Translations under genes and position numbers: made by a program
IMG/VR virus record: IMGVR_UViG_3300037484_000319
Span: 1-40,749 of that record
Length of the DNA stretch: 40,749 nt
Strand: one strand, 5' to 3'
Source of the DNA: a virus
Lineage: Duplodnaviria; Caudoviricetes
The notes under the pieces: generated by a model
The model's input: only the letters and a program-made list of their open reading frames with translations
What the model was told of the DNA's origin: nothing
Database searches by the model: none
Shown here: piece after piece, positions 1-40,749 of the stretch
Layout of the letters: each line of letters opens with the position of its first letter
Numbering within the stretch: position 1 is the first letter of the stretch

Positions 1-3
1 TCG

Positions 4-11
4 TGTATAAT
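4..11 (+). promoter_or_regulatory. Probable -10 element of the tRNA-His promoter
   Basis: TATAAT at 6-11, about 40 nt upstream of the tRNA; the -35 region lies outside the window. Confidence 0.5.
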
Positions 12-51
12 TCAGCCGCTGGACGCCGGGAGGCCTCTAGCGTTAGTTTGT

Positions 52-127
52 GGTGCCTGTAGCTCAATGGCAGAGCACTTGACTGTGGATCAAGTGGTTG
101 TGGGTTCGACCCCCATCAGGCACCCCA
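52..127 (+). tRNA. tRNA-His (GTG), encoded CCA, G-1
   Basis: Cloverleaf: G-1 plus acceptor GTGCCTG/CAGGCAC, D stem GCTC/GAGC, anticodon stem CTTGA/TCAAG with GTG at 85-87, T arm GTGGG-TTCGACC-CCCAT, discriminator C, CCA 125-127. Confidence 0.97.
83..127 (+). repeat. attL core (45 bp, 3' half of tRNA-His starting at the anticodon loop)
   Basis: ctgtggatcaagtggttgtgggttcgacccccatcaggcacccca is identical to 39899-39943. Confidence 0.95.
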
Positions 128-134
128 GAAGATC

Positions 135-183
135 AAAAAGGGCACTCCACCACCGTATATGGCGGTACAAGGAGTGCCTTTTT
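135..183 (+). terminator. Phage-supplied intrinsic terminator for the tRNA; its 3' arm contains the integrase SD
   Basis: Stem ggcactcc (141-148) / ggagtgcc (171-178) followed by TTTTT; AAGGAG at 169-174. Confidence 0.7.
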
Positions 184-1092
184 ATGTGCGATTTTAGCCA
201 CAACACATTAATCGATAAAGACATATTTACCTATTTGCTCGATTGCCAGGCACGTAATTTGTCACCCAACACTACTGACATTTATCAGATAGAGCTGAGA
301 CTGCTGGCAGAATATCTAAGCAGCTGCTCAGTATATGATGTTGCAAAAATCACTACCGAGCAACTACGTGCCTACTTCACCAACTTAGCAACCCGCCGTG
401 TCCCTGGTGGCGTCCATGGTGCATTTCGATCCACGCGTGCCTTCCTCAACTGGTGGGAACGGGAGTTCGAACCACCACCTACCTGGCGCAATCCAATCTC
501 TCGCCTCTCTGCGCCCAGGATCAATACCGAGCCACGCGCCGGTATCCCCATGGAAGATGTTAGGAAACTTCTGCTTACGTGTGAGAAGACGCTTGTGGGA
601 CAGAGAGACAGAGCAATTATATTAACCCTCCTGGACACTGGCTTGCGTAAGTCCGAGTTTGTATCGCTCATGATGGGAGATATTGATCTACCGACTGGCA
701 TAATTCATTTGCCGCGTGGCAAGGGTGGAAAATCGAGAGTCGTTTTTGTTGGTCTGGCAGCGCGTAAGGAAATCATGAAGTATCTACGTAAGAGGAAGGC
801 GTTTGATTTAAATTCCCCATTATGGATCAATAAAGACAATCAAACGCTTACACCTGCTGGTCTCCGTCAGATGATCCGGCGACGTTCCCAGATTGCAGGA
901 ATTAAAGACCCTGCACTGCACAGTTTTCGCCGCACGTTTGCGATCCAATGCCTGCGCAACGGCATGGACCTGGTAACTCTTGCCCGTCTGATGGGGCATG
1001 CAAATGTGTCGATCTTACAGAGATATTTGAAATTAGTTGAAGATGACCTGGCTGCCGCGCATGCATCTAAGGGTCCTGTTGATCATCTTTGA
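184..1092 (+). CDS. int: Tyrosine recombinase / phage integrase
   Basis: Catalytic motifs LDTGLRKSE (R), GKGGK (K), LHSFRRTFA (H-x-x-R), LMGH and QRY (Y); N-terminal SAM-like domain. Start reassigned to ATG 184 (SD at 169-174) because the track ORF from 67 runs through the tRNA. Confidence 0.95.
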   Translation: MCDFSHNTLIDKDIFTYLLDCQARNLSPNTTDIYQIELRLLAEYLSSCSVYDVAKITTEQLRAYFTNLATRRVPGGVHGAFRSTRAFLNWWEREFEPPPTWRNPISRLSAPRINTEPRAGIPMEDVRKLLLTCEKTLVGQRDRAIILTLLDTGLRKSEFVSLMMGDIDLPTGIIHLPRGKGGKSRVVFVGLAARKEIMKYLRKRKAFDLNSPLWINKDNQTLTPAGLRQMIRRRSQIAGIKDPALHSFRRTFAIQCLRNGMDLVTLARLMGHANVSILQRYLKLVEDDLAAAHASKGPVDHL

Positions 1093-1732
1093 TCATGTAT
1101 GACTCGATGTATGCCATTGGGTCTACGTTGTTATGGTTGTTCTCTACCATCCCGGGTGGACGTACCTCGAAGTGCAGGTGCGGTCCGGTAGTCTTTCCAC
1201 TTCCGGGCGCGCCCACTGCACCACCCGACAATCCTATGATGTCCCCGCACTTTACTACGTCCCCCGTCTTTACCAACGGCTTGCTCAGGTGAGCGTATAA
1301 GCTCAGGTATCCATCGTCGTGCTCGACCATCACGTAACAACCATACACTCCACTCTCCCAGACCACTTGCTTCGCTTTCCCATCACGGATTACATGGGTA
1401 GAAGTACCAACGCGGATAGCAAAATCAACTCCAACGTGCGGGTTACTCCCACCGTGCCCAAACGCCTGATAGATGGGTATGTCACCGTCCAGCGGATAAC
1501 AAACTTTAGTCTTTTCTTTATGTTCATCTGCGATGAACCGGATCTCTGTTTTTCCATTGTGTCCATGTATAAATTTAATGTCTTCTAAATTATCATAGAT
1601 AGCAATGGACTTTACGTCTGTTTTCCAACAGAGTACACATCTCCCATTTGTAAACTGGACTCCTTCTGCAACAGTCCCCACTCCGCTAACTCCACTTTCA
1701 TCTTCCAAACGCTCTAGTGTAAATAGCCTCAT
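1067..1732 (-). CDS. M23 family peptidase fused to an N-terminal small phage domain
   Basis: M23 zinc motifs HVGVDF (HxxxD), YAHLS and TGPHLHFEVR; N-terminal ~65 aa SGVSGxGxVAEGVxF...HGHNG module; overlaps the integrase 3' end by 26 bp. Confidence 0.85.
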   Translation of the reverse strand: MRLFTLERLEDESGVSGVGTVAEGVQFTNGRCVLCWKTDVKSIAIYDNLEDIKFIHGHNGKTEIRFIADEHKEKTKVCYPLDGDIPIYQAFGHGGSNPHVGVDFAIRVGTSTHVIRDGKAKQVVWESGVYGCYVMVEHDDGYLSLYAHLSKPLVKTGDVVKCGDIIGLSGGAVGAPGSGKTTGPHLHFEVRPPGMVENNHNNVDPMAYIESYMIKDDQQDP

Positions 1733-1884
1733 GTCAGCCTCTCTCTATAGTGTCATTGCGCGTTATACCGAGCTATGTGCAATAAATCATGCAATGGTTT
1801 TTCTTTCCAGGCGTGAAAAAGTCCGGAAACGAACTCGGATCCTGATCACCGGTGGGCCGATCGCATCATTTTTCTTTGCATGCA

Positions 1885-2727
1885 TTAGCTAATCGCCCTC
1901 ACCACATCCGCCGACACGTGGAACATGCCCGCACGCCTGGTTGTAGGCCCGCTCGCAAATGTCACCTGTATCTCGAAACACAGATTGCTCTCTGCCCGCA
2001 GGTCTTTTGTCACGATTGCCTTCACCACCAGCGTCCCCGTCCCCCCGGTCAGCGGCACGTCCGGCGTCAGGCTCCCATCCGTGCTCGCATACGGATCCGC
2101 CACCGCCGCCCCGTTCACCCGCAGCAGCCCATCCGTTAATCCGCTCGCGTTCTTGCGTACCCACAAGATAGACTCCGTGTCCGCGTTAGACTTATCCTGC
2201 TTGATCATGAAGTCGATGCTCACGTAATCCGTCAGGTCACCCAATCCCGTCAGCGCAATCGACCAGTAATCTCCCCGGTATTTCGTGATCGAGCCTGCCG
2301 TCACATTATCCAGGATCGCCGAGCTTGCTGCCAATGTTGCCGCCACCGCCGCCAGTGCCGCCGCCGTCGCCGCGTCCAGCTCGAAGAATCGCACCATAGT
2401 GTCCGGTGTGGTCGTATCTCCCGCCAGGCCGTCGATGTATGCCCTCACCACATCCCCGCTCCGTACCGTGATGAAGATCGACTGTCCACCAATTGTCGTC
2501 TCACCTGCCGCCGCCGTTGCAGTTGTTTTAGGCAAAAGCACATATTCTGACCCCGCCCCGCCCACCTGCAGTGTCACATAGAACACATAATCCCCGCCCC
2601 CCGCCACCTGGTCCGCCAGCAATTGCGCCAGGATCATCCGGTCCCCGTCTGCCGTATATGCCCCAATCGCCAGCGCGCTCGAAATGTTCTGGTTGCTTAG
2701 AACGTCAGTCTCAATCCATCTGGTCAA
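1885..2727 (-). CDS. Virion structural / tail-associated protein (two beta-rich domains with an Ala-rich linker; C-terminal domain BppU-like)
   Basis: Long Gly/Thr/Ala-rich ORF at the end of the tail module; SD AAGGAAGG; C-terminal YRGD...FEIQV...G.F.V..DV pattern. Confidence 0.6.
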   Translation of the reverse strand: MTRWIETDVLSNQNISSALAIGAYTADGDRMILAQLLADQVAGGGDYVFYVTLQVGGAGSEYVLLPKTTATAAAGETTIGGQSIFITVRSGDVVRAYIDGLAGDTTTPDTMVRFFELDAATAAALAAVAATLAASSAILDNVTAGSITKYRGDYWSIALTGLGDLTDYVSIDFMIKQDKSNADTESILWVRKNASGLTDGLLRVNGAAVADPYASTDGSLTPDVPLTGGTGTLVVKAIVTKDLRAESNLCFEIQVTFASGPTTRRAGMFHVSADVVRAIS

Positions 2728-2739
2728 ATTACACCTTCC

Positions 2740-3123
2740 TTAATTTGCATGTTGGCTCGCCTCCAGCTTCATATGGCAATCTTGGCAGCACCACACAACG
2801 TCAAGCGGCTTAGAGTAATCGTTATGGTGTCCCTGAATAATATCGGCTGGTGTATCGCAAACCCCACAGGTATTGGGCTTGTCAATCTTTCTCACTTTCA
2901 ACGCATAATAGAGCGCGTTCCATGCCCTGCGCTGGGGAGTGATGGTCTGGTCTTTTGCGCGCCGTTTGTACTGTGCCACCAACAGCATATCCTTATTCGC
3001 CCGCCTGTACTCACGCTTGCAGTCGCGGCATTGTGAAGTCACCCCCTGCGGTCTGCGCTGATCGGCCGTAAACTTATTGATTTGTAGTTCCCGCTTACAC
3101 TTTGTGCATACTTTGGTCTGCAT
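2740..3123 (-). CDS. Zn-finger / HNH-like phage nuclease
   Basis: CTKC...CRDC N-terminal finger; CGVC...GHHNDYSKPLDVVWCCQDCH C-terminal motif. Confidence 0.7.
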   Translation of the reverse strand: MQTKVCTKCKRELQINKFTADQRRPQGVTSQCRDCKREYRRANKDMLLVAQYKRRAKDQTITPQRRAWNALYYALKVRKIDKPNTCGVCDTPADIIQGHHNDYSKPLDVVWCCQDCHMKLEASQHAN

Positions 3124-3125
3124 GA

Positions 3126-4454
3126 TTATGCTCCTCTTACTAGCCGGCCGCCGACGGTGATGTACGCATTCGAGGAAGCGACAAACAGGTACCAGAACGA
3201 CAACCCGGCAAAACCTCCAACATCCCAGCCGCCGCCCAACAGGGCAATTCGCTGCGCAGCGGCTCTATAGTAGTAATCCGCGTAATAGGTCGTCGATCCA
3301 CCTCCAACTGCGGTCGGAAACTCAGCAAATGGGCAGGCTGCGTCGAAACCCATCACCGTTGGGTATCCATCTCCTGTCCCGTAATTCACAAAGCTCAGCT
3401 GCTCGTAGGGTGCGGCGAACACATTACTGGCGTAATCCGCCGGCGTCCTGCACACCCATGCCTGGAAATCGTTGATGTTCACGCCATCCACGAACTGGTA
3501 AATATTTCCCCACGGGTTCTCTATCCCGCGGTACTTGCATGGGTATTTCCCGCTTGAGTTGCTGGTCAGGCTGCCTGATGCAGCCACCACCCCATCTGTC
3601 GCCCCCGATTTCCAGCCTAGAGAATATATGATGTTTCCAACAGACACGTTGAACGGCGCGCCGTCAACGGTGATAGCTTTATTGGAGGCGTCGTACACGG
3701 CAATGGACTGGATCACGCGGTTTGAAAATATCTGGTTGCCGCCGAGCGACGTACCCAGCCCCACCGTCTGTCCCACCACGAACAAAGCTGCTGTGGCATT
3801 GGCTACGATAATCCGATTGACCGCGTTCTCTGCCACGGTTGCTGTGTGTCCTACGGCATAAGCCCCCGCGGTCAGCCCGGACATCTTTGACTGGCTATGC
3901 AGAGTGGCAAATTCGACGTAGAACAGGGTGCGGATCAAATCTACTACATGAATATCCATCTGGTAATAGCTTGCGCCGTTAGCCTCCGCAAATGTCCTGA
4001 AGTTAACGATGGTATTGCTAACCAGTGGGAATGCCCCCGACACGCTTTGCAGGACCGCCGCGGCTTTGGAAGCGTTGTACTTGCCAACATCCACGTAACT
4101 TGCGCCCGCAAAACAGGCGGGGAGATATGCCCCCGCGAAGTAGCCCTGTGAAACCTGCCATGTTCTAGCCGCACCTACCGCCGTCTTTTTGATGTAGAAT
4201 TTTGGGATGCGGACGAACTTGTTTCCTAGGCCGTCTGTCACATCGGTCATATCCGACCAAGGATAAATGCTGTCGAAGTCGTTCACCACCGGTGTCGCAT
4301 CCACCCCGGCGTTGGCAGTCAATCCCACCGCCGCATCCGTCCTCGTCAGTGTGGGCGTTGCCAGGCCATCCCACGATGCCCCGTAGATGTCCGGCACAGC
4401 TCCCCCTCCGAACAGGGGCGCAAATGGTTTACCAAATGGCGCGCTAAATGTCAT
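3126..4454 (-). CDS. Tail fibre / receptor-binding protein with C-terminal C-type-lectin-fold (Mtd/FGE-like) domain and DGR-type variable region
   Basis: FVRIPKFY, YRGIENPWGNIYQFVDG and terminal GGxW...AG...W.L....SNA....GGRL motifs typical of DGR target proteins. Confidence 0.8.
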   Translation of the reverse strand: MTFSAPFGKPFAPLFGGGAVPDIYGASWDGLATPTLTRTDAAVGLTANAGVDATPVVNDFDSIYPWSDMTDVTDGLGNKFVRIPKFYIKKTAVGAARTWQVSQGYFAGAYLPACFAGASYVDVGKYNASKAAAVLQSVSGAFPLVSNTIVNFRTFAEANGASYYQMDIHVVDLIRTLFYVEFATLHSQSKMSGLTAGAYAVGHTATVAENAVNRIIVANATAALFVVGQTVGLGTSLGGNQIFSNRVIQSIAVYDASNKAITVDGAPFNVSVGNIIYSLGWKSGATDGVVAASGSLTSNSSGKYPCKYRGIENPWGNIYQFVDGVNINDFQAWVCRTPADYASNVFAAPYEQLSFVNYGTGDGYPTVMGFDAACPFAEFPTAVGGGSTTYYADYYYRAAAQRIALLGGGWDVGGFAGLSFWYLFVASSNAYITVGGRLVRGA

Positions 4455-4469
4455 TTGCTTCCTCCATCC

Positions 4470-4550
4470 TCACACCAATCCCAGCTCCCTCATCCCCGCC
4501 AGCACGCCCGTGCGCGCCGACGCCTGCTCCATCCCCGTGCCGTTAAACAT
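4470..4550 (-). CDS. 26-aa micro-ORF or gene remnant (MFNGTGMEQASARTGVLAGMRELGLV)
   Basis: Own GAGG SD; fills the gap between the tail genes. Confidence 0.35.
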   Translation of the reverse strand: MFNGTGMEQASARTGVLAGMRELGLV

Positions 4551-4557
4551 AGTTACC

Positions 4558-6549
4558 TCACAGTTGCGTCATCACCGGTGGTGTCAAGAAACCCCACCAG
4601 ACCAACTCGACCATTACAAGCACATTTGCCGTCCCAGGGCTCGACCCGATGATATCAACATTAAATTGAATATCATTTAGATATTCGCTCGTTTCCAGCA
4701 CTGTCATCGTAACAGTCGCAATACTCCTTACTATTCCATTCGTGGCCGCAACGGCCGTTTCCATTACCTCTGAAACCGCGCTGTTTACTCCTGTGCCGGC
4801 GTCGAGCATCGCCCGGCAAAACTGTGCTGTGAAACCCCTCGTCGCCACGTTCGTTGATGCTTCATTCACGCTATGTCCGATCATGGCATGCACAAACACA
4901 GAATATCCGCCACCATCATGTGAACCGGACTCATTGGCCGTTGCGATCCGGAAGACCGACGTGGCCACCGCATCGGTGACCGTTTTCTGAAACACCGCCC
5001 GGATCACCTGACTCGCCTGGGCAATCTTGCCGGATACGGCTATATTTGCCGTACTCACATCTCCGGTGATTTGAGCATTTCCGGAAACTGACAGGCTATC
5101 AAAGCTCGCATTCCCGCCCACAGAGCCTGCGTCGACACCCTGCTCGTGCGTACTCAGATTCTGCGTCTGCGTCATCCCGCTCAGTGTGAAGCTCTGTGCC
5201 GTTGTTGGCCAGGCATCCACAGTTGCTACAACCAGATCTACCGAGCGCAACCCGTGAGAATCGATCTTGGTGCGTGACTCCAGCACAATCAAATCAGTAT
5301 CGATATTTAGTGCCTGATAACCATCGATCCAACGCTGGTAGATCACCCGCATGAGCTCGCCAGGTAAAATCTCGCTATCTAGCTTTGTGATTGAGAGTCT
5401 GTATGCTTTTTGGATTGTCTTCGCGCGTCTGAGATATTCATAGGTCTGCTCGTATAGTTCATCCACATCGTCAATATCTTTAAATATGATTCTCCGCTCG
5501 ATCCCATAGGATGACCAGGTCGATGTATGCTCGAGGTAATAGCCCTTCCCAGCTACCGAGCCAAGCGCGTACCCGCTGGGTGGTGTGATGGTCACCCCAT
5601 TTAATTCATACTTTGCAGACCCGATCCCCGATCCAATTGCATATACTCGCCCAATCAGACCATCATAGCCATCTTCGATCTCTTCGAGGCTGGTGATCAG
5701 GGCAATATTAGGATTGTCTGCAATCTTGCCTGGATCTCCCGATTGCACCGCACGTATTCCACTATGCGGGTTGACCACCACCGTGAGTGTGGTCGTTGCA
5801 CCGGAGCTGCCCCCAGTGACTGGCTCGAGCGCAAAACTTCCGCTAACATCTTCAAGATATAGCGATTCCAGTGGGCCGTCGATATAGTTTTCTCGGTATA
5901 TACCTGTTGCACCAGAGATGCCCCCGGTCACTGTCTCGCCTGCCGTAAATGGGCCGCCGATGATGAGCCCGTGGGTCAACTTTGCACTGCCCACTTTGCG
6001 CAGCCAGGTAATTTCTCTTCCAGATCCTAGCCTGAATTGTTCCCCAGTTAATTCTGCAAGCCTGTAGAACGCCTCCAGGACGGTTTCCCCATCATATGTG
6101 TGATAAATGGCCTTGTAGGTCTTTTTAAAGCCGCCTGAGCCGTCCAGACTCCACCCAGACGGTGCCAGCGCGATCAGCGTCTCAGCGCCCGTGTTTACCG
6201 GCACAGCTTTCGTCCCAATTGCCGTCGTACCCACGTGTAAATATACTAACTCTCTAAATAGGTCATCGCCGGAGATCTCAAGATCAATTAGATCTGATTT
6301 TGGTGAGCGTTTGATGCTGTCGATAATCCCCGCGCCGAGATCTGCAACTGCGCTCAGTATGATGGTTCTACACCTGGCTACGAACTTCAGGCTTGCCAGG
6401 CTGGCCCGCTCGTCGTTGCCAGGCAATCTGAATCGAAAATCCCCCGCCTCACTCAGGCGCCGGGTCTGTTCCCAGTCCTGGGCCGTGTAGATCGGCCCAG
6501 CGCCTTGTTTGCTGCCTGAGGAGTCTTCGATGTCGATCCAGAATCGCAT
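4558..6549 (-). CDS. Tail tip / baseplate hub protein (Tal/endopeptidase-tail-like) with C-terminal extension
   Basis: Position downstream of Dit; N-terminal W...RRLSEAGDF.F.LP pattern; start moved to ATG 6549 (TAATG overlap with the upstream stop). Confidence 0.7.
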   Translation of the reverse strand: MRFWIDIEDSSGSKQGAGPIYTAQDWEQTRRLSEAGDFRFRLPGNDERASLASLKFVARCRTIILSAVADLGAGIIDSIKRSPKSDLIDLEISGDDLFRELVYLHVGTTAIGTKAVPVNTGAETLIALAPSGWSLDGSGGFKKTYKAIYHTYDGETVLEAFYRLAELTGEQFRLGSGREITWLRKVGSAKLTHGLIIGGPFTAGETVTGGISGATGIYRENYIDGPLESLYLEDVSGSFALEPVTGGSSGATTTLTVVVNPHSGIRAVQSGDPGKIADNPNIALITSLEEIEDGYDGLIGRVYAIGSGIGSAKYELNGVTITPPSGYALGSVAGKGYYLEHTSTWSSYGIERRIIFKDIDDVDELYEQTYEYLRRAKTIQKAYRLSITKLDSEILPGELMRVIYQRWIDGYQALNIDTDLIVLESRTKIDSHGLRSVDLVVATVDAWPTTAQSFTLSGMTQTQNLSTHEQGVDAGSVGGNASFDSLSVSGNAQITGDVSTANIAVSGKIAQASQVIRAVFQKTVTDAVATSVFRIATANESGSHDGGGYSVFVHAMIGHSVNEASTNVATRGFTAQFCRAMLDAGTGVNSAVSEVMETAVAATNGIVRSIATVTMTVLETSEYLNDIQFNVDIIGSSPGTANVLVMVELVWWGFLTPPVMTQL

Positions 6550-7688
6550 TAATTGCCTCGCCTGACGGCTAAAGCCCAATAACCGCCGCCTGGATCGCTG
6601 GCAGGCACGGCTTTGATGACCAGCCATCCGATCGGCATATCATATCCGGCATTCAAGGTCGTTCCGTTTGGCCCAAAGACCGCCGTTGTTCCGCTGACAA
6701 TCGTCGCCGTGGCGATCTGCCAGAAGTCGAAATTGTCTCCGATCGGCTTCTTAGGAACGCCAAAAGCCAGCCTTGCCTTATCCGGCACTGCATAAAGTGT
6801 AACTGCCAGATCGATAGTTAACATGTTTTTGACGAACGCGCTGAAGGTGCGGTATCCACCGTATAGATTGGGCAGCGCACCGATCACATCGTTGATCGGG
6901 ATGTAGATCCAGATCGGTGTGGTGTCGAACAGCGCATCTGCCCCATTGAAATATTTTCCAACATTTGCCAGCGTGTTCAGCACATCGGTTGGATCGCCAT
7001 CATTCGCCGAGCGGATGCCATACCAATCATCGGTTTGCCCTGCCCAAACAGTTATATCACCGGTGATCCCGTGCACCGCACCATAGGTATATCGCTGGTG
7101 GGTCAAGACTGCCGGGAGTGTGTCTTCGCTCAATGACACTGGCGTTGAAGTTTGGTCACTCGCCAGTACCACCGCCAGGCTGGCTGCCATTGTCTTCTGT
7201 CCCAAACTTGCCGGGAATCGCGATAGGTAGTTGACCGTCAGTTTCACCAGCCCGCGCAGCTTGCCCGAGAGTGTGCCTGTCGTGTCCGTGTCCACTGCCG
7301 CGTCGGCAACTGCTCCCTCGGTTACATTGCTCCCAGAGGCTACCGAACCAGGCACCGCCGTCTGGTTGTTTGCGATCGCTACCGGCATGCTGGCTGCCAT
7401 CGTGGTTTGTCCCAACCCCGCCGGGATGCCTGGGCTGTCCACTGTCAGGCTGGCTGCATTATCGGTCACTGGCAGCGCGTTCTCATCGCTTGCCAATGTC
7501 ATCGACATGCTGGCCGCTTTGGTTTTCTGTCCCAGGGTTGCCGGCAGTTGTGCCGCCGTTACCGCCAGCGCATCCTCATCGCTCGCCAATGTCACTCCCA
7601 GCGCCGTCGCTTTGGTCTTCTGCCCCAGGGCTGTCATGCCCAGGATACTAACAATCTTGTTGGCCACCGGCCCCAAAAAACCACTCAT
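6549..7688 (-). CDS. Tail structural protein with four LGQxTxAxS..V.LASD repeats
   Basis: Four visible peptide repeats; SD AGGAGG at 7695-7700. Confidence 0.7.
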   Translation of the reverse strand: MSGFLGPVANKIVSILGMTALGQKTKATALGVTLASDEDALAVTAAQLPATLGQKTKAASMSMTLASDENALPVTDNAASLTVDSPGIPAGLGQTTMAASMPVAIANNQTAVPGSVASGSNVTEGAVADAAVDTDTTGTLSGKLRGLVKLTVNYLSRFPASLGQKTMAASLAVVLASDQTSTPVSLSEDTLPAVLTHQRYTYGAVHGITGDITVWAGQTDDWYGIRSANDGDPTDVLNTLANVGKYFNGADALFDTTPIWIYIPINDVIGALPNLYGGYRTFSAFVKNMLTIDLAVTLYAVPDKARLAFGVPKKPIGDNFDFWQIATATIVSGTTAVFGPNGTTLNAGYDMPIGWLVIKAVPASDPGGGYWALAVRRGN

Positions 7689-7700
7689 AATCAACCTCCT

Positions 7701-8102
7701 CTACGCTACACTGAGCGTCATACGTGTTGTGATTTGTCCGTTTGCATTGCGCACTAACCCGCCCCCGGTTAATGTCAGTCCACTATCGACATGCGTCAGG
7801 CTCAACGCCGTCGGCTCTAACCACGTGCCGTCGATCGTCGTCGCCGTGTATACTCCCGCCGATCCGTCCGGCCAGGTGACGTTGACCGTCTTGATCACGT
7901 CCGTGTAGGTCACGTCATAGGTCGGGTTGCCGGTCATGCGCCCCAGGGCGTCCTGCCAATGGGCAAAGAGATAATTGGACAGCGCGTCTGCGCCGCCGCC
8001 CTGCGTGCCAATCGCCGCGTCCAGTTCGCCTAATGGCGTATTGATTTCGCTGGCATTTGCCGCAAATCCCGCTACTTTCGGGGTATGATAATTTGCTGTC
8101 AT
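7701..8102 (-). CDS. Minor tail protein (hypothetical)
   Basis: ORF with SD (GAGGT) in the tail operon; Thr/Gly-rich. Confidence 0.6.
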   Translation of the reverse strand: MTANYHTPKVAGFAANASEINTPLGELDAAIGTQGGGADALSNYLFAHWQDALGRMTGNPTYDVTYTDVIKTVNVTWPDGSAGVYTATTIDGTWLEPTALSLTHVDSGLTLTGGGLVRNANGQITTRMTLSVA

Positions 8103-8104
8103 GC

Positions 8105-8953
8105 TTACCTCTCTCCATCTCGAAACTCAAAAACAATCACAGAATTTACACCCCCACCCACACGCTGCACTTCAATCGTGTTATCGCCTGGCTCTAATCT
8201 CAACCAATCATCCGTCTTGTGCAGGGTCGACCAGGATAGGTTTGCATAATCCTCGCTGCCATCGTTTACCACTGAGAGCGCGCCGCAATCAACCACGAGA
8301 GATTTGCCAATTGCGATTGTCCCGTTATAGATCCATTTCTCATAGGTTGTGGCGCCAATCTGCCGCGCCACGCTCAGCGAGGTAATAGCTGCACTGCCGG
8401 CAGTGATTGTCGCCTTCACACTCGTTACGCGGGCGTTGCCGCCGTTGTTGACTGTCACGTATTTTGGGGTTGTATCCAACGTGAAGCTAATGCCGGAATC
8501 GTCAAAGACCAGCCCATCATCGAAATAATAGCCAGAGTCAAAAGTCCAGGTCAGATGCTCTTGCCCATACCATTGTGGTGATAGTGGCAAAAACACCAAT
8601 TGTGCCTGGATGGAATCGAAATCCTTCTTCGTGCGTCGTGTCTGCACACGCATCAGCCTGGCCATGATCTTATGAACAGCGTCATCCTGTTCATCTCTGC
8701 GATATAGCCATCCACGCTTGCCAATTGCCGCACGCAGCGCTCGGTATTGAGTTTGCCAACCGCTTCCGGCAAATACTGCTGTTACAGGAATGTCTCGTTT
8801 GACCAATGGTGCGATCTCATCACCATACGCATCATATTGCCCGCCGCCGGGTAGAATCGCCGTGGCCACCTGCGCCTCATGCGTGCCGATGTCTTGCTGC
8901 GCCTCAAGTGCTGATATGGGCAGATTCCCGAATCGCTCGATGATATAGGTCAC
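8105..8953 (-). CDS. Distal tail protein (Dit / siphovirus tail component)
   Basis: Directly follows the tape measure gene; VNNGGN and WLRLEPGDNTIEV motifs typical of Dit proteins. Confidence 0.8.
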   Translation of the reverse strand: MTYIIERFGNLPISALEAQQDIGTHEAQVATAILPGGGQYDAYGDEIAPLVKRDIPVTAVFAGSGWQTQYRALRAAIGKRGWLYRRDEQDDAVHKIMARLMRVQTRRTKKDFDSIQAQLVFLPLSPQWYGQEHLTWTFDSGYYFDDGLVFDDSGISFTLDTTPKYVTVNNGGNARVTSVKATITAGSAAITSLSVARQIGATTYEKWIYNGTIAIGKSLVVDCGALSVVNDGSEDYANLSWSTLHKTDDWLRLEPGDNTIEVQRVGGGVNSVIVFEFRDGER

Positions 8954-11900
8954 TATCGCATCCCTCGCGAGCGCGCCGCGCGCAGTGCATCTTCAAGATT
9001 GTTGGCAAAATCGTCCGCTGCAGCCTGGCCGTCGCCCGCTTCGTTGATCACGATCGCTCCGCTGCCCAGGTTGACTGCATAAGTTTCGCTGTAATAGTTC
9101 GTCGGTGTGTTGGTGATTGTCGGCAAACTATCCGTCATCGCTCTCTGTGGCTCAGTAGCGGTTTGAGTTATGCCCTGTGCCAGGCCCGCCATGATCTGGC
9201 GACCGGTCTCCATAAATTCTTTTGACGGTGACTCGACGCCCAACGCTTCATTGGCTGCTGCCAGGGCTGCCAGTGCAGCTGCACGAGCTGCAGCTTCGAT
9301 CAACGGTGTGGAGGCTGTGATGCCAGCTGCAATGCCGGTGCCCACTGCCAGGCCGGTGGCATCCCAGTCCGCGCCGGTAAACGCCAGGCTGATATCCGCG
9401 GCGATGCCCGGCATTTCCTCGCCGGCAGCTTTCATCCGCACTAACATAGAATCGCTAAAGCGCTCTGCCTCATCCGCTGCCGTGCCGATTGCCTCCGGTG
9501 CCCGCCCAAATTGATCCATGATCGCCGTCATGTTGACCACGCCATCTACCGAGTCGGTATATACAGCCTGCAGCGCCTTGCCCATATTTTCTGCAGGCAG
9601 AGTACCGTTGGTAAGATTGGCAGTAAGTATCAAAATACCGTCTGCCAGTGCCCGGCTTTTATCATCCGCAAGCCCAAATGTTTCCTGGATGCCAGAGATT
9701 GCTGCGATGTATGTTGGCAGATCGATCGCACCTGATTGCAGTTGCTTTGCAAGCTCACCTTCGAGCGCCTGTGCCGCCTGCGCCCCGGTTGCGCCTTTGA
9801 GGCTCTCTGCCAGGCTGAGTTGCGCAAGTGCATAATCCTCAGCCGCCTTCTGAGCTGTCTTGGCTGTCTCTGCCCATTCGACTTGTCGCTCTAATGCGCC
9901 ACGGGTCAGGCCGTCCAGCTGGCCCATGTTGCTGTTCATGTCGTTGACCAGGCCGTTGAATTGATTACCGGAGATGATTCCAAAGCCAAACGCCTGGCCG
10001 AGCAGAGTCAGGCTGTCTTGCATGCGCAATTCTTCAGCGGATGTGGCTCCAAGTGTCACACTTAGGTCTCGCAGCATCCAGTCTGCCGTCACGCTATCCA
10101 CACCCACACTTTGCAGGCCGCTTGAGATTGTGCTGATCACGTCGCTCGTAGTCATCAACGCATCCTCGGCATCGCCAAATGCGTTGGCCAGTGTCGTTAT
10201 TCCCTTAGCGGCTGCCAGCGCGGCTTTCTGTTCGTCGGTAAGTTCCCCGGCCAGCATCTCCGCTCGGTATTCCATCTGTGTGTGCGCGGTGTAAAGCACC
10301 GGTGCATTTTTTACCCACTCATTAAATGCCTGGATGTTCGCATACTCAGCATCGGTTAGCAGGCCGATTTGGTGCATCATTTCTTCCGTTGCTCTGCCGG
10401 TCTCAAGAAAGCCTATATATAACTTGGCACTTTCTTCGGTCATGTCCCCAGTCGCCACGTTCGCTTTCAGCATCAGGCTCGTGTATTCCTCGTAACTGCC
10501 CGTGGTGTTAGCCAGCGCTTCAGATAGCTGCGAGGTACTGGTGACCGATCCTTGTTGTGCCCGCACAATGGCTTGGATAATGAAGTTTTGTTCGTCCAAA
10601 ATACCATTTAGCTGAGCAGCCTTCTGAATGTAGGCATCGGTAATTTGTACAGCCGTCAGTCCACCGCTCACCTGTGCCTGTATAAACCCCTGCCAACCGG
10701 CGCGTGCGTTCTCAGCACCTTCTTCAGCTTGGTCTGCCGCGTTCTTGGCTGCTAAATAAACACCCACCAGGCTTGCCAATGCAGCGGCTACCGAGCCAAC
10801 ACTGACCGCAAGAGCACCAAAACCTACTGACAGCGCCGTTGTAGCAGTCAAACCGGCTTGCCATGCGCCAAATGTCGCTATAGCCCCACTGGCGAGCGCG
10901 CCTAATCCACTTGCCACGCTGCCAGCGAGAATCGCCAGCTTCCCCATCACAAACAACGTCGGTCCAAGCCCCGCCGCCAGCAAGCCCACATTTACGATCG
11001 TCTTGCGTGTCTCTTCATCAAGTTCGGAGAACTGGGTCAACACGTCTGCTATCGAGATCAGGAAATCCTCTGTCTCTTCCCTCAGCGGTTCCATACCTGC
11101 AAGCAAGGCGGTCTCAGCCGCGGACTTCAGGGTCTCTAATGCGCCCGCCAATCCTTCCATCTGGCCGCCCGCCAGCTCGGACGCTGCGCCCGATTCGGTG
11201 ACTGATGTCTTCATGTCATCAAACAGGTCGACGCCTTTCATCAAGACGACGTTCGCCGCACGTACCGCGTCAGATCCAAAGATCGTTGCCAGTGCTTGAT
11301 TCCGCTGCTCTTCGGTCAGCCCGCTCAACGACTCGGAGAAGTTCTGGATGATGTCCCGCATGTCCAGCATGTTGCCCTGGGTATCGTAGATTTTGATCCC
11401 CAGCTCTTCCATCAAGCTTGCCGCTTTGTCACTTGGCGCTTGTAAGCTCAGTAGCATTTGCTTCAAGCTTGTGCCGGCATCGCTGCCTTTGATCCCTTGA
11501 TTTGCCATCTCTCCGATCATTGTGGTTAGGTCTTCAATCGGCACGCCCGCGGCTGAAAATACTGCTGCTGACATCTGCAGCGAGTCGGCCATGTCTTCTA
11601 CCTCGGCGCTCGATGCATTTGCCCCCGCCGCTAGCAGGTCGGCAATCCGGGTTGCTTCTTCACCGGATAAGCTAAAAGCGTTCAACGCATTACTGGCGAT
11701 CTCTGCAGCTCTGGCATTACTAATTTGCCCGGCAGCCGCAAGTTGTAACACGCCCCGCGACGCACCCATGATGTTGTTGACATCTAAACCGGCTTTAGAC
11801 AATTCCATCATCGCCTGGGCTGCATCGCTCGCCGATGTGCCTGGCAAACTCAGGTCCGCACCCAGTTCACGTGCATAGTCACCCATTTTCTGCAGCTCGG

Positions 11901-12144
11901 TAGAGCTGGCATTGCTGGCCACTCGCAGCACGCCCATTGCCCGGTCGAAGTCCACGCCCACATCCAGCATTTTCTTGCCCACGGCGACCATGGGCAGAGT
12001 CAGTGCCAGACTTAGTTGCGTCCCAACTTGGGTCAGTTTCTTCCCAAGCGCGTTGAACTTTTGTTCCACTGCCAACATGCCCGCTTCAGCCGAGGCAGTG
12101 TCACCCTCTACGCTCACGAATAGTTTTGCGGCTTCAATTCCCAC
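8953..12144 (-). CDS. Tail tape measure protein (TP901 family)
   Basis: 1063-aa Ala-rich helical protein; GIKGSDAGTSLK, LGIKIYD..GN and C-terminal SPSK.F...G.....GL..GI motifs. Confidence 0.95.
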   Translation of the reverse strand: MGIEAAKLFVSVEGDTASAEAGMLAVEQKFNALGKKLTQVGTQLSLALTLPMVAVGKKMLDVGVDFDRAMGVLRVASNASSTELQKMGDYARELGADLSLPGTSASDAAQAMMELSKAGLDVNNIMGASRGVLQLAAAGQISNARAAEIASNALNAFSLSGEEATRIADLLAAGANASSAEVEDMADSLQMSAAVFSAAGVPIEDLTTMIGEMANQGIKGSDAGTSLKQMLLSLQAPSDKAASLMEELGIKIYDTQGNMLDMRDIIQNFSESLSGLTEEQRNQALATIFGSDAVRAANVVLMKGVDLFDDMKTSVTESGAASELAGGQMEGLAGALETLKSAAETALLAGMEPLREETEDFLISIADVLTQFSELDEETRKTIVNVGLLAAGLGPTLFVMGKLAILAGSVASGLGALASGAIATFGAWQAGLTATTALSVGFGALAVSVGSVAAALASLVGVYLAAKNAADQAEEGAENARAGWQGFIQAQVSGGLTAVQITDAYIQKAAQLNGILDEQNFIIQAIVRAQQGSVTSTSQLSEALANTTGSYEEYTSLMLKANVATGDMTEESAKLYIGFLETGRATEEMMHQIGLLTDAEYANIQAFNEWVKNAPVLYTAHTQMEYRAEMLAGELTDEQKAALAAAKGITTLANAFGDAEDALMTTSDVISTISSGLQSVGVDSVTADWMLRDLSVTLGATSAEELRMQDSLTLLGQAFGFGIISGNQFNGLVNDMNSNMGQLDGLTRGALERQVEWAETAKTAQKAAEDYALAQLSLAESLKGATGAQAAQALEGELAKQLQSGAIDLPTYIAAISGIQETFGLADDKSRALADGILILTANLTNGTLPAENMGKALQAVYTDSVDGVVNMTAIMDQFGRAPEAIGTAADEAERFSDSMLVRMKAAGEEMPGIAADISLAFTGADWDATGLAVGTGIAAGITASTPLIEAAARAAALAALAAANEALGVESPSKEFMETGRQIMAGLAQGITQTATEPQRAMTDSLPTITNTPTNYYSETYAVNLGSGAIVINEAGDGQAAADDFANNLEDALRAARSRGMR

Positions 12145-12146
12145 GG

Positions 12147-12356
12147 TTATTCATCCTCGCCGAAGTGCGTCACTGTCACGTTCCGTGCCCCGGTTTCTGC
12201 GGCCTCACAAGTTAGTGCCATGTTCATCCAGGCAATCGACTGCTTTGCCAGCTCCCACGGAGCAACCCCTAAATACCGAGCTGCCCTTACAAGCGTGTAG
12301 TACTCAGGCGCCTCTCCTAGCTCGCCTTCCGTCGCGAGCCACCGCCTGAGTTTTTT
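12147..12356 (-). CDS. -1 frameshift extension of the tail assembly chaperone (gpGT-like T segment)
   Basis: Slippery A-AAA-AAC at 12350-12356 in the correct phase; the -1 frame reads KLRRWLATEGELGEAPEYYTLVRAARYLGVAPWELAK...GEDE to TAA at 12147, 2 nt before the TMP start. Confidence 0.85.
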   Translation of the reverse strand, partial: KKLRRWLATEGELGEAPEYYTLVRAARYLGVAPWELAKQSIAWMNMALTCEAAETGARNVTVTHFGEDE

Positions 12357-12679
12357 CGGGTTTCGCGCTCCCCACGCAAGTCATCGGTTATGGCACCCGA
12401 GATTGTGGTCAGCACTGGCACCGGTGTCTTCTGCAGTGTCTCAAGCGTGGGTGAGATATTCTTGCCTTTCTCATCCTCCACGTCCCACCACACCAGCAAG
12501 TCTGTGAGCATCTCAGCCAGCCCGTTGCCAGGACGGTTATTCTCAAAACACGCCTGCATAGCGCTCTCGGTCTCCGGTGTGTAGGCGCTGGGCTTGTAGG
12601 TTATGTCAAACTCAGCGCCTTCATATTCCACCGGGATCGTGCGTGTGTCTTTGCTCAGGTCAGATAGCTTGATCGCCAT
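12317..12679 (-). CDS. Tail assembly chaperone (gpG-like)
   Basis: Between the major tail and tape measure genes; acidic 120 aa with LVWWDVED motif; slippery site near the 3' end. Confidence 0.85.
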   Translation of the reverse strand: MAIKLSDLSKDTRTIPVEYEGAEFDITYKPSAYTPETESAMQACFENNRPGNGLAEMLTDLLVWWDVEDEKGKNISPTLETLQKTPVPVLTTISGAITDDLRGERETRKNSGGGSRRKAS

Positions 12680-13665
12680 TAGAGTGTACTCAGCTCGTTG
12701 GTGACTTCAATCTGTGTCGCTTGGCCCCAAGTCGGGTCGTGAATGCCTTCCATCGTCCACTCGATGGCATACACGCCGTCTTCGTCGCTGAACTCGCTCA
12801 CATCGCTCACCTTCAAAGCTGTGTCGATGGTCAAGGTGTAGTAGTAGGTAGTAGCGATCAGAGTGCCCACCGCTTTGACGCGCAGGAACTTGGTGCTGCC
12901 AGCGCGCATGGTAGTGAGTAACGCCATGCCCGCAGTATCGGCTTCCATCTTCAACTTGCATTCCAACTTGGGCTCGATCTCCACATCTGCTGCAAAGCCG
13001 AGACCATTGGCGGTGCCAATTGGGAACAACGGGCCGTACTTGTCGGTCAAGCCCCATTTGACCATCAAGGCACGCTCCAGCGCAGTTGCACCTGCCAGCC
13101 CGGCATAGGTATCCGCCAGGTAGACATCCACGCCCGTGGGCAGCACCGGGATCTGTGCAATCGACGTTGGCGTGCCGGTCATGGTGATGCCGTCCTGCAG
13201 CGCCCGACCGATCATGTCGCCGGTGATCTTGATCTCTTTGCGGGTGAATTCGATCTCCATCCCGGTGACCAGCCCATAAACAAACTTATGAGCACGGACA
13301 CTCGACCCCTGCTCTACCGTGAAGGTCTTTTTGGTGTCAGGACCATCCGTGTCCGGGGCAAAAGTCCACTTGTAGGCTATGGTCGCTCCCTGCTGCGCCG
13401 GCAAGGCATAGCTGAGCAGGCTGCTCAGCGCGTACACGATGTCGGTATAGGTAGCCAGCCCGTTCAGCTTGGCGGCTACCCATTCTTTGCCTGGCACTAC
13501 CAGGCTGGAGAACTTATTCCCCATCGCCCGGAACTTGCTCGTTTCCAGCTTGACTGCCGGCTCGATGCTCAAGGCGAGCAGCTTTTTGCTTGCTGCCACG
13601 CTTGTTCCCGGCGTGGTTTCGACGCCGATTTGTACTGTCTGAAAGATAGTTGCACGTTCGGTCAT
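12679..13665 (-). CDS. Major tail (tube) protein
   Basis: Synteny; N-terminal IGVETTPGT and TFTVEQG motifs of tail-tube proteins. Confidence 0.85.
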   Translation of the reverse strand: MTERATIFQTVQIGVETTPGTSVAASKKLLALSIEPAVKLETSKFRAMGNKFSSLVVPGKEWVAAKLNGLATYTDIVYALSSLLSYALPAQQGATIAYKWTFAPDTDGPDTKKTFTVEQGSSVRAHKFVYGLVTGMEIEFTRKEIKITGDMIGRALQDGITMTGTPTSIAQIPVLPTGVDVYLADTYAGLAGATALERALMVKWGLTDKYGPLFPIGTANGLGFAADVEIEPKLECKLKMEADTAGMALLTTMRAGSTKFLRVKAVGTLIATTYYYTLTIDTALKVSDVSEFSDEDGVYAIEWTMEGIHDPTWGQATQIEVTNELSTL

Positions 13666-13682
13666 ATCATTATCTCCTTATG

Positions 13683-14075
13683 TTAGTTTGCCAATATCCG
13701 GTAGATTCCACCCAGATATCGGTATTGGACCCCGTCTATTTCTTCCACAAATTGCACCGGCTGCTCACGTACCGCACCTAATACGCCATTGGCGTAGGGT
13801 GTAGCGCCATGCAGCAGGTTGTCGATCGCATCCACGATCGTTTTTAAATTGGTAAATGACTGCGATCTATCCACAGCCTTGATCATCCAGCGGCTGTCCA
13901 CCAGTATCCGCGCTGGTCCAACACCCATGGTGTCAGACCCGCTATATAAATCAAACACGATCAGCGGGTAGGTTGTGCCCTCAGGCGCTGCGCCTTCATG
14001 GACGCGGTCGCCCACACCAACAGCATTCCCAGCCAGGGTCTCATACAGCCAGGCGCTAATCGATATGGTTTCCAT
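13683..14075 (-). CDS. Tail completion / terminator protein (DUF3168-like)
   Basis: RV....APEGTTYPLIVF motif; size and position. Confidence 0.8.
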   Translation of the reverse strand: METISISAWLYETLAGNAVGVGDRVHEGAAPEGTTYPLIVFDLYSGSDTMGVGPARILVDSRWMIKAVDRSQSFTNLKTIVDAIDNLLHGATPYANGVLGAVREQPVQFVEEIDGVQYRYLGGIYRILAN

Positions 14076-14241
14076 GTAGCTCCAGTAGTTTGATCTTTAT
14101 TTTCAAGGCGGCAATTTCGCCCGCGTATTCGGCAAGCAAGTCGCTCATGGCAGCAATTTTGTCTCGTTGCTCGGTAAGCTGTTTCTCATACTGAGCAATC
14201 TGATCATTAGCCGCGTTTTCGCTTCCCAAAAACTCTCCCAT
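14056..14241 (-). CDS. Small coiled-coil hypothetical protein
   Basis: Fills the gap between neck genes; heptad pattern. Confidence 0.5.
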   Translation of the reverse strand: MGEFLGSENAANDQIAQYEKQLTEQRDKIAAMSDLLAEYAGEIAALKIKIKLLELHGNHID

Positions 14242-14640
14242 TTACATCTCCATCAAGTTTGCCTTGATCTTCGCGATAAAAGCCGCCTTTTGGCTCATCG
14301 CTCCCGGCTCCATAAACGGCCTCGGTCGTATGTGTACAGTGCCTAACTCTAGCCCAACCGCGTACTCGGTATTTGTGTAGACGATGGCTTGTAAGTCATT
14401 CACCATCTCCACCTGGATGCTATTCACCAGCGTACCGTAATCGATCGCCGGTGCTTCTCCCGGCGCGCTGGCCTGGTGCCCTCCGTACTTGCGCCCTGAC
14501 TTCGGCCCTTGCATGCTCTCTTTGATAACTCCCTCGACCAGGAAAGCAGTCTCTCTGACCACCCGGCTGATCTTCGGTCTCATGCTTGCCCTGATTTGTG
14601 GCAGCCGGTTATAGACTACTCGGGCGACGATCTTGATCAC
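14242..14640 (-). CDS. HK97 gp10-like neck protein
   Basis: ASAPGEAPAIDYGTLVNSI and EYAVGLELGT...PRPFM.P motifs. Confidence 0.85.
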   Translation of the reverse strand: MIKIVARVVYNRLPQIRASMRPKISRVVRETAFLVEGVIKESMQGPKSGRKYGGHQASAPGEAPAIDYGTLVNSIQVEMVNDLQAIVYTNTEYAVGLELGTVHIRPRPFMEPGAMSQKAAFIAKIKANLMEM

Positions 14641-14994
14641 CTAAACCTCCAACACCGCAATTGCCTCGACCGCAATGTCATAACTGATCTGTGCAAGTCC
14701 CAAAACCCGCCAGGACTGCCCGCTGATACTGAGCCGGTCGCCAGAGAGCACGATTGTTCCTGCCGGCACGATGACCCGGCTTGACTGTCGCTCGCCGATC
14801 CGGTCTGCATATTCGGCGCGCTGGGTTGATCTTAGAGATGCTCGGTAGCAGTTTACAGTGTCCTGCAGGGTTTCGGTCACCGTCTGCCCGCCCATGCCAT
14901 CGTCTACGCTCGTCTCGTGATAGATTTCACACGTGTCGGGCATGTTCTCAGCGACGGCCTCTTGCATGGCGCTGATATCTGCCGCACTAAGCAT
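14641..14994 (-). CDS. Head closure (head-tail joining) protein
   Basis: DDGMGG motif, GDRL.I.G pattern and synteny. Confidence 0.75.
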   Translation of the reverse strand: MLSAADISAMQEAVAENMPDTCEIYHETSVDDGMGGQTVTETLQDTVNCYRASLRSTQRAEYADRIGERQSSRVIVPAGTIVLSGDRLSISGQSWRVLGLAQISYDIAVEAIAVLEV

Positions 14995-15535
14995 TGCAGT
15001 CGCTCCGGGTCATCTCTGCTGTTCGCGCCGGGCTTTTCGCTCGGTATGATGATGCCATCGCTCGCAAGTGCTGTTGCTTCTGGCTGCGTTTGAAGCTCTG
15101 CCCGCCCTCGTTGGCCCCGAAATCGAATTCCAGTGCCACTTTTGCCGCCCACATTTCCAGCAGGTCAGCAGCTGCGGCATAGATTTCATAGAAGGCGCCG
15201 CTCGTGTACACCGGCTCTGCCTGGTCGCTGCTAAACTCCCAGTGCCCGCGCATTGGGTCGCTTGCAGACGGTGTCAAGACCGCATAGCTGCCATTTACCA
15301 GCTCAGCATCGCTCTCCCATCCAACATAGGGCGCGTGGTATTCAAGATGGGTGATAGCCCCGCCTGGGGCGACCTTATCGATGGCTGTTAGTTGCAAATA
15401 CTGAACATCCGTGCGGTTTTGATCCAGGACATCTTGTATCTCCTGGTCTGTAAATACCTGGCCCACGCTTGCCGTATCGCCAATCATCAAGCGCACCCGG
15501 GTGATCAATTCGTCCATTGCGCTGCGCACACTCAT
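14987..15535 (-). CDS. Head-tail connector / adaptor protein
   Basis: RVRLMIGDT...FTDQEI and DF....GQSFKRSQ motifs; position after the capsid gene. Confidence 0.7.
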   Translation of the reverse strand: MSVRSAMDELITRVRLMIGDTASVGQVFTDQEIQDVLDQNRTDVQYLQLTAIDKVAPGGAITHLEYHAPYVGWESDAELVNGSYAVLTPSASDPMRGHWEFSSDQAEPVYTSGAFYEIYAAAADLLEMWAAKVALEFDFGANEGGQSFKRSQKQQHLRAMASSYRAKSPARTAEMTRSDCNA

Positions 15536-15562
15536 ACTGAGCTTCTTTCCCTATCAGTCCTC

Positions 15563-15584
15563 CCCCCTCCCGTTTGGGAGGGGG
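15563..15584. repeat. GC-rich hairpin (9-bp stem) in the head operon
   Basis: ccccctccc-gttt-gggaggggg. Confidence 0.55.
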
Positions 15585-15599
15585 TTGGGAATTGAGTTG

Positions 15600-15962
15600 T
15601 TAAAATCCGCCTGGCGTGCGGTAGACCTTGATGCTCCCGGTCATACTGGCTGCAAAGTCCACCAGAATCGTCCCGTCGTTCTGCATGAAGCGGGCCGTTT
15701 CGAGCACAAATAGTACCTCTGTGCTGGCAGCTATTGATTCTGCCAGATCGCCCAGACCTCCCCGGAAAGCCGGTGGATTGTCACCCGCCGAGATTGTCAC
15801 AATTTTTGCGGACACGGTCGTGTTGTTGATGTGAATGACCAGGTTGCCCTTTCCTGCTGGGGTGATCACTGCCCCGTTTGTCGGGGAGATCGTGGTACCC
15901 GCTGGAACGGCTACAGAGTCGTTCAAAACCAAAGGGGTGATTGCTACTACATCGCGTGCCAT
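15600..15962 (-). CDS. Probable capsid decoration / minor head protein
   Basis: 120-aa beta-rich protein immediately after the major capsid gene. Confidence 0.6.
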   Translation of the reverse strand: MARDVVAITPLVLNDSVAVPAGTTISPTNGAVITPAGKGNLVIHINNTTVSAKIVTISAGDNPPAFRGGLGDLAESIAASTEVLFVLETARFMQNDGTILVDFAASMTGSIKVYRTPGGF

Positions 15963-15985
15963 AAGTTACTCTCTTTCTTTTTTTT

Positions 15986-16011
15986 GTAGGGGCAGGCTGA
16001 AGACCTGCCCC
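15986..16011. repeat. GTAG-led hairpin (REP-like) after the major capsid gene
   Basis: GTAG followed by ggggcagg-ctgaaga-cctgcccc; T-run on the + strand only. Confidence 0.5.
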
Positions 16012-16035
16012 GATTTTTGATCCCTGATTCTTGCC

Positions 16036-16887
16036 TTACGGCTTCGTAATGGTCAGAACGGCCAGCCCGCTCGGGCGGACCACTTTGGCGCCATACAGGT
16101 GCAGGCCCTTGACCGCATCGGCGAATCGCTTCTCCGGGCGGTAGGCTTCCACCTTGTTGATCTGCTCGGCCACGGTGATCGCCAGGCTCGACCCGGCCAT
16201 TACCTTGTAGTCGGCGCCCGTGTACTTGACGTTGTTGGATTTCAAAATGCGAAATCCCGCTGCCTCGCCAACCTCGCCATTACGCAGCACCTGGTCGCCG
16301 CTTGGAGTGCCGCTCTTCACAAAGCGGTCATCCTTCAAGAGATAGCCATGCAGCCAGGGCGGCACGATGCACCAACGCCCGCCGCTCGGTATGTTGCTCT
16401 GATCGAGCAGCACGCCCAGATCAACCAGGTAGTCGTACACATCGGCAGCAGCAGCGATGGTCTTGGGCACAGCAGTCGTGCCTAGAAGGTTGGCAGTGGC
16501 CGCATCGGTATGCAGCCCGGCTACGTAGCCGTCCAGGGTGTCGGCCAGCGCGTAGGATGCCTCACGCATCGCCCCGTCCATCACTTTCGGCTTTTGCTGT
16601 GCCTTGTCGATGTCATCCACCTGGAAGTTGAAGTACTTGGACTGATCGATCAACAGGCTGGATTGTGCATCGGTCAGCGTTTCCGGGTCGCCGATGTTGG
16701 TGTTCTTGGTATAGTTGCCCACGGTCACCGGACCGATTGCATTGATCTTGACGGTATCGCCCACATCCTTGATTTCACCCTCGTAGTCACGGTTGACTAT
16801 GCCAGCCTGGGCAAATACCAACGCCTTATGCAGGTTTTCCAGCAGCCGGGCGCTCCATACGGTCGGAATAAAGTTGTCTAAACTCAT
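16036..16887 (-). CDS. Major capsid protein (P22 coat-like, HK97 fold)
   Basis: NFIPTVWSARLL, NRDYEGEI...GDTVKI and F.DAVKGLHLYGAKV.RP motifs. Confidence 0.92.
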   Translation of the reverse strand: MSLDNFIPTVWSARLLENLHKALVFAQAGIVNRDYEGEIKDVGDTVKINAIGPVTVGNYTKNTNIGDPETLTDAQSSLLIDQSKYFNFQVDDIDKAQQKPKVMDGAMREASYALADTLDGYVAGLHTDAATANLLGTTAVPKTIAAAADVYDYLVDLGVLLDQSNIPSGGRWCIVPPWLHGYLLKDDRFVKSGTPSGDQVLRNGEVGEAAGFRILKSNNVKYTGADYKVMAGSSLAITVAEQINKVEAYRPEKRFADAVKGLHLYGAKVVRPSGLAVLTITKP

Positions 16888-16939
16888 CGTTGTCTCTCCT
16901 TGTTAAGTTGTGCATCCGGTACGTGATTGCGCCCGATGC

Positions 16940-17596
16940 TTATTTTTGTGCCATTACCACTGAGACTTCCTCCCAGCGGCTGTTGACTTCCTCTGGACTC
17001 ATCTTTTTGATGTCATCCATCGTTAGTTTGCTGGTCCTGCCGCCTGCCGGATTGGTCGAACTCGATCCACCGGATTTCCCCAACAGGTAGGGCTTACTAC
17101 CCACCAGCTCACGCAGCACTGCCTCGACGTTGGTCGGCTTGCCGGTTTTCTCATCGAATTCCAGCTTGGACAGGTCCAGCAGCTTGTAGGCATCCTCCGG
17201 ATCACTAATACCGAGCGTCAACGCCTGGAGCTTGATCTCGTATTGAGTGTTGATCTCCCGTTGCGTCTTTTCAAGTTGCGCTCGGTAGGTGTCTTGTTCG
17301 GTCACCTTGGCTTTTAGCTTGTCCATCTCACTGAGCTGCGCCTCTTCGGCTTCTTTCTGCTTTTTTAGCAATGCCTTGGCCTCTTCCAGGTCTTTCGCTC
17401 CCAGCTCGGTAAGGATGCGTTTCTGTTCGCTGCTGCTGGCCTGCTTGGCACGATCAGCAAACAGCTTGTCTAGCTCTGCCTGCGTGTATGTCTTGGCTTC
17501 CTCAGTGCCCGCGCTGGCTGCGTTGCCAGGTTGTGTTTCCGCATTTCCGCTTGCTCCCTTGTCTGCCTCAAAGTAAGGTTGAAACTTGAGCTTCAT
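16940..17596 (-). CDS. Capsid scaffolding protein
   Basis: KTYTQAELD, coiled-coil SEMDK, KPYL and NP.G motifs; directly upstream of the capsid gene. Confidence 0.85.
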   Translation of the reverse strand: MKLKFQPYFEADKGASGNAETQPGNAASAGTEEAKTYTQAELDKLFADRAKQASSSEQKRILTELGAKDLEEAKALLKKQKEAEEAQLSEMDKLKAKVTEQDTYRAQLEKTQREINTQYEIKLQALTLGISDPEDAYKLLDLSKLEFDEKTGKPTNVEAVLRELVGSKPYLLGKSGGSSSTNPAGGRTSKLTMDDIKKMSPEEVNSRWEEVSVVMAQK

Positions 17597-17769
17597 GTCT
17601 TCCTCCCGACTTTTCCGTAGTCGTCACGTGTTTTGGTGCGCGATTTTCACGCTTGGATATAAAACTATTTGGTAGTTCAAGCAGCACCAGATGCTGCACC
17701 CATCCGCTCGGTAGTGCTTTATCCTGCCACATCTCACCGCCAAATCTGCCGCCGCCGCGCTTTCGGTGC

Positions 17770-18135
17770 TTACTCATCCTCTTCCATCCTTCTATTCCGG
17801 CGTGACTTCGGACCCGCCTCGAACTCATCCTGAGTAGGGGGAATATAGATTGGCTCCCCGCTCATCCCCTTCACCTGTAAATACAACTGATTCGCCCCGT
17901 TCAAGATTGGTTGGAAGCGCAAGATCACTGCCTTCAGCTTTTTGATCTCCTCTTCCAATTCATCAACACGCATTTGGTACGGTGCAAGTAGTTTTAGCGC
18001 CATTTCGTTTACCTGTCCTATCAAATCGATTTTGTTTTTGCTGCGTTGTCCAAGATAGGACAGAAAGCCTGAAATTGCCCCACCGCTAAATAATGCCACC
18101 AAGACCGTCACGAGTAGATTGGCGTCGATGTTCAT
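17770..18135 (-). CDS. Membrane-anchored coiled-coil lysis-cassette protein (holin-like)
   Basis: N-terminal TM segment followed by a coiled coil; downstream of the endolysin. Confidence 0.6.
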   Translation of the reverse strand: MNIDANLLVTVLVALFSGGAISGFLSYLGQRSKNKIDLIGQVNEMALKLLAPYQMRVDELEEEIKKLKAVILRFQPILNGANQLYLQVKGMSGEPIYIPPTQDEFEAGPKSRRNRRMEEDE

Positions 18136-18142
18136 GCAGACC

Positions 18143-18265
18143 TCACACCAGGAACAAAGCCACGGTCAAACACGCTAAACCCGCGGCCACAAGTGACTTG
18201 CTCCGCACGGCTTCGATTGCAAACAGGATAAATGCGGCAATTGCAAAAACTAGACTGATGCTCAT
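18143..18265 (-). CDS. 40-aa two-TM membrane peptide (MSISLVFAIAAFILFAIEAVRSKSLVAAGLACLTVALFLV)
   Basis: Not in the ORF track; SD GAAGGAG; fills the gap between the endolysin and the next gene. Confidence 0.65.
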   Translation of the reverse strand: MSISLVFAIAAFILFAIEAVRSKSLVAAGLACLTVALFLV

Positions 18266-18266
18266 G

Positions 18267-19313
18267 TTATGCTCCTTCTACCCAAACTTCTTTACACAAT
18301 GTCTGCCCGTTCCAGTACGCAGCCACCCATAAGCCCGTACCAATCCGATACCACACCTCGCCATTGTCCGCCGTCCACTTCTCGAACGGCTTCAGGCATA
18401 ATTCGGGATTACGGATCTCGCCAGCTTTGGTATAGTTCGTGCCGTGCCCGGTACGCACGTTTAGCCAACTCGTTACAACTTTCAGGTGATCGGGCAGTCG
18501 CGGGTCGCTCGGGTCGGTATATGGCGCACCGTTGCCAAAATATTCATGCGCGGGCGCGGCTAGTGGTGAAAGATAATTCATGTCGACGGCAAGCTCCGGG
18601 AAGCCGGGAACAACCTCGACCCACGAGTATTGCCATATCTTCACCCATGGATTGACTTTCCATCCCCCAAACTGCGCCCACGGCTCCGGGATGGTTGGCT
18701 CTGCTCGGTAGGGGTGGGCAATCCACAGGCTGAATTCTGCCAGCGAAGCATCGCCCTGAAGGTAGGCTTGCGCAAAACCGACACTGGTATATACCCCCGC
18801 CTCATAGCCTTTATCGCGCATGTAGCGCAACCACTTGAGGGTGTCGGTTAGGACTTGACCAGATAGCAGATAGCTGACTGCCGCCAGCTTGTGTTCTTCC
18901 TGCGGGCTCAGCTTGGCATCAGTGAATAAGATCGTCTGTATTTGCTTTGTGGCGTTTGTCCATTTTTGTGCGCTCATTTGTGGCGCATGTTCGCCCTCTT
19001 TGATCAGTCCCAACGCCTGTGCTATGACGGTCTCAGCGTCCCACCAGACGACATGCGGCTGGTACGCCCCCATGCATTGAATAAACCAGTCTGCCTGCTC
19101 TATCGGGTCGGCATCAAAGCGGGCGAAGTGATAGCCGGAATAGGGCATGCCTTCTTCCACACATTGGGCGGCAGTTGGGGCATAGGTAGAATCTGGCCCC
19201 CAATCGTTAGACTCGCTAACCTTCCAGATCACGCCCTGGACGTGCGGGCGCGTCTCTTTGATATTAGGAGTTTGACTCCAATGTGACCCATCGGGAATCT
19301 TTTGAAGTGCCAT
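18267..19313 (-). CDS. Endolysin: GH25 muramidase with C-terminal SH3b-like domain
   Basis: DGSHW, KVSE, GYHF, WDAE (DxE), GVYT, LWIA.., WQYS and VDMN motifs; LNVRTGHGTNY...WYRIG...WV SH3b motif. Confidence 0.88.
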   Translation of the reverse strand: MALQKIPDGSHWSQTPNIKETRPHVQGVIWKVSESNDWGPDSTYAPTAAQCVEEGMPYSGYHFARFDADPIEQADWFIQCMGAYQPHVVWWDAETVIAQALGLIKEGEHAPQMSAQKWTNATKQIQTILFTDAKLSPQEEHKLAAVSYLLSGQVLTDTLKWLRYMRDKGYEAGVYTSVGFAQAYLQGDASLAEFSLWIAHPYRAEPTIPEPWAQFGGWKVNPWVKIWQYSWVEVVPGFPELAVDMNYLSPLAAPAHEYFGNGAPYTDPSDPRLPDHLKVVTSWLNVRTGHGTNYTKAGEIRNPELCLKPFEKWTADNGEVWYRIGTGLWVAAYWNGQTLCKEVWVEGA

Positions 19314-19316
19314 AGA

Positions 19317-19832
19317 TCACCCCATACCTTCGTCGCCAGGGAAGGCGGCGTGTGCCGCAATATTACCTTTGACCCAGGCCTCGGTATCAGGTGAGGTCTC
19401 TCCCAGTTCGGCTGTAAAAACGTCCATGTCCGTCTCAGCCTTAGTATCCGGGATTTTGGCAGTGGCCACACTTTCCTCGCCAATCCCAAGTTCTACGATT
19501 GGGACTGGAGTCTCCGCAACCAATACCTTCGCCGCCTTCACCTCTGCAACAGCCAGGGTGGATGCCGCTTTTAGAGTTTCCACCTTACTGACCTTGATAA
19601 AGCTGAAGAACCCGCTGGCAGACAGGCCGCCCGCTACCACGAACAAAAACAGGTCGATGTAGGGTTGAGCTGCGGGCAGTAGCTCACGGGCTTGAAATAG
19701 CCCGTACAAGATTCCACCGATCACCATGCTGATCACTCGCAGCTTGTTTCCCTCTACGCCCAGCGATTTCACAAATTCGACCATCGCAAAGATGATCATT
19801 GCCAAAAAAACTAAATCAATCGGTTGATCCAT
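19317..19832 (-). CDS. Holin (about 3 TM) with acidic C-terminal tail
   Basis: MVEFVK.LG and GGLSASGF holin-like motifs; SD AAGGAGG; directly upstream of the endolysin. Confidence 0.7.
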   Translation of the reverse strand: MDQPIDLVFLAMIIFAMVEFVKSLGVEGNKLRVISMVIGGILYGLFQARELLPAAQPYIDLFLFVVAGGLSASGFFSFIKVSKVETLKAASTLAVAEVKAAKVLVAETPVPIVELGIGEESVATAKIPDTKAETDMDVFTAELGETSPDTEAWVKGNIAAHAAFPGDEGMG

Positions 19833-19846
19833 CACGTCCTCCTTAA

Positions 19847-19891
19847 ACAAAATCGCCCAGCACGCCTCTCTTTCGAGATTTGTGCCGGGCG
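19847..19891 (-). terminator. Hairpin plus U-rich tract just upstream of the holin SD
   Basis: Minus strand CGCCCGGCAC-aaa-TCTC-GAAA-GAGA-ggc-GTGCTGGGCG-ATTTTGTTT. Confidence 0.55.
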
Positions 19892-19933
19892 GTAAGCTCC
19901 AGCGATACCCTATTTGGTTGTGATATTATTTTA

Positions 19934-20917
19934 CTACAAATCCTGTTTTAATGCCTTCCAATCAATGCCCATCTCCCGCAAGCTCTTCTCATACCTCATC
20001 CACCCCCAGCGCGGGTCATACTTGCGACCAACAAGGTCGGGCAACGTGATCACTCCCTGCTGGAAAGCCGCATACTTTGATCGACCTAAGATTTTCGCCT
20101 GCTGGTCTGTAGATAGCTTGCCAAACGCCTCTATACCTGTCTCTTTCCGCTTCATCCCCGGCAGCATCGGCACCATGAAACACCTGCCACAGACGTGGTC
20201 GTCTAGCTGCTCATCAAGCGTATGCTCAGATCCATCCATTGCAAAACAGGCCCCACACGTGCGTTCGTTACGTGCTGAACGCCAGATCCAACCACCCACG
20301 ATATCACTATTAGCTTGATACACTTGCCGGCTAGCTTCCCGATAAGCACGCAGGGGCTCGGTACGTGCTGTTCTTAGTGCACTTGTCAGGTTCGCCCCAA
20401 ACGCCGCCCGGATCTCCCTGGCAATCTGCATAGCCCCCAGACCTGTTGCCAGGCCCTCGATAAGCTTGTCAGCAACCATCTGCCCCATGCCAGAGCCTAA
20501 GCCGGCTAGGTAATCGGCTAATACGTTTCCCGGTTGCAGGCTACCCACAAGATTTGCCAACGCTTCGGTCGACAGTCTGTTAAAGCCCGCATATGTCCCG
20601 ATCATCCGCCCGGTATGTTTGGCTGCCAGGTTGATGGCTTGTTGTTTTTGGTCTGAGATTGCCCCGCTTGCGTATTGTGAGAATTTAGCCATCTCAGCCT
20701 CGACTTGGCTTCGCAGCGACTCCAGCCGCTCTTGCTCGTACAGCCAGCCAAGTTGGGGCTGCTCGCTCTCGTAATACTGAGCAGCCAGGCTTTTGATTCT
20801 CGTATCGAGCACCTGCCAGATCTTCCCATACTCGCGCACCATCGCCGCTGCAGCTTGTCTCTCTCTGCGTAGCAGCTCGGCGCGGAACTGGTTAATCTGG
20901 TCGTAGATGTCAGACAT
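19934..20917 (-). CDS. Minor head morphogenesis protein (SPP1 gp7 / MuF family)
   Basis: ARTE...AY, W.W.S....RTCGAC.AMDG and H..GRC motifs. Confidence 0.88.
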   Translation of the reverse strand: MSDIYDQINQFRAELLRRERQAAAAMVREYGKIWQVLDTRIKSLAAQYYESEQPQLGWLYEQERLESLRSQVEAEMAKFSQYASGAISDQKQQAINLAAKHTGRMIGTYAGFNRLSTEALANLVGSLQPGNVLADYLAGLGSGMGQMVADKLIEGLATGLGAMQIAREIRAAFGANLTSALRTARTEPLRAYREASRQVYQANSDIVGGWIWRSARNERTCGACFAMDGSEHTLDEQLDDHVCGRCFMVPMLPGMKRKETGIEAFGKLSTDQQAKILGRSKYAAFQQGVITLPDLVGRKYDPRWGWMRYEKSLREMGIDWKALKQDL

Positions 20918-20919
20918 GA

Positions 20920-22257
20920 TTACGCGTTTGCAGTCTCATCGCCCCGGTCGAACGCACCAAGCAGCTGCTCGCCAAGTTCCTCCACTTGAGTAGCTTTTTT
21001 CTTGCGCTCGAGATCTGGGTCGTAACCCAGCTTGGTCTGCAGTGTATCATTGCTCACCCCTAGCTGCTTGTCGATCAATGCTGCCTGGCGTTCTACGAGC
21101 GGGTCTTTCGGCAGGATCTCCGGCCACTGTAGCTCGGTATCTTGGGTCTCCCCGAACCCACCCATCGCCAGCCCGCACCGGTTGACCTCGCTGATCAGCT
21201 CGCCATACTGCAGGCGTTTGGTCTCGGTCTTCTCGATAAGCGGCTGGTAGAGGATTTCTAATGCCACACCCGACAGAGCGCCGGCATTCTCGACCTTACC
21301 CGTGGCCACTTCTGGGATCCTCGACAGCTCGTGCAACGCTTCTTTCAGCCGCTTGTAGAATTCTATCGAGCTTTCCAGGTCGCTCGTCATTTCAAGATTC
21401 TGAAGCTTTGCCTCTGCGTTGGGCAGGATGATCGTCTCATCCACAGCCATGCGCAGCTCTTTATCCGAGAAGCCAGACCCCCAGGTCTTTGGGTGCGCGT
21501 GGAAGCGGATGATACGCAGTAAGTTACTTACGACAAAGTTCACTGCATTGCCGGCCTCGATAATATCTCCTTCAAGGTCGCTCACGCCCCAGTACTCATT
21601 TGGCGCGGGCAGGTTCTGGCAGCTCATGATCGGCGGCCAGACCCACGGCCAGGTCTCCTCTCCAACTGTCACCCAGTGCAGCGTCTGCAGGTCACCCACC
21701 TGGTCGGTGATCAGCCAGTGCGCGCCGTCCTGCTCGATGATTTGTCTTACTCCGATCGGTTTACCAGTACGTGCGTCCTTGCTCGGGTATTGAATTAGAT
21801 ATCTTACCACCTGATCAATATCGTCTGCGGCTGTTCTGACACTTACGGTCTCTGGATCCAACACGATCAGACGCGGGTAGGGCAAGCCTGCTTGCACTTT
21901 TATTTTTAAAAATGCCTGCCCGCACACGCCGCCATTTAAAGCCAGTTTTTGCAAGAGTGACATCTTGCGATTCTGTTTCCAGAAGCCCTTCAGCCAGGTG
22001 TCCGGCGCGGTTTGCTCTTGGTCTCCGGACACATCGAAGTTGACCTCTTTGCCAAACAAGAAGGTCACCCCCTTGTCCACGATCACCCTGGCATAATTCA
22101 GCCGCACGTTGTCATCCGGCTTGCCCTGTTTGACCTTCAGTGGCTTGTCGTGGTCGCCAAAGTACACCCGCCAGGCTTTTTTAAACTTTTCAATCCTGCT
22201 GGTGTCTTCCTGCATCAGGATTTCAGTCAAGCTGTTATAGATCATGTTTTCTGTCAT
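20920..22257 (-). CDS. Portal protein (SPP1 gp6-like)
   Basis: NY..VIVD....FLFG, WG.SDL and SGVAL...Y.PL..K motifs; follows terL. Confidence 0.9.
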   Translation of the reverse strand: MTENMIYNSLTEILMQEDTSRIEKFKKAWRVYFGDHDKPLKVKQGKPDDNVRLNYARVIVDKGVTFLFGKEVNFDVSGDQEQTAPDTWLKGFWKQNRKMSLLQKLALNGGVCGQAFLKIKVQAGLPYPRLIVLDPETVSVRTAADDIDQVVRYLIQYPSKDARTGKPIGVRQIIEQDGAHWLITDQVGDLQTLHWVTVGEETWPWVWPPIMSCQNLPAPNEYWGVSDLEGDIIEAGNAVNFVVSNLLRIIRFHAHPKTWGSGFSDKELRMAVDETIILPNAEAKLQNLEMTSDLESSIEFYKRLKEALHELSRIPEVATGKVENAGALSGVALEILYQPLIEKTETKRLQYGELISEVNRCGLAMGGFGETQDTELQWPEILPKDPLVERQAALIDKQLGVSNDTLQTKLGYDPDLERKKKATQVEELGEQLLGAFDRGDETANA

Positions 22258-22260
22258 CTC

Positions 22261-23697
22261 TTACTCCCATAGACTTGGACCATAAGCCACATCTGTCTGG
22301 GTCTGCGCCGCCCAGATTGCCAGCGCCCAGGCCCAGAATTTATCCGCGTGGTGTTTTTCGTTTCGCTCAGCATCGAATGTGTTATTCTTCGCTGCCGTGA
22401 CTTTCTTCTTGATGCTGTGGATCTGATAAGCAATATCCCGGTCAGCCGGCAGTGGCGTTGCCCCTCTTTCTGCTTGTAACCGTGCCTCTACTGCCCACAG
22501 TTCTTTGCTTGGATTGGTAAAGTCCACACCTTGAGCCTTACCGGTCTTTCTAGTTAGATTTTCTGCCAATTGCGCACCGATGCCGTTTTGGTCCACAAGC
22601 ACACTTGCAAATGGCAACCTGCTGATCACCTCGTAAAAACAATTCTCCTGGTCGTCATATGGCACCCGGTCCAGGCTGATACTCAATCTCAACGGCATCT
22701 GGTTGATCGTTGACCGGCCAACGCCTATAAACTCCGATAAGTCCTTCTTGCGGCCAACATCGATCCCGCCAGATAAAACTTGTTCGATCTTTTGCTCAAC
22801 AATCGCTTGTTGGATCAGCGGGATCATGCTCAGCGCTTCATCGACGCTTTTTGCGTGCCACCACAGATAATCACTTCGCTCATTGCGCTGGATGACTTCC
22901 CACGTGATCCAGGAGGTAGACTCGTCCACCCACGAGCACTCGTACTCTTGCTGGAAATCCTCAAGAAACATATTCTCGAAGATTTCAATCAACGCCTGCG
23001 TGCCATACCGGTAGACTCGCTGCTCAGTAGTGAGGGTAGGGGCGATCTTGCGACCTGCCGGCACGTTTTTGCAAAGAGCACGTATTTGCCACCAAGGCAA
23101 GATGGACCGCTTATATCCCGGCCAGGGTCTCAAACCCTCCGTGGCAATCTCCCAAAATAAGCCCTTGGCGCCGAGTGGCGAGCTGCCCAGCCGGATATAG
23201 CCATCGCCTTTTACCGTCGCCGGCAAGGCGGCTGTATAAACTTCTCGGTCAAGCCCTTCTGGGTAATGGGCGATTTCGTCAAGATAAACTCTCGCACGCG
23301 CTACACCACGAACCGGCCTACAAGGATGGGACAAAAGACGGCTTTTATTAGATAACTCAATCTCCGTGTTGCTCTCGCGCACAAGCTTAAGCCGCACCGG
23401 CTGATCAATCGCCTCGTGGATCAGCTTTGCATACCTGATCTTCTCCTTGGCTTCTTCGAGATTGATGCTGACAAACACATGCGGCGTATTGGGATATAAA
23501 GTGGCGTCTACCACTGCGTCCAATGCACTTGTAAACGACCAGGCGATCTGCCGTGATTTAACGTCAATCCCAAAGCGCGTAGCGTTGTTTAAATAATCAA
23601 TCTGGAAAGCCTCCCAGACCGCACCGTCCACCTGGGCTGCCTTCTGCAGGTCGATGAACTCAACCGCAAACTGGGCTTTCTCCGTTATCAGCTTCAT
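22261..23697 (-). CDS. terL: Terminase large subunit
   Basis: KSRQIAWS (Walker A-like), VYLDE (Walker B), SSPLG, FQQEYEC, GIDVGR, VDQNGIG and HADKFWAWALA motifs (Mu gp28-like). Confidence 0.93.
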   Translation of the reverse strand: MKLITEKAQFAVEFIDLQKAAQVDGAVWEAFQIDYLNNATRFGIDVKSRQIAWSFTSALDAVVDATLYPNTPHVFVSINLEEAKEKIRYAKLIHEAIDQPVRLKLVRESNTEIELSNKSRLLSHPCRPVRGVARARVYLDEIAHYPEGLDREVYTAALPATVKGDGYIRLGSSPLGAKGLFWEIATEGLRPWPGYKRSILPWWQIRALCKNVPAGRKIAPTLTTEQRVYRYGTQALIEIFENMFLEDFQQEYECSWVDESTSWITWEVIQRNERSDYLWWHAKSVDEALSMIPLIQQAIVEQKIEQVLSGGIDVGRKKDLSEFIGVGRSTINQMPLRLSISLDRVPYDDQENCFYEVISRLPFASVLVDQNGIGAQLAENLTRKTGKAQGVDFTNPSKELWAVEARLQAERGATPLPADRDIAYQIHSIKKKVTAAKNNTFDAERNEKHHADKFWAWALAIWAAQTQTDVAYGPSLWE

Positions 23698-24229
23698 CAG
23701 TAGTGGCTTCTGTGTCTAGGTTTTCGACTTGCTCCAGCCGCTCTTGTCGCTTCCCGCGCCAGTCGTCAATATTAACTTGTATGTTAATGTCGCTGGCTTT
23801 GTCGTTGAATAGACCGTATGCGCGGCCAATCAGCTCGAGCGCTTTCTGGGCATCGTGGAATTCGAGCATCACCTTGCCTTGCCGGCTATAGGAGATCTTC
23901 TTAACCAGATGGCCATAGGTCTTAACTACCTCCCAGTTGATCCCCTCCATGACCAGCTTGTCGTCAACGATCTCAAAATTAAAAAATGTCGCCGCGTTCA
24001 ACTGGGCTTGTGCGGTCAGCCGCTTCAATGCTTCGTCGGCTTGCATGCTGGTTTCGGCCATGCGGGCCTTGATCATAGCCCGAATACCATCATTTCGCAT
24101 CAGGCGTGGGCCAGCCATATCTGCCCGAGCTTTGTATCCCGCCATACGCGCAGCTTCAGAAGCGTTCCATATTTCCAGATACGCCTCTACAAAACGCCGC
24201 TGTCGTGGAGTGAGTTTGCTCTCAGTCAT
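23660..24229 (-). CDS. terS: Terminase small subunit
   Basis: LTPRQRRFVEAYL...NASEAA..AGY and D..KALELIGR motifs. Confidence 0.93.
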   Translation of the reverse strand: MTESKLTPRQRRFVEAYLEIWNASEAARMAGYKARADMAGPRLMRNDGIRAMIKARMAETSMQADEALKRLTAQAQLNAATFFNFEIVDDKLVMEGINWEVVKTYGHLVKKISYSRQGKVMLEFHDAQKALELIGRAYGLFNDKASDINIQVNIDDWRGKRQERLEQVENLDTEATTDEADNGESPVCG

Positions 24230-24257
24230 ATTAAACCAAAACGCCTAGCGCTAACTC

Positions 24258-24506
24258 TCACGAGTCAGGCCAGGCGGTAAACTCTGGAATGCCCTCTGGG
24301 CTAATTATACTTGCTTTTTGCACCAACCTACGCAATAACCGGTCACTTACTGACCAGTGAAACTCACAGTGGCAAATCTCACATACCCCATGCAACGAGC
24401 GGACCAGGATACCGTTCACACACAACAGCGGCAGCTCGCCGACATTCACCAGCTCACCGACTTGATGCCCACACGGACAGGTGATGATTTCGTTTTTAGG
24501 TATCAT
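24258..24506 (-). CDS. Zn-ribbon protein, possible late-gene regulator
   Basis: CPCG...CEIC; directly upstream of terS. Confidence 0.55.
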   Translation of the reverse strand: MIPKNEIITCPCGHQVGELVNVGELPLLCVNGILVRSLHGVCEICHCEFHWSVSDRLLRRLVQKASIISPEGIPEFTAWPDS

Positions 24507-24509
24507 ATT

Positions 24510-24578
24510 TCACCAGCCCAGGGACTCGCCAAAGAGAACTAAGTAAACAACGCAGATGATAAACACAATCACGATCAT
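24510..24578 (-). CDS. 22-aa hydrophobic micro-ORF (MIVIVFIICVVYLVLFGESLGW)
   Basis: ATGA overlap with the Prim-Pol stop; GGAGG SD upstream. Confidence 0.4.
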   Translation of the reverse strand: MIVIVFIICVVYLVLFGESLGW

Positions 24579-25450
24579 GATATACCTCCAGAGAGTAATC
24601 TAATTGCATCAAGATTAGAAATACCGTACAGACGAGAATATAAATTTATCACGTCCATCGGCTTATCCGTGCAGCCGGCAAAGCAACCACAGAGAGAATC
24701 CCTAGAATCTATCCAAAAGCTGGGCGATTTGTCGTCATGAAACGGGCACCTGGTCACCCACCAGCGGTGGTCCGCACTTGTGGGAGAGCTTTGCGGGAAG
24801 AAATCGAGAATTTTTAATTTATCACGAATCTTTTCAACCAGGCCACTATCCGCCTTACTCCCTTGCATCGCCCTTAGCCATGGATCCAAACTGGTCTGAG
24901 GCTGTGCCCGTGTTGGATCCCTAACCAAACCAACTCGCTCGGTATGAGAAACAAGCAGCTCCACGGGCAAGATGTCAATAAGATTATTAACTCTTGGGAA
25001 GAACAACTTATCACCCAGCGCTCGGTATATTGCGCCGGTGGGGTGAATACTGCCTGGACCCAGCACGTAGCCGTTCGCTTTGATGTCGATCTTGCCAAGC
25101 TTCTGGTTTTTTTGGTTGGAAAGCCTTATATACACGTGTACGCCCCGGCTTGTGGTGACTTTGAAAGCGAGCTCGGACACAAGCTGGGCAAGACCGGCAG
25201 TCTTACTACACCATACTTGCCATCTCTGATACTCTTGTAAGTCGTCGAAGTCTAATACAAGCAGGTCCTGCCAGCCCATAATCACACCATAATTGGATGA
25301 CTTGTTACTAAACCAGTTGCTAATTTGGCTGCTTGTTGGTAGAATCGTCTTGTAAGGCTCCCAACTTGATATGTCGGGTCGCTTGTCTCTAAATTTTACG
25401 GGGATCACTGCGATGTGTTGTTTTAGAAATTCTTGTGCGTAAGTAAGCAT
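24575..25450 (-). CDS. Bifunctional DNA primase/polymerase (Prim-Pol) with C-terminal CHC2 zinc finger
   Basis: IPV....KRP, NYGV, LVLDFD, T.RGVHVY and YVLGPGSIHPTG motifs; CPFHDDKSPSF...CFAGC. Confidence 0.9.
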   Translation of the reverse strand: MLTYAQEFLKQHIAVIPVKFRDKRPDISSWEPYKTILPTSSQISNWFSNKSSNYGVIMGWQDLLVLDFDDLQEYQRWQVWCSKTAGLAQLVSELAFKVTTSRGVHVYIRLSNQKNQKLGKIDIKANGYVLGPGSIHPTGAIYRALGDKLFFPRVNNLIDILPVELLVSHTERVGLVRDPTRAQPQTSLDPWLRAMQGSKADSGLVEKIRDKLKILDFFPQSSPTSADHRWWVTRCPFHDDKSPSFWIDSRDSLCGCFAGCTDKPMDVINLYSRLYGISNLDAIRLLSGGIS

Positions 25451-25478
25451 GCTTTTTTCTCCGTGTATCAGATATCAC

Positions 25479-25745
25479 AAATGTTGCAGATGTTGCAGAT
25501 GTTGCATCATTCTGTATAGAGTAATCCTGGGTTTTAATTTTCAAAAATGTTTAATCAGTTCATCTGCAACATCTGCAACATGCAACATTTTTAGGGTTCC
25601 TTTCGCTAGTTTTTCCAATTTGTTCCAGATGTTCCAGATGTTCCATCATTTGCCTCACAGTAATCCTGGATTAATTAGGATAGCCTAAATATTTCAGGAT
25701 TCCTTCCCTGAATCATCTGGAACATCTGGAACATGGAACATTTTT
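25479..25745. repeat. Putative replication origin: two tandem units of 3+3 inverted iterons around AT-rich spacers
   Basis: Unit 1 has TGTTGCA x3 (25482-25507) and its inverse x3 (25561-25592). Unit 2 has TGTTCCA x3 (25621-25646) and its inverse x3 (25714-25745). Both spacers contain AGTAATCCTGG. Located between the helicase and primase genes. Confidence 0.8.
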
Positions 25746-27208
25746 TACGGCCCTTTTCGCTTGATGCCGTAATAACCTCGTGGAGTAGTTCTCCCAATTC
25801 GCTTAACCTCCGCCTTCCCCAGTCCCAGCTTCATCATCGCGCTGGCCAACCTGCGCGTATCTATCTCACCAGGTTTTAAGTTACCCAAGTTTGGGTCTTT
25901 GAGAATATTCATAATCTCCACAGTACTGAGCCACAAGTTTGTGTTGCCTGGGTCGAAGTCAAACAAGTGCACAAGGGTTTCTTGAACTAAATCCACAACT
26001 TGATAAGAGTCATTCACTTGGTTGATCTTGTCTATCTCACCTGGCTGTAACTGCCACGGCTCACCGCTGATGTATAGATCATACGCTTGCGCCCAGACTT
26101 GGTCACAATCTAATTTCGTGTAAGACCAATCTATAGACTCTAATTTTGCAATCATGAATCTTCTGTGTCCTGTCGGGTCTGACAAAAAGCCGCCTTCATC
26201 GTTGATCGTCCCCAGAAAGCTGGTGATCGTCTGCCCTTGAATTGGGAAGTGACCATAAGGCTTGCGCTCGGATACTTGTTGGAGCGTGAGAAAGCCTTTT
26301 AGCGCCTCCCGGTCAGCGCGCCTGGTCGTTGACCCAAGCTCGTATACGTCCCAAATCCATGTAGACAAAAGCCTTAATCTGTGATCTTTATCATCCGGCT
26401 GTATTGGCCCCTCGTGAAAATACTCGGGCATTGGACTTGCCAGCCAGCGTGCAAAGTGGTCCTTACCTAAACCCTGCGGGCCGTCTAAAACCAGCATCCG
26501 GTTTTGCTCGCTAGCCATGACCCTTGCTACCGAGCCGATCAACCAACGTTTTAATAAAACCGGGAATATGCTGTATTTATCTTGGAAATACCCAGCAAGT
26601 TCGGCGATCTTATCCTGACCAGCATATGTGAGAGACATCAAATAATCCCTCAGAGGGTGATAGCGGCTTCGCCACGAGAGATCCAACACCGCATCATCCA
26701 TGGCCTTGTAATTCTCGAAACCCAAGTCTCTTAATTGTCCATGGATCGTCGACAAGTTTGCATCCGTAATTGGCTTGTTTGCTCCCAACTCAATATTATG
26801 CGTACAGAGATTGTATTTAAATACATACCCAAGATTCGTGAGTGCCTGAAAGTAATCATTCGTCTTATGTTTCTTGCCCGATACCGCGTGCTGCTGCTGC
26901 CACTGGGCGATCTGCGCGGCACGTAGCGTTACTGCACCGGTGATCGCCAGCTGGATCTCCGGCGTATATCCTTGGATAGAATCTATAAAATCCGTGCTTG
27001 GGTTATTCCCCGCACGCATGTGGGAATAAATATATCTCCAAGGGTCACCACCTGGCGCTAATAAACCTGGTGGCTCATTAAGTCCCACACAGCGGGCGAC
27101 CAGCTCGAGGCCATCAACGAAATCTGGCTGCCCAGAGTAGTTTTGCTCTAATACTTGCGCATCATTTGTGTTGATGCCAGCGTTGAGAAGCGTTTTGAGA
27201 AACGACAT
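25745..27208 (-). CDS. VapE / virulence-associated E family P-loop ATPase (replicative helicase-like)
   Basis: YHPLRDYL, LVLDGPQGLGK (Walker A), ELG, RKPYG, GTIND..FL.DPTG.RRF and QVWAQA motifs. Confidence 0.9.
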   Translation of the reverse strand: MSFLKTLLNAGINTNDAQVLEQNYSGQPDFVDGLELVARCVGLNEPPGLLAPGGDPWRYIYSHMRAGNNPSTDFIDSIQGYTPEIQLAITGAVTLRAAQIAQWQQQHAVSGKKHKTNDYFQALTNLGYVFKYNLCTHNIELGANKPITDANLSTIHGQLRDLGFENYKAMDDAVLDLSWRSRYHPLRDYLMSLTYAGQDKIAELAGYFQDKYSIFPVLLKRWLIGSVARVMASEQNRMLVLDGPQGLGKDHFARWLASPMPEYFHEGPIQPDDKDHRLRLLSTWIWDVYELGSTTRRADREALKGFLTLQQVSERKPYGHFPIQGQTITSFLGTINDEGGFLSDPTGHRRFMIAKLESIDWSYTKLDCDQVWAQAYDLYISGEPWQLQPGEIDKINQVNDSYQVVDLVQETLVHLFDFDPGNTNLWLSTVEIMNILKDPNLGNLKPGEIDTRRLASAMMKLGLGKAEVKRIGRTTPRGYYGIKRKGP

Positions 27209-27211
27209 AGG

Positions 27212-27769
27212 TTATGCGCTTAAGAGCTTTGCTGTGGCTGCGTGTAATTCCTTCGCCCGATCTGCAGTGATGTGCTGGCCACCGGAGAGAGCACTAAGTT
27301 TTTTTAAGAACTCAATTGCCTGCAGGTCAGTCTCGGGACCGACGAAGATAGTGCTGATGCGACTTTTATAAGTGCGTGCAACTTGTAATGTCTCTTCCTG
27401 GCTGTCAGGCCACCCATCTGTGATAATAATAAATTGCACGCCTTCGATATCAGCCACGCGTGCAAACTTAAGAGCTTTCGCCATATCCGTGCCGCCACCA
27501 AAGAATATCGGGATGCCTGAGGGGCAAAATTGCACATCATCACTAAAAGATAAAACCGCAAGTTTGCCCGGCAGGCTGTTTTGGAGATTTTTTAATTCTT
27601 CACATGCCACGTTATAACGTGATTGCCCGCCGCGGCTATCCTCACTCGACATGCTGCCACTAGAATCAGTTAAGATAATTACATCGCAGCTCATAAATGT
27701 CTCTGCGATTGACTTGCCTGATTGCTTAGCAATTGCACCCAAGCTGCCTGTAATAATAGAATTATTCAT
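27212..27769 (-). CDS. von Willebrand factor A (VWA) domain protein
   Basis: MIDAS motif DSSGSM, GGTDM..AL and IITDG.PD; start set at ATG 27769 with SD AAGGAG. Confidence 0.88.
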   Translation of the reverse strand: MNNSIITGSLGAIAKQSGKSIAETFMSCDVIILTDSSGSMSSEDSRGGQSRYNVACEELKNLQNSLPGKLAVLSFSDDVQFCPSGIPIFFGGGTDMAKALKFARVADIEGVQFIIITDGWPDSQEETLQVARTYKSRISTIFVGPETDLQAIEFLKKLSALSGGQHITADRAKELHAATAKLLSA

Positions 27770-28295
27770 GCTTCTCCTTAATGTCAAGCAATAATTGTGC
27801 TGGTAATCGCCCTGGGCCACGTCTGCAATTACATGACCTGTGTGCCACGCGTATATTATTAATTACATGAGGTCCGCCTAAGGCTATTGGGATTAGATGA
27901 TCGAACGATAATTCGTTTTTTCTGACTTTCTTACCGCAAATGTGACAGATTGAATTATCGCGTTTTAATATTGCTGAATAATCAACTTTTTCAACCGTGC
28001 TTCCTAATATCTTGGCTTGTCTTCTACGCCGAGCCTCGTTTCGCCGTAGTTTGTTTTCCCTTGACCACCTACGGTTCTTCTCAGACATGTAGTCACGATC
28101 ATTTTCCCACCGCCTAGCATTATATTTCTTGTGGTAGTCTTTTACATGTTCAGCGTTTTGTTGATCCCACTTTATTCTTGTTTCTCTCCTACATATCCTG
28201 CATTGTGCACGATACCCATTTTTTCCATTTTTGTCTTTTTGAAACTCGTCTAAACCTTTTTCTTGCCCACATTTAGTACAAATTTTCGTTGTCAC
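27762..28295 (-). CDS. HNH endonuclease with N-terminal Zn finger
   Basis: CTKC...CRIC; RD..ICHICG...FDHLIPIALGG.H...N....HRSCN; probable GTG start at 28295 with GGAGG SD. Confidence 0.88.
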   Translation of the reverse strand: MTTKICTKCGQEKGLDEFQKDKNGKNGYRAQCRICRRETRIKWDQQNAEHVKDYHKKYNARRWENDRDYMSEKNRRWSRENKLRRNEARRRRQAKILGSTVEKVDYSAILKRDNSICHICGKKVRKNELSFDHLIPIALGGPHVINNIRVAHRSCNCRRGPGRLPAQLLLDIKEKHE

Positions 28296-28460
28296 AGCAA
28301 AATGCCCTCCACTAGTTTGCTGCCATTGTCGAGATGAACAGCCAGGACGAATCCTACTAATGGAGGGCACTCTGCCCACAATATGCGATTGTGAGATTCC
28401 GGCAGCTTCAAAACAAAGCGCCCTGGTGTTCTGTTCATCTCGACAAGTCAAATTATACCA
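28296..28460 (-). promoter_or_regulatory. Extended -10 promoter and structured 5' leader of the HNH gene
   Basis: TGGTATAAT at 28452-28460; 16-bp perfect inverted repeat 28326-28341/28431-28446; 13-bp helix 28303-28315/28357-28369 covering the SD. Confidence 0.65.
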
Positions 28461-28464
28461 CATG

Positions 28465-29283
28465 CTAAATCCATTTTTCCACGGGAATAGATGCGCCAAA
28501 CGGCCAAGAACTGACTAACATTTGTCCAGATGAATTAATAATGTCATTCCAAGAAACGATTTTAAGTGCATGGAATCTTCCCAATTTCCGCTGTGCTTCA
28601 ACAAGAATCAGGCCACACTTTAAAGGAGCGCGGTATTCTTGCGCGAAATCAGAGGTTTGTTGTTCCCTTATAGAGTTTTCCAGAATTAATCCAGCGTCAT
28701 ATTTTGCTCTATGTAATGGGTTACTTAATACTTCAAATGCTTCGTTGATCCGCTTAAATCTTTCGGTAGCATCGGGTTCTTTTGAAATATCAGGATGCCA
28801 AATTTTAGCCATGCGTCGATAGGCTGTTTTTATATCGTCCTGGCTTATTCCCTGTTTCGCGCCAAGCAGACCATAAAGGGTAGTGTTATGATTTGCTTTG
28901 CCTGACATATCTATACCTTCAAACCAAATCCGTAGTACATCCTCCGGAAATACAACAGTCCAATCCTCGTTACTCCATCCATAAGCTATAGAGATTCCTT
29001 GCCCGCGTTCTTTGCAAGCTCCAATATATCTAACGTCAAGAATTTCTAGCGTTGCATCCTCTTGTCTAATTTGCACATCCGGCACAAACGCCATCTCGCC
29101 AAGATACTGAGTAATAAGCTCTGCGAGTAGTTTAGCGTGATTAGGCGTGGTCACCCAGACTTTACGTGCTGGGTCAAATCGCCGCTCGGTATAAGGGATG
29201 GCGGTTTTGAGTGCTGCGACCAGTCCGGCGTCATAGCGACACTGTAAGACAAGGCTATTATTTTCGAGTGTGATAGTTGCCAT
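28465..29283 (-). CDS. J-domain (DnaJ-type) protein with N-terminal HARP-like segment
   Basis: LY.LLG......DIKTAYRRMAKIWHPD....ATERFKRINEAFEVLSNP..RAKYD; N-terminal YDAGLVAALK..IP...RRFDPARKVW. Confidence 0.85.
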   Translation of the reverse strand: MATITLENNSLVLQCRYDAGLVAALKTAIPYTERRFDPARKVWVTTPNHAKLLAELITQYLGEMAFVPDVQIRQEDATLEILDVRYIGACKERGQGISIAYGWSNEDWTVVFPEDVLRIWFEGIDMSGKANHNTTLYGLLGAKQGISQDDIKTAYRRMAKIWHPDISKEPDATERFKRINEAFEVLSNPLHRAKYDAGLILENSIREQQTSDFAQEYRAPLKCGLILVEAQRKLGRFHALKIVSWNDIINSSGQMLVSSWPFGASIPVEKWI

Positions 29284-29428
29284 AAACAATGCCCTCATCG
29301 ATTTTGCGGATTATGTCTTCATTCATCACTTTAATCATGTGCAGTAAAGCAAGAGACGGCGAGTAGAATGGATTCCATCCTGTGTTCCAAATCCTGATCT
29401 TGAAGATAAGTTTTCTGAGCAGTTTCAT
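29258..29428 (-). CDS. 56-aa hypothetical protein
   Basis: ORF MKLLRKLIFKIRIW... fills the gap between the ParB and J-domain genes. Confidence 0.35.
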   Translation of the reverse strand: MKLLRKLIFKIRIWNTGWNPFYSPSLALLHMIKVMNEDIIRKIDEGIVYGNYHTRK

Positions 29429-29440
29429 GTTGCACCACCA

Positions 29441-30238
29441 TCACTTCCAGTGATCCACCAGGTCAGTCATCGGGCAGTTGCGGCAGATCTCCCGCGAGTT
29501 CATCCCGCAGCGCTCGCACACGGCGCTGACGTTGGTTTTCAGGAATTCCGGCACGTTTTTACTACCCGTCATACTGAGCGCACCCTCGCAGCTCTGCTGT
29601 GGGTCGAGTTGTGCGTGTTTTCTTTTCCCCGTACGCGTACCATGCTCTATCAACGTGAACTGCATAAGAATTTTCCCCTCAGTCATATTGCGCGCCGCAA
29701 ACCTCAGTAAAAGCCGGTCGGTTGTCTCATCTCGCGGCATGCGCTTGATCGCGAATATTATCCTGGTGGACATCGGCAGCCTTTGGTTCGCGAATAAATC
29801 TTGAATAACCGGGCTGAATTCAAGCAGCTCTAGTCGCAGCCTGACCACGGATTGAGAGAGGCCGGTGATTTTCATCACTTCGATCAATGTGTATCCTGTA
29901 TCGAACAGGTCTTGTATTGCCTTCGCCTGCTCGATCACGTTCATATCTGATCTCTGCATGTTCGCAGAGATTGACTCGGCAAGTCGGAGCTGCTCGCCAT
30001 TCCCGTTACGTCCCGATTTCACGTATGCTTCGATCTCGGTTAAACCTGCCGCCTTACATGCCCGCCAGCGGTGCTCACCATCGATAAGGGTGTAAGTTGC
30101 GTCCCCGTTATCTTCGACGGCGATTGGGTTGATTAGCCCCACTTGTCGGATACTCTCGGTCAGGTTCTCTAACTTTTCCGGGTTGATCGACCGTGGTTGC
30201 TGCGGGTTGGGGTGGATTGCATCAATCTTAATCTTCAC
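29441..30238 (-). CDS. ParB/RepB/Spo0J family protein with C-terminal Cys cluster
   Basis: PNPQQPR, SI..VGLINPI.V, LIDGEHRWRA and N.QRSD motifs; likely GTG start at 30238 with GGGAGG SD. Confidence 0.88.
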   Translation of the reverse strand: MKIKIDAIHPNPQQPRSINPEKLENLTESIRQVGLINPIAVEDNGDATYTLIDGEHRWRACKAAGLTEIEAYVKSGRNGNGEQLRLAESISANMQRSDMNVIEQAKAIQDLFDTGYTLIEVMKITGLSQSVVRLRLELLEFSPVIQDLFANQRLPMSTRIIFAIKRMPRDETTDRLLLRFAARNMTEGKILMQFTLIEHGTRTGKRKHAQLDPQQSCEGALSMTGSKNVPEFLKTNVSAVCERCGMNSREICRNCPMTDLVDHWK

Positions 30239-30309
30239 ATCGGCCTCCCGAATATCTCGTGGATGATCCATAGCAACAAGCGTAGCGGGAATAATAAGAT
30301 GTCTTTCAT
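30235..30309 (-). CDS. 24-aa hydrophobic micro-ORF (MKDILLFPLRLLLWIIHEIFGRPM)
   Basis: ATGA overlap upstream and GTGA overlap downstream. Confidence 0.45.
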   Translation of the reverse strand: MKDILLFPLRLLLWIIHEIFGRPM

Positions 30310-30578
30310 CGGGAACAATCCTTTCTCTCTCTCCACTGTCGCATCAGCGCAACAAGTTCTATGCTTTCAATCTCTTTTGCGCCCAACCTTATAGCTTCTT
30401 GTTTCTTGGCCTGGCAAATATCATAATGGGGCATTGAGCCTGAGTTCTGAAACCATCTACGCTTTATTCCGATTTGGTCTGCCATGTTATGCAGTTCGTC
30501 TAGTGTATCGGCGACCATGTGGCACATAAACATGCGCCCATATTGATTCTTGGCTTTGTCTACATAAACTGACATCAC
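30306..30578 (-). CDS. DUF4031 family protein
   Basis: VYVD, MCHMVADTLDELH.MA..IG..R.WFQ and HYDI....AI.LGA motifs. Confidence 0.85.
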   Translation of the reverse strand: MMSVYVDKAKNQYGRMFMCHMVADTLDELHNMADQIGIKRRWFQNSGSMPHYDICQAKKQEAIRLGAKEIESIELVALMRQWRERKDCSR

Positions 30579-31153
30579 TCACCTTCCTTGTTCTGGATAA
30601 CATCGACTATTTCCCCTTCTATTACGGTGAAATCTTCTGGACTACCTGGGGGCAACAGCCTACTCATCGGGCCATTCGCCCACAGCTCTGAGATAGTTTT
30701 TCCGCCTGGGCCGAGCATGAACGGCACGAGTGCAGAATAGCCGGGGGATAACTGCTGTAGAAACCACGTACCGTCCAGCGCGTCACGCAGCATAAAGAGT
30801 GCCATTCTAATCGAGCCATCCTTGTGCTTGTTCTTGTCTGCCCTGTGCCAGTTTATATTAGGGTCAATAGGTAGAGCGGCAATGTCAATGCGTCCATAGA
30901 TCAGGCGCCCATCGTCACTCTCTACCGAGTATTTGACCTGAAAACCATCACGACTGCCCTGGTCGCTCTCGAATGTACCACTTTGAAAACTTATGACCAT
31001 AGCTCCAAGCCGGCTGACTGCCATAGTGATTTCAGACTTCAGTGTAGCAATTGATTTGTCTGTAGCCTGACCGCGCCAGCCATCTTCCTTGGACGCGTTC
31101 TCGTAGTATGGTACTTGTTTGCTGTCTTTAGGTGTATCAGGTATGAATGACAT
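30575..31153 (-). CDS. Hypothetical phage protein
   Basis: Start set at ATG 31153 (SD AAAGGAG). Confidence 0.65.
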   Translation of the reverse strand: MSFIPDTPKDSKQVPYYENASKEDGWRGQATDKSIATLKSEITMAVSRLGAMVISFQSGTFESDQGSRDGFQVKYSVESDDGRLIYGRIDIAALPIDPNINWHRADKNKHKDGSIRMALFMLRDALDGTWFLQQLSPGYSALVPFMLGPGGKTISELWANGPMSRLLPPGSPEDFTVIEGEIVDVIQNKEGE

Positions 31154-31155
31154 TC

Positions 31156-31299
31156 TCACTCCTTTCTGATCCAACGCTTCATCCGCCTGGCGAGCTGGAT
31201 GATCTGCCTGACGATCCAGATAACCGGGCCGAACAGGGTTACTGCTGCCATGATCACCAGCGCCAACACGAATGCCCACTGATAGTTAGACGTGCCCAT
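31156..31299 (-). CDS. 47-aa single-TM peptide with basic tail
   Basis: MGTSNYQWAFVLALVIMAAVTLFGPVIWIVRQ...; fills the intergenic gap. Confidence 0.45.
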   Translation of the reverse strand: MGTSNYQWAFVLALVIMAAVTLFGPVIWIVRQIIQLARRMKRWIRKE

Positions 31300-31552
31300 G
31301 CAACACCTTCTTCGCCTCAAGAATCGCCTTTTTCGCTACATCAAAGGCGCTATGCATCCATACTGCATCGCAGCTAAACATGGCATCGTTTGTATCTATG
31401 AGGGCCTCGACGGTTGACTCTAGCATCTTCCTCAAATTATCGATCTCTTTGAGAAGCGCCCCGATCTCTGCCGGTCTCAGCTGAGTTGGGACATTAGCCC
31501 GTTTACCAAGCTCAGCGGCCTTTCTAATGATTAACTCTAGCTGTTTATCCAT
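31286..31552 (-). CDS. Hypothetical protein
   Basis: Start set at ATG 31552 (MDKQLE) with AGGAG SD. Confidence 0.55.
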   Translation of the reverse strand: MDKQLELIIRKAAELGKRANVPTQLRPAEIGALLKEIDNLRKMLESTVEALIDTNDAMFSCDAVWMHSAFDVAKKAILEAKKVLHGHV

Positions 31553-31566
31553 AGGACAATCTCCTC

Positions 31567-31884
31567 TCAATCCTCTCTCACCGGCGCAGGCGTCCAGAAC
31601 GTCAGGCAAAACGGTGTGATTTCTCTGATCATCTCCCGAAAACCTGTTTTCTTCAGCACCTTCTGCCCGCACTTTGTTTCCAGAATGTGACAGACGGCGA
31701 TCCACTTCAGATCCTGCTCGTTCAGCACCCCTACTGCAGAATCGATAGTGATAGTTTGATCCCCTCGCTTCCTCATCAAATCCACCGTCTCATTCCGGAA
31801 CCGGCCTGCCATATCCGTCGCGCTCTGCAGGATCGCCTTATCCGTGCTCACGTCGATCATCGCCGCGTAATCTTTAGCCTTCAT
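31567..31884 (-). CDS. Hypothetical phage protein
   Basis: ORF with AGGAGG SD, co-oriented with its neighbours. Confidence 0.65.
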   Translation of the reverse strand: MKAKDYAAMIDVSTDKAILQSATDMAGRFRNETVDLMRKRGDQTITIDSAVGVLNEQDLKWIAVCHILETKCGQKVLKKTGFREMIREITPFCLTFWTPAPVRED

Positions 31885-31887
31885 CGC

Positions 31888-32013
31888 TTATCGCTTCCTC
31901 CTGATCACCAAATTCCATTTCAACAGCAGCACCCGCACGCCCCAGCTGTAGAATAGGATTCCCAATCCCTCTGGCAGGCACACAAACTTCGACCGGATCC
32001 ATTTGAACTTCAT
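31888..32013 (-). CDS. 41-aa basic/hydrophobic micro-ORF
   Basis: MKFKWIRSKF...; GGGAGG SD. Confidence 0.4.
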   Translation of the reverse strand: MKFKWIRSKFVCLPEGLGILFYSWGVRVLLLKWNLVIRRKR

Positions 32014-32074
32014 CACTTCCTCCCTTCACCCCTCTCCAGCCGGTTGCACGCTTGCCTTTTGGTAGCTCATCAAC

Positions 32075-32143
32075 TCACCACTTTCCCGTTATCAGTCTCT
32101 TTACAACGCAGAGCGCTGCTAAAATTGCGACAAAGACCCACAT
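32075..32143 (-). CDS. 22-aa single-TM micro-ORF (MWVFVAILAALCVVKRLITGKW)
   Basis: GGAG SD; hydrophobic sequence. Confidence 0.35.
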   Translation of the reverse strand: MWVFVAILAALCVVKRLITGKW

Positions 32144-32257
32144 TTGCTCACTCTCCATAATTACACTAGTCATTTATTGGCCTTTTCTGGGTTACACTCT
32201 CCCACGGATAAAGCCTAACCTTTCGGCGTCCCTTTTTCTGTGACTACTCGATATCAG

Positions 32258-32514
32258 ATACAAGCACATGTACCCTAGCCGGAGTACTTATCGCGTCACT
32301 TGTTGGCTGGCTGGCAAGGATCAGTGCGTCTCCGATTTCGCTTTTTGCCGACAAGGCTGCCGGTGCTGCCACCACTAGCAAGTTGGGTGCGCAATGTCTA
32401 CACCTAGATGCAGACAACCTTACTCCGACTTGGGTTAATTCCCATTGTTGACGGGCACTCTAGGACGTGCCCTCGGCTTGTCCTTGCGCCAACTTCACCG
32501 CCGATGCTCTTATA
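32258..32514 (-). ncRNA. Candidate large structured ncRNA (multi-stem, pseudoknotted), family unknown
   Basis: Gap of about 340 nt with no credible ORF and at least 6 helices; G-U wobbles form only on the minus strand. Confidence 0.55.
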
Positions 32515-32515
32515 A

Positions 32516-32725
32516 TTATTTCCTGTTGATCTTGCGGCTCATGGCCGCCATCTTGCGGCGTTTCTTGGATTCACCCAATAACGGTGCTTTCGTGTATGGC
32601 CGGTGTCGCAGCCCATGCCGGCGCTGCTGTGTTGGCCGGTGAAAGAGTGCACCTGTCCAGGCGTCTTTGTGTCCTTTAGGAGCGCCGCCACGTAGCAGAC
32701 TTTGGAGTGCTTCGAGCAGGTTCAT
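32516..32725 (-). CDS. Small basic hypothetical protein
   Basis: ATGA overlap with the HNH stop; C-terminal KKRRKMAAMSRKINRK. Confidence 0.55.
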   Translation of the reverse strand: MNLLEALQSLLRGGAPKGHKDAWTGALFHRPTQQRRHGLRHRPYTKAPLLGESKKRRKMAAMSRKINRK

Positions 32726-33207
32726 GAGACTGTACTCCAATGAAAACCTCTGACTATATGTCTGACTTGAGCGCCCGTAATACCAAACTCTTTCCCGAGT
32801 TGCTTCATAGTCACACCGCCGGCGTTGTATCGCTTACGAATAATCTGTGCAATCTCTGAGTTGATTTTTGCTGCTGGATTATTTTCACCATGATGATCAG
32901 GTGTTATCCTCCGTCCTTTTGTATCCATATCATGCGTGTTGTCGGAAGGTGTTCCCAAAAACAAATGATTCGGATTTACACAAGCACGGTTATCACATCG
33001 ATGGCAGACAAACAAACCATCAGGAATTTGCCCATATGCAAGAATATAAGATACTCGATGGGCACCAATAGATTTTTGATGACCAATACTGGCTTTTCCG
33101 TATCCAGGATTATGTATTGCACCAGTCCACGGCCAGCAATCATTAGATGAATCTTTACCTACCTTATTCCAAAAATTGTTTATGTTTTCGGCAGACAACT
33201 CGATCAT
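32722..33207 (-). CDS. HNH endonuclease (HNH_3 type) with C-terminal HTH
   Basis: CWPWTG....GYG, AHRVSY, VCHRCDNRACVNPNHLFLGT..DN and GENNPAAK motifs. Confidence 0.92.
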   Translation of the reverse strand: MIELSAENINNFWNKVGKDSSNDCWPWTGAIHNPGYGKASIGHQKSIGAHRVSYILAYGQIPDGLFVCHRCDNRACVNPNHLFLGTPSDNTHDMDTKGRRITPDHHGENNPAAKINSEIAQIIRKRYNAGGVTMKQLGKEFGITGAQVRHIVRGFHWSTVS

Positions 33208-33962
33208 TTTAAATACTTCCCTCTACAGATTTTCCAATAATCACAGAAAACCTCGCTGCATTTCCAACTCACCGGACTTTCCGGGAACACGCCCGCACTA
33301 ATACCGAGCCACACCTTCTGGATCATCCCAAACAACCAGAAGACCTCAGCGGGTTTATGGGTGTGTTCAAACATTTGCCACTGGGGAGTTTTGGTCTTGA
33401 CGATGATATAGTGACGAAAACGCCAGCCATCGACTGTTCTGCCATCCTGGTTAAGAGCTGCCAAATAAAACAAGCTTTGCGTCTCCGCCTGAGCTTTATC
33501 GGCTGTCCAACTGCGTGCGCTGGTCTTAAAATCACCCGGCACACCGTCTTGGGTTTGGATATCGATATAGCCGATAATTGGGATGGGAACACCAGGCACA
33601 CGCAGGGTGATCATCTCCTCGATCTTGACCGCAGTCAGCGTGTTGAGATTGTAGATTATTTGTTCATTGCTCAAAATCCTTACGCCCTCGTTGAAATGCT
33701 GCTCGGGTGTGTCCTCGCCCCAGTTGGTAGGTTGCTTTTCCAATGCAGCTGCCCACGCGGGTGACCAGAAGTCGGTAGGTTTTAAGTTTTTGTCCTCGCG
33801 CACTAAATACTGCTCAACCGCCGTGTGGATGGCGGATCCAAAAGTTAATGCCGGTGTGGCGATAGTTTGGATTTTATCGACATACTTAAACTTCCAACTT
33901 GCCGGGCAAGAAAGCCACATGGTGATGCTTGAGTATGAAAGGTGATTTATTCCTGGTTCCAT
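33204..33962 (-). CDS. PD-(D/E)XK (RecB/Cas4-like) exonuclease
   Basis: LSYSSI....CP, FGSAIH, GYID, DFKT, Q...Y and terminal C....CDYW..C motifs. Confidence 0.88.
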   Translation of the reverse strand: MEPGINHLSYSSITMWLSCPASWKFKYVDKIQTIATPALTFGSAIHTAVEQYLVREDKNLKPTDFWSPAWAAALEKQPTNWGEDTPEQHFNEGVRILSNEQIIYNLNTLTAVKIEEMITLRVPGVPIPIIGYIDIQTQDGVPGDFKTSARSWTADKAQAETQSLFYLAALNQDGRTVDGWRFRHYIIVKTKTPQWQMFEHTHKPAEVFWLFGMIQKVWLGISAGVFPESPVSWKCSEVFCDYWKICRGKYLK

Positions 33963-34204
33963 CGTTCTACGATCTCCCTTTCTTGTTGGTCAAGCGCGCC
34001 GCCTGGCGCGTTGTAGCGGGCCTTAAGTTCTTGAATGACCTCGGGGAATGCTTCCTCGAGCTTGTCAAAGTTGTCTGTGTCTGCAAACCTGGCCGCAGCC
34101 ATGATGAGCGAATAGAACTCGTTAGCACCAATCAGATACTGGTGGATGTTCGCGGCGATTCTCTGTGATGCTAAATATTCTCGTAGCCAACTGCCAAAGG
34201 TCAT
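33947..34204 (-). CDS. Hypothetical phage protein
   Basis: F.SLIMAA.R.ADT.N..KL..AFPE...EL.ARY.APGG pattern; co-oriented with its neighbours. Confidence 0.65.
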   Translation of the reverse strand: MTFGSWLREYLASQRIAANIHQYLIGANEFYSLIMAAARFADTDNFDKLEEAFPEVIQELKARYNAPGGALDQQEREIVERWNQE

Positions 34205-34205
34205 A

Positions 34206-35093
34206 TTAGGCTGCCTTTAGTAGCTCTGCAATCGCCGCCACTTCTTCATCGCTTGCAGGAATCTGCCCGCCGTTGGCAGACATGATGTCTTCTACTGAAT
34301 ACCGAGCCATCAAATCATCCAGCGTAATCACCGGATTGGCTTGTGTAGCCACAGGAACAAATACTTGCGTGGGCTGCTCGGTAGAAGTGGCACTCTCTAG
34401 CCATTCGGTCACTTTCGTCATAAACGCCGGGCCTGGCTTCTCGACTTTCATATCAGCGACCGCACTGCAACGCGACTTGCTGACCGTCATGATGTGCGAC
34501 CAGTCCATATCGCACACAATATCCATTTCATATTCCATTCCCGGCCTCTGAATCGGCGCCATCCCAATCTTGCGGATACCAGTGACTTTACCGAATTCAT
34601 TGACATCTTGCACATAATCCATGCGGCTGCGCATGGTAGTAATGATGTGACAGGGAGATTGTAGAATTGCGTCTACCATCCGGTTGTGCAATGGTGTCAC
34701 TTTCCGCCAGGCGGTGTAGTCGTTGTTCTTCCCCGCCGCGCTCGCTTTGTCTTTGATCTCCAGCGCCCCGCCTACACCCTCCCACGCATGGGACAGACTG
34801 TCGATTACCAATACTGAGTAGCCAGACTTGCCGGCGAGTTCGATCAGCTCGGTATAACGGTCCGGGCTGAAGTTAGTCAGGTTGACCACGTCAAACTGCC
34901 ACGGGATGCCGTCATCCGGTGCCTCCCCAACATATTTCGATGCGCTTCCCCGCTCGGTATCGATAAAGGCGATCTTCCCGCCGTTGGCCAGCACGTGTGC
35001 AAATCGCAGCGCCGTGTAGGTTTTGCCTGATCCTGCCGGGCCGTCGATGGTCATACGTAGTTTGGATTGATTTCTTGATGCAGTCTTAAACAT
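34206..35093 (-). CDS. AAA_24 / Sak4-like ATPase (recombination)
   Basis: GPAGSGKT, IDTE.GS, VIDSLSH.W, HII.TMR, EYE.D and KSR motifs. Confidence 0.88.
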   Translation of the reverse strand: MFKTASRNQSKLRMTIDGPAGSGKTYTALRFAHVLANGGKIAFIDTERGSASKYVGEAPDDGIPWQFDVVNLTNFSPDRYTELIELAGKSGYSVLVIDSLSHAWEGVGGALEIKDKASAAGKNNDYTAWRKVTPLHNRMVDAILQSPCHIITTMRSRMDYVQDVNEFGKVTGIRKIGMAPIQRPGMEYEMDIVCDMDWSHIMTVSKSRCSAVADMKVEKPGPAFMTKVTEWLESATSTEQPTQVFVPVATQANPVITLDDLMARYSVEDIMSANGGQIPASDEEVAAIAELLKAA

Positions 35094-35095
35094 AA

Positions 35096-35866
35096 TTATG
35101 CTCCTTGTGATTTTTCTAAAACATCAAACACTTCATCGTCGTTGATGTTGAGTATGGTTTCGAATTGTTCGGCGGTCCTTAGACCGAACACGCCGCGGAT
35201 TTTACGCCGTGTTGCCATGCCCACCGGCGCGTTTTCAATAGATAGATCCGTAAGCCCGCTTAGTGCGTGGCCTAAATGCCCACCCGCCCATTCGAGGATC
35301 CGCATGGTACTCTCTATGCCAATACCAGGCAGGGTGGTAAGCAATGCCGCTTGCGGGCCAAGGATGTTAGGGACTCTTGGTGGTAAGAGTCTTAACTCGC
35401 CCCGTGAGCGTTTGCCAAGTCTTAAGATTGCCTGCTCATAATCGGTCTCGCCGCAGAGAATTATCATTACCCCCATTTCTTGGGCAGTTAATAGTGCACC
35501 TTGCACGGCATCCCAGTCCCAGCCGGTAAGACCACGATCCTGTGTGATCACTTTGCCATTTGGACCACGTCGCAGCTCGCCGGTGATCATCAAATAGGGC
35601 CACGAGGTTATACTGAGCGAGTTTGCCTGTTCGTCAAGTCTCGGTTGCACGAGGTGGGCAAGCTGCGGGAATAACCTCTCGTCACGTAATGTGTTGAGTA
35701 GATCATCTGGTGTCTTACGCTCGATGGTCAGGATACAGCCATCATCGCATACTGCCTGCAGGTCTCCGGAATCAAGCATCATGATTGTGGTCGGAACGCC
35801 ACCAAAGTTCATATCTTGGATGTATTTAGGTTCTCTTGAATCCACGACTATAGCTGTCACGCTCAT
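35096..35866 (-). CDS. ERCC4/XPF-type nuclease with HhH
   Basis: VDSRE, GD and IERKT..D motif (GDxnERKxxxD); LPGIG HhH; TAATG overlap start. Confidence 0.85.
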   Translation of the reverse strand: MSVTAIVVDSREPKYIQDMNFGGVPTTIMMLDSGDLQAVCDDGCILTIERKTPDDLLNTLRDERLFPQLAHLVQPRLDEQANSLSITSWPYLMITGELRRGPNGKVITQDRGLTGWDWDAVQGALLTAQEMGVMIILCGETDYEQAILRLGKRSRGELRLLPPRVPNILGPQAALLTTLPGIGIESTMRILEWAGGHLGHALSGLTDLSIENAPVGMATRRKIRGVFGLRTAEQFETILNINDDEVFDVLEKSQGA

Positions 35867-36441
35867 TAGATGTGTCTCCAAGTTTTATGTTTTAGGATTG
35901 CCTGTATGGTGGTTGGGGAGACATTGAATTCTTTAGCTAGATCGTAAGAAGTTGTTTTCCCTGGACAATATTTATTGCGTATATGTCTGACATTTTCTTC
36001 AGTTAATTTTGCGAGTGGATTACACTCACCTCTTTTGAATCCTTCCTTATTTTTACGAGGCCCACGTGCCAATTTTTCAGGATTGGTTCGGCTATAATGT
36101 TGATCTCCCTTTGGATATTTTTCAGGATGTTTTCTATATCCATTACGGTCACCTAATGCACTCCTTTTTTTCCTGGCCATATCACGGTTATTATCTAAGG
36201 CTGTTCCCAAAAATAAATGCTCAGGTCTAACACATCCACGATTGTCACAATGATGACAAACATACAGACCTTCAGGTATGGGGCCATTAGTTAGAATCCA
36301 TGAAACGCGATGCGCCCGTTGAGTTCTTCCCTGAAACCAAACCTTTCCATATCCGCGACCAACCTTCGGACCCGTCCAAATCCAACATTCTCCGGACTTG
36401 TTAATTCTTGACCAAAATTTATCCGCTGCAGTTATTGTCAT
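35866..36441 (-). CDS. HNH endonuclease (HNH_3 type) with C-terminal HTH
   Basis: CWIWTG....[31 protein letters not shown] and [11 protein letters not shown] motifs. Confidence 0.92.
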
Positions 36442-36457
36442 TTTGCCTTTGTATCTT

Positions 36458-36582
36458 GGCCCTGGCTTTCACCAGGGCCTTTTGAGGAGAATAGTGGAGG
36501 CGCTCATCTCTCCACCGTTGAGCCTGCCAGGCTGGAGAAGGAGATTAGCCTGTCAAGCTCATGGGTGGAGAGAGTCACCTCC
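36458..36582 (-). ncRNA. Structured intergenic element: long bulged hairpin with CU-rich loop plus an 8-bp hairpin
   Basis: Nested helices 36496-36533/36547-36582; hairpin ggccctgg/ccagggcc at 36458-36479. Confidence 0.45.
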
Positions 36583-36893
36583 TAGGTGCCAGCTGCCTGC
36601 CTGAGTAAGGCGACGATGGCATCGATATCGTTTTTGAGTCGGGGATACGTGCCCTTTTCAGCATCGATCATCTCCGCGACTCTCCGTAGCACCGTTACCT
36701 CGGGTCTGCAGGCTGCGATCGCACCCGCCTCGAGGTTGAGCATGGACTGTGCATCGCTCAATAGATCATTGGCAGCCTGCAGGTTGCGCTCAGTAGCAAG
36801 TTTGACCAAATCATCCCAAGAGAGATACTCAGCTTCGGGTACGTGCACGAGCAGTAAGTTGATATCGGGCAGACTTACTGCCTGCATGATCAT
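36582..36893 (-). CDS. Hypothetical protein
   Basis: ATGA-coupled ORF in the early operon. Confidence 0.55.
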   Translation of the reverse strand: MIMQAVSLPDINLLLVHVPEAEYLSWDDLVKLATERNLQAANDLLSDAQSMLNLEAGAIAACRPEVTVLRRVAEMIDAEKGTYPRLKNDIDAIVALLRQAAGT

Positions 36894-37630
36894 TTACTTA
36901 GCTCCTGGGTGATCAGATCGACAACTTCTTCCGAGTCGATCGTGAAGTACTTTGCCAGAAGTGCCTGGCCGGCGATTGCAGTGCCGAGACTTGCCTGGAT
37001 CTTCTCGAGATCGCCGCCGCCGGCGCGGACTGCATTGCGGACATAAGGCGTTAGAAACTTGAGAGCAGTTTCCCTTTCTTTATTTCCGTTGTCCGATGCT
37101 GCAGCTGCAGGTGCTGGGTTGGCTGCTGGCGCAGTCGCGCCTGTCTGACTTGCGCCCCGACACTCGGCTTCGTCCTTGAAGATCTTCAAAAACTTGAACG
37201 TGGTTGAGTCGCGCTCTTCGCCGTTTTTGTTGGTGTATTTTTGCCCGGTGGCCACGAGCTGCGCGTGTACGAATGAGTTGTTGAGCGACTTCAGATCCTC
37301 CAACCCGATCTCACGCAGGTTCGGCAGCACCAGGTCGGGCCACTCGCCGAACTCGGCAATATACTGGCGGTAAAGCGGCTGTTCGTCGGGTTGTTCGTCC
37401 AGCTTGTGCACGGCCACTTCGATCGCTGTCAGCGGGCGCAGTTCTTTGCCCGTGTTTGGGTCCAGCTGCCCGGCCTCATAAGGCACTTTGCCCTGGCCCT
37501 TGACCAGTGCGCACAGCCAGACATTGATCACGCATTTCCCGAAGATTTCGGTCGGGGGTGGCGGGGGCGGGTTCATCGCACGAGCCCAGGGATCAGTTGC
37601 AGGTGTTACAGGTGTTGCTTGGGTAGTCAT
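36890..37630 (-). CDS. Hypothetical protein, possibly ssDNA-binding
   Basis: Position upstream of the recombination genes; beta-rich N-domain and Ala/Pro linker; start set at ATG 37630. Confidence 0.6.
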   Translation of the reverse strand: MTTQATPVTPATDPWARAMNPPPPPPTEIFGKCVINVWLCALVKGQGKVPYEAGQLDPNTGKELRPLTAIEVAVHKLDEQPDEQPLYRQYIAEFGEWPDLVLPNLREIGLEDLKSLNNSFVHAQLVATGQKYTNKNGEERDSTTFKFLKIFKDEAECRGASQTGATAPAANPAPAAAASDNGNKERETALKFLTPYVRNAVRAGGGDLEKIQASLGTAIAGQALLAKYFTIDSEEVVDLITQELSK

Positions 37631-37652
37631 AATTTTTTTCCTTTTACTCTTT

Positions 37653-37874
37653 TTAGTTTGGTTTTGTTTGTGCGCCTTCTCTTTCAAGAAAGCGCAGGAT
37701 AGTTTGTAAGCAGTTGATTACAATTGCGATTCTGATTACCTCCTGTTCTCTGGTCATCTGCTCGGTAAGCAGCGGGGAGACTATACGCAGTGCCTTGGCG
37801 GCTTCTTCCGCGCTGCGGTCTCTGGCCTCTTTGGAATTATTCGGCCATTCCCTGGGTAATGTCATGGATTGCAC
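37653..37874 (-). CDS. Hypothetical protein
   Basis: Co-oriented ORF in the early operon; start uncertain. Confidence 0.5.
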   Translation of the reverse strand: MQSMTLPREWPNNSKEARDRSAEEAAKALRIVSPLLTEQMTREQEVIRIAIVINCLQTILRFLEREGAQTKPN

Positions 37875-38169
37875 TCAGCAAGTCTTTCTCACGACGACGG
37901 ACGTGCCGGTATACTGAGCCTAAAATCATCGGCAGGCCGGATGCAATAAAACCAATTAGCACGAGCATGCTTGCCTGCCACGAGATTAAGCTCACACCGC
38001 AGAGAGTTATTAAAACGCCGAATGCTACAAGAAATGCCACATAGCCCTCGTGATAACCTTTGCGCTCAAGCCAACCAACAAGCAGGTTGTAGAGGATGCC
38101 AAATAAGACCAGCATCCCAAATACCGCCAAAATCGTGCTTGAATTAAGCCGGATTGAGATCTGTATCAT
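37837..38169 (-). CDS. Three-TM membrane protein
   Basis: Three hydrophobic segments and a basic C-terminus. Confidence 0.65.
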   Translation of the reverse strand: MIQISIRLNSSTILAVFGMLVLFGILYNLLVGWLERKGYHEGYVAFLVAFGVLITLCGVSLISWQASMLVLIGFIASGLPMILGSVYRHVRRREKDLLSAIHDITQGMAE

Positions 38170-38200
38170 TTTGGATGTATCCTGTTGAATGTGAATAGAT

Positions 38201-38599
38201 TTATGGACATTGCCCCTCCCAATATCCCGTCGTGGCTTTGAAGCCGGTGATAATGCTGTGAGTAATCGTATTGATCACCAAACCTACAGATTTGCCGGGG
38301 GAATCGGGCGCCTCACAAAAAGCTACCGCCGTGCCGTTTCCCCGGTCGCATTGATATGGATCGCAATATTCATCAAAGTATGTCTGGATGGTCGTTGCAT
38401 TCCAGGTTTGCTCGGCGTGCGATGTTTGTGCGTGGTCCACCAGGCTCAGGTCGCCATATTTGATGGCTGCAATCACGTCCTTGATGCTATTGGCCACATC
38501 TTGAGGCATGAGTGCCAGCAGAATAAAAAAAACAACGATGATTAAAAAACTGACCCCAACAAATTCCATTACGCTTTGTCCGCACTCACGCTTGTTCAT
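38201..38599 (-). CDS. Pilin-like (class III signal peptide) protein with Cys-containing C-terminal domain
   Basis: MNKRECG|QSVMEF: basic leader, Gly-1, Glu+5, then an ~18-aa hydrophobic helix. Confidence 0.7.
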   Translation of the reverse strand: MNKRECGQSVMEFVGVSFLIIVVFFILLALMPQDVANSIKDVIAAIKYGDLSLVDHAQTSHAEQTWNATTIQTYFDEYCDPYQCDRGNGTAVAFCEAPDSPGKSVGLVINTITHSIITGFKATTGYWEGQCP

Positions 38600-38801
38600 T
38601 TTCCACCTTCCAGTTATTGATGGTCTGAGTCATGTAAGCGACAATCTCTGGCTCCGCACCCTCGGTGACGATCTGGCAAAGTGCGCTCAGTATGTCGGGC
38701 GCGTTGATCTCAAGCTGATCGTTGTTGATCATCTTGTTGCTGGCTTTTTCTAATGCAAAACATACGTCGTTGATCTCGCTGACTGAAAATTTCATGATCA
38801 T
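38586..38801 (-). CDS. Hypothetical protein
   Basis: ATGA-coupled to the cro-like gene. Confidence 0.55.
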   Translation of the reverse strand: MIMKFSVSEINDVCFALEKASNKMINNDQLEINAPDILSALCQIVTEGAEPEIVAYMTQTINNWKVENEQA

Positions 38802-39085
38802 CGCCTCTTTAGATTTATGTTTAGCGATAACGCGCTTGGGTCAAATTCCCTCGCCCACTCGGGGTTAATCACCCCGAGGATTTCTAATGCCATGTCTCGC
38901 CGCCAGTCTTGATAATGCAACGCAATAGCTATCATCAAGTGGTACGCAGGTCGTGTTGCCCCGTCTTCCCAATTTTTAATACTTTGATAGCTGATTGGCT
39001 CGGGGAGATTTTCGGAGATTTCCCCCGCAAAAATGCGCAAGCTTTTTTCACTGCGGTACTTTTTTACGATCGTTGGGATAGTCAC
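38798..39085 (-). CDS. Cro-like XRE HTH regulator
   Basis: SLR.FA...ISYQSIKNWEDG...P; first gene of the leftward operon, divergent from the repressor. Confidence 0.8.
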   Translation of the reverse strand: MTIPTIVKKYRSEKSLRIFAGEISENLPEPISYQSIKNWEDGATRPAYHLMIAIALHYQDWRRDMALEILGVINPEWAREFDPSALSLNINLKRR

Positions 39086-39094
39086 AAATACTCC

Positions 39095-39179
39095 TACTGA
39101 TTATCTGTTATTTACCGATAGTCAGTATTATACCGATTAACAGTGAGTTGTCAAGGGTTGTGATGAAAACTGCTATAAT
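39095..39179. promoter_or_regulatory. Lysis/lysogeny switch: divergent promoters and three tandem operators
   Basis: Minus strand TTGACA (39149-39154)-16 nt-TATAAT (39127-39132); plus strand TGcTATAAT (39171-39179); 15-bp sites at 39095, 39113 and 39131. Confidence 0.8.
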
Positions 39180-39186
39180 CAATCCG

Positions 39187-39516
39187 ATGGATTTTCAAAC
39201 CTGGATCACCAAAAAATATGTAAAATGGCGCGGGGAAGCTGTTGGTAGAAACCGCTCAGTATCTGACTTTGCAGATTTTATCGGCGTAAAACAACAGGCA
39301 ATGTCATCCTGGATGAACGGTTCCATTCCCAAGCGCCACGAGACCATCACCAAACTTGTCGCCAAATTCGGCCCTGAAGTCTATGATGTTCTCGGCATCC
39401 CAAACCCGTATCAAGATGATCGAATTTATGAATTCTTGGATAGAATCTCTAAGATGACCGCTGAGCAGCGCGCCCGCTATCTGGATTTAGGCAACAACAT
39501 ACTGAGCGAGGAATAA
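39187..39516 (+). CDS. CI-like XRE HTH repressor (no S24 peptidase domain)
   Basis: SVSDFADFIGVKQQAMSSWMNGSIP HTH; divergent from cro; probable leaderless ATG at 39187. Confidence 0.82.
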   Translation: MDFQTWITKKYVKWRGEAVGRNRSVSDFADFIGVKQQAMSSWMNGSIPKRHETITKLVAKFGPEVYDVLGIPNPYQDDRIYEFLDRISKMTAEQRARYLDLGNNILSEE

Positions 39517-39541
39517 AAAAAAAGACCAGGTTGTCCTGGTC
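39515..39541. terminator. Hairpin after the repressor, with U-tract on the minus strand
   Basis: A-run followed by gaccagg-ttgt-cctggtc. Confidence 0.55.
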
Positions 39542-39554
39542 ATGAGGGTGAATC

Positions 39555-39785
39555 ATGAAGAAATGTCCAACTTGCGATCACGAACTTGACGACAGTGCTG
39601 TTACCTGCCCAAATTGCGGGCGTACATTCGCGAAGCAACTCCACCCAGTTTTTAAGGTTTTGATCATTCTGGGTGTCCTCTTGGTCTTTATTGTTTTGTA
39701 TTTGTATATCGAAAAATTTATTGATATAACCAGGAATCCACTCAACCTTTTGCCGATTCCTGCACAAGAATTGATTCTATTTTAG
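39555..39785 (+). CDS. Zinc-ribbon plus single-TM protein (immunity-region accessory)
   Basis: CPTC...CPNCG followed by a hydrophobic helix; GAGG SD. Confidence 0.75.
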   Translation: MKKCPTCDHELDDSAVTCPNCGRTFAKQLHPVFKVLIILGVLLVFIVLYLYIEKFIDITRNPLNLLPIPAQELILF

Positions 39786-39898
39786 TGTAGAACACATTAA
39801 CACCAACAACCGCTTTTCGTTCATACCGCCATATCTAGTGGTCTAATACGCCTCATACCCCCACCCGTGCCGGTGCGACCCTCACCCCTCTACCTTCC

Positions 39899-39943
39899 CT
39901 GTGGATCAAGTGGTTGTGGGTTCGACCCCCATCAGGCACCCCA
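39899..39943 (+). repeat. attR core (displaced 3' half of tRNA-His)
   Basis: 45-bp identity with 83-127. Confidence 0.95.
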
Positions 39944-39946
39944 CTA

Positions 39947-39980
39947 AAAACGGGAGATTATATAAAGAATCTCCCGTTTT
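39947..39980 (+). terminator. Original host tRNA-His terminator
   Basis: aaaacgggagatt / aatctcccgtttt 13-bp inverted repeat immediately after attR. Confidence 0.8.
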
Positions 39981-40271
39981 GTATTTATCTAGGTGTTTTA
40001 TGATCAATTTTCGCCTGTCGACCTTTTGGATGCAGTGGTAGTGCAGAACTAATGCAAATGCATGGAAATATAGGCTCATCTGAAGAGATCCAGGTCCAAG
40101 TCCATTTCTGCCTATAAAGAAACCACCAGGGATTGGGGTTTTGGCTATTGTGGAAAAGGAATGTTGTCCAGTGATGGTCAATAATACGAAGGTTGAAAAC
40201 ACCTCGACACGAATTAGAAAATAAGCTAAACTTTAAAGAACATGCTGCTCCTCTGAAATGGCTTCGGTTGG

Positions 40272-40749
40272 GTGAATTCACCACTCCAAGATCATTTTAG
40301 GATTGATAATCGGGAGGATAACTTAAAGCGCCTAAATGTCCTGATCGTTGAAGAAGAAAGCATAGCCCTAAGACTAAAAATAATGTTAGAGGCAATGGGC
40401 TATGCCGTGTCCGTTTACACCTCTAGCGGCGAGACGGCACTCCAGGCTATCGCCGAGTATTCTCCGGATATTGTGCTTATTGACATCCTGCTCGCAGATC
40501 AGTTAATGGGCATGGAAACAGCCGCACACATCCAAAAGATTTACAATATCCCGGTAATATTCCTCATCCCCCATCTTCAAGAAAGCATTTTACAACAGGT
40601 CAAAGTTGCAAATCCCGATGGCTACCTGTTATCACCTTTTCGAGATCAAGATTTACAGACCACTATCGAGATGGGACTGCATAAACATGCTCAGGAATAC
40701 CTGCTCCGAGTGACGAAAAGAACGCTACGCGAGAATGAAGAGCGGCTGG
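40272..40749 (+). CDS. Host response-regulator receiver-domain protein, truncated by the window edge
   Basis: Frame reads LNVLIVEEE...MGYAV...SGETAL......PDIVLIDILL....GMETA..I......IPVIFL...PDGYLLSPF...LRENEERL; not in the ORF track because no stop lies in the window; start uncertain. Confidence 0.8.
   Translation, partial: MNSPLQDHFRIDNREDNLKRLNVLIVEEESIALRLKIMLEAMGYAVSVYTSSGETALQAIAEYSPDIVLIDILLADQLMGMETAAHIQKIYNIPVIFLIPHLQESILQQVKVANPDGYLLSPFRDQDLQTTIEMGLHKHAQEYLLRVTKRTLRENEERL

Follow-up and report, generated by a model that had tools for sequence, protein, structure and literature searches.

A conserved structured RNA family with predicted clasped ends in uncultured phages

HEARO, or omega RNA, is a structured RNA that adjoins an HNH gene. 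Small structured RNAs are also found in phage tRNA clusters e.g. the species 1 and 2 RNAs of T4 (rnaC and rnaD; NC_000866.4 70908-71171), which carry the annotation 'small, stable RNA'. GOLLD and ROOL are described, in the accessible portion of 10.1101/2024.12.08.627333, as phage or prophage RNAs of unknown function that often lie near tRNA islands; they are ~600-800+ nt long with many pseudoknots and assemble into cages, and the same portion gives no known protein partner for ROOL. Theta ribozymes (minimal HDV-like ribozymes) are likewise small phage RNAs with pseudoknots, located next to tRNA genes, and start at the tRNA 3' end according to the available sections of PMC10879173. The RNA reported here belongs to a known kind, the structured phage RNAs that lie near tRNAs and whose function is unknown; its fold and its end module are absent from the catalogues and literature that we searched.

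The window, i.e. the whole stretch of 40,749 nucleotides that was analysed (IMG/VR virus record IMGVR_UViG_3300037484_000319), contains a gap for which the first-pass annotation had proposed a novel structured phage ncRNA at 32258-32514 on the minus strand. We confirmed that the gap holds no credible gene and, judging by homologues and their covariation, this stretch without genes codes for a folded RNA of a conserved family that matches no Rfam family. The proposal of a novel minus-strand ncRNA was therefore upheld. Its location was right in that an RNA is there, but the true extent is about 32508-32176 (~330 nt, its ends being predicted from the core of the family and from the positions of two relatives that abut tRNA genes) and the fold is different.

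The members of this family are 136-430 nt long and have one junction, unlike GOLLD and ROOL as presented in the accessible part of their description, and they have no Rfam match to either. The T4 RNAs do not match our models R1 or R2 (L410), and the new family lacks the T-arm-like stem-loop in which rnaC ends. The fold also differs from that of the theta/HDV ribozymes: the HDV L3 motif occurs in 0/15 members, and a start at a tRNA 3' end in 1/15. In the window the RNA lies beside an HNH gene, as HEARO/omega RNA does, but there is no Rfam match and the HNH gene is of the phage homing type and is not a common neighbour of the family.

The window is a complete temperate siphophage prophage, with integrase, head, tail and lysis genes annotated. 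It adjoins a tRNA-His gene (53-127) whose final 45 bases are repeated at 39899-39943, and on the evidence of this 45-bp duplicated core tRNA-His is the integration site. A host response-regulator-like gene occupies the right end. One homologue of the integrase (40% identity) is named from an Anaerolineales bacterium and a neighbouring gene of the RNA in family member L154 has a match named from a Chloroflexi bacterium, so the host of the window prophage is likely to belong to the Chloroflexota; one family member, in contrast, sits in a MAG labelled Brevinema. The recombination/replication operon is on the minus strand and holds, upstream of the RNA gap, an exonuclease gene, an HNH endonuclease gene (32722-33207) and an ORF for a basic 69-aa protein (32516-32725). 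This early operon is headed by a sigma-70-type promoter at 39127-39154 (minus strand; 12/12 consensus match, assigned by consensus match only) which lies 6.6 kb from the RNA, and the RNA is likely to be transcribed as part of it. Three HNH or endonuclease VII-type genes are present in the operon on the minus strand (27762-28499, 32722-33207 and 35866-36441).

The 69-aa ORF belongs to a genuine small phage family with six homologues, whose conserved C-terminal half is Arg/Lys-rich; it has no PHROG family and no ESM Atlas family. Alignment of this protein family led to one distinct further locus (L006-L008), where three short motifs from the gap recur ~1 kb downstream of the 69-aa gene. Pattern scans using these three motifs gathered at least 15 distinct members including the window; of the 14 besides the window, 13 are in phage contigs. 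One scan gave members at 14 of its 50 loci (13 distinct), and another gave one member among the 120 matches listed. The carriers appear to be uncultured phages that are largely unrelated to each other, 35-112 kb in size where complete and with 38-58% GC. As the members were chosen by motif patterns, invariance within those motifs is partly built in, and because they are related as well as motif-picked the counts are not independent. The loop of the 3' hairpin (P4) reads GUGURA in 15/15 members, although it was absent from every pattern used to find them. Eight candidates were dropped because they were coding or had no core (L083, L153, L155, L258, L185, L195, L204 and L243), and L002 was spurious. 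In the related contigs L099, L102, L107, L109 and L111 the middle motif lies inside another conserved stretch without the remaining core, which is probably the antisense of a gene.

A model built from seven members scored six held-out members at 68-93 bits, compared with at most 24.7 bits for non-members (281 sources scored). Two members with long inserts that split the match scored lower, i.e. L164 (27.9 bits) and the window (39.1 + 16.5 bits). When Rfam 15 was searched at the gathering threshold there was no relevant family in the window and 13 member loci gave tRNAs only, and searching the window and L008 in E-value mode (E up to 10) also gave nothing relevant. BLAST against cultured phages and plasmids returned short chance matches only, and the RNA was not found in the examined flanks of three phages related via the exonuclease. 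A model search of 145 genomes from the order of an Anaerolineales MAG found 0 members, with 18 candidates scored per genome and no positive control; the loose 5' pattern matched in 41 of these 145 genomes. The 3' patterns matched 4/401 and 1/401 genomes of the phylum, none of which had the core on inspection. We found no description of the motif in the accessible portions of the literature searched, including PMC10085705, PMC10690425, PMC4810234, PMC10879173 and 10.1101/2024.12.08.627333. The spreadsheets and document of PMC10690425, an IMG/VR screen for structured RNAs, contain no match to the motif; part of the RNA may still stand, as an unnamed candidate, in its alignments.

The family core reads, from 5' to 3', tail (GCA), helix P1 (UCGGCK/MGCCGA), junction GWGAA, helix P2a (RYUGGC/GCCAGY), a 2-nt bulge, helix P2b, an optional insert D1, junction CARCAA, a variable P3, junction AGGAAAAGGKA and the P4 hairpin, and includes an A-rich three-way junction. 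All of the window coordinates that follow are on the minus strand. The tail (32505-32507) is invariant in 15/15 members. P1 is formed by UCGGCG at 32499-32504 and, from the family alignment and the window fold, CGCCGA at 32223-32228; it is paired in 90/90 cells, and its last pair is G-C in four members and U-A in 11. Junction J1/2 (32494-32498, consensus GWGAA) was part of the search patterns for most members. The 5' strands of P2a and P2b lie at 32482-32493 and their 3' strands, with the bulge at 32312-32313, at 32306-32319 in both alignment and fold. P2a, for which we used the RNAalifold register (model R1 has an earlier hand-drawn one), is paired in 88/90 cells and P2b in 80/90, the first pair of P2a being G-C in five members, A-U in nine and G-U in one. 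The alignment places J2/3 (CARCAA) at 32300-32305, while J3/1 (AGGAAAAGGKA, with AAGG invariant) is at 32229-32239. P3 (32240-32299) is a variable hairpin domain with 64/70 cells paired over 14 members; it is absent in L154 (2999-3128), the natural minimum of the family at about 130 nt. P4 is at 32179-32215, with its loop motif GUGUAA at 32197-32192. In total, ~40 core positions are invariant or near-invariant, alongside large optional inserts.

Insert D1 (32320-32481) is common to the window and L156 only, with 75% identity over 220 nt, and in the remaining members the same position is taken by 31-190 nt that are mostly unrelated in sequence. Another D1 insert, of 190 nt, is shared by L164 and L171 (73% over 234 nt), so there are at least two conserved payloads. 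The D1 of the window and L156 echoes words of the core (AAGCCG, GUCAACAA and a P4-like UGGG..UAACCCA hairpin); it may have arisen by an old duplication or represent a second, nested element.

Compensatory changes support the common core of P1, P2, three-way junction and 3' hairpin. In an alignment of seven sequences 94.2% of cells were paired and 15 of the 28 pairs changed on both sides, whereas none of 500 shuffles was as high and slid controls paired 18-40%; the structure was derived from that very alignment and the sequences are related. The G-U pairs and GAAA-capped hairpins on the minus strand point to RNA rather than DNA. Folding of single sequences was less decisive. The region 32200-32520 was not distinguished from shuffled controls (z = -0.94), and its strong helices (-10 kcal/mol or better) numbered four, where the shuffles averaged 2.6 and 42 of 150 had at least four, while the sub-domain 32378-32497 did stand out (z = -2.89). 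As this single-sequence evidence was weak, the homologues decided. With the corrected ends, both the free minimum-energy fold (-112.3) and the centroid of the window were the conserved core (z = -1.61); the z-scores of the members were modest (+0.4 to -2.4), and P1 was within the minimum-energy fold of 10/15.

The covariation supports another fold than the one drawn in the first-pass annotation. That fold consisted of nested helices and a 10-bp long-range pseudoknot, with the product of the adjacent HNH or 69-aa gene as the partner of the RNA, and we consider it very improbable as the functional structure. Its complementary segments are indeed present, the pseudoknot helix is the strongest single helix of the region (-14.0), and AAGUUGG and CCAACUU are both retained in L156, the sole relative with D1. 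Two of its hairpins are also kept there, namely UGGG/CCCA and GGGCAC/GUGCCC, the latter as GGGCAU/AUGCCC i.e. with a compensatory change. However, the 10-bp hairpin is missing from L156, as is the pseudoknot strand UACUCCGGCU, and the pseudoknot strand at 32277-32286 falls within the variable P3 and is not conserved; an exact pattern for the pair matched 0 viral contigs. The helices clash with the covarying P2a, since both the closing helix AAGUUGG/CCAACUU and the second-domain helix CUUGUCGGC/GCCAACAAG take bases from conserved P2a and J2/3. The nested helices were ~7 kcal/mol less stable than the core (-105.1 compared with -112.3, where -105.1 omits the energy of the pseudoknot, -14.0 as an isolated helix), and the drawn fold may be an alternative conformer in the window phage alone.

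The proposed protein partners fared no better. A gene of the 69-aa family also precedes the RNA in L008, by 1 kb, but the family was not found in the 12 other carrier records (five complete) in a search run without a positive control, and the HNH gene adjoins the RNA in the window only and is outside the protein clusters common to carriers. No protein cluster was present in more than 5/15 carriers, where L008 was covered over 6 kb only and several records were fragments, so that a common small protein could be missed. Neither gene is a constant companion of the RNA, and from this distribution the HNH and 69-aa proteins are unlikely to be its partners.

The two ends of the RNA are likely to be held together by a 3-bp pseudoknot, the 'clasp', in which GCA of the 5' tail would pair with UGU in the loop of P4. 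We found four stand-alone mini-copies of the tail, P1 and P4 (57-77 nt) beside full members: two are in L171, one is in L160 (2765-2821, minus strand) and one is in the carrier phage G005 (L395 8837-8904), where the full copy lies 7.6 kb away. Each has its own tail, a P1-like helix around a 20-45-nt insert and a P4 hairpin. The full members and two of the mini-copies have GCA in the tail and UGU in the loop, while the two L171 mini-copies have GCU and AGU, which reads as a compensatory change for the tail-loop pairing; as both are in one contig they count as a single event. A tail-loop descriptor allowing inserts of up to 450 nt also matched antisense controls (nine complementary and ten not), so only short-insert copies were counted. 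Across the members a longer P4 goes with a longer P1-P4 linker (rho 0.78, n = 15; the four long-P4 members are alike), as would be expected if the tail must reach the loop. Model R2 found no mini-copies in 37 sources beyond its four seeds and the full members. It is conceivable, though doubtful, that tail, P1 and P4 form a new portable module, which would serve either as the catalytic centre of a self-cleaving or processing ribozyme from a class not yet described, or as a naturally occurring cassette that locks the ends of its payload. As a cassette, the clasp would be loaded by phages with payloads ranging from 20-nt loops to a 400-nt junction domain, along early operons and tRNA arrays. Directly before the mini-copy in G005 there is a tRNA-shaped element (L395 about 8712-8820; G005:C1 about 48712-48820, plus strand) with acceptor-, D- and T-arm-like stems; a long insert replaces its anticodon arm, and neither ARAGORN nor Rfam called the element.

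All of the members are in the sense orientation relative to the surrounding early genes or tRNAs, with one full copy per record in the five records searched whole. A tRNA lies within 3 kb in 5/13 viral members compared with 0/36 control loci (Fisher p = 7e-4), a contrast inflated by the controls being mostly coding matches from other phages; L255, apart from these five, also has a tRNA nearby. The RNA of L145 occupies almost exactly the space from tRNA-Arg (ending at 2369) to tRNA-Gln (starting at 2567), its 5' end lying ~3 nt past the tRNA 3' end, and in L161 tRNA-Met begins ~5 nt past P4. The genes downstream are mostly unrelated, and a tRNA is the next feature in several members.

We tentatively favour a small RNA that is stable and discrete, has its ends clasped and binds a factor of the host. 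Such an RNA would be transcribed from the early promoter and cut out of the long early transcript by host nucleases or, where tRNAs flank it, released by tRNA processing, as the positions of L145 and L161 suggest; the 8/13 viral members without a nearby tRNA, and the window, show no evident release route. P1 and the predicted pseudoknot would hold both ends together and protect them, and the conserved A-rich three-way junction would serve as scaffold or decoy by binding a host-encoded factor, which from the tRNA context we guess to be a translation or RNA-processing component. This reading fits best because of the unpaired conserved junction bases, the two insert sites (large inserts are tolerated at two fixed points of the core), the tied ends, the tRNA-like placement and the lack of a phage partner. 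A new self-cleaving or RNA-processing ribozyme class, cleaving the early transcript at sites between genes or between tRNAs, with the clasp module as catalytic core and the junction domain as accessory, is somewhat unlikely. The coexistence of so many invariant positions with large optional inserts and the repetition of mini-copies beside full members would suit a ribozyme, and the 5' end of L145 is placed as described for theta ribozymes in the available part of PMC10879173, but L145 is the only one of the 15 members within 5 nt of a tRNA 3' end. There is also no Rfam ribozyme match, and the core motifs of the HDV/theta, hammerhead, hairpin, twister and pistol ribozymes occur in 0/15 members. 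Were the RNA to cleave it would be a new ribozyme class, whereas an RNA that does no more than lock its ends around the variable inserts would be a natural stabilising scaffold and a clue to the role of phage RNAs in tRNA arrays. The clear consensus, the natural ~130-nt form in L154 and the 57-77-nt mini-copies make the family directly testable.

Processive antitermination RNAs are known in the put- and EAR-like RNAs, and an RNA of this type acting on host RNA polymerase, or a riboswitch-like leader for the gene that follows, would make the family a cis-acting element of the early transcript. The constant sense orientation inside long early operons, the single full copy per record and, in 6/15 members, a 62-151-aa ORF that has a ribosome-site-like motif and starts within ~100 nt downstream are in keeping with this, and a host partner fits the absence of a common phage protein. 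We nevertheless think it unlikely, as there is no consistent downstream gene family, several members have a tRNA next, we saw neither a conserved terminator nor a conserved switch strand, and the promoter in the window, although strong, is 6.6 kb away. It is far less probable that the RNA is an RNase P core in degenerate and circularly permuted form, or that it binds the tRNA elbow as a T-loop platform. The tRNA context of the members would agree with either. Short stretches around P1 resemble CR I and CR V, and there are two candidate T-loops (GUGAA and UGUAA, proposed from sequence only), the UGU of the second doubling as the predicted clasp strand; an interdigitated T-loop platform consists of two pentanucleotide T-loops intermeshed in 3D, as defined in the accessible text of PMC4810234. 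The likeness to bacterial type A RNase P RNA (RF00010) is not significant and its defining elements are absent. Against profiles from 31 RNase P RNAs the z-scores of the CR II-V blocks averaged from -0.06 to 0.99, the permuted order (0.69) scored no better than other orders, and chain scores were 27-45 compared with 81-98 for true RNase P. CR I with its bulged U (GAAAGUCC), present in the RNase P RNAs compared, occurs in 0/15 members, CR IV is lacking, and the P2 strand that was supposed to be free is paired. The permuted RNase P reading was rejected on these block and order scores.

Some other features were seen in the surroundings of individual members. In L164 a tRNA-like gene with an unreadable 4-base anticodon (3444-3538, plus strand) lies ~20 nt past the RNA. 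Downstream of the RNA and tRNA-Met in L161 there are ORFs resembling queuosine/7-deazaguanine pathway genes (4061-5571, plus strand; QueF- and QueD-like by eye). The carrier phage G005 contains a group I intron match at L395 18335-18514 (plus strand).
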